NCBI GenBank assembly: GCA_964016885.1
Contig: OZ024742.1
Coordinates: 35,774,001 to 35,838,000 of the forward strand
Direction of reading: 5' to 3'
DNA length: 64,000 nucleotides
From: Eledone cirrhosa
Lineage: Eukaryota
The notes under the pieces are model-generated. The model saw only the letters and a list, made by a program, of their open reading frames with translations. It was not told the DNA's origin and did no database searches. This document shows, one piece after another, positions 1 through 64,000 of this stretch. The translations under genes were made by a program, and so were the position numbers. Within the stretch, counting starts at the first letter, position 1. Every line of letters starts with the position of its first letter.

Positions 1-2127
1 AAAACCAGTATGACTCTAAAAACCGGTTTGTCTGTGTGTTTACATACAGAATAGCTGGCCACTCACAGTAAAGTGATCAGTGAAAAAAAAAAACTTGGTA
101 CATCTACATATGTATACGTGTGTGTATTCATATACATACTAGTATTTCAGTATACATATATGGATGTACATCTTTGACTTAATTGTTTGAGCGTCAGTCA
201 TACAAAAGTGAGTTACAAACGAAACGAAATTTAATTTCGTTTCGTTATTTGTTTTTATCGTCTCCGTTGAACCGGTACTTACTCACACTCTATGCAAGTT
301 GGTCTGCCCACTACTAATTTTCATAGAAAAAGCATATAGCGATATGTGCTTTTACGATTCTCTAGAGAGGCCGGAAGATAGGTAAATATTGCTGATGAGT
401 TGTAACAACAACGAAACTAGTTCAATATTCCTTGTCTGGCTTTCTGGAGAATAGAGGAAAGGTGTTTCCTCAAAAACCAGTATGACTCTAAAAACCGGTT
501 TGTCTGTGTGTTTACATACAGAATAGCTGGCCACTCACAGTAAAGTGATCAGTGAAAAAAAACTTGGTACATCTACATATGTATACGTGTGTGTATTCAT
601 ATACATACTAGTATTTCAGTATACATATATGGATGTACATCTTTGACTTAATTGTTTGAGCGTCAGTCATACAAAAGTGAGTTACAAACGAAACGAAATT
701 TAATTTCGTTTCGTTATTTGTTTTTATCGTCTCCGTTGAACCGGTACTTACTCACACTCTATGCAAGTTGGTCTGCCCACTACTAATTTTCATAGAAAAA
801 GCATATAGCGATATGTGCTTTTACGATTCTCTAGAGAGGCCGGAAGATAGGTAAATATTGCTGATGAGTTGTAACAACAACGAAACTAGTTCAATATTCC
901 TTGTCTGGCTTTCTGGAGAATAGAGGAAAGGTGTTTCCTCAAAAACCAGTATGACTCTAAAAACCGGTTTGTCTGTGTGTTTACATACAGAATAGCTGGC
1001 CACTCACAGTAAAGTGATCAGTGAAAAAAAACTTGGTACATCTACATATGTATACGTGTGTGTATTCATATACATACTAGTATTTCAGTATACATATATG
1101 GATGTACATCTTTGACTTAATTGTTTGAGCGTCAGTCATACAAAAGTGAGTTACAAACGAAACGAAATTTAATTTCGTTTCGTTATTTGTTTTTATCGTC
1201 TCCGTTGAACCGGTACTTACTCACACTCTATGCAAGTTGGTCTGCCCACTACTAATTTTCATAGAAAAAGCATATAGCGATATGTGCTTTTACGATTCTC
1301 TAGAGAGGCCGGAAGATAGGTAAATATTGCTGATGAGTTGTAACAACAACGAAACTAGTTCAATATTCCTTGTCTGGCTTTCTGGAGAATAGAGGAAAGG
1401 TGTTTCCTCAAAAACCAGTATGACTCTAAAAACCGGTTTGTCTGTGTGTTTACATACAGAATAGCTGGCCACTCACAGTAAAGTGATCAGTGAAAAAAAA
1501 CTTGGTACATCTACATATGTATACGTGTGTGTATTCATATACATACTAGTATTTCAGTATACATATATGGATGTACATCTTTGACTTAATTGTTTGAGCG
1601 TCAGTCATACAAAAGTGAGTTACAAACGAAACGAAATTTAATTTCGTTTCGTTATTTGTTTTTATCGTCTCCGTTGAACCGGTACTTACTCACACTCTAT
1701 GCAAGTTGGTCTGCCCACTACTAATTTTCATAGAAAAAGCATATAGCGATATGTGCTTTTACGATTCTCTAGAGAGGCCGGAAGATAGGTAAATATTGCT
1801 GATGAGTTGTAACAACAACGAAACTAGTTCAATATTCCTTGTCTGGCTTTCTGGAGAATAGAGGAAAGGTGTTTCCTCAAAAACCAGTATGACTCTAAAA
1901 ACCGGTTTGTCTGTGTGTTTACATACAGAATAGCTGGCCACTCACAGTAAAGTGATCAGTGAAAAAAAACTTGGTACATCTACATATGTATACGTGTGTG
2001 TATTCATATACATACTAGTATTTCAGTATACATATATGGATGTACATCTTTGACTTAATTGTTTGAGCGTCAGTCATACAAAAGTGAGTTACAAACGAAA
2101 CGAAATTTAATTTCGTTTCGTTATTTG

Positions 2128-2134
<7 letters not shown>
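1..2134 (+). mobile_element. Tandem array (~4.5 units, 469 bp) of a hammerhead-bearing retrozyme / PLE pLTR-like unit (family A); runs off the window start
   Basis: Near-identical units with period 469; one HHR per unit; ends in (TA)n. Confidence 0.9.
385..429 (+). ncRNA. Type I hammerhead ribozyme, family A (also 854-898, 1323-1367, 1792-1836)
   Basis: AAUAUUG-CUGAUGA-GUUG(UAACAA)CAAC-GAAA-CUAG-UU-CAAUAUU; 7-bp stem I, palindromic stem III. Confidence 0.9.
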
Positions 2135-2637
<503 letters not shown>

Positions 2638-2792
2638 CTTTCAATTTCTTTCTATCAAATTTTGTTATATATATATATATATTTATCTATTTATTTATAT
2701 ATATATATAGTTAATAAATGAAACAAACAAAACACAGGAGGCAATTTTACACAGTTATATATAAGTTCACGCTTGGGGGGAAGTGGAGGAGG

Positions 2793-2828
2793 TTTCAACG
2801 TTTCGGACAGAAGTCTTTCTTCGTGAAA
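2793..2828 (-). ncRNA. Degenerate minimal hammerhead-like motif
   Basis: UUUC-ACGAAGA-AAGAC(UUCU)GUCC-GAAA-CG-UU-GAAA; core positions 3-4 are non-canonical. Confidence 0.4.
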
Positions 2829-3413
2829 GTTCGGATAAGGAGAGAACAGTTACACGTAAGAATAGTGTAAGAAGGTTAGGAAAGGAAGTTTTAAAAAATA
2901 GTGGTAGGTGGGGGTTGAAAGTTCCGGCTTGTGGGGTGGGGGTTAGCATGGGTGTGTCGAAGGGGAGACATTGGTAGATGTGCGTGGCTTCTGTCTGTGT
3001 CCCAGATTTTGTAAAGTGAAGTCTGTGAGGTTTAAGTTTGTGTGTGTGCGTACGTGTGAGAGTGCTGGGTAGGGGCTTTTCTGTAAATGTTATATATCTA
3101 TATATATGGGAGTGGGGTATAATGTGGATTTAATAGAAACCTGTCTATTATGAAACCCTTAACAGTAGAAATGACGATCCTTGCGGCGACGGGAAGCAGA
3201 TTTTGGTGGTCTGTGACAGTAGTTTATATTATAAAGAATTTATTTGTTTTAAGGTGAGAAATGTGGAAGGGTTCTGGCACATCTCTGTCATTCTGTGAAA
3301 TACTTCTGTAAACATTTCAATAGTTTTTCCCTAGCCAGGCTCCCATCTTATCTAAAGACCAAAAAAACCCCCAGACATTATGGATGTAGGTTTGGCACAT
3401 ATTCAAACATACA

Positions 3414-3445
3414 TCTGTCTGTTTGTTTGCCTCTCTGTCTGTCAC

Positions 3446-3481
<36 letters not shown>

Positions 3482-3600
3482 TTTCACTATCTGTCTATTT
3501 CTCTGTTTGTCTGCATGTCTCTGCCTGACTGTTGGTCTATATGTTTGCCTGTTTATCTATCTATGGATCTACCTATCTATTTATCTGTCTCTCTATATAT
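3414..3600. repeat. (TCTG/TCTA)n microsatellite; inverted counterpart at ~3985-4052
   Basis: Direct reading. Confidence 0.85.
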
Positions 3601-4055
3601 AAACTTGCATACATAAATATATACATGCATATACACATATGTATACATATATGCACCCAAGCACATATATTCGACAATTAAACCCATCCCCTCTCTTGTG
3701 CGACACCAGAGCTCTTACCACCCCCCGTACCGTTCTTCTTCTTCTTCCTTTCTCTCTTTGTTTTTCTTTCTATATTTCCCTATTCTTTGTTTCCTTTTGT
3801 TTCCCCATTTTTTAATTATTTCTTAGAAATTGTAGATTGTTTCTATTAAAATATAGTAGCCATTGAAATTTACCCTCAGCGAAACCTTCCAGAGAGAAAT
3901 TAATTCATGTATAAACATTTATCTGTTAAAGTTATTTGTGTAAATGGTTTAAGAAGCTAACTAGAAATAATTGTTGGGAGACAGGCACATGGATAGATAA
4001 ATACACAAACAGACAAACAGATAGACAGTCAGACAGACAGATAGATAGATATGTT

Positions 4056-5218
4056 TCTTTTATTTGCCACCAGGGCATCAAAAGTGGGACAAGTACAAAG
4101 GGGGGAGTTTACACAAAAAGGCGTCCTCAATAAGGAGGAGGCAATAACAGTGTATAAAAATAAAATAAAATATAACAAAAAATAAAATTTATAACAAAGT
4201 CCTCAATAGAGAGGAGGCGCCTTGGGGGGTCGCACACACCCCCGAAAAAAGTGTGCAACCCTTTTCCTCAGGAGCACAGAGAGGGGGTGCTCCCTCGTTC
4301 ATTCCTCTTTTCCACCTACAGGCTTATGTAAAGAGAAGGCCCATTCACACGGGCCATTCTCGCCACTTTCACCAACCTTTCATAAAAACGACTGGGGTGG
4401 AGCACCTCTCTCTCCATCCTGATCCTTCTTCCGAAATGATATCGGAAGAAACGGACCAGTTGTTGGCCAGAGAGAAAGGTGCCTGACCTCAGTCCTTTCA
4501 GATGCGTCCACCATACAACTTCTTTCACCATGGCTATTACGCACAGAAACACCGCCTCTCCTTCATCTTTGAAGGGGGGAGGCGGCTTGATCATTACAAT
4601 AGACTCGGTGGTCAACCGGATCGGTCCCACCCTTGACAGCAGTTGTTCGACATAGCCCCACAGATCGGCTACGCCCGAGCAGTGTACCAATGCGTGTGCA
4701 ACGGTTTCCTCGTCGCACACGCATCTGGGACAGATCTTTTTGGCGGGGTCCCTACCCGGGCGCCCGTGTCTGTAGAGCTTTTCTCGAACGGGTAGAGCCC
4801 CTCGGTAGCACTGCCAGGCCAGGGACTTCTGGAAGTTGTCCATAGGTCCCGGGCTGAATGTCCTACCGAACAGGCTGGCCAGTTCGTCCTCCTCCATGTC
4901 TAGGGCTTCTCCGAGGGCGTCGTCGCACCTGCTGCGTACCAGCCCTCTATAGAATGTTGCGGTGGAGTCTCCACTGATAACCGGATCCGCCTGCCAGAGG
5001 GCGGTGAGCGCCTGGGCACACTCAGTGTGCCAGGCGCCCAGTTTTCTCGGTCTTTGCTTGACCCAGGATTGCAGCTCGGTGAGTGAGACGAGTCTGGGAA
5101 AGGTTCGTCTCACAAACGAGGCCCAAACCGGTTGACCGGTGAGGAATACCTGAAGGTGCCGTAGCCTTAATGCGTGTTTACGCATCATTAGCCACGGCAT
5201 CCCCAGCCCTCCTTTCGA
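4056..5218 (-). mobile_element. 5'-truncated Tx1/L1-like LINE copy (ORF2 C-terminus with Cys/His motif plus 3' UTR)
   Basis: ORF 4316-5200 with GGLGMP...CPRC..DEETVAHALVHC; paralogous to 5222-6370. Confidence 0.9.
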
Positions 5219-5462
5219 ATTCTATTTATTTGCCAGCAGGGCATCAAAGATTGGGACAAATACAAGGGGGGGGGGGAGTTTACATACATTTCAAAGGACG
5301 TGGAAAAACATATAACAAATAAAATTCAACAATCAAAGTCCTCAATAGGGAGGGGGCGTTGACGTGGGTCGCACATACCCCCGAAAAAAATGTGCAACCC
5401 TCCTCTTCAGGAGCACAAAGAGCGGGTGCTCCCTTTCTCTCCTCTTTCTTCTCCTCTCTCAC

Positions 5463-8400
5463 CTACAAGCTGATATAGAGAGTAGGCCCATTCACTCGGG
5501 CCATTCTCGCCACTTTCACCCACCTTTCATAAAACTTGCTGGGGTAGAGGACTTCTCTCTCTCTATTTTGATCCTTCTTCTAAAATGGTCCTTGAAAAAA
5601 AGGACCAGTTGTTGGCCGGAGAGAAAAGTGTCTGACCTCAGCCCTTTCAACCTTGTCCACCATACAACCTCTTTCGCCATAGCTATCACACAGCGGAAAA
5701 CCGCCTCTCCTTCGTTGTTGAAGGGGGGGGGGGGGGGGGGTTGATTGTGACAATGTACTCGGTGGTCAACCGGATTGGTCCCACCCACGACAGTAGTCGT
5801 TCCACATAGCCCCACAGGTCAGCAACACCCGGGCAGTGTACGAATGCGTGCGCGACGGTTTCCTCGTCACGCACGCATCTCGGACAGATCTTCTTCGAGG
5901 GGTCCCTACTCGGGCGCCCGTGTCTGTAGAGCTTGTCCCGATCGGGTAGAGCTCCTCGGTAGCACTGCCAAGCCAGGGACTTTTGGAAGTTGTCCATCGG
6001 TCCCGGGCCTAACGTCCTACCGAACAGACTGGCTAGCTCGTCTTCCTCCATGCCCAGAGCCTCTCCGAGAGCGTCGTCGCACTTGCTGCGCATCAACCCT
6101 CTATAGAATGTTGAGGTTGAGTCTCCACTGATTGCCGGATCCGCTTGCCAGAGGGCTGTGAGCGCCTGGGCACATTCAATGTGCCAGTCACCCATTTTTC
6201 TCGGTCTTTGCTTGACCCAGGATTGCAGCTCGGTGAGTGAGACGAGTCTCGGAAAGGCTCGCCTCACAAAAGGGGCCCACACCGGCTGACCGGTGAGGAA
6301 TACCTGGAGGTGCCGTAGCCTTAATGCGTGTCTACGCATCGTCAGCCATGGCATCCCCAGCCCTCCGTTCGAAGGGTGTTGACAGCAGATAGATCTTCTC
6401 ACCAAAGCGGCCCGCATTTTGGCGAGCGTTTTCGCTGGGCAAGGCACGACGGTCAAGCGGTAGTAGATGACGGACGCTATACCTCCGCTCGACCTTTCAG
6501 GGATAGTTTGCACTCGGCCCACTTCTGGGCGAGTGCAAACACCCTGCCCGTTACCTCGTCCCATCGTCCCAGCTTTTCTCGACCTGGAGGTCCGGTCCGA
6601 ACCAGACCCCGAGCAGCTTCACCGGTCTCTCCGTCCAGCGTCCGACGACGCCGTCGGAGGGCATCGGTTTGCATCTCCACTTTCCGAGTTGCAAACCGAC
6701 GGACTTGTCCCGGTTCAGCTTGGCTCCTGTAAACCTTTCGTATACCTCCAGTAAGGTGCCGATCTGCCCAATTTCCGAGGCGCACGACACCATTACTGTC
6801 ACGTCATCGGCGTAGGCCGACACCGCTTTCCGCAATCCCAGTTCCAAGGGGATTCTCTGCAACAGCTCCAACTTCCGCAGTAGTGGCTCGAGAGCCAGCA
6901 CATACAGAAGGGAGGAGAGAGGGCATCCCTGTCGGATGGATCGCGCGATTTGGAACGGCTCCGAGAGGTAGCCGTTCACCTTGACCCTCGAGCAGGTGTT
7001 GCTGTTGTGCATTGCAGCAATCCAGCCCATGAAAACGGGTCCGAAGCCTGCCGCCGAGAGCACCGCTTCCAGGTACCGATGGTCGACCCTATCGAACGCC
7101 TTAGATTGATCCAAGTTGATCAGGGCCCTACCAAAGCCGGGTTCGTTTCCCACCCTCTCTACGATGTATCGCATGAGGTGGAGGTTGTCGTGTATGGACC
7201 TGGACGGCATTGCGCATGTCTGCGCTTCTCCCACCAGGTTCCCGACGACAAGCGCCAACCTCTTCGATAACACCTTGGCCAAAATCTTTAACTCTGTGTT
7301 TAGTAGAGTTATGGGCCTGAAGTTATCTATGTCATCCCCCTTGTTCTCGTCCTTCCTCACCAGCGTGACTACGCCCTTGGTCACAGAACTGGGAATTCTC
7401 CCATTCTGTTGCCAGTTGCAGTAGACCGCCTCGAGGAGATCGGAGAACAAGTCCAGCACCGCTACATAAAGTTCGTATGGTAGACCATCGAGACCAGGAG
7501 ATTTGCGTTTGCCGCATAGGCTCAGCGCTTCCCCTATTTCAGCGGCTGAAATCGGCCTATTGCAGGACTTATCCTCCCCGCCCGAGAGCCGTGGCAGACC
7601 GTCGAGGTATGGACCGGAATCCATGGCCTCACCCGGCCCGCTGCCCCTCCCGAACAGTCGTGCAAAGCGCCGTTGAAAGGCCGCGCACATCCGCTCAGGT
7701 TCAAAGATCACGCGTCCATCCTGGTCCTTCAAAGACCGAATCGTGGACTTGTTTCCACTTTTTGTCTCTGTCACTTGGGCCCAGCTAAGATATTTGGCTC
7801 CCTCGTTACCTAGAGCACGTATTTTACTCCTGACAACGCAGCCCTCGTGCTTCGCCTCAAAGAACTGGTCTAGGGCCGTTCTTGACACCAGCACGCCGGC
7901 CACGTGGCCCCTCATAATCGCCTCTTTTACTCTATCTATCAATTGCCTTTCAGTTCTATTCCTATCTGATGCTAATTTCTGACTAAAACCTATCGATTCT
8001 ATTCTAATTTCTCTCTTGAGAGAGCCCCACCACCCGCTGTTGACAATTGCCCCCGTCAACTGCTTCTTAACTAGATAACTAATCCGCTTACTGTAAGCTT
8101 TGTTTGTCGGTAAGGACAAGTTTAGCTTCCAGTAACCGGGTCCTTGTCTATGGGTTCTATCAAGGTTGACCACTCCGGTCACCAGCTTGTGATCCGAATA
8201 GTCAACCATGAACATTCGTGGACAGCTTAATATGTTCCTATCTTTATTTCTAACTAGGAACCTATCTAGGTACGACCTAGATGTTCCCCTAAAATTAGTC
8301 CACGTCCACAGTGGCACAGTCGGAAAATCTAGTCGATATCTATCTGCCATATCAAATCGGCCGATTAACCGTTTGAGGCTGTTACACCCCCCTCTGTCGG

Positions 8401-8871
8401 GACATGCCCCTACATAGTCCCAACGTGCATCCAGGATATCATTCCAGTCCCCCACTAAAAGCAAGGAGTGAGACGTTCCCAGAAAAGTCTCTAGGCGTTG
8501 GAAGAAGTCCGGTCGCGGTGTCCCAGCTGGGGCATACGTTGCCACCAGCCTGAAGGCTCCACCTTCACTACTGCCTACGTCTAGAACCACCAGTCGACCC
8601 TCCGGGTCCAGGTGTACATTCCGTGTTGCGAGGCCCGGGTGTTTTCGCAGCAGAACGACCACCCCGCCCCCACCCCCGGCTGACAGAGAGATGCATAGAT
8701 CTCAAAGTCGTCGAAGATGGGGGGAGCCAGTTGGTGCTCGCTGCTGATCCTGGACTCGCAAATAGCTATCACATCCATTCTGTGCGACCAGAGGTCATTT
8801 AAAAGTTTGCCCTGCTTCGAGGACCACCCCAGGCCGCGCACATTTAAACATCCAACTCTTATAACAGCCAT
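5463..8871 (-). pseudogene. ORF2 endonuclease / reverse transcriptase, frameshifted
   Basis: LNVRGL, VGDWN, LDRF, SDH (APE); PGLDGLP, FRPITLLN, KAFDRV, RQGCPLS, YADD (RT); split over ORFs 8581-8919, 6551-8662, 6477-6785, 5686-6564, 5516-5815. Confidence 0.93.
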
Positions 8872-8899
8872 GTTGGTGGTGAAGAGTTTAGATTGGAGA

Positions 8900-10130
8900 A
8901 AAAGAAAAGAAAAAGACACCTACCTGTCCTTCTCCTGGGGACCAGGCTGCACAATTTCCATGGGGGTGTCGGCGGGGTTGTTTGGTGGGGTGGTGGTTTG
9001 GGATGTGGTGGGGGACATCAGTGTGTGGTGGGGTGGAGGTGTTTGGTGGGGGAGGGGTGTCTGGGGTGGTGGTGGGGAAACATTTCAAGAGGACGCGGTT
9101 GCTAGGTCTAGTCCAGGGGTTCTCCACGTCCTCGGGAAAGTTCTTTTTGAGCTTTGCGTAGGTGTCCCTTGGGACCCTAATCATTTTAAAATGCGGTTTA
9201 GTAGCCGCGTTGGTTAACATTTTCCCTTCGGTTTCCACCGAAGGGTCTTTGTCTATTGTTTGCACAAGTGTTTTGTTGTTTGTGTTGATGTATGTATACT
9301 GTTTTTGTTGTGTTGTGTTTGTTTTTGTTTGTTGGTCTTGTGTGTGTTTGCGTTTTGTAGTATGTGTTATGTTTTCGGGAGGGGTGGGTTTTTTGTTTGT
9401 GATGTTTGTTCTGTTAGTGCTGGTGGTTGTGTGTTTGTTGCATTTTTGTTAATGTGGTGCCTTCTTTTCTTTCTTTTTACAGGTTGAAAGGGTTCTTCTT
9501 CGTCGTCACTGGGTGACGTTGATAAGGGGTCCTCGTCCGTGTTGTTGGGGAGGGGTATATTTTGGGGTTTCGTTGTGGGTGCTTTTGTATTTGTTTTAGG
9601 TGGGGAGGGGTTGGGTGGGACAGTGTCTTGTATTGTTATTATTTCATGTTGTTGTTGTGGTGGTGGTGGTGATTGTGTTGTTGTGTGTAGAGTGGACAGA
9701 AGCGTATTTTTTTAGGGGGGGGGGGGGGCATTTAAAAGGGGACAGGAAGCCCTCAGGTGACCACTTCTTGAACAGTGGTAGCATGAAGGCCGCCTGCCCT
9801 CAACAGAAATGTTTATGGAGGCGACTCCATCCAGGGACACACGCTGCGGTATTCTTGCTATCCGTTCTGGTCTCATTTGGACCAGAACTTCAAGGCTATT
9901 GCCGCCGAATACGCCCAAGGTGGGTTCGCCTATCGAAAGGATTGTGTCCTCATCTTCTAAGAATCCCGTTAGCACCCACCAAATACTCACATTTGGCCTG
10001 ATGTCCGAGATTCTTATCTTTTAAGTTCTTTTCCCCAAATATGTGGGGAAAAAGGTGTATGCTTTGGATACAATTGGCGATACAGAATATTTCCGTGCCG
10101 CCAATTCATCTTGCATTAAAACAGATATGC

Positions 10131-10133
<3 letters not shown>
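8900..10133 (-). pseudogene. ORF1 (gag-like, zinc knuckle), disrupted and 5'-truncated at (TA)n
   Basis: VEGRRPSCYHCSRSGHLRASCP (CX2CX4HX4C) in ORF 9712-9990. Confidence 0.75.
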
Positions 10134-10164
<31 letters not shown>

Positions 10165-10255
10165 CGAAGGAAATGTGGTAAGGAACCAGGTGGACCATAA
10201 CGCACCAAAGTACTCAATACTTGAGGTAGTAGAGTGGGTAATAGGAACCAGTAAG

Positions 10256-10349
10256 ACCCCGACAGCTGAGCTCAAGCCGTTTCGACGGCTAATTCTGGAC
10301 TAAATGAACATTTATCCTGGTATTTAAATAGCCGATCTTCTCAAGGGGT
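10256..10349 (-). ncRNA. Type I hammerhead, U3-A8 core variant (family D)
   Basis: Reverse complement of 12199-12292. Confidence 0.8.
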
Positions 10350-12198
10350 AATTCCATATATGGTCAAAGTGATTGTCAAAAATCAGTAGTAATTCTGTGG
10401 TTGCAAATTAGTAGGGGAGATGGTGGCTAAACCTGCCAGTAGGAGAAAGAGGGGAGGGGGTGGAGTAGACCCAATCAAGCGTTGGTAGTGCCAGCTACAG
10501 CTGGGCATGAGGTCAAAGAAGATACAGGGGAGGGGGAGGGGGAGGAAGTCGGAACGGTAGGTAGAACAATGGGGGGTAAAAATAGGAAAGAAAAAATACT
10601 GAGAGTGAAGAAAAGCAAAAAAGTGTAAAGAAAAAATTAAATTCTACGACCTAGGTGTCAGGCTATTGTTAGGCGAGAATAAAATAAAGAAAGAAAGAAA
10701 GAAGTAAATAAATAAATAAATAAATAAATAAGGAAATAAGTAAAAGAACTAGGTGGGACGAATTAAGCAAGGACCCTTTTAAGAGGTATAAGTACGTAAA
10801 TGATACGGTGACTGGTCAACAAAAGGGGCCAAAATACTAAAGAGACTACCACGAAATAAACAATAAAGGTTTCCATCCCGGGCCAGCAACGACCCAGTGC
10901 AGCAAAGTGAACTTGTACGACATAATAATTCTGAGTCCCGGGAAAAATATATACTAATGCTAACTCTAAAAGATCTAAAACAAGCTACATGAAAGTTCGT
11001 ACGAAATAAAGGTAGAATACGGAGAAATAAGTTCAGAATCCACCCCGCCCAGAAGAAAAGCGAAGCAAGAAATACTGAAACGAAAAAATAAGGCATAAGT
11101 GCCACTAAGAAATAAAGAGGGCACAGAGAATAGTGGGAGCGGTCGGAAAAGGGGGGCAAGTATCCGGGGTCTAAGCCAACTGCTATAAAGGGCGGAGTCC
11201 GCCAAATCTATCAAAGACTAGGGGAGGGGGGAGTGGGGGTACTAAGGCTACATGGGGCCAAAGGGCAGCCTCGGGTGGGCGAGAAAAGACGCCGACAAAG
11301 GAGAAGTACCCCCACTCCCCCCTCCCCTAGTCTTTGATAGATTTGGCGGACTCCGCCCTTTATAGCTGTTGGCTTAGACCCCGGATACTTGCCCCCCTTT
11401 TCCGACCGCTCCCACTATTCTCTGTGCCCTCTTTATTTCTTAGTGGCACTTATGCCTTATTTTTTCGTTTCAGTATTTCTTGCTTCGCTTTTCTTCTGGG
11501 CGGGGTGGATTCTGAACTTATTTCTCCGTATTCTACCTTTATTTCGTACGAACTTTCATGTAGCTTGTTTTAGATCTTTTAGAGTTAGCATTAGTATATA
11601 TTTTTCCCGGGACTCAGAATTATTATGTCGTACAAGTTCACTTTGCTGCACTGGGTCGTTGCTGGCCCGGGATGGAAACCTTTATTGTTTATTTCGTGGT
11701 AGTCTCTTTAGTATTTTGGCCCCTTTTGTTGACCAGTCACCGTATCATTTACGTACTTATACCTCTTAAAAGGGTCCTTGCTTAATTCGTCCCACCTAGT
11801 TCTTTTACTTATTTCCTTATTTATTTATTTATTTATTTATTTACTTCTTTCTTTCTTTCTTTATTTTATTCTCGCCTAACAATAGCCTGACACCTAGGTC
11901 GTAGAATTTAATTTTTTCTTTACACTTTTTTGCTTTTCTTCACTCTCAGTATTTTTTCTTTCCTATTTTTACCCCCCATTGTTCTACCTACCGTTCCGAC
12001 TTCCTCCCCCTCCCCCTCCCCTGTATCTTCTTTGACCTCATGCCCAGCTGTAGCTGGCACTACCAACGCTTGATTGGGTCTACTCCACCCCCTCCCCTCT
12101 TTCTCCTACTGGCAGGTTTAGCCACCATCTCCCCTACTAATTTGCAACCACAGAATTACTACTGATTTTTGACAATCACTTTGACCATATATGGAATT

Positions 12199-12292
12199 AC
12201 CCCTTGAGAAGATCGGCTATTTAAATACCAGGATAAATGTTCATTTAGTCCAGAATTAGCCGTCGAAACGGCTTGAGCTCAGCTGTCGGGGT
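12199..12292 (+). ncRNA. Type I hammerhead, U3-A8 core variant (family D)
   Basis: ACCCC-UUGAGAA-GA(U)CGGCUA...UAGCCGUC-GAAA-CGGCU(UGAGCUC)AGCUG-UC-GGGGU. Confidence 0.82.
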
Positions 12293-12302
12293 CTTACTGG
12301 TT

Positions 12303-12375
<73 letters not shown>

Positions 12376-13435
12376 ATAGAGAGAGAGAGAGGGGGGGGAG
12401 ATAGAGACAGACAGATAGTATTAACATATGTAATATACGAACCATCATAAAAAAATCTAATGTAAAATAAGTATATACTTTGTGGAAGAAGCATATCTAC
12501 ATGTACCATGGACAAATTCAAATCTCTGGCAAATATAGTTGGATTAGTTCATTCGCTTTAAATACTTATTTATTTTTGTCACGCCAGTAAACGACATTGC
12601 TGCTTAACGACCGCTCACACTTACGACCAGACATTTTCTATGTGCACATAATTATGATATGACTAGTTTTCATTTTTTATGTAATTTTTTTGTTACATAT
12701 TTTTGTATGTTTTTATCCAACGAAACCTTTCCCTATGTTTCAATATACATTTTTTTTTTTAGATATTTAATGAATTTCGTTATTCAGATACTTTAGTATA
12801 AAACTGATATTTACTAATTTTCCATACATTCATGAACTCTCTCATCTGGCTCATAGCATCGAAACAATATCTGAAGATATTCTATGATAAGGAAATGTTC
12901 TTTACGACTATGTAGGTAGAATGAATGCTGAACGGTAAGTGGGGAGTGGCTGTATATAGAATAAAGTTTAAATTGAATCTACTACAAACAATAGTCAGTA
13001 TCGTCTGTCTCAGTGAAATTAGTACGGCTGTTATATGGGAGTGGTCGGTGACATTTTCATTATAGTAATGACATAGCACTTAACATTAAGTAATAGTAGT
13101 ACAAAGAGAAAAGATTATCTTTAAAGTAATCTTAACAAAAGATGAGGGGTGCCATAGTACATGCTCACTTGACATGCATGAAATAGCAGCCAAATCTCCC
13201 TCAAATTTCCTCCTCACCATCTTCAATAAGGCGAAGACGTATAAGATAACATTGGTTTTTCATATAACTTTATTATAGTTATGATTAGCTTCCTATTTAG
13301 GACAGAGACCACAGCTTTTGGACCCCTATCCTATTACTTTTTTCTTTCTTTTCTTTCGTCCTTCTATCTGTGCTGGTTGTCTTATCACACACACACACAC
13401 ACATCATACCACCAGAAATATTTATTTTCTGCTGC

Positions 13436-13511
13436 CGATCCAACATTTTAAAATGGTACTCTCAATTAAATCGTGCGCAACCCTTTTGCTGGTTTGAGAG
13501 CTGATGAGTGC
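13436..13511 (+). ncRNA. Degenerate rearranged (non-circularly permuted) hammerhead candidate
   Basis: CGAU/AUCG, AAAAUGGU/ACCCUUUU and CUCUCAA/UUGAGAG-CUGAUGA; GAAA reads GCAA. Confidence 0.5.
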
Positions 13512-14613
13512 GAAGATGCATGTGTGTTAACTTGTCTTGTACATCGCCTTTCTTTATTTCCTGATGAATTATAAAATACATAGAAACGTATTATACTGGA
13601 TATTAATACAGTACATATTACACAATATAGTATTTAGTATTACCATATACTATAACATCTACAATATATTCCGATCTACTACACAATAAATTGAGACGTA
13701 TTAAACGTATACACCATATTGAATTTTGTGACGTATACAGTGTTGTGACATATACACTATATTGTCGCTTAATATATAATATATGACATATATAATATAT
13801 TGATATATACTACAAAAATTGGGTAGCGAATTTGGAGAGTGGTTAGAGCCTTGAATAGAATTCTGTGCGATTGTCGTTTCGTCTCTTGGTGGTCTGTGTT
13901 CAAATCCCACCGCGGCTAAAATTGTTTTTCATCTTTTCGGTGTTGATAACTAACGTACCAGTCCTGTATATCCCATTCTCTCTCTTTCTCTGCAATATAT
14001 CGACTATATTTAGACCTGGTGTGGGATGAGCTCCACCAGGTTTAAATGCGTCTCTCACGACTGTGCACCTCTGACGCCATTATGAGTTAACGGCCCATGG
14101 ATTATACAACATTAAACAATATTCTGAGACCATTTGAAGATACGTCCCTCTATTAATGCTACCAGACTCAGAGACGCTGAAAAGGCTCATGAGCACCACC
14201 TTTCTCTTCCTGAATAAACAATAAAAATACGTTTAAAAAGTAAATAAGAATAGAAAAAATGCAGTGTATGATTCCTGTTATAAAATGTCTGATTTAATAA
14301 AACCAGAATAACTTTTGGTAACTTTGCACTTTTTCCTGTTCTCCTTCCTCTCTGCTATAATTTTGTCATTTATTGATCTGAGGGCTGTTGTTTAACAAAC
14401 AGGAAACTACACGATTTATGACAGTAGATGGCGTTGTTTGCACTATTTCTCTCACATTATTACACTACATATATGGTTATTGACAGATTCAACTGTTCAA
14501 TGTAATAAATCTCTGCTTTATATTTTGCCGAATATTGTGCAATTAGATACTGCAAAATTGTACAATGCTCTCTCATATAAACAAAATAATAATTAACAAC
14601 AAAAGAAAACAAA

Positions 14614-14650
<37 letters not shown>

Positions 14651-14672
14651 TATATATATATATATATATATA

Positions 14673-14758
<86 letters not shown>

Positions 14759-14799
14759 AATATATATATATACATATAGATAGATATATACATATATAT

Positions 14800-15410
14800 G
14801 GTGGCTGCCAACTCGTTTTCGAGTACGGCCACTACTTTATATCCATGTAGGAGAACCCCTACTGATGCGCTGAACGAGTGTGACTTTTTAGTCCAGCCAG
14901 CGACTTGAAAACTCTGGTACAAACACTACACTTGTGACAATTATTGACACATAGTGTTGGGCCCATGGTACCATGTGACGACAAGTGCAGAGAGATCTCC
15001 AGATATAAAGCAATGCCTGTGCCGTGAAGCTTTTATAGTGAGAAAAGGCACTGCACAAAGCCAGTCCCACTCTCTTAACCAAGATGATATTTACCAAAAA
15101 GAAGAACAAGTCAACATCATTGGATACCATCAGGGTTGCAGGTGTTATATCAGAGTTTTCCTTCTCCTAGAATTCTGCCTTGACAAAGGCTAAGGGGTCA
15201 TCTCTCCCGGTGATTTTGGATGGCCATTGACTCTTAAGAGCTCCTTTGCCCTTTGACAGGTTTTGTTTTTAGTCCTGCAGGATGTCCAAAGTCACCCTCC
15301 TCACCAAGAAACCTTAGTGGGGTTGCCAATTTAGTCGCCAACGACCCGACCATGGGACAGGTTGTACTGGGATACATGTTACCAGTAGCACCAACTGGTG
15401 ACCTGACATA
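14800..15410 (-). mobile_element. Non-coding insert resembling an RTE-type LINE 5' UTR
   Basis: Motifs CTAGGAGAAGGAAAACTCTGA and GGCGACTAAATTGGCAACCCC, recalled as RTE 5' UTR-like; flanked by (TA)n. Confidence 0.35.
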
Positions 15411-15444
15411 ATACATATATATACACATATAGATAGACATATAC

Positions 15445-15515
<71 letters not shown>

Positions 15516-15516
15516 A

Positions 15517-15559
<43 letters not shown>

Positions 15560-15560
15560 A

Positions 15561-15633
<73 letters not shown>

Positions 15634-16084
15634 AATACATATATATATATATGTGTGTGTGTGCCCTAAATACATTAAACGTTCTTATATTTAAAGTTTG
15701 AGAATATTTATGTATACTCATACAGAAAACACACGTTAATATACACTTTATGTGCATATACCATGTATGTATGTGTGTGTGTCTATTATCTTGATACGTT
15801 CCAACATATATATGCTTTCAAGCCATAAAGTACTACATTGGTACACATATTTCGAGTCACTAAAACAATAAAATTCACGATAAAATTCACGAACATGCCT
15901 GTGTGGTTAGGCAGTCCGCTCCGTAGCCCTATTATACCCCGTTCGATCCTACCGCTGTAGCATGTATTATATATACTAGCAGAAAAACCGCTCTAGGGCG
16001 GTATTTTGCTAGCATATGTAGTGTGCATATTGGTATTATACACAAATATATATATATGTAAATTGAAAAGTAAATTGACAATAT

Positions 16085-16720
16085 CTTCTTCGCCCACTTA
16101 TTTCTGAGAGGGTCGTGGGGGCAGAGTCCTTCTCAAACACACCTTCCAGCAAGTCTATCAGAAGCAAACATCTCTAACTGCTCCAGCTGGATCCCAAAGC
16201 TCATGGATGTTATCCAACTATCTTGTTCAGGATCTACCTCTGGGTCTCTTGACGGTTGGTTTTGCCTGTAAAATGTGTCCAGCGATTCTTTACTGAGACA
16301 TTCTAACCACATGCTCATAATATCGGAGTTGTGATTTCTCAATTCGGAGAAGTAGCAGCTCTACCAGGGGTGACCCTCTGGTCTCTGAGTTATGCACTTT
16401 ATCGAGTAACATTACTCCAAAGACCCTTCGGAGGAATCCCATTTCTGCCACTTTTATTTGCAATTGTATTACTCAAGATTCATGATCCTCGGTAAGAGTT
16501 GGCAGGAATACCAGGAAGACAGCGAGTGTGGCTTATACACCTACCCCCTTCTTCTGATTGATGAATGCTGAGGCTGGCGCATTACTGCATCAGCTTTTGC
16601 AATTCTTGCACTTAATTCAGTCTCCTGCATTCCATCACTCATGAACACGGCTCCAATCTCCAATTGCTTCAGTAGAACTCCATTCACATGTATATAAATT
16701 TGAGGGACTTCTGTCCACCC
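16085..16720 (-). pseudogene. Degraded RTE-like LINE C-terminal fragment
   Basis: Remnants ..FMSDG..ETELSARIAKADAVMRQ..; many stops. Confidence 0.5.
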
Positions 16721-16894
16721 GTCCATCTCAAAATGTGTATGTGTGTTTGTGTGAATGTATGTGTGTGTAAAAGGAAGGAAAGGGATACACACATATATGT
16801 ATCTAACTTAAAAACAGTGACCCACACACACATGTCTCTAATTTAAGAACACCGACAAACTTGCACGTGTCCATACACACACTGTCCTATTACC

Positions 16895-17345
16895 ACTCAA
16901 GAGCTTTGGCCCAGGCAAATATCCCCTCAATTTTGGAACCGTCTGGGTTGTCCAGAATTGATGGGAAAAGACTTGACGGTCTTACTCTGTGCTCCTGGTC
17001 AAGAGGCATGTGCCTTACCTGGGACATCACAGTTAGTGACTCTTTTGCTTCTTCCCACATCCTGGTTGCAGCGGCAAGGGCGAGAGCTACAGCATCCGCA
17101 GCTGAATGGGACTAAATCCTAAAATATCGTGTTCTGTCAGCTAACTATATTATCCAGCCTGTGGCGTTCGAGACGTTTGGGGGAGTCGGGCTGCTGACAG
17201 CGAGGTTCTTATCTTCACTGGCGGCTCGCCGAACAGAGGTAATTGATGATGCTCGTGAGGGCACTTGGTTGTTCCAGCACCTCAGCCTCCCCATTACCCC
17301 AGGTAACGCTGCGAGCGTGTTGGCTTGCCTCAAAACTTTTAGAGA
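16895..17345 (+). pseudogene. Restriction-like endonuclease domain of a CRE-type non-LTR retrotransposon
   Basis: EPSGLSRIDGKRLDGLTL.SWSRG..LTWDITVSD...AAE...KY...PVAFETFGGVG; in-frame stop at 17113-17115. Confidence 0.75.
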
Positions 17346-17557
17346 GATTTGCCAGTGCTCCTCGCTATATTGCTATCTTTTGCTCTGGTAGCGTCTCTTT
17401 TTACCACTCTTTCGCCTGCATTTTGTTCTATGTGGTCTAAAATATGGTGTATTACGTGCTTGTGTATTTTTTCTCTTTCATTTTTCCTTTCCCTTTCCTT
17501 TGTATATATTATATTTATTAGTGTTTTCATTTTGTAATCATTATATTAATTTTTTAT

Positions 17558-17747
17558 GGCGGTGGATTGGCAGTAGCGGTAGGGGTCTGACGCCATGCTT
17601 TGCAGCAAAGAGTTACAGCCCTTTATGGTCTGAGTTCAAATCCTGCCGAGGTTATCTTTGCCTTTCATCCTTACGGGGTCGATAAAATAAAGTACCAGTA
17701 ATGCACTGGGATAATTGCTGACCTTGTGCCAAAAGTAAAAACAATTA
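17558..17747 (+). mobile_element. tRNA-derived SINE (main family of the window)
   Basis: A-box TGGCAGTAGCGGTAG, B-box GAGTTCAAATCC, body GCCTTTCATCCTTACGGGGTCGATAAAATAAAGTACCAG. Confidence 0.85.
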
Positions 17748-17989
17748 TATTAAATTTTTATACAAATGAGTTTAAAAAAGAAAAGAGTTAAACTGTGTTG
17801 TTAATAAATAAATAAAACGTTATACTTGTTTTACCCTCCCATTTCCAATTCACCGAACGCTGCTATCATGACTGTATGTGTGTGTTTGTGTAAATGTATA
17901 TGCGTGAAAGTATGTGAATGTATGTCCGTGAGGGTCTATTTTTATAGTCTGTGTTTGTGCGATTATAGTTACAATATATATATATATAT

Positions 17990-18522
17990 ATGTTTTTTAT
18001 ACATATTTACCTCGACTGCGATTGTCTGTTTCTCTCTTTCTGCTCCCCCGTTCTCTCTGTTTCTCTCATCTTCTTTCGCCCCCTCTGTCAGTTACACTTT
18101 CTCTCGACTGACCTCTTCCTCGCACTTCCTCTCACTCACTCTCTGTTTCTCCCCTTCTCACTTCCTCCCGTTCGTTAGAAGTGGGATTCTTTCTTTCTCA
18201 CATCTCATTCACGTCGGATGGTCTGTTTTCTGATCGCTCATGAAATTCACCCAGATTATGCTGATCGGATAACTATCATGTTGCTTGCTTTTTTCCTACC
18301 TTCGGTTTGCTTTTCCTTCTATGTTGTTTACTTGTCTCACTCGCTTTACGTGATTCACTTGTCCCAATAGCTTATTTTAGTTATTGCTCGCACCAACCTG
18401 AGGTATATGATTTTTAATGCGATGAAATACCAATGATGGTTGGCAAATCACTGATGAGGGACTAATTTTATAATATGTAACCCATGTGCAACCACGCAGT
18501 TTTCCTCTTTCTTCCCATGTTT
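17990..18522 (+). mobile_element. Non-coding module carrying a rearranged hammerhead (family M)
   Basis: Homologous to 24073-24639 (-); (TA)n flanks. Confidence 0.7.
18361..18462 (+). ncRNA. Non-circularly permuted, pseudoknotted hammerhead candidate with kink-turn
   Basis: GGUAU-A-UGAUU ... GAAAUACC ... AAUCA-CUGAUGA; helices covary with 24101-24202. Confidence 0.75.
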
Positions 18523-18541
18523 TATATATATATATATATAT

Positions 18542-20863
<2,322 letters not shown>

Positions 20864-20908
20864 AGTACGTCAAACATGTTAAATTCGGCTTCGTTTATTA
20901 TAAATTCT

Positions 20909-20955
20909 CTGCTATATATATTTCAGTGACAACCATTATTGGCCTCATCAGACAG
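20909..20955 (-). ncRNA. Family C hammerhead with apparent stem II deletion
   Basis: CUGU-CUGAUGA-GGCCAAUAAUGGUUGUCACU-GAAA-UAUAUA-UA-GCAG. Confidence 0.55.
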
Positions 20956-21650
20956 TACGAATTAATGTAGAAAAAAAGGTAAACATGGTGTTGAAATGTG
21001 TTCCACTCTGTCAATTCATCGATATCTCCAGCTCGTAGGTGTGTTGTTAGTCCTCTGTGGAACTGCATCATATAATAAACGAAGCCAAATTTAACATGTT
21101 TGACTTACTTATTTTACATTACTCCGGAGTAAACAAACCAAGCTGCGTACTTCGTCGAGTGCTCCAACCTGCATACTGAAGTGTCGGTAAACAACCAACA
21201 CATACTCAAAATTTATATATATATGTATATATATATGTCACAGTCACTACTCTCTTTATATACTCACACATACAATCTCTCTTTCTTGCTCTAGCAATTT
21301 TATAAAATCAAAGAACAAAAATATACACACACGCACACACATCAGCGTGTTGAAAAAAATCCGAATCGCTTCAGCTTTCTCTTTCACTCGCTCTCTATAT
21401 ATATAGTATAGATATACCGGAAGTATTGAAATTTGAATTTTTTAAAAGAAGTGAGTCTTGAACTATGCAATAATATTTTAAATATATGTTTAATCATGTG
21501 TTACAAAATTTAGTAGATAAATTATGTAATATTCATTCATTATTTATTCAAAGTAATCCAACTTATTTTACAAACGGGATAACAAATTATATTCTGGATG
21601 CAGCCCCGCACTCTTTACTTTATTATAGTTAAGATATATATATATACATA

Positions 21651-22008
21651 CAGTCTACCCCGACATTCACCGTCTTGGTTATTCGTTGAATTAATAATAA
21701 AAACGAACTAATAATTGTTCGTGGAAATCACCGCATATTCGCGGAATTGTAAATATCTTCTGAGATATTTTAATGGCTTTTTTCCTGGCAATATATATAT
21801 TTTTAATGCTAAATTGTTAATGACAATATACCATATTTGCCGGCTTATTGGACGCCCCTTCGCATTAGACGCTCCCTCTTTTTTTAATTATATTTTACGT
21901 TATATTTTGAAATTTCCATCCATTTTTATGAACCACGTCCAACATTCGTGGTTTTTCACTCTTCGCGGGTAATCTAGGAACGTAACCCCCGCGAATACCG
22001 GGGCACTA

Positions 22009-22011
<3 letters not shown>
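21651..22011. mobile_element. MITE, Tc1/mariner-pogo-like
   Basis: TA-CAGT..CCCCG..ATTC / GAAT..CGGGG..ACTG-TA imperfect TIRs. Confidence 0.6.
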
Positions 22012-22061
<50 letters not shown>

Positions 22062-22065
22062 TATA

Positions 22066-22928
22066 TAATTGTTTCTAATTTTTTTTGCACAAGGCCAGCA
22101 ATTATCCCAGTGTATTACTGGTACTTTTTTTATCGACCCTGTAAGGATGAAAGGAAAAGTTAACCTCGACAGGATTTGAACTCAGACCATAAAGGGCCGT
22201 AACTCTTTGCTGCAAAGCATGGCGTCCGACCCTCTACCGATACTAATAATGGCATGTTAGTAAAATATACTATTAAGAAGACAATGAGAAAGATCTATGC
22301 GTCAATATTTGGTGCTGTATTTTGCACCTCAATTGATTTGATTGCTTGTGCATTTTTTGTATAAACCCTCACCACCACTCCACTCCTAGACACATGTCAG
22401 AGCTATATTAAAGGTGCATTGGCAGTATCGGTAGAGAGTCGGACACCATGCTTTGTAGAATAGAGTTACGTCCCTTTACGGTCTGAGTTCAAATCCCGCC
22501 GAGGTTAACTTTGCCTTTCATCCTTACGGGGTCGATAAAATAAAGTACCAGTAATACAGTGGGATAAGTGCTGGACTTGTGCCTAAAGTAGAAACAATTA
22601 AAAGGGAGATCCTTATGAGAAATACTAGCCTGAAAATTGCTATAAGCAAGAAACACTAGTTTTGAACAAATTCTTGATCACTATAGAATAACTACAACTC
22701 CATGGGATCATTAGATAATGGTTTCTGATTTTGGCACAGGCCAGCAATTTTAAAGGGGAGGGAAAAGTCGATTAAATCGACCCCTGTGCGGGACTGGAAC
22801 TTTATTTTATCGACCTCGTAAGGATGAAAGGCAAAGCTAACTTCGGTAGGATTTCTACTCAGAACGTAAAGGGCCGTAACTCTATGCCACAAAGCAGATT
22901 GTCCGACGCTCTACCAATACTGCCAACC
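22066..22928. mobile_element. Three SINE copies (22066-22245 -, 22413-22600 +, 22717-22928 -)
   Basis: Match to 17558-17747. Confidence 0.85.
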
Positions 22929-23146
22929 CACAACAACCATCATGGAAGTTGACAGTATTTATTTTTTTTCCAATTGTTTAAATGTTGGAAGTAAACAAAA
23001 TCCAGAATCATATATTTTCAAATGAACTGATAGATTGGTAAATATGAGTCGATTACCTCAATAATGGGGTTCACTTCATAACATCATGAAACTTTAAATA
23101 TGCTATGGAGATATATGCTTAAATATATATATATATATATATATAT

Positions 23147-23942
23147 ATTATGAAGAGAGAAGAAACATTTAGATATAATTAGTAATAAAATGTATCATAC
23201 CTAAACTGCTCCTAGATTCCTCGACTACGTAGTTTCGTGGCATAAACAAAAACAATACATCATAAAGATATAGAGTCCTTGCGAGGTCTGCCGACTTATC
23301 AAGAGGATACCTCATTTTACTAGTCTCAAGAACGCGTCTACACGACGTGAGAAAGAATCCAAAAGGCGGAGGGGGAGACAGTCACGCGATATAACGGTCG
23401 AGAAACAGAGCTAAGCCTCTTATAACCCCGAAGAAAATACCACGGAGGCGGAGGGGGTATTTATATCGAAGCCGTAGAAGAGGTGGTGAAGGAGGCGAGA
23501 AGTATGAGTAATGGAAGCTTTCCAGCAGTCCCCACACTTCAAAGATTGCTCGACCAGAGGGAGTTATTAACAATATATTTAGAAACACACAGATACATGC
23601 GGACACACACATATACATGAATGCATCCGCACCCAACCGTGAGTTAAGGGTGCCAACTTCACCGATGTTGCTCAATGAATGACTGGGACAGACCAATCCG
23701 GTTGAACTAGACTGAACCAGTATCAGAGTTAAAAATACATTATGAAGAGAGAAGAAACATTTAGATATAATTAGTAATAAAATGTATCATACCTAAACTG
23801 CTCCTAGATTCCTCGACTACGTAGTTTCGTGGCATAAACAAAAACAATACATCATAAAGATATAGAGGCACCCTTAACTCACGGTTGGGTGCGGATGCAT
23901 TCATGTATATGTGTGTGTCCGCATGTATCTGTGTGTTTCTAA

Positions 23943-23945
<3 letters not shown>
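23147..23945 (-). mobile_element. PLE-like non-coding module with direct and inverted partial duplications (family E)
   Basis: 23147-23275 repeated at 23740-23867; inverted segment 23867-23941; (TA)n flanks. Confidence 0.7.
23218..23307 (-). ncRNA. Type I hammerhead, U3-A8 core variant (family E)
   Basis: UCCUC-UUGAUAA-GU(C)GGCA...UGCCAC-GAAA-CUACGUAG-UC-GAGGA. Confidence 0.82.
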
Positions 23946-23987
<42 letters not shown>

Positions 23988-24072
23988 TTGAAATAAAATG
24001 AAAACGAAATTTCATTTCTCACTCTTAGTACGGCACTTACTTACTTACATATATATATATATATATATATAT

Positions 24073-24636
24073 GAATAAAAATAGACCGAGAAACAAGACT
24101 GTCCTTCATCAGTAGCCTGCGGATTATCATTGGTATTTCTTCGCATTAAAGACTAGATACCTAAAGTCAGTGCGAGCGATAACTAAATTAAGTTATCGGG
24201 ACAGAGGAAAACAGAGGAAAGGAAACAAACAACATGGTAGTAATGCAACGTAAAGAGAGGAAAAGAGAGACAAGTCAATGAATATTGTGGGCTTAAGTCC
24301 GACAAATCAAATGATGAGAAGAAACAGACACGTCCGAGCCACGAGAAAAGTGAGAGAGGAAAGAAATTCACGCAGGTCAGACGGGAAGAAGTGAGAGAGG
24401 AGGAGTAGCAGAGAGTGAGTGAAAGTGTGAGGAAGGGGCCAGCCGAGAGTGGAGGAAAGCAAGAGGTGAAGGAGATAGAAGGGAGAGAGAGAAAGAGGAT
24501 AGCAGTAAGGTGAAAGAAAAAATACGAACCACAGCGAAGGGAAACAATATATGTGAATGAAAAATGACGTGCTGCGTTGTTGCGAATATGAACATATGAA
24601 TAAAAATAGACCGAGAAACAAGAAGGTCCATCATCA

Positions 24637-24639
<3 letters not shown>
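24073..24639 (-). mobile_element. Family M module: 525-bp unit plus ~42-bp terminal direct repeat
   Basis: GAATAAAAATAGACCGAGAAACAAG...CATCAGTA at 24073 and 24598; (TA)n flanks. Confidence 0.75.
24101..24202 (-). ncRNA. Second copy of the rearranged hammerhead candidate
   Basis: Ungapped 102-nt alignment to 18361-18462 with compensatory changes. Confidence 0.72.
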
Positions 24640-24679
<40 letters not shown>

Positions 24680-24725
24680 CACACACACACACACGCACAC
24701 ACGCACACACACACACGCACACACA

Positions 24726-24826
<101 letters not shown>

Positions 24827-24895
24827 TAGAAAGTGAGATTTTTTTTACAAAATGAAAAATAACCGAAGTGTCCTACACGAGTGAAAGTATAAAGA

Positions 24896-25321
<426 letters not shown>

Positions 25322-25672
25322 CCACACCGTGAATGGTTGCCAAAACACATATATGTATCTATGACTGTCTAATTTATATATATATACCCTTTAAATTTAA
25401 TATATTATGTAGATTTTTTCTTCTAACTTCGATTTTGTACCTAATTACGTGTAGTTAACTATATGTCTAGTCAATTTCTACAGGCTAGTAGAAATATTAG
25501 GTAAATATTTTGTAGCTGCACCTCGCGGAAAAGGAGCTATATCTTTTGTCTATTATTTCTTCATAAGTACATTTTAAACTTATAGCCTCGTCTAAATGAT
25601 TTTTATGTGGTTGATTTATACTGATTGGGAGAGAAAATACTGTATATATTTTATCTAATGATTCTTTGGACT

Positions 25673-25773
<101 letters not shown>

Positions 25774-26196
25774 AGAGAGATTAAGTAGACTCGAAGTCAG
25801 TTTTGCTGTGTATGCACAAACTTTATCATCATATTACAATTGTTTTGATATCGATCAGCTCAGGGTACAATTAAGATGGCGGGTCCGACATTTTTTCGAC
25901 ATGTCAGATATGTGTGTTTATATATATATAACTTGCTGTGTAAACACGGATGGTTAGATCTTCTCCCTTGTTGAAAATCCGAGATTTGGCCACTGTGATT
26001 TACCGATCGATTAATGGTGAAATATATTTCTTTAATGAAATATATACAAGGAAGATTAATCAACTTATAAGGTATCTATTTTTAAAGTTCTAGTTAAACT
26101 TTAATTAGTTACCTACAAATTATTCCCTGTGATTGTTTCATATGTTTATTTTAAATATTTTAAATATATATATATGTCAATCAATTTCTAGTTGAT

Positions 26197-27167
<971 letters not shown>

Positions 27168-27208
27168 GTATATATATATGTATATATATATATGTATATA
27201 TATGTGTA

Positions 27209-27328
<120 letters not shown>

Positions 27329-27914
27329 TGAGTGAGTGAGTGACAATGTCTGTGTCTCTGGCTGCTCGCGATAGCATGGTCCCCTAAAACCCTTAAATGA
27401 AAGGATTGTACATGATATCTAACAAATTATACATGATTGCGAGTGACGAGGTCTGTTGTTTAATTAAGACTTTAAAGAAAGATGAAATACGATGCAGTAC
27501 CATCCAGACTTTTTAAAAATCTCAATGTCGCTCAAGACGAAATGCAACACTGTAAGATACTTAGTTGGGCGCTTTCTTGTCTCGGTCTGTAATTCTAGCT
27601 GTAGATATTCCATACTGAATTAAAGGGAGGGAATCTACCAATATAATAGAGAATATGGCACAGAACTATACGTCAGAGACACCTATTGTGTTACATAGAC
27701 TGTGAGTAATACATATAACTACCACCCTCGCTACTACCCCCTTCGTTACCACCATCGCCACTACCATCATCGTCACTATAAACACCTCTCCCATTACTAG
27801 TTCTACCGCTACCAATACTATATTAGCCCCGCTACAAGCTCCACCAACACTACCGTCATTGTCACTACCACTGCCGCCACTATCACCGCCGCCACTACAA
27901 CCACCAGAAATGCC

Positions 27915-28598
27915 TCGCTTGGCAGTGCTACCGGGGGCCACTGCCGGTTCGAGATAAACTCTACAGGCACGGAAGTGCTGTCAAACGGACCTGCTCGAGA
28001 TGTGCGCAGAACAACGAAACCGTTCTTCGTGCACTTGTACAGTGTGTAGGACGGATCCGGCTAGCAACCGAACCGAGTCCATAGCGAAGATCACCGCGCA
28101 GCCTTCCTTTAGAAGAAGCAGGCAGTTTTCCTCTGCCTTGTGGCTATAGCAAAAGAGGTTGTTTGGTGGACATGGCTGAAAGGACTGATGACAGACACGC
28201 TTCTCTTTCAAGTTTAACTTGGAAAGGAAGGCGAGGGTGAAGAAAGAAGTGCCCCCCCCCCCACCACCACCACCACCAGTACATTTGCTAAAAGGTGGGT
28301 GAAAGTTGCGAGAATGGTCAGTGTGAAAGAGCCTACTCTGAGCATGCGCCTGTAGGTTGACTGATGAGAGGAGGAGAGGGTGTTCTGGAAACGTCGGGTG
28401 GTTCAGGATTAGTGGGTACCTGAGTCGCCTCCAGGGTGGTTCTTCCCCCTATTGGGGAATTTATATTGTTTATTTTATTGTTCATTGATATTGTTTTATA
28501 CACTGGTTACTCGATATTTTGTAAAAAAAAACAAAAAAACACTGACCCTGTTTTTTTTATATTGTCCCCTGTATGGCGGACCTTGTGACCAACAAAGG
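27915..28598 (+). mobile_element. Degraded 3' fragment of a Tx1/L1-like LINE
   Basis: WQCYRGPLPVRDKLYRHG..TCSRC..NET, homologous to ORF 4316-5200. Confidence 0.75.
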
Positions 28599-28792
28599 GT
28601 GGTGTATTGGCAGTATCGGTAGAGGGTCGGACGCCATGCTTTGAAGCATAGAGTTACGACGGCCCTTTATGATCTGAGTTCAAATCCCGTCGAGGTTAAC
28701 TTTGCCTTTCATCCTTACGGGGTCGATAAAATAAAGTACCAGTAATGCACTGGGATAATTGCTGGCATTGTGCCAAAAGAAGAAACAATTAT
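28599..28792 (+). mobile_element. SINE copy (others: 32313-32412 partial +, 36541-36703 +)
   Basis: Match to main SINE family. Confidence 0.85.
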
Positions 28793-30990
28793 TATTACTA
28801 TTTGTGATTCAATAATTTTCGCAGTTTAACTTAAAATGGTTTGGATCCAACATAGAATTGATTTAATATATAATTACAGATTGTCTTTACAATATCTTAA
28901 GGTCAAACAGAGAGAGTAAAAAGGGAAAAGAAAGCAAATAGAAAATAAAGTAAAAAGAGAAATGGGGAAGAATCAAACTCTCTACCTTGAACTGGACAGT
29001 ATATTGCAGCTATGCCTAGCGAACAAGATGGTAAAAGCATTGTGGTGGAAAACTGACAGTAATACCCGCTGCATCAGACATTCCATCTCACAGGTAAACT
29101 CTACAGTCTAAGCTGTACATTTCAGCTTCACCCGAATACAAGATTGTCAAAACGACGCCGCAGAGAACATCCAGCGATATTGGCTGCTGCATCAACCATT
29201 CCACCTCACGAAACTCTTTTCTCAGACATGTTTGTTAGAGGAGCACTTCAGTCCGGGTACCGAGGACATCAAGGACACAATGGAGGCCAGGTAGCACTAA
29301 AAGCAAAAGTTAACCAATACCTGTATTAAATAAATTGACAAATATTTTCATTGTGGTTGCCGGCGAATAATATATAAAGAAAAATGACATCTTTTGAAAG
29401 GATTACACAACAATTTCTTACAACCATGATGGGCATGAGACCGTTAGGTATTGATTAGGGGTGGTAAGACTTAATTCTAAAAATGTTGTGTTGCAAAAAA
29501 TCTTAATTAACTGAGTCTATCCTCGCAATCTCAAAATTAATTTCAAACTGCGGCAGTGGGGTCGAACAAAGAACCACGCAATTGCGAAATGATTTTCCTA
29601 ACTATACTGCCACATTTGCACACATTAGATACAATTAAAATAAATAGATAAATAAATAAATAAACAAATAAATAAATAAACAAATAAATAAATAAACAAA
29701 TAAATAAATAAACAAATAAATAAACAAATAAATAAATAAATAAATCAAGTAGTGTACATACATAGTATGATAACCCATCATTGATGAGATAAAGTTCATC
29801 ATACATCTATCTGCGTATGCAAATAATTAGACACATTCAGAGTTGTTTCCTGGAATCACTAGTTGTTTCAGGTTTTACGTACAACATTCATCCTCATTTA
29901 TGTGACTCACCCATGGTTTATCAAACCTTAGCCCTCTTTCAACAATGGACATCTAGCTGTTCTCTCTGCTACTTTCACATTGTTCTTGGTGGATCTCTTT
30001 CTTGCTCCCGTAAACCAGAGTACCTAGGAGTTGGCCTGCCAACCCTGTATTGTCAACCCCAGCTGACATGAACCTTGTATTCCACCCATTACGAGAGCAG
30101 TCGGATCTTCTGAGGGGAGGGTTTGAATCCCGCTCCTGACAATGATATTATTTTTTATAAATGCCCGTGGACTAGTGGTTATGGTCTTGGCTTCACGGTC
30201 TTAATGTCATGGGTTTCATGCCCTGACCGTGTGACATGTTGTCTCCTTGAGCAAGATGATCCATTTCAATCATTAGAAGAAAATTGGCACTAATAGCAAC
30301 TGGGCAGTTAAATCCTGCAACGGACTGGTGCCCGGCGCAGGAGAAGGAAGGGGTCTTTCATGATAGGACTGGGGACTCTATCATTAAAATATCAAAGAAA
30401 CCTCCTATGAGATACAACCTCATAGGGGACTAATTAAATCTATATAGAGGGAGCTATAACATCAGCAAGCTAAGACTGGGTCCCCTTTAAGAATCACCCA
30501 AGAAACGTCCTATAATATACAACCTCGTATGAGGCCAGCTAAACATAGGTGTAAGTTGTAACAACTATACGTTTACCAACTCCAGGTATCTTTCTCGTTT
30601 CCTGTCTTGCACCTCTTCCATCCGTTCCTCCCAGACAACAGTAAACTCCAGTAAAATGAGCTGTCTTGTAACCCCACAAAGTAGTTTACTTTCATAGTAA
30701 GCTAAGATGAAAATAGATTGTGTTTTACATCATTTACGAAATCTACTTAAAGTAATGTATTATAAAGTAGACAGCCATGTTTACAGTGGAGGAGTATAAA
30801 ACTACTAAAACAAGGAATTGGTGCTAAATTGGTAGAATGCCACACGGAGATTTACACATATTTTACAAAGCTTTGCTGATAGCGATCAAATTTGGTAAAA
30901 CAGTAACGAGCGAGTGTATATATCTATGACATGTATGTGCTCTCATACAGACATACAGTTACACACACACACAGACACACACACACACAC

Positions 30991-31065
<75 letters not shown>

Positions 31066-32944
31066 CATATATACCTTGTTGTTCGACCTCCATCAGTTCC
31101 GATTACTTGTGTTTCAGTCGTGTGATTAACGGATCTGCTGCCTCGTGAAATTTACATGTATGTGGCTGAGCATTCAACAAACGCGTGACCCCTTAACGTA
31201 ATTCTTGTGAAGACACAGCATGATACGGTGTGTGACAAGGATAGCTCCTTTATATTACACGTACAACCCATTTTTTCCAGCTGCGTGGAATAAAGTATCT
31301 TATTGAAAGACACATCCCGCTGCCGGAAATCAAAAACATAACTTTATGATCATGAGATAAACACCCTAATCGTAAGTTCAGAGAGATGTCTTAATGAAGA
31401 CTAGGAGTCTCTCATACATATTAACACACTGCATTCATATACTCTATTGAACATGTCTTAATCCTTTAACATTTAAACCGGCTGCATCCGGCCAGAATTC
31501 TCTCATCTCTTTCTGTTCAAACCGGCTGTTATTGGCCACTCATGCTGATGTTAAGGTATTGTTCTCAAAATAAAAAAATCAAAAAAATCTCATAGATTCA
31601 ATATTATCACAAAAATACAATAATAAATACAGAGTAATGCAAATGCTAAAGGTTAAGGGAAATTTATGGCATACTGCTTGTCTGGTGCATTTAACCCTTT
31701 TTATACCTAATTACCTGAAATCATCCCTGGTTCTACGAAACAAAACTATTCTAACGTGTTTATGTTTATCTAAAGGCCTATCATAATTTCATATGAGAAC
31801 CTTAGTTATGTTCAAAATACCAACTTCATAAAATAAACACCCCAATCACGACATTCAAACATATACACATATATATATATACATATATATGATAAAGTTA
31901 TATCTGTATAAATACAGTGTGTAACTGAGCTTGCACCACCTTGTATAAATATATACACATATCTACTATGTAGGCATGTAAACATATCTAATATGTAGGT
32001 ATGTAAACATACCAGAAATGCGTGTTTATTATCAAATTAGTTCTCTAAATTCTTGGTTATTTCAAAACTGATTTGAAAATCATAGACAGTGTCTTTCTTT
32101 AGAAATATGGGGAAAAAACGTAAAACCTGTTGGGGCCCATCCTTCTCCAGGTCGGAACACAGGTGATGTGAAATTAGATATGCAACTGCCTCAGAAGATC
32201 TGGCCTTACAAAACTAGAAAAGGCTCACCTATTTATTTATTTATTCATTTATTTAATCAAATTAAACGTACACGTAGAGCTGCTTGTAATCTATGATAGA
32301 TTGGGAACATCCCACCGAGGTTATCTTTGCCCTTCATCCTTACGGGGTCGATAAAATAACGTACCAGTAATGCACTGGGATAATTGCTGGCCTTGTGCCA
32401 AAAGTAGAAATAAATATTCCTTATAAATAAGAAATAACAACAAAAGAGAGACAAAGAGAAAAAAAGCAAAAGAAACAAAACGACAGCTATAGAGCAATTG
32501 AATATTTCTGTTGTTGAAATATGTGTGGCTTCCATGCACAAGAAGATCTTGTTTATGGTCGGTAGATCTTTGTCAATATATGGCACCTCAAATCTTTGTA
32601 GATGTTTAAAGACCATTTTTAAAATGCCCTTACACATCGCCTCTTTCTTACTGGTATTTTTTACATTGAAACAAATATTACATGTTATTGAAAAAAGTAT
32701 GTAAAATATTCCAGAAGTTCAGTCTGTTATAACTACGTATATAAACCTGTAGACATACAAATATGTTTATCTTTACACATACATTCATATCCACTCATAC
32801 ATGTCAAAATATACATATCCACTCACACACACACTATATATATATATATATATAGTGAAAAATTGAACGGGAACAAAACAGAGAGGCAGTACGAACAAAG
32901 GTTTATTAATTTCACGCTCTTGAGAGTGCGGTGGTGGTGGGGAA

Positions 32945-32975
32945 CGACGTTTCGGGCATAAGCCCTTCTTCAGGT
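32945..32975 (-). ncRNA. Minimal PLE-type hammerhead (family G) in the TA-flanked module 32855-34195
   Basis: AC-CUGAAGA-AGGGC(UUAU)GCCC-GAAA-CG-UC-GU; stem I weak. Confidence 0.6.
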
Positions 32976-33227
32976 GAAAAGTGTGTGGGAAGAGAGTTCA
33001 AAGGGTGTGTAGGGGAGTGGTGGAGAGACATATAGCAAAAAGGGGGTGGGAGGAAACGGTGCAAATGAAATTAAAAATAAAGGCATGATCAAAATAAAAT
33101 TAAAATGGGGTAAAACAGGTGGTGGAAGGGTGTGGGGCGTGTAGGGGTGGTGGAGGGTGGAGTGAGGAGAGGGAGATGGGGTGTCCGAGAGGGGAGGGCT
33201 GAAGGTGGTGTGTGTGTGTAGGTATAC

Positions 33228-33258
<31 letters not shown>

Positions 33259-34192
33259 AAAGCAAGGGTTGGGGGAAGAACGGAGTTGCATGTTCAGGAA
33301 GAGGTGTATGTGGGGTGGGGTGTAGGTCGGAGTGTGTGTGCGTGTGTGGATAGAGGGGTGGGGAGAGAGGATTCCGGAGGCTGAATGTGTAAATATGTGG
33401 TGGTACGCACGTGTGTGTGTGGTGTTTATGTATGTTGTGGATGTAGGTGGCGTGTGGGAAAAAAAATGTTTGGGTGTGTGTCTGGGGTGAGTCGTAAAGG
33501 TAATTCCGTAAAAAGATGTGGTGGAATGCTGAGTAAAATCCTGGGATGCGGTAGATTCTCGGGATCAAGGTTCACATATGTGTAATCCGTGAAGAGATGG
33601 GTCGGAAGAGGGGAGATGTGGGGTGCGCGCGCAACAGGAAGTGGTCAGAGGGTCAAGGCAGGAGGAGGGTTGTGTGTCTGTGTGTGCGGGGAGGTGGTCA
33701 GGGGCATAGCAGCAGTAGAGTAGAATGGTAAGTGAAGAAAGTCGGTGTGTCAGTGTGTGCGGAGGTGCGGTGGACAGGGGAGAGGATGTGTAGGTGTGAA
33801 AGTTGGAGTGAGGAGGGGGGTGTATTAGTAGAGGCGTTAGTGGGATGTGTGAGTGTTTGATAAAGGGTGTGGGTGGAGCGGGGAGAGAAGGGTGTGGGGG
33901 CCGATGGAGGGAGTGTAGTGCACTGGTGTGTGTGTGTGGTGAAGGGGGTGTTAGTGGGTGTTAGTATACTGGAGGTGGAGAAAGGGTTGAATGCGGGTGT
34001 GAGTGGGGGTCAGTGGTGGTAGGGTGTGTAGAGTGGGTGGTGTAAGAGGGTGTGTGTGTTCGTGTGCGTATGGTTGGGGAGTGTTAGTGATGTTAGTTGC
34101 GTGTAGAGTGGGTGGTGTAAGTGTGTGTGTGTGTTCGTGTGCTTGGGGTCAGGGGGTGTTAGTGATGTTAGTTGCGGGGTGGTGGGGTGGAT

Positions 34193-34288
<96 letters not shown>

Positions 34289-34406
34289 TAGAATGACAGA
34301 GAGAGAGAGAAAGAGGGGGCGGAGAATAAGTAGTCAGATTTTGCAGCTTGTTATAAAACTTTATTTCATATTACAACTATTGTGATATCGATCAGCTCGG
34401 GTTTGA

Positions 34407-35580
34407 TCAGGCGATCAGATCCCGACTCTTAATCGACACCTCCTCAGATGATGTAAGGATGAGTATGTCATCTACATATCGGGTGAAGAAGGCATGGGAA
34501 TGGCAGGTGTTGAGGGCTCGGCATTCTAGCTGGTTCATGTAGGTGATGGCCAGCAGGCCCGATAGGCTGGATCCCATGGGTAATCCTGTTGTCTGTCTGT
34601 ATGTGTGGTGGTGGAAGGTGAAGTACGTGTTGTCTACTGTGAAGGACAAAAGCTGGTGTATGTCCGTCGGGTGGAGGCCGTAGCAGTGGATGTCCTCTGC
34701 GACCACGCAGTCCGTCAATAAATCGACAGCTGGATGAGCGGGGACTGTAGTGTAGAGGGAGACAACGTCGAGGCTAAAAGCGTATTTATTTAGTTTAAGT
34801 TGTTCTGGCTGGAGTTGGTGTAGTCTACGTATAACTTCGTCGGAGCTACTGACATGCCCGGGAAAGGTCGAGAGTAGAGGCTTGAGGACCTGGGAGAGGA
34901 GCCAGGAAATTTTGTATAGGGGTCCTTCTATGCTAGAGACGATGGGTCTTATTTGCGTCTTAGTACTATTCTTGTGGGTCTTGATGAGGTGGTAGAAAGT
35001 GGGCAGTCTGCTATTTCTAGTGGTGTAGTTGAGCTTAACTTTATTTGGGAGTTGTCTTCTCCTACAGATATCGAACCAAATGGAGTTGGTCTGTTTTTCG
35101 ATCTGGGCTGCAGTCATGTCCGGGATCTCGGTGTATAATTCATTGTCGCTTAGGTGTTCAAAGGCTAGGTTATTGTATGTGGCTTGAGAGATGACGCAAA
35201 ACTCTTTACCTTTGTCGGGTGGTAAGTATATAAGTTCCCTATTCCGTAGGTTCTTCAGGGCGAGTTGTTGTGTCCTTGAGAGGTTTGGGGCTATCTTCTT
35301 CTGTTTCCGTAAGATGTTAAATACGGAATGTTTTAGTCTCGAGAGTTTTTCTTCAAGCTCGCGGTTGGCAGGCGGTGGACAGAGTGGGCGATCTAGTTGG
35401 TATATCGGGAATCTGGGTTTGATAGATTCCGTGGTGTTGTTGTCGAGAGTCGATATCCATTTTAGTTGGTAGGCAGTCCGACAGAAATTCGTTTCTATGT
35501 CGAGCCATAATTTGTCGTCCAGTCTCTGTTTCAATATGAACTTGGGACCCAGGCTGAGGAGGTCTAATTCCTCTCGGGAG
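34407..35580 (-). pseudogene. Penelope-like reverse transcriptase, truncated just after YVDD
   Basis: DKG, FYHLIKTHK, IRPIVS, SLDVVSLYTTVP, GLPMGSSLSG, RYVDD. Confidence 0.92.
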
Positions 35581-35715
35581 ATATTATCTCGAACATTAAG
35601 GACATTTAAATAAATCTAAGGTAAAAGACGAATTGTCAACAATATCTTTTGCAATTGCATTCTTTTTTCTATGTCCATACCTGCATTGTTTTGGCTTTAT
35701 TATACATATTCAAAC

Positions 35716-35780
<65 letters not shown>

Positions 35781-35850
35781 TAAGTTATTCCGGGTTGAAA
35801 ATATATATATATATATTACACACACACACACTCACACACACACACACACA

Positions 35851-35936
<86 letters not shown>

Positions 35937-36087
35937 GCAAGATGGTTGGATAACATCCATGAGCTTGGCTGGTCTCGCTTGGGGATTCAGCTGGAACAGT
36001 TGGAGACGGTAGCTTCTGATTGATAGGACCCGTTGGAAGGTGTGTTTGAGGACTCTGACCCTACGACCCTCTCACGAATATCTGGGA

Positions 36088-36161
36088 GAAGAAGAAGAAG
36101 AAGAAGAAGAAGAAGAAGAAGAAGAAGAAGAAGAAGAAGAAGAAGAAGAAGAAGAAGAAGA
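36088..36161. repeat. (AAG)n microsatellite
   Basis: Direct reading. Confidence 0.95.
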
Positions 36162-36772
36162 TATAGTTTTTCATTAACACCAACTATATTGTTTAATGTC
36201 ACGCTTGTTTGCATCTAAACGTCCTGTAATAATTAATGAAATATGTAATGAGAATTAGTAATAATGATATAATTATCAATTTTCATTAAATAATTCATAG
36301 GTAACCGCTGCAGTCGTTTTCTTTTCTCTGTTTCATCTTTTAAAATAAAAATATAACTCTACAAACAATTACGGAAGACATAACGTCCGTTGTTAAAATA
36401 TAATTACACGAAGTATTATGGTGTTGTCAGTAGGTTTCCGGTTTGTATGTGTTTAATGGAAATGCATATGTAGCTGATTATCACTGGTAACATCCACCAT
36501 AGAGAGTTAGTCTACAGAATGAAACATCATTGTATTATTTGTCGGACGCCATGGTTTGTAGCATAGAGTTACGCACCTTTATGGTCTGAGTTCAAATCCC
36601 GCCGAGGTTAACTTTGCCTTTTATCCTTACGGGGTGGATAAAATAAAATACCAGTAATGTACTGCATTAATTCTGGTCTTGTGCCAAAAGTAGAAACAGT
36701 TATTTGTGAACGGTTCTTTCACAGGCTTACAGGACTCAAAAGCCATTTGAGAATCAAGTCAGTATTATGTCG

Positions 36773-36972
36773 NNNNNNNNNNNNNNNNNNNNNNNNNNNN
36801 NNNNNNNNNNNNNNNNNNNNNNNNNNNNNNNNNNNNNNNNNNNNNNNNNNNNNNNNNNNNNNNNNNNNNNNNNNNNNNNNNNNNNNNNNNNNNNNNNNNN
36901 NNNNNNNNNNNNNNNNNNNNNNNNNNNNNNNNNNNNNNNNNNNNNNNNNNNNNNNNNNNNNNNNNNNNNNNN
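36773..36972. other. Assembly gap (200 N)
   Basis: Run of n. Confidence 1.
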
Positions 36973-39179
<2,207 letters not shown>

Positions 39180-39327
39180 GGCGGGCTGTATGCTTACAAT
39201 TAAGTATAATGAAAATAAAAGTTACGGGCGAAAGAGGGTAATATGCATCGTCAGTTATCTGGTATGATTCTTAGCAGACTACTGACGATGGATATTTCCC
39301 TCTTTCGCCCGTAACTTTTATTTTCAT

Positions 39328-39451
<124 letters not shown>

Positions 39452-39454
39452 TGG

Positions 39455-39690
39455 AGGCCTAGCAGTAAGGCTGTTGGACTTCTGACCATAACGTCGTGGA
39501 TTCGATTCCCGGACTGGGTTGTGTATTGTGTTTTTGAGCAAAACACTTCATTTCACGTTGCTCCAGTATATTGCTGGGGAGTTTAACCCTGCGATGGACT
39601 AGCGTCCTATCCAGCAGGAAACATTGTACACTCAGTCGTTTAACGCTATGGTAACCGGGATAAGTACCGGCCTGATGAACCGAGAGAAAT
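39455..39690 (+). mobile_element. Second tRNA-derived SINE family (diverged relatives at ~30165-30345 and ~56750-56900)
   Basis: GGCCTAGCAGTAAGG...GGATTCGATTCCC Pol III-like boxes. Confidence 0.55.
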
Positions 39691-39695
39691 TTTAG

Positions 39696-39831
<136 letters not shown>

Positions 39832-39952
39832 TATTATAGATTCCATAGGTGTGTCAGTTAAAGAAAGTACTCAATATATTGTATATTATATATAGAAATG
39901 ACTTCTACAGGACTAGAACTGTTTCATTCATATGAAATCATGATGAATATAA

Positions 39953-40055
<103 letters not shown>

Positions 40056-40344
40056 TGTATTATATGTTAAACAAATACCCTATCATATATTATCCACAAA
40101 CTGAAACCCGGCCTAACCTCCTCACATATACACATCACACTAGACATAAAGTATAAAAGAAAACAAACCACGCCCTTCAGAACTACACCCAAAATACATT
40201 ACCATACATAACCATAGCCTAACTTATATTAGTTACAACTAAGGATGCAACGGTCGTCGTCAAGCTGCAGCTGTCATATTACATGGTTTCTAAATATCTG
40301 CAGTGAACCAATATCCTAATCAGAAATATTATCGGTGAAATAAA

Positions 40345-40382
<38 letters not shown>

Positions 40383-40385
<3 letters not shown>

Positions 40386-42882
40386 TAAGATGTATGGTAG
40401 GTCGTATGTGAATCGCGATGATCACGTCTGACTTACCAAATATGTGACGGTAGCTAGTTAAGCTCTATGCGTATAAGCAGAGCAGAAATATTAGTGAAAA
40501 AGAACAAAGGAACTATTATGACATTATAACAAGTTTATTGCCGACAGCCGTTTCGTCCGACCCCATGGTGGGACTTATCAAGGCATATAACATGTGATTG
40601 CAAGATCATTGTTTACATCAACGTATCACTCAAGGCTAGCAGTTTGAAATTGTGGTATACATCAGCAACTCCGCTTGTGTAGTTGGGGTCTATATTCTAA
40701 GGGGGCTCTTTTATAATAGTTGTCGGGGTCAGAGATTGAAGTTTAAAAATTAGACAATAATATATAATTTACGCATCAACATTAAACCAAAAGACTTGGG
40801 GTCCCGTAGAAGCACCTTAGAAAATCCCTCAATGAGTGCATAAAGCTTACAGGCTCCAATAAACCTACTAGACTAGAAGAAGATTAAGAGGCTAATAAAA
40901 TTAAAAAAATAAAAATAAAAAATAATAAAAAAAAATTTAAAATAAAAAAAAATAAAATAAAAAAAAAAAAATAAATAAAAATATAAAGTTTCCCTAAAAA
41001 ATATATAAAGTTCCTATGAAATTCCTTCTAGAGAAAAAAAAAAAAATTTTCCGAAAGAAAAAAATCTTCCCGAGAAACCTTGGACTTAGAACCGACAGAC
41101 TCGTCTATCGCGAAAGCGTTCAACCCCTGAAACTAAAAGATCGAACGGACCACTTCCGGCAACCACTGGCTATTGGATCCACAGGTACATCTCCCAGAGA
41201 GTCCACGCAGATAATAGTGAATCCCAGGTGATCCATGAACTTTTAAACGAGACCAGCTGCGCCTGGAGCTATGCAGATGACGACATACGCATAATGGATA
41301 TCGTGCCTGGAGCTATGCAGATGACTGCATAAGCAGAATGGATATCGCGCCCACACGGTCACCAGTACTGTTCATCCTGCTGTATGTATGTAGGCATCCG
41401 TGCGCGGGATATCCCTGATTACATTTTCTTGACCATCAATTGTTAATCGATTGTTTGTTATTTAGGCAGGAATATACCATTGTGTCTGTGCTAATCCTAT
41501 GTGTTGCTGTGTGTGTGTAAAGTATCCGAGCGCGGGATATCCCTGAGCTAATTTTGCCTGACCGTTAATAGTGTTCTGATTACTTGTTGATTGGGCAGGA
41601 ATATATATTGTTGTCTTTGTTGATCCTGTATCAATCATTTTGTGATAATTTTGTAATAATTTCGTGATAATTTTGTAATAATTTTGCGATAATTTTATGA
41701 TAATTTGATAATTTTGTAATAATTTTGTGGTAATTTTATGATGATTTGATAATTTTGTAATGATTTTGTGGTAATTTTGTAATAATTTTGTAATAATTTT
41801 TAATCCTGTATCAATAATTTTAGAATAATTTTTTTTGTGATAATACACTGTTAGATCACTGAAGCTACCTTATACCTTCTTAAAAATACATTTTATAATT
41901 ATTGTCATTTTGCTTATGTATTTTCTTATTTACCACTTTCTTTAATCTTGCCCAACTTGATAAACTCCTTGAATTGCTCCCTAATTCAATTACTTAAATT
42001 ACTTAGATTATTGTATCTATTATGCCTAAGTTGTATCTGTTGAAGTAGCCCTTTGAAAATTCCTCGGATATCCCAAATACCGTAATTTTTAATTTTTTAA
42101 TTTTTTAATTTTTAACTTTTAATGTATAGTTTTCCTCAATTCGTTTTTATATATATCCTTAGAGGCTCTCTAAAATGTTAATTCTTCGAAGGGTCTCTCG
42201 GAAGAAGTTCCTATTGGAAATATTAAAGGGGCCTTTTCTGAGAGATTTATAGAAGGCTCTCAGAATTAAACTCTAATTGATTAGTTTCTTTCAACTTAGT
42301 TTTCAATTCAGTTTTCTGAATTTTGTAAACGTGATCTCGGGGGAAGGTTTTTTTTCTTTCGGAAAAACATTTTTTTTTCTCTAGAAGGAATTTCATAGGA
42401 ACTTTATATATTTTTTATTTTTTATTTTTTTATTTTATTTATTTATTTATTTATTTATTTTTTTTTTTTTTATTAGCCTCTTAATCTTCTTCTAGTCTAG
42501 TAGGTTTATTGGAGCCTGTAAGCTTTATGCACTCATTGAGGGATTTTCTAAGGTGCTTCTACGGGACCCCAAGTCTTTTGGTTTAATGTTGATGCGTAAA
42601 TTATATATTATTGTCTAATTTTTAAACTTCAATCCCTGACCCCGACAACTATTATAAAAGAGCCCCCTTAGAATATAGACCCCAACTACACAAGCGGAGT
42701 TGCTGATGTATACCACAATTTCAAACTGCTAGCCTTGAGTGATACGTTGATGTAAACAATGATCTTGCAATCACATGTTATATGCCTTGATAAGTCCCAC
42801 CATGGGGTCGGACGAAACGGCTGTCGGCAATAAACTTGTTATAATGTCATAATAGTTCCTTTGTTCTTTTTCACTAATATTA
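40383..42882. mobile_element. Fold-back PLE-like element (family I): ~550-bp inverted arms around an ~11-bp TAATTTTGT-type minisatellite
   Basis: Arms ~40487-41075 and ~42335-42880; minisatellite 41635-41845; (TA)n flanks. Confidence 0.8.
42783..42829 (+). ncRNA. Type I hammerhead, U3-A8 core variant (family I; also 40539-40585 -)
   Basis: UGCC-UUGAUAA-GUCC(CACCAUGGGGUC)GGAC-GAAA-CGGCUG-UC-GGCA. Confidence 0.85.
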
Positions 42883-43201
42883 TATATATATATATATATA
42901 TAATTATATATATAAATTACACAATAATCAAAACTATGTTCAAAACATTTTATTGCTGACAATCGTATTACATGGATATTAATGTTGTCATCAGCAGTTT
43001 CATATTTACAGAGTGGAATGGATGTGATAGAGATTACAAGAGAATTGTATAATAATTAAAGAGGCACAGAGTGGAATGTATGTGACAAAGATTACAAGAG
43101 AATAGTATAATAATTAAAGAGGCATTAAGGTAGAAAGTTACTCGTAAAACGAGGACATTAGCAGTACATATGCAATCAATTATATGTCCAAACTTTGCTA
43201 G

Positions 43202-43248
43202 TGCTCCGATGATTCCAATCGAAAGTTTGGAAGAAACGATTGTCAGCA
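43202..43248 (+). ncRNA. Type I hammerhead with U4C core (family J)
   Basis: UGCU-CCGAUGA-UUCCAA(UCGAAAGU)UUGGAA-GAAA-CGAUUG-UC-AGCA. Confidence 0.7.
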
Positions 43249-43733
43249 ATAAAATATTTTGAACATAGTTTTGATTATTGTGTAATTTATATTCCTGCTC
43301 TGTAAAACATCTTATGTATTTACATTTGGCTATCTTTCTTACTGGTAATAAGGTAGTAAGGAATTACTGATCTTTCCTGTTTATAATTGTATATAGTGTA
43401 TATATAACTATAAATAATATTATATATATATATATATATATACTCGGAATTTTTCCTAGAGTGCTTAAAATTATTTGTGACTAATCCCGGTCCTTTTTTT
43501 TTTTTTAAACCGCGATAATATTGCTAGTTTGCTGAACTCCTTACATTTTGTAGAGTTTTTTCGGAATGTTTTTGACTGCTGTTTCTTGTAAATAGACATT
43601 CGTCTCATTCTGACGTCACCAACCATGTCTCTCTATGTGTGTTTATTTTCATAATTCCGCACGAGGTGAACTAGCCTGCTTTTAAATTCCCTTCTTGGCA
43701 TATTTTGTCAGTGGTTTTTGGTTATTCTGTAGA

Positions 43734-43814
43734 GCTCTACTGAGGAACGATTCCTACCGTGACTAATACCAGTCAAAAGTTTCGTGAAATAGTCTTTTTA
43801 AGACTATATAGAGC
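43734..43814 (+). ncRNA. Type I hammerhead with full stem III (family K)
   Basis: GCUCUA-CUGAGGA-ACGA...UCGU-GAAA-UAGUCUU(UUU)AAGACUA-UA-UAGAGC. Confidence 0.85.
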
Positions 43815-44303
43815 ATTTGTAGTTTTTCCAAATTGAAGGATGAGTATTTAAACTTTATTTTATTCTGACTCTATTGGTTTCTTCCCTGGATTTCACAAAA
43901 TCTGTGGATAAAATCTCTGTCTTGATTTTTTTTAATTGAGTTTGAATTATTTTCCCATATCTTACGTTCATTATTTTCCATTTTGACGTTATAGTCACTT
44001 ATATATTATGAAATACTGTTGGCTTCTTGCTCACAATAATTTGTATATTTTCATTTATATATATATATATATAGGAGTAAGTAAGACCCCGACGGCTGAG
44101 CTCAAGCCGTTTCGACGGCGAATTCTAATTCACAGAGTTAGCCGTCGAAACGGCTTGAGCTCAGCCATCGGGGTCTTACTTACTCCTATTACCCACTCTA
44201 CTACCCTAAGTATTGAGTACTTTGGTGCGTTATGGTCAACCTGGTTCCTTACCACTTTTCCCTCGCTATATATATATATTTTTTTTTTTCATTTCTACTA
44301 TTT

Positions 44304-44379
<76 letters not shown>

Positions 44380-45378
44380 TTATTAAAATAACAGATTAAA
44401 GTTTAAGCAAAGAATCGCTGCTTTCTCCCTTAACGGGATCTTCTGAAACTAACAAAGTCAATCTGTAAACGCAGAACTGGATATTTCAAAAAACGTTGCA
44501 ACCGGAGGAAGACAGGAAGACGATACTTTGGTTCGTGGAAACGTTCGCTGGCAAAGAACGGGAAAAAACGAATAATACGTCATTAATAGGAGCGGTGAAA
44601 AACAATTACACGCAAAGACAGAACCACGTTTATGGTATAAAAGAGGTCGTAGACTAATGTTCTCTTAGGTGGTGCATAGAAACGTTCTCTGGCAATGAAC
44701 GAAAAAACGAAGATAATAAGTCATATGTGGAGCGTGGAGAACAATAGCACGCAAAGACAAAACCACGTAAATGGTATAGCAGAAGTCGTAGACTAAAATA
44801 CTAACTAGGAGACCAAATCAATCTCCGCTACAGAGTTAAGAACAAAGTAAAATACAATACAGAAGTAATAGAAACAAATAAATACATACACGCAAACAGA
44901 TACGTACATACACAAGCATCCGCAAAACCTTACCATAGGTATACGAAACCACGCAATATAAATATGTGTGTGTGTGTGTGTATGCTTGTGTACAAATAAA
45001 TAAATAATTATATAAACGTATATAAGTAAATAAATACGTATATAACAAGCGCACGCACATACCTACAAATAAATACACGAAGGTTCGGAGACGTAGGTCA
45101 ACTAAAACAAGAAGTACACATATACACACACCCACCATACTTACGAACCTGCATACTCACGCAGACGCAAAACTCTCGTATACACATAGCCAAACCCTAG
45201 ATACCAGAATATGTAAAAATTATACGCCACGGCAGTCAAATATACGTACGAGAAGGTATACATACCTTCACAAAACATACGGGTAATATATACTTACCTA
45301 TGCAAATAAGTAAAGGAATAAACAAAACATATACTTAGCTCCCGCATCAAGACGTAAAATATCCACGTATAGATCGTG

Positions 45379-46430
45379 CTATCCGTTGGGGTATATCGTG
45401 GGGCTGTAATACAGGAAAGTTTTGTGCAATTTATGTTTACAAGCCGAAATTGCCTCGGATTTTTTGTTTAAGATGTGGTCTGTGGTGTACAGTGTTTCCA
45501 GGGCCTCAGCGGCGCAGAGGTCACATGGTCTTTTATTTCCGTAATACGATCTAGCCCTAGCTAGGATCTCCCAGTGTAACTTATATTGGGTGTGGTTGTC
45601 TTTTAGACTCCAGATATAAGCTGAAAGTGACGTCATATTCCTTCTTAGAGGGTAACGAAAAGAATGGGTATGCATGTAAAGACGCTGCTTGAAACTATTG
45701 GCGGTTAACCCTATGTAGGCCCTACGGGACGTGGGTGTTACAACCTTACATTTGTAGACAATGTTACTAGAGAGGCATTTACCGGATAGGGGCAATCAGC
45801 CCGATTCCTGCAATTACAGTTAGTACTAACTACAGGGTTGCACGTGTTCCTACGGCTAGGTAGTTTAGCTAAATTTGAAGCTGTGATGTTATGTGCAAGG
45901 TTAGGAGTCGTAGAGTAAGAAATTTTAATAGTATTTCTATTAAAAATTTTACTATATTTATGTGTAGGGGGGAAATGCTTCGTAATAAGGGAAAGAAAGA
46001 TCTTAGCTAATGGTGTGGCCACCTCCATATTATATGGTGGGTTAAACCAACAAATGCGACGGGATCTATTTCTTCTAGGTCTATTTTCGTACTCTGTATA
46101 AGCTACTATATCGACAAATCCACTTCGAGCAAGAGCTTCATTGTAATAAGTGGAATGGTCGTTGAAAATGCGCTCGTTGGTGGAAAGACGGGAAAGCCTC
46201 AACGAAACGTTTTTTACCAGGTTCTTGGTTATGCTGGCAGGATGGTTGGAATGCTTACTTATGTAATTAAACGTATCATTCGGCTTTCTATACGGGTAAT
46301 ACAACCCATTCAATAAATTGAGGGTAACGTCGAGGTAATTAACGACCGAGAGATTGGCCTCAACCTGTATAGAGAGGTTGAAGCCTTTAAAGAAGGCTGT
46401 GAGTTCTTTTCTGAACCTGTCGCAAGCACG
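45379..46430 (-). pseudogene. PLE RT-thumb plus GIY-YIG endonuclease (Nematis-like by motif), frameshift near 45790
   Basis: NYLDVTL, YRKP, SNHP, WFNPPY, CNCR..CPLSGKC, IVY...YIGLT..FKQR..H, CDLC..E. Confidence 0.88.
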
Positions 46431-46690
46431 AGGTCCGCACTTAGTCATGGTACAAACCACCGCCCGCGTTGGAGAATTCGTCCTTGATAGAGAAAAGAAG
46501 GAAAAGGCCAATAAGATCAGTAACCTCCGCAGAGTCACTGGCGCCCATACTCACGTCGAATGGGGTGCTATTGGATTTTTTAATCCAAATAGAGTCGTCG
46601 AAATTAATCACCGATATATATTTTCCTTATCGAGCCCTCTTTGGATTTTAGTCTTCAATTTTATTATTATTACTATATATTTATATATAT

Positions 46691-48486
46691 ATAAAAACAA
46701 ATAACGAAACGAAATTAAATTTCGTTTCGTTTGTAACTCACTTTTGTATGACTGACGCTTAAACAATTAAGTCAAAAATGTACATCCACATATGTATACT
46801 GAAATACTAGTATGCATATGAATACACATACGTATACATATGTAGATGTACCGAGTTTTTCACTGGTCACTTTACTGTGAGTGTCCAGCTATTCTGTATG
46901 TAAACACACAGACAAACCGGTTTTTAGAGTCATACTGGTTTTTGAGGAAACACCTTTCCTCTATTCACCAGAAAGCCAGACAAGGAATATTGAACTAGTT
47001 TCGATGTTGTTACATCTCATCAGCAATATTTACCTATCTTCCGGCCTCTCTAGAGAGTCGTAAAAGCACATATCGTTATATGCTTTTTCTATGAAAATTA
47101 GTAGTGGGCAGACCAATTTGCATAGAGCGTGAGTACGTACCGGTTCAACCGAGACGATAAAAACAAATAACGAAACGAAATTAAATTTCGTTTCGTTTGT
47201 AACTCACTTTTGTATGACTGACGCTTAAACAATTAAGTCAAAAATGTACATCCACATATGTATACTGAAATACTAGTATGCATATGAATACACATACGTA
47301 TACATATGTAGATGTACCGAGTTTTTCACTGGTCACTTTACTGTGAGTGTCCAGCTATTCTGTATGTAAACACACAGACAAACCGGTTTTTAGAGTCATA
47401 CTGGTTTTTGAGGAAACACCTTTCCTCTATTCACCAGAAAGCCAGACAAGGAATATTGAACTAGTTTCGATGTTGTTACATCTCATCAGCAATATTTACC
47501 TATCTTCCGGCCTCTCTAGAGAATCGTAAAAGCACATATCGTTATATGCTTTTTCTATGAAAATTAGTAGTGGGCAGACCAATTTGCATAGAGCGTGAGT
47601 ACGTACCGGTTCAACGGAGACGATAAAAACAAATAACGAAACGAAATTAAATTTCGTTTCGTTTGTAACTCACTTTTGTATGACTGACGCTTAAACAATT
47701 AAGTCAAAAATGTACATCCACATATGTATACTGAAATACTAGTATGCATATGAATACACATACGTATACATATGTAGATGTACCGAGTTTTTCACTGGTC
47801 ACTTTACTGTGAGTGTCCAGCTATTCTGTATGTAAACACACAGACAAACCGGTTTTTAGAGTCATACTGGTTTTTGAGGAAACACCTTTCCTCTATTCTC
47901 CAGAAAGCCAGACAAGGAATATTGAACTAGTTTCGATGTTGTTACATCTCATCAGCAATATTTACCTATCTTCCGGCCTCTCTAGAGAATCGTAAAAGCA
48001 CATATCGTTATATGCTTTTTCTATGAAAATTAGTAGTGGGCAGACCAATTTGCATAGAGCGTGATTTAATTTCGTTTCGTTATTTGTTTTTATCGTCTCC
48101 GTTGAACCGGTACGTACTCACGCTCTATGCAAATTGGTCTGCCCACTACTAATTTTCATAGAAAAAGCATATAACGATATGTGCTTTTACGATTCTCTAG
48201 AGAGGCCGGAAGATAGGTAAATATTGCTGATGAGATGTAACAACATCGAAACTAGTTCAATATTCCTTGTCTGGCTTTCTGGAGAATAGAGGAAAGGTGT
48301 TTCCTCAAAAACCAGTATGACTCTAAAAACCGGTTTGTCTGTGTGTTTACATACAGAATAGCTGGACACTCACAGTAAAGTGACCAGTGAAAAACTCGGT
48401 ACATCTACATATGTATACGTATGTGTATTCATATGCATACTAGTATTTCAGTATACATATGTGGATGTACATTTTTGACTTAATTG

Positions 48487-48488
<2 letters not shown>
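46691..48488 (-). mobile_element. Family A array, 466-bp subtype: ~3 units (-) plus an inverted partial unit (48064-48488 +)
   Basis: Period 466; HHRs at 46986-47030, 47452-47496, 47918-47962 (-) and 48220-48264 (+); (TA)n flanks. Confidence 0.9.
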
Positions 48489-48545
<57 letters not shown>

Positions 48546-48694
48546 AATAGTAGAAAGGAAAAATATGTTTTCAGTAGAAAACGTTGAAGAGATTTTTTTT
48601 CAGTGAAATATCAAAACATTAATTTATTTACAATACCGGTATTATATGCATTGTCAATTGCGGATACGCAGAATATTAAGTTGCAAATTTGTAC

Positions 48695-49283
48695 AGATAC
48701 CTTCAGATACCCGGACAGACGTTCATCCACAAAACTCGCGAGCCACGTATGGTCCCTCAAGGACTCAAGTATAGGCTACTCCATTCAATGGAAAGCCATC
48801 ACTAAGTCCAAGCCATACGCAAGGGGTAATCCGACGTGTGGCTTATGTATTGACGAACGAATAACTATCCTAAAGAGATTACGCAATAGTGATTGCCTAA
48901 ACACGAGAAGTTAATTTTTCACACGTCACCAAACATCTATTGCATAACTACAAGGCTCCGGACTGATTCTTTGTAATTTTATTTTTAATTTTTTTAATTT
49001 TATTTTCAACCTAAAAACTTTCCGGACTTTCGCAGTTATCTCCCTTACACCTCCCGCACGCAGTCTAGTATTGCCTGTGTGAAATGACCGAGTTTCTGCG
49101 CATGCGCGTTCGTACGGTTGTCCTTCCTGTTCCTATAACCATACACATCCCGAGCTGAAGATCCGCGAAGGTGAAACAATTGTTCTCGGTATGGTGAACT
49201 AACTGTTGTGTAACCACTTCTACCTAACTCGTCCCCTGGACTGAGTGCTCTACCACTACGGATATTACCTTCCAGTGTTCCAC

Positions 49284-49290
<7 letters not shown>
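48695..49290 (+). mobile_element. PLE 3' fragment: GIY-YIG C-terminus plus pLTR
   Basis: TKLASHVWSLKD...WKAI...CGLCIDE...LNTRS, then an HHR. Confidence 0.8.
49150..49189 (+). ncRNA. Type I hammerhead (family L)
   Basis: CCGAG-CUGAAGA-UCC(GCGAA)GGU-GAAA-CAAUUG-UU-CUCGG. Confidence 0.8.
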
Positions 49291-49324
<34 letters not shown>

Positions 49325-49707
49325 TATTGGTGCTCTGAAATAGAGATGTATACATGAAATGTATGTATAATATATTTGGCAATATACTGCATGTTTAATT
49401 AAAAACATTTAGAAGAGCATTCGCTATGAGTTTTAAAGTGGTGACTATGTCATTTACTTATTCTCGGCAAATAACAACAGAGAGTGATCGACAGACAGTC
49501 TGTTTCTCGCTTGTTAGCGTTCATCAAGACCACACACTCCGCTGCCTTTGCCGATAATTATAGGAGCTGGATTCTTATAGAATTCCAGTAATAATCAGGA
49601 GCTGATTTTACAGCGCGATTGCCGGTCCAGCAAAAATTAGGTATTAGTATTGGTGCCCTGAAATAGTGATGTGTATATATATACATGTGTGTATGCATGT
49701 GTGTGTG

Positions 49708-49825
<118 letters not shown>

Positions 49826-50684
49826 TGAATTGAAATGTAAAATATTCTACGAGTATGTGAAATCACATTTCATGGTTTAAACTTTAGAAATCCAAACTGA
49901 TATATCAATGTTGGAATAAGATGAGTTGTTAACCAAAGTATAGGAAACAACCCAGGACGTGTTTCATTGTTGTTGGAGGTCTTCAGCGAAAATATAAACT
50001 CGCTGTAACTTTCAGTTCTTTTAGCATTGAAATTGGTGTAAAGAGGGTGAACAACATGACCGCTCTATAATGATAGAAACTATTAAACCAATAAAGAATG
50101 TTATTTGTTAGAATAGTGAAATATATTACAGGTGAAATATATTGTAGCTGATAAGTTGTCAGTCTATTTAGCTGTAAGGAAGGGAACCTTTACATAGTCG
50201 TCCAACTACCTAAAAATAACAGCTAAATCTCTCTTATTAGCGATATCTACCATCTTAAAAAATCGAAGGACTCATTGTTATGTTAAACGATGTTTACATT
50301 GGTCTTTCCATTGCTGCAATTCTTAGCAGGAGATGGAATTTACTAAAAAAAATTACACAAATCCGGATGAAATATCACAAACCCCGCCCAACTCTTTAAA
50401 AATTCCGCTACTTCTTCGCCCCTGAACTGGTACATTAATTATTAACTGAGAAAGGAGAAAAAACTCAAAGTTCACCATGGTGGGTTTTGAATTCAGTGCA
50501 CATTGAGCCAAAACAAACAATGAGGTATTTAAATACCTCTGACACCCTTAAGACTCTGCCAAATCGCCAACATTTCTATTTTAGATGGTCATGATTTTTT
50601 TTTTTTTTTTTTTTAGTCATAAGTAGCTCTGTTTTGTCTTGCATGAAGTAGGCTTATACAACAACAATAATAACAATTTAACTG

Positions 50685-51081
50685 CAGACCTGCCAACCTC
50701 TAAAAACCCAAAGGAGGAGTACCATGAAAAAAGTGCCCCCAAAACGGGGTGAAAAGAGGCAAAATGTGGAGGTTTACATAATTGGTTCTACTTTTGGCAC
50801 AAGGCCAGCAATTATGCAGTACATTACTGGTACTTTATTTTATCGACCTCGTAAGGATGAAAGGCAAAGTTAACCTCGGCGGGATTTGAACTCAGATCAT
50901 AAAGGGCCGTAACTCTTTGCTGCAAAGCATGGTGTCCGACCATCTACTGATACTGCCAATCCACCGCACTATAAAGGGACATAATGAAAGCTATACTTAT
51001 TTTCACAAGAGAAGACATCTCTTACCATCCCCAAAGTGGATGGGGGATCTCCCCGTCGGACGGGGAGAGTTGACAGGTCTG
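50685..51081. mobile_element. MITE with 13-bp TIR and 6-bp TSD; nested SINE at 50779-50967 (-)
   Basis: TAACTG|CAGACCTGCCAAC ... GTTGACAGGTCTG|TAACTG. Confidence 0.75.
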
Positions 51082-51696
51082 TAACTGTGGGTATCTGCAC
51101 CGCATCATTGATGTTTTCAAATTATTCAGATTGTTCATCTGTAGCGCTGGAAACCCTCACCATTAGTATGAATTCAATTAGTTAAAAAGTGTTGGCATAA
51201 ATATTTAATTTAACATTGACAGCTACACACATCTTTGGGAGTAGACGTAATCTGTAACCCGGTTTTCCGCCATTATCTGTCCCTTGATTAACTTTAGCAG
51301 GGTCTACCATGTTGCAAGTATTCAGATCAGGTATTCAGTTTGATGATACTTTCTTCCTTTTTCAGCATTAGTAATATCGTTATGAAAAAAGTTCATGGCC
51401 ATTCATTTTTCATCGGACTAAGTGATAAAATATATATCTTCTACCTATCGATTTTTTGCCACTTCAAAATATAAAAATTAAAGATATATTATTCTTTTTA
51501 CTTAATTGAAATACAGAAAAATATCTATTTATCATGTTTTGCCTAAGGGAGAAAAAATAATCAATTTGACTGCTGGGTAAGTCCTAACAGATATTGAACT
51601 CCCCATCTATTTATTGTGTCATCATTGCTTACAACAATCTTCACTGTGAAAGTTGAAAATATATTTAAATAGATCGTTTTTAACTTAAGTAAAAAT

Positions 51697-52243
51697 AATG
51701 GCTTCTTATATAGACACAAGGCCAGCATATTTTAGGGGAAGGGGAAGTCGATTAAATAGACCCCAGTGCGTGACTGGTACTTTATTTTATCAACCTCGTA
51801 AGGATGAAAGGAAAAGTTAACCTCGACGGGATTTGAACTCAGACCATAAAGGGTCTTAACTATTTGCTGCAAAGCATGGCGTCCGACCCTCTACCGATAC
51901 TGCCAATCCACTGCCCTTAAGCAAACATAATTATTTCTACTTTTGGCACAAAGCCAGCAATTATCCCAGTGCATTACTGGTACTTTATTTTATCGACCGC
52001 GTAAGGATGAAAGGTAAAGTTAACCTCGGCGGGATTTGAACTCAGCCCTTAAGTAAAAATAAGTGTTTCTATTTTAGGCACAAGGCCAGCAGTTACCCAG
52101 TACATTACTGGTACTTTATTTTATCGACCTCGTAAGGATGAAAGGCAAAGTCAACCTCGGCGGGATTTGAACTCAGATCGTAAAGGGACGTACTATGCTG
52201 GCAAGCATGGCGTCCGACCCTCTACCGATACTGCCGATCCACC
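51697..52243 (-). mobile_element. Three clustered or nested SINE copies
   Basis: 51697-51915, 51928-52045, 52065-52243. Confidence 0.85.
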
Positions 52244-53034
52244 AAATAATGATTCTCAGACGGGATTAAGGTATTATTCAAATTTTTACTTTAAAATAAT
52301 TAAGATAAAAATACGTTGTCCCTTAGTAGAGATTGAAACTCCCTATTTCTGATCTATGCATTCAGAATGCAGAGGTATACTCTAATTATCCACATGACTC
52401 CTTACAGCTCAACAAGTCTAATGTGCTTTTGAATGCGGAATAATATCTTCGTACTTGATATGTACTTTATTAAGACAGTTGTATCCATAGTGGTGGAGGT
52501 CTTTTGTACTGTGGCATTGCAGAGAGAGAAGGTTGGGGGGGGGGGTGAAGTAACAACTGAGATTGAGAGAGTGTGGGGAGGGAGACAGGAGTCATGTAAC
52601 GGTCGAGAGGCGTGGGGGGGGGAGTAGTCAAGACAGAGGCGGAGGAGAAGTAGCTAAGTAAAGGCCAAGAGAGAGAAGGAAAGTTGGGGAAAAGGAGAGA
52701 AAATTATTCATGTAAAAACTGAGAAAGAGAGATAGAGATAGAGAAGAAGGGCACGAGAGAGTGAGAGAGAGAGGGGGAGAGAAGAAGGACACGAGAGAGT
52801 GAGAGAGACAGAGAGAGAGAGAAGGGCACGAGAGGGTGAGGGAGAGAAGAAGGGCACAAGAGAGTGTGAGAGACAGAGAGAGAGAGAGAAGAAGGGCACA
52901 AGAGGGTGAGGGAGAGAAGAAGGACACGAGAGAGTGAGAGAGAGAGTGAAGAAGGAGAAGGGGTGTGTAACCCTGTTAGCAGAAGGTAATTTAAGACTCC
53001 CAAACTGAACAGCAAAGTAGTAGTGTAAAGATGA

Positions 53035-53340
53035 TAGTGGTGGTGGTGGTAGTGGGAGTGGTGGTGGTAGTAGTGGTGGTGGTAGTGGTGGTGGTGGTGG
53101 TGGTGGTGGTGGGAGTGGTGGTGGTAGTAGTGGTGGTGGTAGTGGTGGTGGTAGTGGTGGTGGAGGTTGTGGTGGTGGTGGTGGTGGTGGTGGGAGTGGT
53201 GGTGGTGGTGGTGGTGGTGGTGGTAGTGGTAGTGGTGGTAGTGGTAGTGGTGGTGGTAGTGGTGGTGGAGGTTGTGGTGGTGGTGGTGGTGGTAGTGTAG
53301 GTGGTAGTGGTGGTAGTAGTTGTTGTTGTTGGTGGGGGGG
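53035..53340. repeat. (GGT/AGT)n trinucleotide repeat (another at 55270-55405)
   Basis: Direct reading. Confidence 0.9.
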
Positions 53341-53970
53341 TACTAGTGTTCTGATTGTTGTTAGTTGTATTTTTGGTTGTTGTTGTTGATGTTGTTGTTG
53401 TTGGTGGTGGTTGTCGTCGTTGTAAGGTGTATGGGTGGTTTGTTTCGGGTAGCAATAATGGCGGTTGTCGCCGTCGTAGAGTGGTTTGGTTGGGGTAATG
53501 AAGGTGTAGTGTTGTTTGGTGGTGTGGTGGTGGTGGTGTTAGTGATGGTGGTGATGGTGGTGATGTTGTTGATGTTGGTGATGATTGTAGTTATGGTAGT
53601 GAAGTTAGAGATGGGGGGAACGTATTTGATATTATGGCGGGGAGGGGTTGCTAGACATTACGGCAGTGTCTGTTTAGTAATGGTGATGGTGTTGTTGTTG
53701 GTGATGATGATGATGGCAGACAAAGTGCTGGTGATGTTATTTGTGTTGTTTAGTTCAAGGCCATCCCTGAACGGGCACTTATGATCAAAGTATTCTGGTT
53801 ATGACACCCCTCGTCATTTTTCAAACAATACATTAAGAATTTAATCCAAATTATAACCTTTTTTTAAAGATAATAGAGCACACTTCGTGAGTAATTCGGC
53901 TGCTTTATCTAGCTAGTCAAAAAATCACGTAGTGGCTCACTCTTAGGCTCGTGATAGTGGTTATAGTGAT

Positions 53971-54546
53971 AGTGGTAGTGATGGTAGTAGGGTTTAGTGG
54001 GAAGGTATGGTGGTGACGATGTTAGTTGTGGGTAGTTATGGTGGTGGTAGTGATGGTAGTAGGGTTTAGTGGGAAGGTATGGTGGTGACGATGTTGGTTG
54101 TGGGTAGTTATGGTGGTGGTAGTGATGGTAGTAGGGTTTAGTGGGGAAGGTATGGTGGTGACGATGTTAGTTGTGGGTAGTTATGGTGGTGGTAGTGATG
54201 GTAGTAGGGTTTAGTGGGAAGGTATGGTGGTGACGATGTTGGTTGTGGGTAGTTATGGTGGTGGTAGTGATGGTAGTAGGGTTTAGTGGGAAGGTATGGT
54301 GGTGACGATGTTGGTTGTGGGTAGTTATGGTGGTGGTAGTGATGGTAGTAGGGTTTAGTGGGGAAGGTATGGTGGTGACGATGTTGGTTGTGGGTAGTTA
54401 TGGTGGTGGTAGTGATGGTAGTAGGGTTTAGTGGGAAGGTATGGTGGTGACGATGTTGGTTGTGGGTAGTTATGGTGGTGGTAGTGATGGTAGTAGGGTT
54501 TAGTGGGGAAGGTATGGTGGTGACGATGTTGGTTGTGGGTAGTTAT
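53971..54546. repeat. Minisatellite, 8 units of 72-73 bp
   Basis: AGGGTTTAG at 53989, 54061, 54133, 54206, 54278, 54350, 54423, 54495. Confidence 0.92.
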
Positions 54547-55563
54547 AGTGATGGTTATAGTGCATCCTGTGTGGCTGTAAAGGGTGTTGGGTGATGGTGA
54601 CAGTAGTGATAGTGACGGTAGTAATGTCTTGTGGTTGTGATCATGAGTGCTGGTGGTAGTTGTGGTATTGGTGACCACGCGGATGAATATGTGATGATGA
54701 TAGTAACGATAGGATGTTTATTTAATGCTATTTCTAGCATGTCGTAAGTCCCTGAGAGGGTTCCTCATTATTTTGCAAGTGTAAAAGTTGTAGTTGCCAT
54801 TTAGCCCCAAACCAGCACCGATTGAGAAACGGTGTGATCAAAAACGATCTTGATATGACTATCTTATCTGAGCCTCTCATCCACCCAACCTAGGACTACA
54901 TTATATTGCCTGACGCCCCTTTTCCGAAGAAGTAGGGAGGCGATTCGAGGAAGATTTAACGGCTTTTTCTAGCAGGTCTAACGGCCCCCATATACGCTGG
55001 CTCGTATATGTACTTTCTTAATGTGGGGGTGGAAGGGATGAAAGGGAGATAGGGAAAGAGAAAGAGTGAGGACAGTATATATATACAGACAAAGAGAGAG
55101 AGAGGTGGGTAGTGAAAGGGAGGAAGAGATGACCATGTTTGTATATCAGGTCTAAATAGGGATTTGAAGGGGCTTTGTTCGCTTTATCAGTTGGAGCGAC
55201 CCTAGCGAGACTCTTTCAATAATTGACTAATCGTATGTGTTGAGCTTCTTAAATTGTTGTTGCTGTTATTGGTGGTGGTGGTGGTGGTGGTGGTGGTGGT
55301 GGTGGTGGTAGTGTTGATAGTGTGGTGGTGGTAGTGGTGGTGGTAGTGTTGATGGTGTAGTAGTGGTAGTGGTGTTGATGGTGTGGTGGTGGTAGTGGTG
55401 GTGGGAGTGAGATAGAGGAAGAGAAAGAATGTAAAGAGCTACATGATAGTGTATGACGCCTAAACACCCCACCCCCACCCTCTCACCCCTTCAAGCTACG
55501 AACACCTCAACATATGAAGAATGGTATTAAGAGAGAGAGAGAGAGGGAAGGAGAAAGAGGAAT

Positions 55564-55594
<31 letters not shown>

Positions 55595-56204
55595 AACTCT
55601 TTCTTTCTTTCGATAGAGAGATTGAGTGAAGAGCTGATATGACTGTATGGTGCCTAAATTTCCCTCTTCCCCGTCAAGCTACCAAACACCTAACGTTATG
55701 AAGAATAATTTCAGGTTCCCAAGAGAAATATTAACTAAAGTTTTAAAGAAAAAATACAAAAACAAAACATTTATTTATGTAAAAGAATAATAAATAAGAA
55801 AAGATAAAATAAAATAAATAAAAACAGGAGAAAAGTTTACACAAAATATGAAAAGCGATAAAGAAAATAAAAAAAGCCATGATTTGACTTAAACGTCGAG
55901 AGGGGACAAATTTTGTGGGGAGGGACCAGTCAATTATATCGTGCTTAGCAGGGTCACATTATTCATAAAGTTGGCTAGAGTGAATCTAGGGGCGCCGCAG
56001 ACACGAAAGACATCACAGAGACTAGTGTTCCAATTTGTTAACCAATAGAACAACCTGATCGTGAAATTAACGTTTAATTGGTTGAGCATCATTCCACAGA
56101 CACATGTACCCTTAACGTAATTTGCAGGGAGATTCAACATGACACACTCTATGGTAAGTCAGACCCTTTCGGTTTTAAATACAGTTCATCAAGTATTATA
56201 GTGT

Positions 56205-56382
56205 AGTATCAGTAGAGGGTCGGACGCCATGCTTTGCATCATAGAGTTACGGCATTTTACGGTCTGAGTTCAAATACCGTCGAGGTTAACTTTGCCTTTC
56301 ATCCTTACGGGGTCGATAAAATAAAGTACCAGTAATGCACTGGGTAATTGCTGGCCTTGTGCCAAAGGTAGAAACAATTATA
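56205..56382 (+). mobile_element. SINE copy (others: 59630-59815 -, 60693-60900 -)
   Basis: Match to main SINE family. Confidence 0.85.
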
Positions 56383-58484
56383 ATGTAAGTGTCTAAGCAT
56401 TCCACAGGCGCGAGTACTTTTAATGTAATTCTCAGGCAGATTCAACGTGACGCAAGTCAACCCAATATCACTCACAAGGCTTGTCGATCGAAGTTTGTGG
56501 TGAAAGATTCTTCTATAAGACGCCACATAGTGAGATCGAACGTGATACCACGTGATCTCGAAGAGAACGTCCTAACCATTCAGCCTTGTCTGTGTCCAGT
56601 GCGTCAATGTTATTTAACTGTTATATCATAATTATATATAAAGTCACTCTCAATTCTATCTGATTGAGACGAACACAGATACTAAAATAGTTCCAAAATC
56701 AATTTGTTGTATTACGTCTCAAATATGATGCAGTGTTGCTGTGAATGAAGCATGGCCGAATAGATAAGAGTTAACTTCAAGGGTCATGGTCTTGGATTCG
56801 ATCCTACCGTATAGCATGGTAGACAAGGGTCATTTATACCGTGGCCGCGGGTCGACCCATGTCTTGTGAGTGAAATTGAGTAGACGGAGAGCGTTTGGAA
56901 GTTTGTCGGATAGGCTATACCTGAAATTCAAATGACCAGCCTTGTTACACAGTATCACGCTAAATCTCCCTGAAAATGGTTAAGGGTATTCACGTCGGTA
57001 CAATGCTCAGCCACTTACATTTAATCTCACGAACAATTTGTTCCGTTGATCGAATGACAAGAAAACATTGTCAAAACTGACATTCCATGTGCAATACGTA
57101 GTCGCTTGAATTCTAGAAATAACAGCCACACCATTTTCAAACCACACAACAGCCCTTGGAAAATATATAAATTATTGAAGATAAGTCGATCGACAAATAT
57201 ATACATATACTTAATCTAAACAGCAACAGGGCTATTAAGAGGTCATTCGGCCTGCTAGGGTTAAACAATTAGAGCAGCAGCAACAGTAGCAGCACTACCA
57301 ATAGTAACAACAGCAACTACAACAAACGATAACGTCCACCAAAGCTGTGATTAAACAAATTTTCTAAGACAAACAGGTTTGTCAGGCAAGTCACCAAATA
57401 TTCTGACAAGCAGAATATACTCCTGACAGTTAAACGCCGAAAGCTGACAGTGTGAACGTGTGTCTCATTTTCCAGCACAAACTGGAAGGGGGTAAAAAAA
57501 AGTAGCAGATAAAAAAATATCCTGGTCAGACAACATCAAGAACTGAACAGGTCACAACACTGCGCCACTTGTGTATTTGACAGAAACCAATGGGGATTGC
57601 TGACTATCAGTATGCCTAGAGCAATCATCGGCAACCTGCAGCCCGCAAAGCTTTCTGAATGGCTCGTCTAAGTCACCTAGGTGAAATCTTTCTGATTTTT
57701 GTACCCCAACTTTTCAGATGTAATTTATCTTTCTATCATTTTTTCGATCGAGGAAAATAACGTGTACGAATTCTGAAGAAACAAATCAAAACAACCTGAG
57801 TTACCACCATTTTTTTTTTTTATGTGGGCACGAATGTAAATTAGCGCTTGCGGCCCGCCTGATGATGAGCCATATCTCATGCGGCCTGCTTCTCGAAAAA
57901 GGTTGCCCATGTCTGCTCTAGAGTGACACCCAAATAATTACCTGCACCAGATACTGGAAGACGGTGATAAATACCTTATTGGGGAAAGAGGAAATATGTT
58001 GTTATATGAAAGTATTAACAGATCTCAACATTGGTCCCCTTCTGTGTATAAGGGAGAATAGAGATCAGTTGTGATTGTTGAGTACCAGAACGACGGACTG
58101 CACCGAGTTGATGATAAAGAATATTCTAAAGCGTGGGGAAAGACTTTTCTGCAGAAATTTCATTAGAGCAGACGATAGTTTTTCATAAGCTGAAATATCA
58201 CAAAGAGGGGGTAGGGGGAGAGGGAGACGGAGAGGGAGTGTGAGTTATTTCATCTTCCATTTCTTGCAATTCATAAAACTAATTAGTTCTTGACTAAACT
58301 GAAAATGTCTCAGATAACAAGAATGGTTAAAGCAACAACAACAACAACAACAACAACAAAACTAATAGTAAGAAAAGAAGGAAAATAAGGGTGTTTGGTC
58401 AGGGATGCTATCAGGTTGGAAAATATTGCATCAGAAAAGAAATACGTACTTATATTAAACCTATGTTAGCATACGTTAGGAGGA

Positions 58485-58569
<85 letters not shown>

Positions 58570-59849
58570 AAATCAATGCTTATACTAAATTGTGCTTTTG
58601 TGGTATATTATACTATATAGGAGAAACGCCTTCAATAAGCTGAATGACGCTGTGGTACCGTTGTGTTTTTATAACCCCAAGGTCTGCAGATTGATTCTGC
58701 GCTCTGTCAATACTGCTTCTTTTTCTACATTTTTTTTAGAATTGACTGATGAATGCAATAACATTATTTATTAATATATCTAAAATAGATATATAGCAGA
58801 TGGCACGGTGGGATTGATCAGTACTCATTATCCTGAGTCCTGTAGATCGAAGCTGCTTACCACAAATGGTTTCCTTTATTTCGTTTTTGCTATAGTTAAA
58901 TTAATTAATATTTATTCTGGTTGTCTGTGCTCTGAGTGTACTTGTAAATTCCGCTCAGTTGAACTTTGCCTTCCTCCCTTCCTTCCTTCCTTCCTTCCTT
59001 CCGAGGTAGGTAAGATACCAGTCACGCATTAGGTCTATTTAATCGATTTTCCCCTCCCACCAAAGTTGAGGTCGTGTTCCTAAATTACAAATAATTAACA
59101 GTTTTTCATTACTATTCTGAAATGTCAAGATAGTATTCCAATATTGTCAGCAATCTTTCGATGTCATCTTGTATGGCAGACAATTATATATGAATACGGT
59201 GTGTATTTTGCATACAACCTTGCCACAACGGTATGTGTATGTGTGATATGAACTTTCGACCTCTTCAAGGAAGAATCTCTCTCCTGGATTCTTTCACGTA
59301 GGTTATGTCCGTGAAATATATACATATACACAAGGTCCGAACACAAAGGAACCAAACTCCCACTGTCACTGTCACTGCCTTCAGCTCACCCGTTCTCTCT
59401 CCCATCTCTCACTATTAGGAGCAAACGGAGGCCACGGGCTGGCTGCCCCACGGCCCCGCAGCCCCGGCAGACAGAATAGAAAGACGTTTCCCCGGAAGAG
59501 ACGCGCTGGAAGAGCAATTCATTTTCTATTGCTTTATGTCCACCCCTCTCATCAGTTTTTACATCTATCCTATAATCCTGAAAATTTCAGATTCCATTAA
59601 GAAATATTCAGTGGTGAAACATAATGATTATAATTGTTTCTACTTTTGGCACAAGGCCAGCAATTATCCGAGTGTATTACTGGTACTTTATTTTATCGAC
59701 CCCCCGTAAAGATGAAAGGCAAATTAACCTCGGCGGGATTTGAACTCAAATCATAAAGGGCCTTAACTCTTTGCTGCAAAGCATGGCGTCCGACCCTCTT
59801 CCGATACTGCCAATCGACGAATATAATGTGAATGAAAGGGAATCCAAAC

Positions 59850-60420
59850 GATCTGTCTTGTCGGAATGGTTTCGATTTAGAACCATTTATCCGAACACAA
59901 AAACTCGGCTATTCGTATAGAGACATCAGGGCATCAAGAAGCTGATCATCGATCTCATACTCTTGCAGAACCTTCATGCCCTGTGGAACGCGGTAATATG
60001 CCTTTTTGAGGTCTATAAAGCGAGAATACACCTCTTTGCAATACTCCACGATTTCTCAAAGACCTGCCGCAGTGTGAATGTTTGGTCGACTGTGCTGTTC
60101 ATTAGCTAGCTTGGACTCGTCAATCTCCCTAAATCTCTTTGCCAGACACTTAGCATGGGCTTTGCCGAGGAGGCTTAACAAGAACATCCCTCTATAATTG
60201 AAGCAATCTCCTTTGTCTCCCTTTTTGAAAAATGGGATTATCTCTCCCGATTTCCAATGCTTAGGTGCCTTTCCAGAGATCCAGGCCATCCAGTACGCAC
60301 GAGTCAGCCAGAGAATACTTTCTCTATTCAAGGCTTTTAACATCTCAGGCCGAGTTTCATTCTCCCCAGTTTCCATTCCATGCTGTAAAAACTGGCAATA
60401 GGCCTGCGACCTATTTTGAG
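59850..60420 (-). pseudogene. Degraded LINE (RTE-like) reverse transcriptase fragment
   Basis: PKHWKSGEIIPFFKKGDKGDCFNYRGMFLLSLLGK. Confidence 0.8.
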
Positions 60421-61442
60421 AGGCGTGGGATGGACTCACAAATATTGCGTATCCTGAGACCCCAAAGAGGGTTCAGAAGGGAGAAAACCTTGGCAATCTT
60501 CAATAAATTAAATTACCAGTGATGCACTGGATCGTTTTGGTCGATATTCCCCTCCTATTCAAATTACTGGCCTTGTGACAAAAGTAGAAACTACTATTGA
60601 TATGGGCTATTTATCGTTAACCGGCAATAAATATTTTAATTTTACGATCAATTTATAAGGAATAATAGTTAATAAACGAACAGATTACATTTGTGATTTC
60701 TGGCACAAGGCCAGTAATTTTTTTTGTGGGGGGGGTCGATTAAAATCAACCCCAGTACGTTACTGGTGCTTATTTTATCGACCCCGTAAGTTTGAAAGGC
60801 AAAGTTAACCTCGGCGGGATTTGAACTCAGACCGTAAAGGACCGTAACTCTATGCTACACAGCATGATGTCCGACTCTACCGATACTGCCAATCCACCGC
60901 CCTCACAGATTACATTAAAGAAAGCATTTAAAGCTGGTTGTGCCCATCCTCCTCTCGGTTTGAACATTGCCGATTTCTTCCAGAGGAAGAGGGGGAGGAG
61001 GCGAGAGAGATGAACATATAACCCACAGTGGAATGGGGGTGAGCACATGTGAGCCTATAATCAGTATGTGCATAGATCGATAACACACGTCTATCATAAT
61101 TATTAAATTATAAACGTAAGCTAAAACCATACAATTATTACATGTTTACATACTTAGTTGGTTTAATGTTATAATTAATAATATATTACCTATGATTGTT
61201 TGTTTCTGTTATTATCTAAAGTAGCACTGCAGAACGGTCATGGGTAAATAATCCCCAATTTTCATTCATCAGAATTAGGCTTTGCTATGAAATTGTAATA
61301 TATTAATTATTTTAATTTCAAAATGTTTTGAAAGTTTTGTCGTAGTTTTAGTTACTTTTCTATATAAATAAATATGATTTTTCTCTTTAATATAAATGAA
61401 TGTGTGTACAAATATTAAAATATTTTCTACCTACATTAGCCA

Positions 61443-61507
61443 TTCAGACTGGCGCAGTGGGAGCATGCTGGCCCCAGATGTAAGTTAATCGAGACTAGGC
61501 TCTACTA
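61443..61507 (+). pseudogene. Decayed initiator tRNA-Met-like pseudogene lacking the anticodon loop
   Basis: CAGAcTGGCGCAGtGGgAGCaTGCTGG..CCAGAtGT....ATCGAgAC....CTCTaCTA resembles eukaryotic tRNAi-Met. Confidence 0.5.
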
Positions 61508-62095
61508 AATATTACTTTGTTATAATTTTTATCGTAAGACGTTTTCTATTGATGAAAGGGATGAGAAGAACCTTAATCAATATTACGATAACATTACAAT
61601 ATGTCATTCAAGTATGACAGCAATAATGTTGAACGTATTTCATTTTTTAGTTCAAGATTGGTATGCCATAAATATCGCGATTGTAGGATAAAGTACAATT
61701 ATGAAAACTGGGAAATGTGCGTTTAGATAAACCAGTGTTTTACATAAAAGAAACATTATACTTTTTGTTGATTAACGACATGTGGAAGGGATTAAAGATA
61801 AAAATGATATTTTAATAGTTTATTTCTGGGATATAATTACATAAATGTTCAGCGTATATGTAGAAATGATAGCAGGATTAAATATATGAGTAATTTTCAA
61901 AAAATAACTATTTAAAAAGAGGAAGGTAGGGCTAGAACCCAAGATCATGTAACTGAAAATAGAGAGATTTATGTTAGCAACATGCTTGAGATAGGAATTA
62001 CATTAGTGTATATGTCTATGTTTGAGGAAATTTTAAAGAGTTACAGACAGAAGAGTTTTTTATACTGTATATGTATATATATATATATATATATA

Positions 62096-62137
<42 letters not shown>

Positions 62138-62389
62138 AAAAAAGGGAAAAGAATTACTTCACTTGTAGTTCTAAACAATTTAATTTAATTTTGTAAAATC
62201 ATATAAAATTCAATTCAATTGTTTAGAACTACAAGTGAAGTCATTCTTTTCCTGTTTTAAAATATACCTAACAGCACCAAGGATTCCACACAATATATAT
62301 ATATATATATTGAGTATATGTTGGTTGTTTACCGACACCTCAGTATGCAGAATGGACCACTCGACGAAGTACGTGTGGTTAGAAAAAGC

Positions 62390-62647
62390 TATCTCACTTA
62401 CCGCTTTTCACAGGCGCCGCTAAATTCCACTGCAGGTACTCCTCTTCCACGTGCGTCCAACTGCTTAACACCGGGAGCTGCCCAAAACTCACGTCCACAC
62501 CGTGTGCTGGTCACCACTGGAGAGAGGCCCTCTGCTGGCCCTTCCGGTCGAGCATCCTTCCGGCCCAAAACCCCTTCCGGTCGATCACTCCACACACCCT
62601 TCCGGTCGAGCACTCCTCCGGCCACCGCACGCCACACCATACCCACA
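62390..62647 (-). mobile_element. Truncated 3' LTR of the Gypsy element
   Basis: Polypurine tract AGGGGGG then TG start just downstream of the integrase stop. Confidence 0.6.
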
Positions 62648-62660
62648 CGCCCCCCTGATC

Positions 62661-64000
62661 TCAAGCATCAATTTCCCCCTCATCCCTCTGCATATGAAAG
62701 TCTGCTGTCCAGGTCGGTGGTCTACGACTTCGTTGCGATCTTCGTAGTATTGGGGCAGAGCTCTGGGTTTCCACCTCATCTTGGGTTTCCTCTTCCTCGG
62801 AGTCCGTCGACACAGTGATTCTTCTTACATCCAGGACATGACGTGGTACCCCGTCCACGGACTCATTGTTCTTTGAATTTACGGCCGTCACCGTTCCCCT
62901 TCCCCATTGAGATGTGCAACGTGCATCTGGGGGCTTAACCCAGACTTCTTCGCCCACCTGCACGAATGCACTCTCTCTCCCCACTGGCCGTTGTGGTGGC
63001 GTGCACGGGTGCCGCCACTCGTATTTGAATACTGCTCTATGTGGAACTGATTCCTCGACCTGTCCAACCCGAGGGGACATATTGTACCAGAACACTGCCT
63101 CCATTGGTGAGATATGGCCCCGCTCCGCCATTGCCTTGATCGTCCGGTGGTGTCGCTCCACGATTCCATTCCCGCTCGGCCTGTGCGCCGCTCTGAAGAA
63201 ACGGTCCACCTTCCATCCATCGAGCATCTCCCTCAGTGCCTCCGAGCGGAACGCTGCGCTGTTGTCCATCAGCAGTTCGTCCACATGGCCCCGCTCCAAG
63301 AACACCTCTCTCAACGTCCGCACGATTTCCTCGGCCGTTCCAGTCTTCATCTCCCTCCATATCGCCATTCGACCTGGTCCACAGTCGACCATCGAGAGGT
63401 ACGTTCCCTGCCGGTAGTGCGTCACATCCACCGCTAATCGCTTCCAGTCGCGATCCACCGGGAGGCTTCCCGTTTCGTGTACACCCGGGGCGGGATCAAT
63501 GGACTGACATCGGACGCAGCCTCTAACCACCCCTCGAACACTGTGTCTGCTAACGTCCGAGTCAATTCTCCTGGCTAGGAACAGGCTCCTATCCACCCCC
63601 ATGTGGTGCATGTCATGCAACCCCTTCAGGTCTAACTCGGTCAGCCGACACACGGAAGCTATCTCATCCTCTACCTCCTCCGGCGCTTCCATCCAGGCTT
63701 TCTTCACTCTAGTTAAGATGTCCGCCCTATTTTTCTCTGAGGGCACGAATACTACGCTCAGCTTCAGGTCGAACTCGGTGGCCAGCTCTCCTAACGTTCC
63801 CAGGCGGCGCTTTATCAGCATCTCCGCCGCGCCTCTCGCTCGCACTCTCTTCTCACTGGTGAGCACTGATCTTACCCATCCGAGTACAGTAGCCGAGTCG
63901 GTGCGTATCTCGATGGTTCGCAGCCCCCACCGCAGGGCGAGGTTCACCCCTCTCAACACCGCGTCCAGCTCGGCCACATTGATGTGGCTGCAGTCGTCCT
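62661..64000 (-). CDS. Ty3/Gypsy-type pol: RNase H plus integrase (open frame runs off the window)
   Basis: AELDAV..TDS..N.AD.L (RNase H); H..HH.G...C..C zinc finger; VDV, MDN, GIVERHHRTIK (DDE); integrase follows RNase H. Confidence 0.92.
   Translation of the reverse strand, partial: DDCSHINVAELDAVLRGVNLALRWGLRTIEIRTDSATVLGWVRSVLTSEKRVRARGAAEMLIKRRLGTLGELATEFDLKLSVVFVPSEKNRADILTRVKKAWMEAPEEVEDEIASVCRLTELDLKGLHDMHHMGVDRSLFLARRIDSDVSRHSVRGVVRGCVRCQSIDPAPGVHETGSLPVDRDWKRLAVDVTHYRQGTYLSMVDCGPGRMAIWREMKTGTAEEIVRTLREVFLERGHVDELLMDNSAAFRSEALREMLDGWKVDRFFRAAHRPSGNGIVERHHRTIKAMAERGHISPMEAVFWYNMSPRVGQVEESVPHRAVFKYEWRHPCTPPQRPVGRESAFVQVGEEVWVKPPDARCTSQWGRGTVTAVNSKNNESVDGVPRHVLDVRRITVSTDSEEEETQDEVETQSSAPILRRSQRSRRPPTWTADFHMQRDEGEIDA

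What the first reader, a model, noticed from the sequence alone, without database searches (positions are those of the whole stretch)
2085..2140. Fixed insertion terminus far from the cleavage site: hairpin plus TAT joined to (AT)n
Seen: both family A arrays stop at the same base (..TTATTTGTTTTTAT then (AT)n; 2134 and 46691), just after the hairpin AACGAAACGAAAT-TTA-ATTTCGTTTCGTT and about 305 nt downstream of the HHR site. Family B ends analogously (ATGAAATTTCGTTTTCAT..CAACTTAT then (AT)n; 18542, 19652, 23985). In both families the unit continues TAT|CGT. Inference: a cis signal for internal, microhomology-primed initiation of reverse transcription on a circular or multimeric template.
Basis: partly seen in the sequence, partly recalled or inferred. 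Interest (0 to 1): 0.7.

Follow-up and report, generated by a model that had tools for sequence, protein, structure and literature searches.

The report
Retrozyme inserted from two fixed starts
The fixed end noted here is one of two: copies of this small repeat with a ribozyme motif sit back to back in AT repeats, one arm ending at this site and the other about 72 bases upstream, likely because a Penelope-type retrotransposon enzyme copies the RNA from both sides of a DNA cut, starting at two internal sites.

Summary
The end at 2134 and 46691 is real, but it is half of the pattern. The 469-nt hammerhead repeat (an animal retrozyme, family A) inserts as two head-to-head arms.

In 25 insertions picked by a ribozyme motif, 45 of 46 ends fell at these two sites and none at the ribozyme cut. 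All 20 two-ended insertions had one of each. Genome-wide forward-strand counts: 979 long, 867 short, 2 at the ribozyme cut. Flanks fit an 11-12 bp target duplication in (AT)n. Family B and two ORF-bearing Penelope-like families follow the same rule.

The 72-nt difference is the known Penelope 'tail'. Internal initiation at two sites is published in vitro (PMC11167929). Microhomology is only 1-3 nt and does not choose the site.

Likely mechanism: both ends of a staggered cut prime reverse transcription, at two structure-defined sites on a multimeric or circular RNA. No partner enzyme was identified and no RNA was examined. The scan noted this footprint before on other DNA of this genome.

Verdict: new member of a known kind; the strict long+short pairing is the useful, testable detail.

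The parts
1..2134 (+). Family A long arm (469-nt units; arm continues left of the window, 4658 nt in all), ends at the long site u469. Its inverted partner arm (759 nt, ends u395) lies left of the window in L058
1793..1835 (+). Minimal type I hammerhead motif (stem I, CUGAUGA core, stem II, GAAA, palindromic ACUAGU stem III); predicted cut after 1829 (u164). Also at 392, 861, 1330
   Evidence: sequence; motif scan; fold z -3.3; stem II U-A to A-U in array 2. No Rfam hit at gathering score
2054..2067 (+). Small hairpin CTTAA/TT(A,G)AG; its loop (2059-2064, u394-399) is the short end of the partner arms
   Evidence: read by eye from the sequence in A; predicted fold in B; end positions
2060..2134 (+). 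The 70-75 nt 'tail' between the short and long ends, present on one arm only
2084..2089 (+). Helix P1 5' strand GTGAGT; in a continuing RNA it is predicted to pair with ACTCAC at u23-28 (as 1615-1620 with 1688-1693), beyond the terminus
   Evidence: GUGAG/CUCAC 67, GUGGG/CCCAC 28, GUGGG/CUCAC 5, GUGAG/CCCAC 0 of 127 B-type segments
2094..2122 (+).
2123..2134 (+). Single-stranded U-rich linker holding the long end; the last TAT is shared with the target
2132..2163 (.). (AT)n target, holding one copy of the inferred 11-12 bp duplication
46691..48064 (-). Family A insertion 2, long arm (ends u469 at 46691)
48064..48488 (+). Family A insertion 2, short arm (ends u398, then (AT)n)
18540..19176 (.). 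Family B insertion: 42-nt long arm on -, partner arm on + with hammerhead at about 19009-19049; its right end is not canonical
19650..20820 (.). Family B two-armed insertion: long end at 19650 (-), short end CATACTTAC| at 20819-20820 (+)
23983..24048 (.). Family B mini-insertion: long end at 23983 (-), probably a 5-9 nt short arm ending at 24048
   Evidence: read by eye
34407..39020 (.). Comparison element, family C: broken ORF-bearing Penelope-like copies (RT at 34407-35615), short end at 35719, long end at 39020, 43-nt tail

Best explanation
This is a non-coding hammerhead repeat (animal retrozyme) whose insertions are two head-to-head arms ending at two fixed sites about 72 nt apart, likely made by a Penelope-type enzyme that primes reverse transcription from both ends of a staggered cut in (AT)n. 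Shown: the two ends, the one-long-one-short pairing, variable 5' ends joined head to head, arms of up to 13 units, flanks fitting an 11-12 bp duplication. Predicted: the long site lies in a single-stranded linker of a three-way junction that spans it, the short site in the loop of the hairpin just upstream. Inferred: a RT/GIY-YIG protein, probably a dimer, binds this structure; the cut leaves 11-12 nt 3' overhangs; one overhang is placed at each site, with 1-3 nt of pairing setting the register only; both polymerases run along an uncleaved multimer or a ligated circle; the two cDNA ends are then joined, giving the inversion.
For: 25 sites chosen by a motif upstream of the ribozyme cut: 24 long ends, 21 short ends, 1 other, 0 at the cut; 20 of 20 two-ended insertions are long+short (0.5^20 if ends were drawn independently). 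38 distinct sites chosen by the long end: partner short in 24, long in 0. Genome-wide forward counts 979 long, 867 short, 2 at the cut. Duplication: 47 of 49 pairs fit 11-12 bp, 41 fit 13-14, 35 fit 14-15; five sites share a non-alternating duplicated word (L032, L050, L061, L065, L141). Same rule in family B (16 pairs read by hand), family C (8 of 8 visible pairs among 30 loci) and family D (4 of 4 among 30). Partner arms differ by 1.3% against 6.8% between insertions; the partner is the nearest arm in 26 of 41. In 3 loci both outermost units share variants absent from inner units (L132, L139, L313). Published: a purified Penelope-like protein cuts and extends both strands, starts at two internal sites whose spacing is the tail, and is predicted to be a dimer (PMC11167929).
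Against: No autonomous element with an A- or B-like end was found, so the enzyme is inferred from the footprint. Neither expression nor ribozyme cleavage was tested. One short+short insertion exists (L299; its two flanks are mirror copies, so possibly a later inverted duplication). About a fifth of sites are one-armed (4 of 25; 9 of 38). Two of 49 pairs do not fit 11-12 bp (L145, L064). PMC11167929 saw no difference in start site between top and bottom strands in bulk, which does not show pairing per event. Two B arms are joined head to head to family D arms (L261, L265), so arms need not always come from one RNA. The folds of the terminus are only modestly better than shuffles (z -1.5 in A, -2.3 in B), and the compensatory change may be a single inherited event.
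Confidence: 0.7

Rival explanations
1. One primed event plus fold-back: the inverted arm comes from self-priming (on an antisense template or the cDNA), and the tail from endonuclease resolution of the intermediate, as proposed in PMC3846280 and PMC8557442.
For: Published model for the same anatomy. Local fold-back products occur beside some one-armed copies (L134, L041).
Against: The two 5' ends are not symmetric: 4 of 41 lie within 15 nt of each other against 3.3 expected by shuffling. Both arms can be several units long, and either can be the longer (26 of 43 long>short). In vitro both strands are extended and the tail equals the distance between two start sites.
Confidence: 0.15
2. The long end is the true 3' end of the RNA (for example polymerase III stopping at the T5 run), primed as in SINEs.
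For: Family A has TTTTT just before the end, after a hairpin; the long end is precise to about one base.
Against: It cannot explain the second fixed end or the pairing. Family B has no T run before its end. The predicted P1 helix needs sequence beyond the end. Arms read through the site many times.
Confidence: 0.07
3. A DNA rolling-circle element of the Helitron kind: a hairpin about 12 nt before a fixed 3' end, AT target, tandem arrays.
For: Hairpin-to-end spacing and tandem arrays resemble Helitron ends (recalled, not tested against a library).
Against: Two different outward-pointing ends, an 11-12 bp duplication, no fixed 5' end, a hammerhead with a compensatory change, and RT-bearing Penelope-like elements with the same footprint.
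Confidence: 0.04
4. The ends are breakpoints of later recombination or assembly slippage at AT-rich words.
For: All ends abut (AT)n.
Against: The better AT matches in the unit (up to 6 nt at u372; a long AT tract inside B) are not the standard ends. About a thousand forward-strand junctions sit at each site.
Confidence: 0.04

Closest known systems
Animal non-LTR retrozymes (Cervera and de la Pena 2020, PMC7229834; Li, Clavereau and Pollet 2026, 10.64898/2026.07.22.740005)
   Same: Tandem units of a few hundred bases, low GC, one type I hammerhead per unit, no long ORF, duplication longer than 4 bp, Penelope-like elements in the same genome.
   Different: In the parts I read, those papers do not describe fixed ends, head-to-head arms or tails. 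Circular RNA was shown there and not tested here.
Endonuclease-bearing Penelope-like elements (Arkhipova et al. 2013, PMC3846280; Craig et al. 2021, PMC8557442)
   Same: Inverted 5'-truncated copy, head-to-head layout, tail on one end only, duplication of 8-10 bp reported, (TA)n targets reported for Naiad.
   Different: No RT or endonuclease ORF; tail 70-75 nt in A and about 60-63 in B against 30-40; both arms multimeric; duplication 11-12 bp; pairing counted here and nearly strict.
Poseidon element of Anolis in vitro (Frangieh et al. 2024, PMC11167929)
   Same: Two internal start sites defining the tail, a stem-loop start, AT-rich target, both strands extended, ribozyme cleavage not needed.
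   Different: That work reports no strand difference in start site and start sites without homology to the target; here each insertion carries one end of each kind, with 1-3 nt of possible pairing.
L1 twin priming (recalled, no call)
   Same: Both target strands prime, giving a 5' inversion joined by short homology.
   Different: In L1 the first primer uses the poly(A) end and the second a variable site; here both sites are fixed and internal and both arms can exceed one unit.

Membership tests
Animal non-LTR retrozyme | Tandem units of about 150-1000 nt | tested here: met
   469-nt period; B 464-515 nt
Animal non-LTR retrozyme | Type I hammerhead motif in each unit | tested here: met
   found by motif and fold, no Rfam hit at gathering score
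Animal non-LTR retrozyme | No protein-coding capacity | tested here: met
   No ORF of 150 aa in the arrays; a 68-codon frame in subfamily B2 has no credible relative
Animal non-LTR retrozyme | Self-cleavage and circular RNA in vivo | not testable with these tools
   Needs RNA data or a cleavage assay
Penelope-like insertion footprint | Inverted 5'-truncated copy, head to head | tested here: met
   21 of 25 sites two-armed
Penelope-like insertion footprint | Tail on one end only | tested here: met
   20 of 20 and 24 of 24 resolved pairs; one short+short exception outside these sets (L299)
Penelope-like insertion footprint | Target duplication of about 8-12 bp in AT-rich DNA | tested here: met
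   most flanks are pure (AT)n and give only upper bounds; five sites are informative
Penelope-like element (autonomous) | RT plus GIY-YIG ORF | tested here: not met
   A and B are non-autonomous
Non-autonomous derivative of a named Penelope-like family | Shared terminal repeat with an autonomous element | tested here: inconclusive
   Families C and D have unrelated ends; searches were swamped by retrozyme copies
Helitron-type DNA element | Fixed 5' end, one 3' end, no target duplication (features recalled) | tested here: not met

The most novel reading that the evidence does not exclude
Penelope-type integration is an obligatory asymmetric double priming: one protein dimer holds one RNA structure and feeds the two target overhangs to two different sites on the same repeat of the same RNA, so the tail, the inversion and the duplication are one event, and retrozymes spread by keeping only this two-site module plus a ribozyme.
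Probability: 0.4. Interest if true: 0.72.

Novelty: new member of a known kind. Interest (0 to 1): 0.48.

Why it matters
How Penelope-like elements make their inverted arms and one-sided tail is named as open in PMC8557442, and what moves animal retrozymes is proposed rather than shown in PMC7229834 and the 2026 preprint. Thousands of young copies of a 469-nt unit give a counted footprint (two sites, mixed pairing, 11-12 bp duplication) and a small RNA template with a predicted structure. That turns both questions into a direct in vitro test. Each ingredient is known; the pairing rule and its transfer to retrozymes were not in the papers found by my searches.

Tried and rejected
RNA evidence: no RNA holder listed. 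Contigs of four runs were laid; loose AT ends appear at 1196, 1665 and 2060 in one run, which may be the assembly's own sample, so this is not counted as support.

Partner search: a 40-kb family B cluster with spaced hammerheads is a higher-order satellite without ORF. Hammerheads of the same stem III type gave only A, B and older B subfamilies or unrelated hits among 30 loci. The 68-codon B2 frame returned one repetitive, spurious protein and only retrozyme-type hits in the genome (150 of 35860 candidates scored). The Atlas gave no answer. Families C and D have unrelated ends.

Structure counts on the MAFFT alignment were dropped because it misaligned P1 between A and B; pairs were counted by anchor instead. 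The AT-collapsed mapping of B arms broke at the masked tract and was used only as a cross-check.

5' ends at the ribozyme cut, expected for linear monomers: 4 of 82 against 1.9 expected, no pile-up. Circle versus multimer stays open: 115 singleton against 12 shared variants in 29 loci fits either.

Full report
Observation. The window opens in a 469-nt tandem array with a minimal type I hammerhead motif in each unit (Rfam gave no hit). The hairpin, the TAT|CGT continuation and the family B ends are as described. A and B are related; B also has a hammerhead. G000 holds 7507 exact copies of a 23-mer just upstream of the A ribozyme core and 1980 exact long junctions.

The second end. I fetched all 25 sites covered by the first 100 hits, a choice blind to where arms end. 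Twenty-one are two-armed and head to head. In 20 both outer ends are resolved, and each has one arm ending at u468-u1 and the other at u394-399; three of these partner arms are only 12-14 nt (L035, L042, L054) and one more is similarly short (L056). One has a disrupted end and four are one-armed. Of 46 ends, 24 are long, 21 short, 1 elsewhere, none at the ribozyme cut.

Larger samples. In 39 loci chosen by the long end (38 distinct; L132 and L133 are one duplicated copy) the partner is short in 24 and long in none; 9 are one-armed, 4 aberrant, 1 unresolved. Both window insertions are long+short. Genome-wide forward counts are 979 long, 867 short and 2 at the cut (the reverse count is inflated by repeated matches). 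Among 20 further loci, several picked because both ends were already listed and so no test, one is short+short with mirror-image flanks (L299).

Other families. Family B gives 16 long+short pairs and no like pair among those I could resolve by hand (part was cut from view); its long end scatters a little more (u456-466). Family C, an RT-bearing Penelope-like element in this window with a 43-nt tail, gives 8 of 8. Family D, young and with open frames up to about 1200 aa, has three ends and gives 4 of 4 long-or-middle plus short. The rule belongs to Penelope-type integration in this genome, not to this hairpin alone.

Target. Allowing for shared bases, 47 of 49 pairs fit an 11-12 bp duplication, with a fall to 41 and 35 at longer lengths; two do not fit. 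Pure (AT)n flanks give only bounds, but five sites duplicate a non-alternating word. I infer a staggered cut with 11-12 nt 3' overhangs.

What marks the sites. Folding puts the long site in an unpaired linker of a three-way junction whose closing helix joins GUGAG upstream of the hairpin with CUCAC about 25 nt beyond the end (pair probability 0.75 in A and mostly above 0.9 in B and B2). Among 127 B-type segments the helix reads GUGAG/CUCAC 67 times, GUGGG/CCCAC 28, GUGGG/CUCAC 5 and GUGAG/CCCAC never; this may be one inherited change. It implies that the template runs past the terminus. The short site lies in a hairpin loop. Homology to (AT)n is 3 nt at the long site and about 1 nt at the short sites, while 13 positions with 4-6 nt are unused, and family C often joins CC to ATAT. 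Position looks set by structure or protein, not by pairing.

Template. Arms reach 13 units, cross the ribozyme site freely, and their 5' ends scatter, so the template is an uncleaved multimer or a ligated circle. Partner arms are far more alike than arms of different insertions (1.3% against 6.8%). In three loci the outermost units of both arms share variants that inner units lack, as expected if both primers began on the same repeat of one heterogeneous RNA; by my rough count that is about 1 in 24 by chance, and gene conversion is not excluded. Two head-to-head B/D chimeras point the other way or reflect later insertion with resection.

Literature, with what I saw. PMC11167929 (parts 1-2 of 4 and a term search; supplements not read): two internal start sites that define the tail, both strands cut and extended, dimer predicted, ribozyme dispensable. 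PMC8557442 (passages): inverted 5' copy, tail often at one end, (TA)n targets, mechanism open. PMC3846280 (passages): head-to-head repeats, 8-10 bp duplications, self-priming model. PMC7229834 (passages and section 17): retrozymes, circular RNA, Penelope-like elements as candidate movers. Preprint 10.64898/2026.07.22.740005 (parts 1-3 of 5; supplements not seen): retrozymes related to Penelope terminal repeats. Searches for twin priming or head-to-head retrozymes gave nothing relevant; subscription papers and unread supplements could hold it. Earlier notes of this scan describe the same footprint for other families in this genome; I had reached the reading before looking, and they are not independent support.

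Verdict. A real, ordinary-class element: a retrozyme with a Penelope footprint. The counted long+short pairing with an 11-12 bp duplication is the part worth testing. The enzyme, the RNA form and the dimer model remain inferred.

Noticed in passing
L261 (about 800-3300) and L265 (about 930-3200): A family B arm is joined head to head to a 5'-truncated, young ORF-bearing Penelope-like element (family D), each arm with its own proper end. Either two RNAs were used in one insertion or a later insertion resected the flank; D is a candidate partner.
   Followed up: partly
L125, L146, L187, L107: A or B arms run into, or are joined to, the ends of other Penelope-like families (one with an RT/GIY-YIG remnant in L125).
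   Followed up: partly
window 34407-39020: Two broken copies of an ORF-bearing Penelope-like family with a hammerhead-like motif, a 43-nt tail and a 1.5-kb inverted repeat; an N gap lies at 36773-36972.
   Followed up: yes
L218:1540-1809, L204:1369-1572: Subfamily B2 has a 68-codon open frame starting in the tail, about 11 codons before the long end, where Penelope ORFs start; possibly an ORF remnant. No relative found.
   Followed up: partly
L101-L103 (G000:C2:60.57-60.60 Mb): Family B has become a satellite of at least 35 kb with a higher-order period near 4 kb.
   Followed up: partly
L172; window 18636-18769: Family B carries an internal (AT)n tract that is itself a target; a family A copy sits in it in L172.
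   Followed up: no
L134, L041: One-armed insertions with a short inverted copy of neighbouring DNA at the 5' joint, suggesting fold-back of the (AT)n overhang.
   Followed up: no
window 10241-12307, 40487-42881, 2157-2542 with 20810-21236: Further inverted-repeat elements beside AT-rich tracts, possibly more two-armed insertions.
   Followed up: no
window 4055-8701 and 45738-46550: Broken non-LTR retrotransposon (endonuclease plus RT) and a fragment of another Penelope-like ORF.
   Followed up: no
window 17536-17752 and about 12 other places: Abundant repeat of about 190 nt, SINE-like.
   Followed up: no

Follow-up and report, generated by a model that had tools for sequence, protein, structure and literature searches.

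Locus and question

Positions 13436-13511 (+) of a stretch of the Eledone cirrhosa genome raise the question of whether a hammerhead ribozyme with rearranged strands is encoded there and, if so, whether this copy still cuts. The stretch analyzed, referred to as the window, comprises 64,000 nt of the ~3-Gb genome (assembly GCA_964016885.1, contig OZ024742.1, positions 35,774,001 to 35,838,000, forward strand). The locus is read here, with a probability of roughly three in four, as a copy, now mutated, of family X, an old non-coding repeat whose members carry a predicted non-circularly permuted hammerhead that likely comes from the 3' end of a Naiad element; the window copy itself likely no longer cuts.

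A direct sequence check located every segment listed in the initial annotation (Table 1), including a stem I that pairs at 7/7 positions. The core CUGAnGA/GAAA/UH is not intact in the window copy, as GAAA was correctly reported to read GCAA. The blocks run in the order cleavage block, GAAA block, CUGAUGA block (S, G, C), not in the cyclic order C, G, S of types I, II, and III. By analogy with other hammerheads, a cut would be predicted between 13458 and 13459.

The earlier parse needed three changes. Its strands stood, but its helix II 3' strand was too short: the full strand is AUCGUGC, which in intact copies pairs at 7/7 positions with a GCACGAU further upstream, and the window copy lacks the A of this GCACGAU. 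The strands CCA(G/A)CA and UGCUGG were real, but the role given to them was not, since they form a separate helix, the I-II interaction helix. The interval 13436-13511 belongs to the motif but does not cover all of it, as an upstream hairpin and a closing stem are also part of it.

Table 1. Features of the family X copy and of two further elements with the same layout (window positions)
Feature	Positions	Strand	Basis or remark
Partial copy of repeat family X	13244..13562	+	BLAST extent against 29 other copies
Closing stem P0, 5' strand	13396..13409	+	Predicted partner is the tail after CUGAUGA; duplex energies
Side hairpin, P0 to helix II	13410..13434	+	Fold energies; weakened in window copy
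Helix II, displaced 5' strand	13434..13439	+	7 nt in family; one base absent from window copy
CGAU	13436-39	+	IIa of the initial annotation; present
I-II interaction helix, 5' strand	13440..13445	+	Partner 13487-13492
U-rich bulge	13446..13449	+	Occupies the place of the kink-turn signature of M-type families
Block S: helix III strand, UA site, helix I strand	13450..13465	+	Sequence check
AAAAUGG	13450-56	+	Helix III strand; present
UA	13457-58	+	Site dinucleotide; present
CUCUCAA	13459-65	+	Helix I strand; present
UUAA	13466-69	+	Linker between helices I and II
Block G: helix II 3' strand, GCAA (A13 to C at 13478), helix III strand	13470..13487	+	
AUCGUGC	13470-76	+	Whole 3' strand of helix II
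GCAA	13477-80	+	GAAA position of core
CCCUUUU	13481-87	+	Helix III strand; present
I-II interaction helix, 3' strand	13487..13492	+	Pairing counts
Block C minus its helix II strand: helix I strand and CUGAUGA	13494..13507	+	
UUGAGAG	13494-13500	+	Helix I strand; present
CUGAUGA	13501-07	+	Core block; present
Tail: G10.1, then P0 3' strand	13508..13527	+	Alignment and duplex energies
Family M1, same layout	18360..18462	+	Intact core, kink-turn signature; pattern match at 18451
Family M2, same layout	24101..24203	-	Pattern match at 24112 (-)

Standard searches gave little at this place. No Rfam hammerhead match fell at 13436-13511 among the 150 matches listed, while type I-like matches were found elsewhere in the window. 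Folded alone, the 76 nt were nothing special (z -0.29; nested fold, pseudoknots ignored), as expected because the helices cross. In the window, a four-helix descriptor built around the core matched at 13501 and 18451. Among 300 resampled windows it had one match, a rate that is optimistic because the descriptor was tuned after the families had been seen; it missed the decayed copy at 24112 (-).

Family X and the state of the window copy

Family X has at least 1150 first-look candidates genome-wide, and the best 39 others are 86-90% identical to the window stretch. For a better-preserved copy, the best non-self identity was 93% among 40 scored copies, and none of the pairs scored was nearly identical. 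Copies deviate from the majority sequence by ~2-6%, to a like degree in core, helices, and flanks. The lack of relatives above 93% and the evenness of this deviation make the family look old, extinct, and neutrally decaying. Within family X, pairing is present and decay was seen, with no covariation; all covariation reported below comes from the M-type families.

The annotation had proposed checking whether homologues restore GAAA, and they do. Position 13478 is A in 29/30 aligned copies (and 13483 is A in 28/30). An exact-flank pattern found 29 copies genome-wide, 26 with GAAA and one each with GGAA, GTAA, and GCAA, the last being the window locus only. Sequencing contigs from three runs of one sample had A at 13478 at ~99% depth; these contigs do not span the window copy. 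All three core parts are kept in 17/30 copies, so that, together with the 26/29 GAAA copies, the core is intact at the level of the family. Helices II and III, the other features put forward for checking, are likewise kept among homologues.

In the window copy, pairing amounts to 7/7 in helix I, 4/7 in helix II, 5/6 in the I-II helix, and 6/7 in helix III. A13 belongs to the consensus core used by Perreault 2011, and its replacement together with the mismatches in helix II, the I-II helix, and helix III makes it likely that this copy is dead, in agreement with the original suspicion. The hammerhead literature searched contained no mention of an A13C substitution.

In seven X loci, the sequence 3' of the motif is found again upstream, 512-564 nt away, so the X copies are pieces of a head-to-tail unit of ~545 nt (range ~520-560 nt), and partial head-to-tail copies occur at other loci. 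X copies often end in microsatellites; the window copy does not.

Strand order in intact copies

From 5' to 3', an intact X copy contains the P0 strand, a hairpin, the helix II 5' strand, an I-II strand, the U-rich bulge, a helix III strand, and UA; then a helix I strand, UUAA, the helix II 3' strand, GAAA, a helix III strand, and an I-II strand; and finally a helix I strand, CUGAUGA, and a tail that is the other P0 strand. The helix II 5' strand is thus placed upstream of the cleavage block instead of after CUGAUGA, and the extra stem and hairpin close the gap. The initial annotation missed both that the block order is that of a published class (type SGC) and that the displaced helix II strand is the new feature.

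The P0 duplex was calculated at -14.9 kcal/mol in the window copy and at -13.3 to -23.1 kcal/mol in six other X copies. The side hairpin is weaker in the window copy (-5.2 kcal/mol) than in 4/6 of the other copies (-10.0 to -10.7 kcal/mol). The I-II helix pairs 6/6 in most X copies.

Related families and covariation

The layout is predicted in many repeat families of the E. cirrhosa genome, which bears out the earlier view that the topology is a class with several families. Family X had been described as unrelated in sequence to a "family M", probably our M1, and indeed an X copy gave no BLAST match to either of the two M-type elements in the window. The UUAA linker, described as common to both, is invariant in 22/22 M-type representatives, rows that were partly selected on the linker. 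M1 is very young (1708 candidates, best 40 at 99-100% identity) and M2 moderately young (1495 candidates, best others at 94-97%). Copies of both terminate in (TA)n and have variable 5' ends. M-type arrays have a head-to-tail spacing of 445-706 nt with one predicted ribozyme per unit; units overall are head-to-tail at ~0.5-0.7 kb, with the X tandems partial.

A loose S/UUAA/G/C pattern had 20,964 matches genome-wide, compared with 167 for a reversed control. Helices I and III together paired at ≥9/10 positions in 24 of the first 30 genomic loci; with a similar pattern in viral contigs, this was the case in 0/80 among the matches listed. Two older families have the same 70-nt spacing and P0 without the side hairpin. 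Older split-layout families without the side hairpin (L143-L182) carry a G10.1-C11.1 pair and possibly form a simpler junction.

For covariation, 117 distinct cores were chosen on core and linker letters alone, and 103 were kept after 14 had been dropped by eye (junctions, truncations, indel shifts, or one chance match). By MI-APC on the 103 cores, the top three pairs all fell in the I-II helix, and 10 of the top 25 were predicted pairs. In 22 representatives, picked by hand from related rows partly selected on core and linker letters, 91.1% of cells pair, compared with 24-45% in slid controls; 16/21 pairs vary on both sides, a count matched by 49/500 shuffles. For the I-II helix, 94.7% of cells are paired and 5/6 pairs vary on both sides. 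At the DNA level, the four predicted helices covary across subfamilies. P0 has a few compensated variants among M-type cores, and the 10.1-11.1 pair is poorly kept there (70/103).

A kink-turn consists of tandem G-A/A-G pairs beside a 3-nt bulge. In the loop that separates helix III from the I-II helix in the 103 M-type cores, position 1b is G in 97, 2b is A in 99, and 1n is A in 100; the fourth position, 2n, is G in 63 and U in 38. Kink-turn pairs were not found in family X, where a U-rich bulge of 4-5 nt is present instead and one strand passes from helix III to the I-II helix without a linker. This kink-turn-free bulge is the main addition of the present finding.

Proposed mechanism and alternative readings

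In the proposed mechanism, the tail after CUGAUGA would pair with the leader as P0, and P0 and the side hairpin would create a four-way junction, docking the displaced strand on helix II beside the A9-G12 pair. Helices I and II would lie side by side, kept there by UUAA and the I-II helix, while a sharp bend (the kink-turn of M-type families, the U-rich bulge of X) would fold the I-II helix back to the end of helix III. Cutting after UA may convert tandem transcripts to unit-length RNAs, which may circularize and be copied back in trans by a Penelope-type reverse transcriptase and endonuclease, mostly at microsatellites.

A single molecule may be unable to fold into such a closed ring of helices, and X, having no kink-turn, would be the least able; the core could then be catalytic only across two units, as a dimer or head-to-tail. 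Units do occur in tandem, and the available text of PMC7229834 documents animal retrozymes whose hammerheads perform better in dimeric form. In that of Eckert 2023 (PMC10085705), the connection from the I-II helix to helix III is described as not obviously compatible with a crystal structure, and the X strand joins these two helices without a linker. The same source nevertheless reports that single SGC and CSG constructs cleave co-transcriptionally, and the conserved M-type kink-turn signature offers a bend within one molecule, so a dimer requirement is considered unlikely.

Somewhat more doubtful still is that the fold is a non-cutting RNA signal, such as a handle for the Penelope enzyme, and that the core letters are a relic. 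The evidence is all from DNA sequence and does not concern activity, the M2 pair adjoining the core is often mismatched, and many Naiads have spread without the motif. Yet U16, A13-A15, and CUGAnGA are invariant across the 22 representatives of subfamilies whose helices are wholly changed (rows partly selected on these letters), and the cleavage site is UA or UC in 22/22.

The choice of helix II partner concerns the split layout itself. In two intact X copies (L006/L007), the duplex energy with the helix II 3' strand is -9.1/-11.2 kcal/mol for the upstream strand and only -1.0/-1.8 for the tail, while the tail-leader duplex reaches -23.1/-21.5 kcal/mol. The window copy is exceptional, at -7.4 for the tail and -6.4 kcal/mol for the upstream strand; an upstream base has been lost, and two substitutions in the tail allow 6/6 pairing (two G-U). 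An uninterrupted block C, with the helix II strand directly after CUGAnGA, is thus permitted by the decayed window copy only. The least credible alternative, an ordinary type-SGC hammerhead in which the bases directly 3' of CUGAUGA form helix II and the upstream match is incidental, can draw on this copy and on tail pairing at 4-6/6 positions (G-U counted) in most X copies, but conflicts with the intact copies, with the 103 M-type cores (tail pairs 2-4 form in 7, 14, and 14 rows, compared with 71-99 for the upstream strand), and with the rarity of the two tail bases (3/30 and 2/30 X copies).

Comparison with known hammerheads and retrozymes

The available text of Eckert 2023 (PMC10085705) defines the non-circular permutations SGC, CSG, and GCS, describes a I-II helix, a short helix I-II linker ('typically three'), and a connection from the I-II helix to helix III, and reports in vitro cleavage for SGC and CSG at rates of 0.004-0.19 per minute. 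In the same text, blocks are assumed never to be interrupted, and no SGC is reported to have been found in the genomes of known organisms. The family X element resembles the type-SGC examples there (HRIMA-1 and a variant) in its S, G, C order, short I-II linker (here the 4-nt UUAA), conserved core, and extra helix that connects the distal ends of helices I and II. It differs in that block C is split, with CUGAUGA separated from helix II by an additional stem and hairpin, in that both strands of the I-II helix are tied to helix III, and in its occurrence in an animal genome at ~20,000 or more copies by pattern. The predicted X element is thus SGC-like in its working, but its block C is not intact. 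With type CSG of that source it shares the cyclic order, as the order would become C, S, G if P0 closed round the remainder of a circular unit, but its open ends are located in a branch from helix II and not before block C.

The block order itself is already published, in the available text of PMC10085705; the predicted split-C hammerhead is a new form within the non-circularly permuted class. The split layout in an animal genome was not found in the openly accessible papers searched; PMC13725137 mentions hammerhead variants 'with additional helices', which may bear on priority.

Non-LTR retrozymes have type I hammerheads in 150-450 bp units in the available text of Cervera and de la Pena 2020 (PMC7229834), and animal non-LTR retrozymes are likewise treated in that of Li et al. 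2026 (bioRxiv 10.64898/2026.07.22.740005). As far as these texts go, they share with the present families short head-to-tail units, one hammerhead each, and a proposed ride on Penelope-like elements; here the hammerhead is permuted instead of type I, and the units are ~500-700 bp.

Relation to Naiads and Penelope-like elements

In the available parts of Craig 2021 (PMC8557442), Naiads are without canonical hammerheads, eight are marked 'HHR_half_core', cephalopod Naiads are described as long dead, and the ribozyme fold is not recognized. Naiad layouts were parsed by eye only from the supplement, and family names were taken from the following header or the sheet order. Of the 62 CTGATGA places, 58 were viewed. 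The 19 in the Naiad file comprised seven with the split layout, one probable (Beroe), two intact CSG (nematodes), two ambiguous, and seven with none; among 11 further Naiad 3' ends, two had the layout, one was ambiguous, and eight (five bivalves and three others) were without it. Consensus 3' ends with the layout by eye were from Acropora (3), Pomphorhynchus, Morbakka-2, one arthropod-section family, and Octopus (two). The newly parsed Morbakka-2 end has an X-like bulge and UUAA, and the two Octopus ends match M1 in linkers and hairpin loop. By eye, therefore, eight or nine published Naiad consensus sequences appear to end in the split layout. Further likenesses to the Naiads as described in the available source are (TA)n targeting, found for M1 and M2 and not for the window copy, and partial tandem and inverted copies; X and M copies differ in having no attached ORF in the loci examined and in their helix sequences. 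Naiad ancestry of the fold is considered quite likely.

No Naiad-type ORF (N-terminal GIY-YIG, C-terminal RT) was found in 50 of 10,596 GIY-YIG candidate loci or beside 227 motif matches, with a query that was not a Naiad protein, and the GIY-YIG elements that could be placed had a C-terminal endonuclease. A Naiad-type ribozyme pattern had 0 matches in the E. cirrhosa genome; another such pattern had two, which read as M8-like. Around Penelope ORFs, the motif was present in 3/20 ten-kb loci, none clearly at element ends, with a loose match in L192 and one in L247. At L255:5200-7950, a 5'-truncated Penelope-type element (C-terminal endonuclease) is fused head-to-head with a permuted-hammerhead unit, with an apparent 11-nt common stretch where the two meet. 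This one fusion is a single hint that Penelope elements with a C-terminal endonuclease may copy permuted-hammerhead RNAs in trans.

A 3.3-kb tandem holding M1 was considered as an autonomous element and rejected as a duplicated mixed block; in this duplication (L061/L062), an M1 copy adjoins a non-LTR retroelement fragment. L233 and L235 contain Penelope-type open frames (938 and 1096 aa) in which GIY-YIG is C-terminal; the L233 family may lack a hammerhead, as no CUGAnGA lies within 4.2 kb. In the available supplement of PMC8557442, a different motif, G+C-rich and lacking CUGAUGA, is conserved at the 3' ends of four of the five bivalve Naiads; it may be another structured RNA.

On balance, we lean towards a wider proposal: that animals, from ctenophores or cnidarians to molluscs and arthropods, carry an active four-block hammerhead with its ends branching off helix II and its bend made by bulge or kink-turn, and that this is the ribozyme Naiads seemed to lack and the founder of a retrozyme class. 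If true, the scheme of six hammerhead permutations would be extended, non-circular permutations would be placed in animal genomes at high copy number, the apparent absence of a ribozyme in Naiads would be explained, and a large share of animal ribozymes would escape standard descriptor and Rfam searches. The window copy adds a second, kink-turn-free family and a natural negative control.

Other features of the window

Ordinary retrozyme-like tandem arrays with units of 469 and 466 bp occupy window positions 1-2134 and 46691-48280; each unit has a type I-like Rfam HH9 match below the gathering score, and an inverted copy lies at 48209. Type I hammerhead-like motifs also occur in dispersed repeats at 19014 (+), 20509 (+), 19989 (-), and 49155 (+). 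Minimal type I motifs at 26936 (+) and 32973 (-) match, by eye, Penelope-type element ends in L236/L237 and L255. Positions 11162-11386 form a long near-perfect inverted repeat of ~225 bp that is MITE-like.

Follow-up and report, generated by a model that had tools for sequence, protein, structure and literature searches.

Animal retrozymes are described as non-coding elements that combine a type I hammerhead with highly self-paired monomers and occur as linear and circular RNA (Cervera and de la Pena 2020, PMC7229834). A different arrangement is found in the type-SGC hammerhead (HRIMA-1 and variants; Eckert et al. 2023, PMC10085705); in that account S-G-C hammerheads came from metatranscriptomes only, and none is given from the genomes of known organisms. 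In one pseudoknot-containing hammerhead reported to be active, a pseudoknot takes the place of most of helix II (Zhan et al. 2024, PMC11300833). Among PLEs, Naiads are described as preferring (TA)n and forming tails and inverted copies (Craig et al. 2021, PMC8557442). They are listed there without canonical hammerheads, but an 'HHR_half_core' was flagged in eight families, including those of Octopus and Euprymna, and the cephalopod Naiads are presented as old remnants. For Poseidon PAc, two internal start sites used in vitro account for an optional tail (Frangieh et al. 2024, PMC11167929).

Here we analyse a 64,000-nucleotide stretch of the Eledone cirrhosa genome (GCA_964016885.1, contig OZ024742.1, positions 35,774,001 to 35,838,000), hereafter the window. 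The insertion at 24073..24639 is quite probably a copy, truncated at its 5' end, of a 525-nt unit that is non-coding, present in many copies and endowed with a predicted S-G-C hammerhead, reverse-transcribed into (TA)n by the protein of an autonomous Neptune/Nematis-type PLE, the ribozyme fold having its likely origin in Naiads. The insertion, its parts and its relatives in the window are the following.

24073..24639, minus strand: whole insertion of 1.08 family-A units, 567 nt in all with a unit of 525 nt, non-coding.
24073, minus strand: 3' end of the insertion, coinciding with the short fixed 3' end of the family.
24073..24597, minus strand: the single full monomer, 525 nt.
24598..24639, minus strand: redundant 5' piece, the final 42 nt of the preceding unit; it holds the C block, the helix-A 3' strand and the terminal U-rich motif, without the S or G block.
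24050..24072, no strand: (TA)n, target or tail, at the 3' end of the insertion.
24638..24676, no strand: (TA)n at the 5' end of the insertion.
17993..18525, plus strand: related young family-B unit, a 528-nt monomer with the same ribozyme and compensatory changes.
39177..39330, no strand: short two-armed inverted remnant of a third subfamily, with ribozyme 3' halves only, recognised by eye against L066 and L102.

The first-pass annotation had described a direct repeat of about 42 bp that makes a ~1.08-mer within (TA)n and contains no ORF, and all of this is borne out. Positions 24073-24114 and 24598-24639 are identical at 39 of 42 sites with a spacing of 525, and (TA)n lies on both sides of the 567 nt. 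No AUG-started ORF is present in the linear 525-nt unit, and a Pfam search of its AUG-less 151-codon stop-free stretch returned no match. Read as a circle, the family-A majority (43% GC, 71% pyrimidine) has a 162-codon AUG frame and family B one of only 51 codons, which rules out a conserved junction-spanning ORF; the family-A frame is long because of the pyrimidine content.

Searches of the 3.0-Gb genome returned at least 87 matches to the family-A unit (40 scored of 2,566 candidates) and at least 74 to the family-B unit at 18 kb (40 scored of 3,140 candidates). The S-G-C ribozyme core pattern has 9,387 exact matches against 2 in a reversed control and is therefore not a chance occurrence; a further family pattern, lying 3' of the predicted cut, gave 6,458 matches against 0. 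About 120 of some 10,000 genomic places were looked at. Unit lengths across the family range from 509 to 637 nt, and copies diverge from their own majority by 5.2% in family A and 1.6% in family B. Compared with three contig sets of one sample, the unit is visible only as a high-copy repeat.

Sixty loci, picked for covering a full unit (length-ranked), were mapped on tandem monomers: their 3' ends are fixed, their 5' ends vary, the head-to-tail unit junction is crossed seamlessly and no copy exceeds 2.3 units. Among position-ordered loci, all ribozyme-centred segments (59/59) can be placed on circular monomers of 509-637 nt. Because 5' ends are variable and the unit junction is read through, the 42-bp redundancy is not a terminal repeat; it is simply where the 5' end of this copy fell. 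In family A, 3' ends use a short site in 18 of 28 loci and a long site, 43 nt further on, in the other 10. Clean two-armed inverted insertions pair a short with a long end in 10/13 cases and like ends in 3/13 (TA-only rows and four ambiguous rows left out). The family therefore bears a PLE-type footprint: a fixed 3' end, an optional tail, variable 5' truncation, partial tandems, an inverted 5' copy and (TA)n. Tails that may or may not be present, inverted 5' copies and partial tandems are features of PLEs according to PMC8557442. In AT-rich targets, two internal start sites, extension of both strands and a ribozyme just 5' of the starts, it resembles Poseidon PAc as described in PMC11167929; it differs in a non-autonomous template, a tail of 43 nt and arms possibly from two families.

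On the minus strand of the full monomer, the predicted ribozyme is laid out as follows.

24100..24203, minus strand: predicted S-G-C hammerhead domain, with the helix A 5' strand at 24202-24199 and its 3' strand at 24104-24101; between them lie, in order, hairpin B, helix C, helix D and stems III and I.
24155..24161, minus strand: S block, the stem III 5' strand and the A-U-C triplet.
Between 24156 and 24155, minus strand: predicted cut, placed by analogy with hammerheads (PMC10085705).
24132..24139, minus strand: G block, GAAA and the stem III 3' strand.
24106..24118, minus strand: C block, the stem I 3' strand and CUGAUGA.

The order cleavage site, GAAA, CUGAUGA is that of type SGC, the hammerhead class of PMC10085705. 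CUGANGA, GAAA and NUH are all found in this order, most core letters being prescribed by the search pattern. The proposed fold has six helices: stem I, stem III with helix D on its flank, helix C (an upstream strand paired with the strand before GAAA), the closing helix A and hairpin B. In an alignment of 21 representatives (of 29 clusters, after removing rows that had deletions, contained junctions or were of odd length), 93.4% of cells are paired and 14 of the 33 pairs have changed on both sides. The covariation score was reached by 0/500 shuffles, a control that related sequences without structure can also beat, and slid controls are 26-50% paired. No pair of helix C has changed on both sides among these 21 rows, and stem III is fixed by the pattern within each search, but is not the same in the two pattern classes and in the Naiad remnants. 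A second pattern with a different stem III has 109 older matches against 7 in its control; among 45 fetched copies of this pattern 2, stem I forms 5-6 of its 6 pairs in 28, compared with 11.3 in partner shuffles (0/2000), so that stem I covaries.

Stem II is abnormal as a helix. In type SGC it joins the strand right after CUGANGA to the strand before GAAA; here one variable position is all that is left of it, and an upstream splint takes up both would-be strands, in helices A and C. That position, the N:A pair at 10.1-11.1, is a pair or wobble in 66/93 copies. Like type SGC as described in PMC10085705, the predicted ribozyme connects the 5' strand of stem I to the pre-GAAA strand through a 3-4-nt linker, and its additional helix D links the latter strand's partner to stem I. 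It differs in that this partner lies upstream of S, and not after CUGAUGA, in that stem II is interrupted by closing helix A and hairpin B, and in its source, animal genomic DNA. By these comparisons the predicted ribozyme is an SGC hammerhead variant with a split stem II. As in the hammerhead of PMC11300833, a pseudoknot helix next to G12 stands in for most of helix II; in that report, however, CUGAUGA precedes GAAA and the G10.1-C11.1 pair is kept, whereas here the order is reversed and the pair variable. A pairing of GGAC with the stem I strand, considered by eye, is absent in family B and was rejected. An Rfam scan of the window at the gathering score gave 0 matches, and in the open-access literature we found no prior description of this fold in animals or Naiads.

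The redundant end had been said to include CUGAUGA-N-GGAC with N=U upstream, which would pair with the A before GAAA, and the copy at 18 kb to have G.U at this position. We find CTGATGA-T-GGAC at 24637 in the upstream, redundant end and CTGATGA-A-GGAC at 24112 downstream, both on the minus strand, and at 18451 on the plus strand CTGATGA-G-GGAC with T before GAAA. The bases are thus as annotated, but the proposed pairing is not conserved, 27 of the 93 ribozyme copies being unpaired there. In the only complete ribozyme of the insertion at 24073..24639, N is an A facing A and two positions of helix D are mismatched, which marks the copy as decayed; with one complete ribozyme, the locus could not release unit-length RNA by two cuts. 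The base after CUGAUGA (family-A monomer position 493, window 24105 / 24630) is A, U or C; the two repeats of an insertion carry it almost independently of each other, whereas the neighbouring bases agree. The source array may be heterogeneous, or RT may be especially error-prone at this base if it is modified or strained.

The units share with animal non-LTR retrozymes, as these are presented in PMC7229834 and in a preprint by Li et al. 2026 (10.64898/2026.07.22.740005), a non-coding sequence without LTR, one hammerhead core per unit, monomers to short tandems, a GC content below 45%, many dispersed copies and a PLE proposed as helper. They differ in several respects: in place of a type I hammerhead, the blocks stand in S-G-C order and are pseudoknotted; units measure 509-637 nt against 170-400 nt (51-972 in 10.64898/2026.07.22.740005); helper junctions are seen directly; and circles are known from the animal retrozymes, whereas our material is genomic DNA alone. 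The monomer is also not highly self-paired, with a fold z of -0.11 relative to shuffles; folded as a circle it is 42-43% paired, about 1-1.5 sd below shuffles. The element would work like an animal non-LTR retrozyme but lacks the type I hammerhead and the self-paired monomer.

Some 5' flanks of units point to a partner. Of 14 looked at, three are head-to-head with a 5'-truncated PLE: L079 and L107 through direct junctions, and L091 (duplicated as L092) via 105 nt derived from a different repeat. Starting from the PLE side, we examined 68 loci; once 8 cut by the locus edge and 10 of full length are set aside, 50 copies show a 5' junction, and one of them (L278) is joined directly to a family-B unit, with a 5-nt overlap. 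Unit/PLE composites are few: 3 independent cases in position-ordered loci and 0 among the 60 length-ranked loci. No PLE continuation is present on the far side of the unit in L079, L107, L278 or L091=L092; the composites therefore look like single two-armed events with two RNAs, and not like insertions into an older copy. In 3/4 composites the PLE arm comes from an older subfamily and is 70-76% similar to the young reference.

The candidate helper PLE has 31,611 candidates genome-wide, with copies up to 99% alike. Its frames of 823 and 828 codons encode an RT, then a CX4CX2C linker and, C-terminally, GIY-YIG, domains whose Pfam scores lie below the curated cut-offs. It carries a type I hammerhead and ends, before (TA)n, in a U-rich motif shared with the unit. 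The RT, the CX2-5CxxC linker, the C-terminal GIY-YIG and the type I hammerhead are the features of Neptune, shared with Nematis; by the criteria given in PMC8557442 the helper would be of Neptune or Nematis type, an assignment made on motifs and not on an RT tree. This young PLE is the likely helper of the units. The window holds a 3' part of it at 32850-34200 (minus), with a type I hammerhead at 32973. In L270, L311, L312 and L314, its 5' ends are joined to other small repeat families, which suggests that it serves several non-autonomous partners.

The ribozyme fold itself likely descends from the 3' ends of Naiads. Reading by eye the sequences of the Naiad consensus file of PMC8557442, we find the same block order and helices at 7 of 31 CTGATGA places (26-56), both Octopus Naiad consensuses among them; most of the remaining places in that file lie in ORFs. 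In the E. cirrhosa genome, a search with one decayed 70-aa sequence gave 53 Naiad RT matches, 39-80% like the query, with a longest open frame of 233 aa; because the query was single and decayed, a divergent intact Naiad could be missed. Of 12 aligned 3' regions behind these remnants, 7 contain a decayed S-G-C motif, and one remnant's 3' region matches two pattern-2 ribozymes (E 2e-5). No ribozyme is readable at the 3' end of remnant L173, and no Naiad peptide was found upstream of the older pattern-2 ribozymes, where the matches were other repeats. The published Octopus Naiad ribozyme pattern has 2 genome matches, and the one that also fits the core pattern has no long ORF upstream. The homology to Naiads is one of fold, not of the unit body. 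The units also share with Naiads, as described in PMC8557442, the (TA)n targets, tails and inverted copies; they differ in having no ORF, and the Naiads found in this genome are broken, so to speak outlived: the units likely persisted beyond their Naiads by using another PLE. In the supplement of PMC8557442, the 3' ends of some nematode Naiads have CUGANGA before GAAA and a long insert, an arrangement that may be another pseudoknotted hammerhead.

Whether the predicted site is cut, and from which RNA the units are copied, can be approached from the ends of the copies. Independent 5' ends number 8 in the 16 nt after the predicted cut and 4 in the 39 nt before it (p 0.008; counted by eye in the first 100 rows of the pattern 3' of the cut, one ambiguous row and three deletions left out). 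In family B the second pass terminates at a rate of 0.0105 per nt up to the cut and of 0.0041 per nt beyond it (p 0.018), and in L242 both arms begin at the predicted cut. Cutting of this site in the template RNA is indirectly suggested, though RT stalling in the folded domain could be the source of the excess. We consider it unlikely that the motif has lost its cutting activity and persists as a structured signal inherited from Naiads, for protein binding or for the 3' end, with the family a SINE-like PLE partner. The abnormal stem II would fit this, as would reports that 8/9 frog retrozyme dimers stayed uncleaved in vitro (bioRxiv 10.64898/2026.07.22.740005) and that cleavage is dispensable for PLE insertion in vitro (PMC11167929); yet CUGAYGA, GAAA and N-U-H are kept across subfamilies while the helices covary, and the 5' ends accumulate immediately 3' of the predicted cut, where the L242 arms also start. 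Since most copies cross the cut site, the main template must be uncut or re-ligated there. A classical retrozyme cycle, in which two ribozymes excise a monomer and the PLE enzyme copies 0.1-2.3 times per insertion round a ligated ~525-nt circle, is a tentative possibility somewhat short of an even chance. It would explain why copying runs past the cut shortly after its start in nearly all copies, and it finds a precedent in the demonstrated circles of type-I animal retrozymes (PMC7229834). Loci with at least two complete ribozymes in tandem exist (7/30 in family B, plus L002, L010, L016 and L029; the insertion at 24073..24639 is not one), and repeats within one insertion agree at diagnostic sites in 106/144 cases against 72.8 expected in family A and 30/37 against 22.4 in family B, as expected from one circle or one source locus. 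However, adjacent units are of different haplotypes at nine linked diagnostic sites in L010 and at three in L016, and N is unlike between repeats in 8/17 insertions, with U upstream and A downstream four times, as at 24073..24639. The L010 haplotypes and the N differences require heterogeneous multimers, template switching or later conversion. The poor self-pairing of the monomer also speaks against a circle, as does the one PLE tested in vitro, whose main template was uncleaved RNA (PMC11167929). Most likely, linear multimers and template switches both contribute to the template, possibly along with circles. Of the retrozyme family with a rearranged hammerhead proposed in the first-pass annotation, the multi-copy, non-coding, PLE-mobilised character and a template longer than one unit stand; the plain single-circle template is opposed by L010 and by the variation of N.

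The identity of the helper can be questioned in its turn. The units might still be moved by a Naiad protein from an intact family that escaped the search, the Neptune-type junctions being incidental; we give this a low probability. The shared fold at Naiad 3' ends and the (TA)n preference, tails and inverted copies of Naiads (PMC8557442) are in its favour, but all 53 Naiad RT matches lie in short, diverged frames, cephalopod Naiads are old remnants by the account of PMC8557442 while family B lies 1.6% from its majority, and the four unit/PLE composites involve another clade. Far less credible is a unit that serves as pseudo-LTR to a longer PLE with an ORF, or that is a satellite multiplied through unequal crossing-over, an option we regard as very improbable even though PLE pLTRs also yield partial tandems (PMC8557442) and frog retrozymes are said to resemble pLTRs (bioRxiv 10.64898/2026.07.22.740005). 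The earlier annotation would have yielded if all copies had been pLTRs of ORF-bearing PLEs; no sampled copy runs into an ORF. Each copy longer than one unit enters the previous unit and never upstream coding DNA, and an ORF with RT and GIY-YIG upstream of a terminal repeat, the mark of an autonomous PLE with pLTRs, was not found. PLE ORFs beside the units of L102 and L104, on the same strand, are separate insertions behind TA tracts, and were rejected as partners; a pLTR-ORF-pLTR reading of the 2.9-kb spacing in L091/L092 fails as the ORF is on the other strand. Copies are, moreover, dispersed on many contigs, with at most about 2.3-3 units each.

Under the preferred reading, that of a truncated unit copied by a Neptune/Nematis-type protein, tandem loci would be transcribed into multi-unit RNA, part of which would self-cleave at the A-U-H site and possibly be ligated to circles. 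The PLE protein would nick both (TA)n strands, and reverse transcription would have an internal start at either of two U-rich sites, separated by 43 nt and lying ~83 and 126 nt 3' of the cut site. Copying would then pass the uncut or re-ligated site into the preceding unit, the 42-bp redundancy marking its stopping point, and two strands primed on different RNAs would produce unit/unit or unit/PLE inverted arms. A bolder synthesis may be put forward, although we would sooner doubt than accept it in full: that ~10,000 copies of retrozyme-like elements are built on an undescribed, multiply pseudoknotted S-G-C hammerhead, which is the 'missing' Naiad ribozyme; that once their Naiad parents had died they adopted the protein of a Neptune-type PLE, the two active sites of which can copy two different RNAs into one cut; and that circular RNAs of ~525-630 nt are made in vivo. 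If true, a non-circularly permuted hammerhead known so far from environmental RNA only would exist at very high copy in an animal genome, where type-I descriptors miss S-G-C hammerheads. The apparent absence of a ribozyme in Naiads would be explained, and the long-proposed PLE helper of animal retrozymes would gain junction evidence, including a likely switch of helper clade. With young family-B units and near-intact helper ORFs at hand, cleavage, circularisation and priming are open to direct testing.

The window contains further repeats. A young tandem repeat of 466-469 bp with a minimal type I hammerhead per unit is a classical retrozyme-like family, present as 4.5 units at 1-2134 and as 2.9 units with an inverted arm at 46691-48488. 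Another type I hammerhead family occupies 18885-20520 in tandem and inverted form (CTGATGA at 19014, 19989 and 20509); a fragment of it at 23985-24050 adjoins the insertion studied here. Broken ORFs of other PLE families are found at 34407-35615, 36719-38454 and 45379-46550, with an RT match (PF00078) at 34407-35612 and a GIY-YIG-like frame at 45379-45795. At 4316-8701 (minus), a 716-codon endonuclease-RT frame belongs to a LINE-type element whose 3' parts are duplicated. Inverted repeats that are long and perfect or nearly so lie at 10241-12307 (arms of 1003 nt), 23580-23940 and 24830-25140 and are probably two-armed insertions of other small PLE partners; the stretch 23760-23870 has the look of a decayed hammerhead. 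Finally, a 31-bp tandem repeat of many units that contains CTGATGA occurs at window position 57859 and, in L174, ~3300-3700 downstream of the motif.

What the first reader, a model, noticed from the sequence alone, without database searches (positions are those of the whole stretch)
46691..48488. Compensatory stem II change between the two family A subtypes
Seen: stem II is GUUG/CAAC in the 469-bp array and GAUG/CAUC in the 466-bp array, a U-A to A-U double change, with the rest of the HHR identical. This suggests selection on the ribozyme fold in two subfamilies ~45 kb apart. This array also ends in an inverted partial unit, as PLE insertions do.
Basis: seen in the sequence. Interest (0 to 1): 0.7.

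Follow-up and report, generated by a model that had tools for sequence, protein, structure and literature searches.

The report
Base-pair swap in hammerhead retrozyme family
A 466-base repeat with a hammerhead-ribozyme motif has over 9,000 ribozyme copies in this genome, in two versions that swap one base pair with almost no mismatched copies, likely because only well-folded, predicted self-cutting RNAs get copied onward; it is an ordinary new member of the known animal retrozymes.

Summary
The 466-bp array (46691-48488) and the 469-bp array (1-2134) are young subtypes of one tandem family with a type I hammerhead; stem II pair 2 is A-U in one, U-A in the other. Genome-wide pattern counts give at least 5,102 U-A and 4,013 A-U ribozymes, against 3 U·U and 3 A·A. 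Rarity alone proves little, since subfamilies descend from few masters. A control is more telling: of 98 nearby linked variant pairs, the four with no intermediate copies are all base-pair partners (4 of 6 partners, 0 of 92 non-partners). The catalytic core has no shared change, and a sister family keeps the fold with other stem sequences. Selection on the fold is likely. The swap is probably one historical event, and hairpin-templated mutation is not excluded. The inverted arm is a Penelope-type mark: the arms end at two fixed sites about 70 nt apart, in (TA)n. Verdict: new member of the animal non-LTR retrozymes. Compensatory hammerhead changes in satellites are published, and this scan already described two-armed retrozymes elsewhere in this genome. 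Cleavage and expression are untested.

The parts
46691..48064 (-). Long arm: about 2.9 tandem units of the 466-nt retrozyme (unit positions 327-466, two full units, 1-302; numbering from the predicted cleavage site). Outer 3' end at unit position 302
48064..48488 (+). Inverted short arm, unit positions 273-466 and 1-231, with one whole hammerhead. Outer 3' end at unit position 231
47452..47496 (-). Type I hammerhead: stem I AAUAUUG/CAAUAUU, core CUGAUGA, stem II GAUGU-AACA-ACAUC, GAAA, palindromic stem III ACUAGU, predicted cleavage after GUU (between 47459 and 47458). Same motif with cores at 46999-47023 (-), 47931-47955 (-), 48227-48251 (+)
   Evidence: Rfam Hammerhead_HH9 E=3.6e-8, 36.5 bits, below the gathering score of 52; no hit at gathering threshold
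47470..47481 (-). The swapped pair: unit 444 (window 47481) = A and unit 455 (window 47470) = U
46691..46761 (-). About 70-nt 'tail' (unit 232-302) with a 13-bp perfect hairpin; at the end of the long arm only
48488..48543 (.). (TA)28 target microsatellite at the right end; a shorter TA run flanks the left end (about 46672-46692)
1..2134 (+). 469-bp array of the same family, U-A subtype (variant bases 400/411 and repeats), ending at unit 302 in (TA)n. It continues left of the window and has an inverted arm ending at unit 228
   Evidence: L082
18760..20860 (.). Copies of a sister retrozyme family with the same core and an AANA loop II, but stem II U-AGCU/AGCU-U and stem I CGGUG/CAUCG

Best explanation
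This is one insertion of a non-coding, tandem 466-nt repeat family with a type I hammerhead motif (a non-LTR retrozyme), and its A-U/U-A stem II swap likely spread because only RNA units with a paired stem II fold, are predicted to self-cleave, and would be copied into new sites by a Penelope-type enzyme. Shown: the motif, the two alleles, their counts, the missing intermediates, the fixed arm ends in (TA)n. Inferred steps: (1) arrays are transcribed as multimers; (2) hammerheads cut them into units, probably as dimers, because stem III is one pair plus a palindromic loop; (3) units, perhaps circular, are reverse-transcribed by a Penelope-like RT/GIY-YIG protein primed from both strands of a cut (TA)n, starting at unit 302 on one side and 228-233 on the other; (4) in one master lineage one base of stem II pair 2 changed, the mismatched form (predicted about 4 kcal/mol weaker) barely amplified, and a second change restored pairing. 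The direction of the swap is not settled.
For: Counts: U-A at least 5,102 (6,077 minus 961 minus 14); A-U 961 + 3,052; U·U 3 copies at 2 loci and A·A 3 copies. In 10 of the 11 odd-allele loci with several hammerheads in the fetched stretch, the odd allele is a single unit among paired neighbours, as post-insertion decay would give. In 79 insertions chosen by their end, not their ribozyme: 41 A-U, 27 U-A, 0 mismatched, 11 without the site. No-intermediate test: 4 of 6 partner pairs against 0 of 92 non-partner pairs. Shared variants keep pairing in 25 of 46 cases, unit-level changes in 78 of 306, Fisher p=2e-4. No shared variant falls in the 16 core positions; other shared hammerhead changes are at loop II, H17 (U/C), a G·U in stem I and the outer stem I pair. 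On 42 units, 50 cells change on both sides, against 17.3 in shuffles and 1-9 when partners are slid. Stem II energy is -2.3/-2.7 paired and +1.6/+2.0 mismatched. The unit folds at z=-10.5, sense -157 against antisense -124 kcal/mol. The sister family (13,609 pattern matches) keeps core and AANA loop with other stems. Ends: in 56 of 80 loci picked by a 302 end the opposite arm ends at 223-234; 5 more have a tiny such arm; 1 has a second 302 end.
Against: No cleavage or RNA data. The swap is probably one event, and cell counts repeat it thousands of times. With its two columns removed, the tree forces at least 2 changes for A-U, because L071 sits among U-A copies. All 9 other sites checked show four gametes with it, so recombination or recurrent change is common. 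Outside the hammerhead, constraint is modest: 21 of 46 shared variants break a predicted pair (some come from a wrong register in the single-sequence fold), and pairs 33/48 and 311/321 have 4 and 11 A·C intermediates. The number of pairs with a double change (7) is not above shuffles (5.0; 66 of 500 reach it). Three transition pairs also lack the G·U intermediates that selection should tolerate, which fits one-step mutation. The partner list was drawn up after seeing the data, and the pairs are not independent. No autonomous partner element was identified.
Confidence: 0.72

Rival explanations
1. Mutational compensation: after one side changed, a hairpin-templated (template-switch) event during DNA replication or reverse transcription fixed the partner, or both changed at once. 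Missing intermediates then reflect the mutation process, not selection on this pair.
For: Template switching is proposed to fix RNA stems (10.1101/2021.04.15.439925, abstract read). Closest copies across the swap differ at almost nothing else (L047 vs L050: the two sites plus one private change). Pairs 36/45, 110/125 and 111/124 lack even G·U intermediates. L042 is a second double change at this pair (G·U in a U-A background).
Against: The stem is only 5 bp. Inverting the segment does not turn U-A into A-U (from the sequence). It does not explain the unchanged core, or the sister family's different stems around the same core and loop. L033 holds two U·U units whose other marker sites match the copies on either side of the swap.
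Confidence: 0.18
2. Neutral founder effect: two unrelated changes happened to fall on partner bases in one master copy and hitch-hiked; the hammerhead is inherited but not needed for spread.
For: Subfamilies descend from few masters, so intermediates are rare anyway; single-base variants at these sites run at about 1 per 1,000 copies. In the anole Penelope-like element, hammerhead mutants did not block insertion in vitro (PMC11167929). Only 1 of 9 Xenopus retrozyme dimers cleaved in vitro (10.64898/2026.07.22.740005).
Against: 0 of 92 non-partner linked pairs lack intermediates. Linked partner pairs exceed chance: 2 observed against 0.19 expected on the conservative fold, permutation p=0.015. 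No shared core change.
Confidence: 0.07
3. A plain DNA satellite spread by unequal crossing-over, with hairpins that matter only as DNA palindromes.
For: Long tandem arrays exist (over 30 kb at L065-L068).
Against: At least 1,740 dispersed ends fall at one site next to (TA)n; arms are head-to-head with two fixed 3' ends; the sense strand folds much better than the antisense; Rfam hammerhead match.
Confidence: 0.03

Closest known systems
Metazoan non-LTR retrozymes (Cervera and de la Pena 2020, PMC7229834: passages plus sections 13 and 14 read; Li, Clavereau and Pollet 2026, 10.64898/2026.07.22.740005: parts 1-3 of 5 read)
   Same: Tandem, non-coding, low-GC (36%) units with one type I hammerhead each, thousands of copies, highly self-paired monomer. 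Stem III is one pair plus a palindromic tetraloop, as described for axolotl HHR_Amex1.
   Different: The unit (466-470 nt) is slightly above the 150-450 bp range in the 2020 paper. Here the insertions show Penelope-type tails and inverted arms in (TA)n, which I did not see in the parts read. Expression and cleavage are untested here.
Dolichopoda pDo500 satellite hammerhead (Martinsen et al. 2010, PMC2837043: abstract and passages read)
   Same: About 500-bp tandem repeat with a hammerhead; conserved core; compensatory mutations in stems I and II taken as evidence of constraint.
   Different: There 19 compensatory changes were scattered over 13 of 198 cloned sequences from 12 species. Here one transversion swap divides over 9,000 copies in a single assembly, with whole-genome counts of the intermediates.
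Penelope-like element insertions and their hammerheads (PMC3846280, PMC8557442, PMC4209133: passages read; PMC11167929: parts 1-2 of 4 read)
   Same: [quoted passage not shown]
   Different: No ORF. The tail is about 70 nt, not 30-40. The ribozyme has a G10.1-C11.1 5-bp stem II with an HH9-like stem I, not the long stem II of the minimal PLE type.

Membership tests
Type I hammerhead ribozyme | Core CUGANGA / GAAA / NUH around three stems, ends in stem I | tested here: met
   Rfam HH9 E=3.6e-8 over the full model, below gathering score
Type I hammerhead ribozyme | Stems kept by compensatory change, core conserved | tested here: met
   sister family
Type I hammerhead ribozyme | Loop I-loop II tertiary contact | tested here: inconclusive
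   The stem I 'UA' bulge and loop II adenines align with the HH9 consensus; no structural test
Type I hammerhead ribozyme | Self-cleavage at the NUH site | not testable with these tools
   needs transcription assays
Non-LTR retrozyme | Tandem units of a few hundred bp, one type I hammerhead per unit, many copies | tested here: met
Non-LTR retrozyme | Non-coding, GC under 50%, highly self-paired monomer | tested here: met
   longest ATG frame in a dimer 50 aa, GC 36%; z=-10.5
Non-LTR retrozyme | Target-site duplication longer than 4 bp when present | tested here: inconclusive
   both ends lie in (TA)n, so a duplication cannot be told apart
Non-LTR retrozyme | Expressed as linear and circular monomer RNAs | not testable with these tools
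   needs raw RNA reads or blots from this organism
Penelope-mobilised insertion | Inverted 5'-truncated arm, tail at one end only, microsatellite target | tested here: met
   features as in PMC8557442 and PMC3846280
Penelope-mobilised insertion | An autonomous partner sharing the terminal signals | tested here: inconclusive
   BLAST of the unit against the loci held at that point found only the non-coding sister family; no genome-wide partner search was made
Autonomous Penelope-like element | RT plus GIY-YIG ORF inside the element | tested here: not met

The most novel reading that the evidence does not exclude
The assembly records a ribozyme crossing a fitness valley at single-copy resolution: over 9,000 copies on two paired peaks, six in the valley, and one locus (L033) holding the U·U intermediate at the branch point next to an A-U unit. 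If L033 is a true relic and single mutants cleave poorly, hammerhead cleavage is required for retrozyme spread in vivo, although it was dispensable for a Penelope-like element in vitro, and such families become a natural dataset for how compensatory transversions fix.
Probability: 0.25. Interest if true: 0.55.

Novelty: new member of a known kind. Interest (0 to 1): 0.3.

Why it matters
Whether genomic hammerheads in animal retrozymes must cut for the element to spread is open: the anole element inserted without cleavage in vitro, and most Xenopus retrozymes tested did not cleave. This family gives copy-count evidence that the fold is maintained in the lineages that amplify, and offers natural alleles (U-A, A-U, U·U, A·A) for a cheap assay. 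The kind of element, the compensatory-change argument and the one-sided tail are all published, so the gain is incremental.

Tried and rejected
My first patterns fixed GUU and the AACA loop and missed a large A-U clade with GUC; counts were redone. U-A copies with GUC or another loop were not counted, so totals are lower bounds. Direction of the swap: unit-level change per kb is lowest in the two window subtypes (1.65 and 1.87) and higher at both ends of the tree (7.4 and 6.2), and the sister family is too far off to root it (264-267 matches to all clusters). Not settled. Changes were not mapped branch by branch, so the number of origins rests on a label count. L033 as a relic is ambiguous: a reversion followed by local duplication also fits. 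Sequencing runs: no RNA holder listed. Contigs of three runs labelled as other organisms hold 90-99% alike pieces with U-A (X4, X6) or A-U (X5) in 1-11 records; origin unclear, not used. End count at unit 228-233: 742 forward matches; the reverse count is inflated by overlapping gap matches. Flanking ORF pieces gave no useful Pfam or PDB match. A look-up of earlier findings by sequence returned nothing. A-to-I editing as driver: no A>G excess among unit-level changes (47 A>G, 69 T>C), and a hint among insertion-private ones at paired sites (11 against 4). Rows dropped: 13 loci picked for rare stem II alleles were left out; L100 was merged with its duplicate L099; L129 (two insertions mixed) was dropped but kept in 60 and 62. 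Literature: 'retrozyme'+'cephalopod' listed only PMC8557442; I found no description of this family, but subscription journals are not searched, and I read no supplements (those of the 2026 preprint could list related families).

Full report
Observation. Tandem Repeats Finder gives a 469-bp array at 1-2134 and a 466-bp array at 46691-48064. Their units are 96% identical and lie on opposite strands. Each unit has one hammerhead motif: stem I AAUAUUG/CAAUAUU, core CUGAUGA, stem II of 5 bp with loop AACA, GAAA, ACUAGU, and the predicted cut after GUU. Stem II pair 2 is U-A in all 4 motifs of the 469 array within the window and A-U in all 4 of the 466 insertion; the rest of the motif is identical. 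Rfam finds nothing at gathering threshold in the window, but matches Hammerhead_HH9 over its full length at E=3.6e-8 on a short stretch. The insertion ends in a 425-bp inverted arm.

The family. The genome (G000, 3.0 Gb) has 6,077 matches to a 35-nt pattern with both variant sites open: 961 A-U, 14 other combinations, and so 5,102 U-A. That pattern missed an A-U clade with a GUC site and often an AAUA loop, which adds 3,052. With loop and cut site open, U·U occurs 3 times at 2 loci and A·A 3 times. I fetched 126 insertions, 79 of them chosen by their end and not by the ribozyme. They form about seven clusters along a ladder-like tree. The window's two arrays belong to the two youngest clusters by unit-level change. 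The unit is non-coding, 36% GC, and folds far better than shuffles (z=-10.5) and better on the ribozyme strand.

Is the swap evidence of selection? Rare intermediates are expected from subfamily structure alone. Most mismatched copies are single decayed units inside paired arrays (10 of 11 multi-ribozyme loci). So I ran controls. First, among 98 pairs of shared variants 4-25 nt apart and linked at r of 0.5 or more in 112 insertions, only four have no intermediate copy, and all four are base-pair partners: 36/45, 110/125, 111/124 and 444/455 (4 of 6 partners, 0 of 92 non-partners; partner list made after seeing the data). Second, variants shared by at least 3 insertions keep pairing in 25 of 46 cases, unit-level changes in 78 of 306 (p=2e-4). 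Third, none of 85 shared variable sites lies in the 16 core positions, while loop II position 3 and the cut-site base vary; at the average density about 3 would be expected, so this is modest evidence. Fourth, on 42 aligned units the pair is A-U 22, U-A 20, mismatched 0, and double-changed cells number 50 against 17.3 in shuffles and 1-9 in slid controls, though the number of such pairs (7) is not above shuffles. Fifth, a sister family with 13,609 pattern matches, also present in the window at about 18760-20860, keeps the core, the palindromic stem III and an AANA loop with different stem I and stem II sequences. Folding of natural copies predicts a loss of about 4 kcal/mol for either mismatch, and misfolding for U·U (inner stem II pair probability 0.17).

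Limits. The swap is probably one event. Copies on either side can be identical elsewhere (L047 vs L050). Without its two columns the tree forces at least two changes because of one copy, L071, and other sites show frequent homoplasy or recombination. Many shared variants outside the ribozyme break predicted pairs. Template switching can repair stems without selection (10.1101/2021.04.15.439925, abstract), and the lack of G·U intermediates at three transition pairs fits that. L033 has two U·U units and one A-U unit on the background found at the branch point. It may be a relic, or a reversion followed by local duplication. The direction of the swap is unresolved.

The inverted arm. Numbering from the cut site, insertions end at about 302 or 228-233, joined to (TA)n, rarely to another simple repeat. 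There are 1,740 exact matches to the 302 junction. Of 80 loci picked by that junction, 56 have an opposite arm ending at 223-234, 5 a tiny arm from that site, 1 a second 302 end (a stretch with two insertions), 3 another end, 13 none seen, and 2 run off the fetched stretch. The window's insertion is a 302/231 pair. An inverted truncated copy, a tail at one end only and microsatellite targets are published marks of Penelope-like elements (PMC8557442, PMC3846280, passages). The anole element starts reverse transcription at two internal sites and extends both target strands in vitro (PMC11167929). I infer priming from both strands by a Penelope-type enzyme. I reached this, before seeing that earlier notes of this scan say the same for this and other families. 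No partner element was identified.

How it most likely works. Arrays are transcribed (inferred); hammerheads cut multimers into units, probably as dimers, since a short palindromic stem III works that way (PMC4209133, passages; PMC7229834); units or circles are copied by a Penelope-type enzyme into (TA)n (ends shown, enzyme inferred). Lineages that amplify keep a paired stem II (shown); the reason is likely loss of cleavage in mismatched forms (predicted, untested). Against a strict need for cleavage: hammerhead mutants did not block insertion of the anole element in vitro, and 8 of 9 Xenopus dimers did not cleave.

Comparison and verdict. The element meets the sequence features of metazoan non-LTR retrozymes (PMC7229834, sections 13-14); cleavage and circular RNA are untested. 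Compensatory changes in stems I and II of a satellite hammerhead were reported for Dolichopoda pDo500 (PMC2837043), and covariation among genomic hammerhead families in PMC4209133. This is a new member of a known kind, with a clean and testable but incremental result. Interest 0.3.

Noticed in passing
window 18760-20860; L033:2712-2776; L036:226-830: Sister retrozyme family (about 477 nt, 13,609 pattern matches) with a U·U pair at the base of stem II, a GUA cut site, an internal (AT)n hairpin and what look like homologous end sites.
   Followed up: partly
L033 (G000:C1:149585112-149588146): Array with one A-U unit and two U·U units on the background found at the branch point of the swap; it directly abuts a sister-family copy.
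   Followed up: partly
L042 (G000:C3:194684409-194687443): G·U at the same pair in a U-A background: a second double change at these two sites, in a single copy.
   Followed up: partly
unit positions 33/48 and 311/321 (A1, A2): The intermediates of these A-U to G-C changes are A·C mismatches, not G·U. From my own knowledge A·C is a favoured ADAR substrate, so editing could supply the second step.
   Followed up: partly
unit positions 50, 206, 311, 321, 400, 407: The same states appear at both distant ends of the family tree, several of them strengthening pairs: parallel change or recombination.
   Followed up: no
window 45382-46626 (-) and 48588-48911 (+): Broken ORF pieces on both sides of the array that resemble Penelope-type RT and GIY-YIG ends by recalled motifs; Pfam and PDB searches gave no support.
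   Followed up: partly
window 10241-12307, 37525-39020, 40487-42881: Three other inverted-pair insertions next to (TA)n in which one arm carries an extension that the other lacks.
   Followed up: no
window 2393-2429 (+) and 20921-20951 (-): Other hammerhead-like motifs with a long stem II and an AT-palindromic stem III; at least five further motif families occur in the fetched loci.
   Followed up: no
L065-L068 (G000:C1:81846872-81880713): A 34-kb A-U array of about 70 units with internal variants repeating at intervals, suggesting later expansion by unequal crossing-over; some units carry stem or loop II changes.
   Followed up: no
L099 and L100 (G000:C1:55.97-55.99 Mb): Identical insertion layout 17.7 kb apart, probably a segmental duplication or assembly duplicate.
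   Followed up: no
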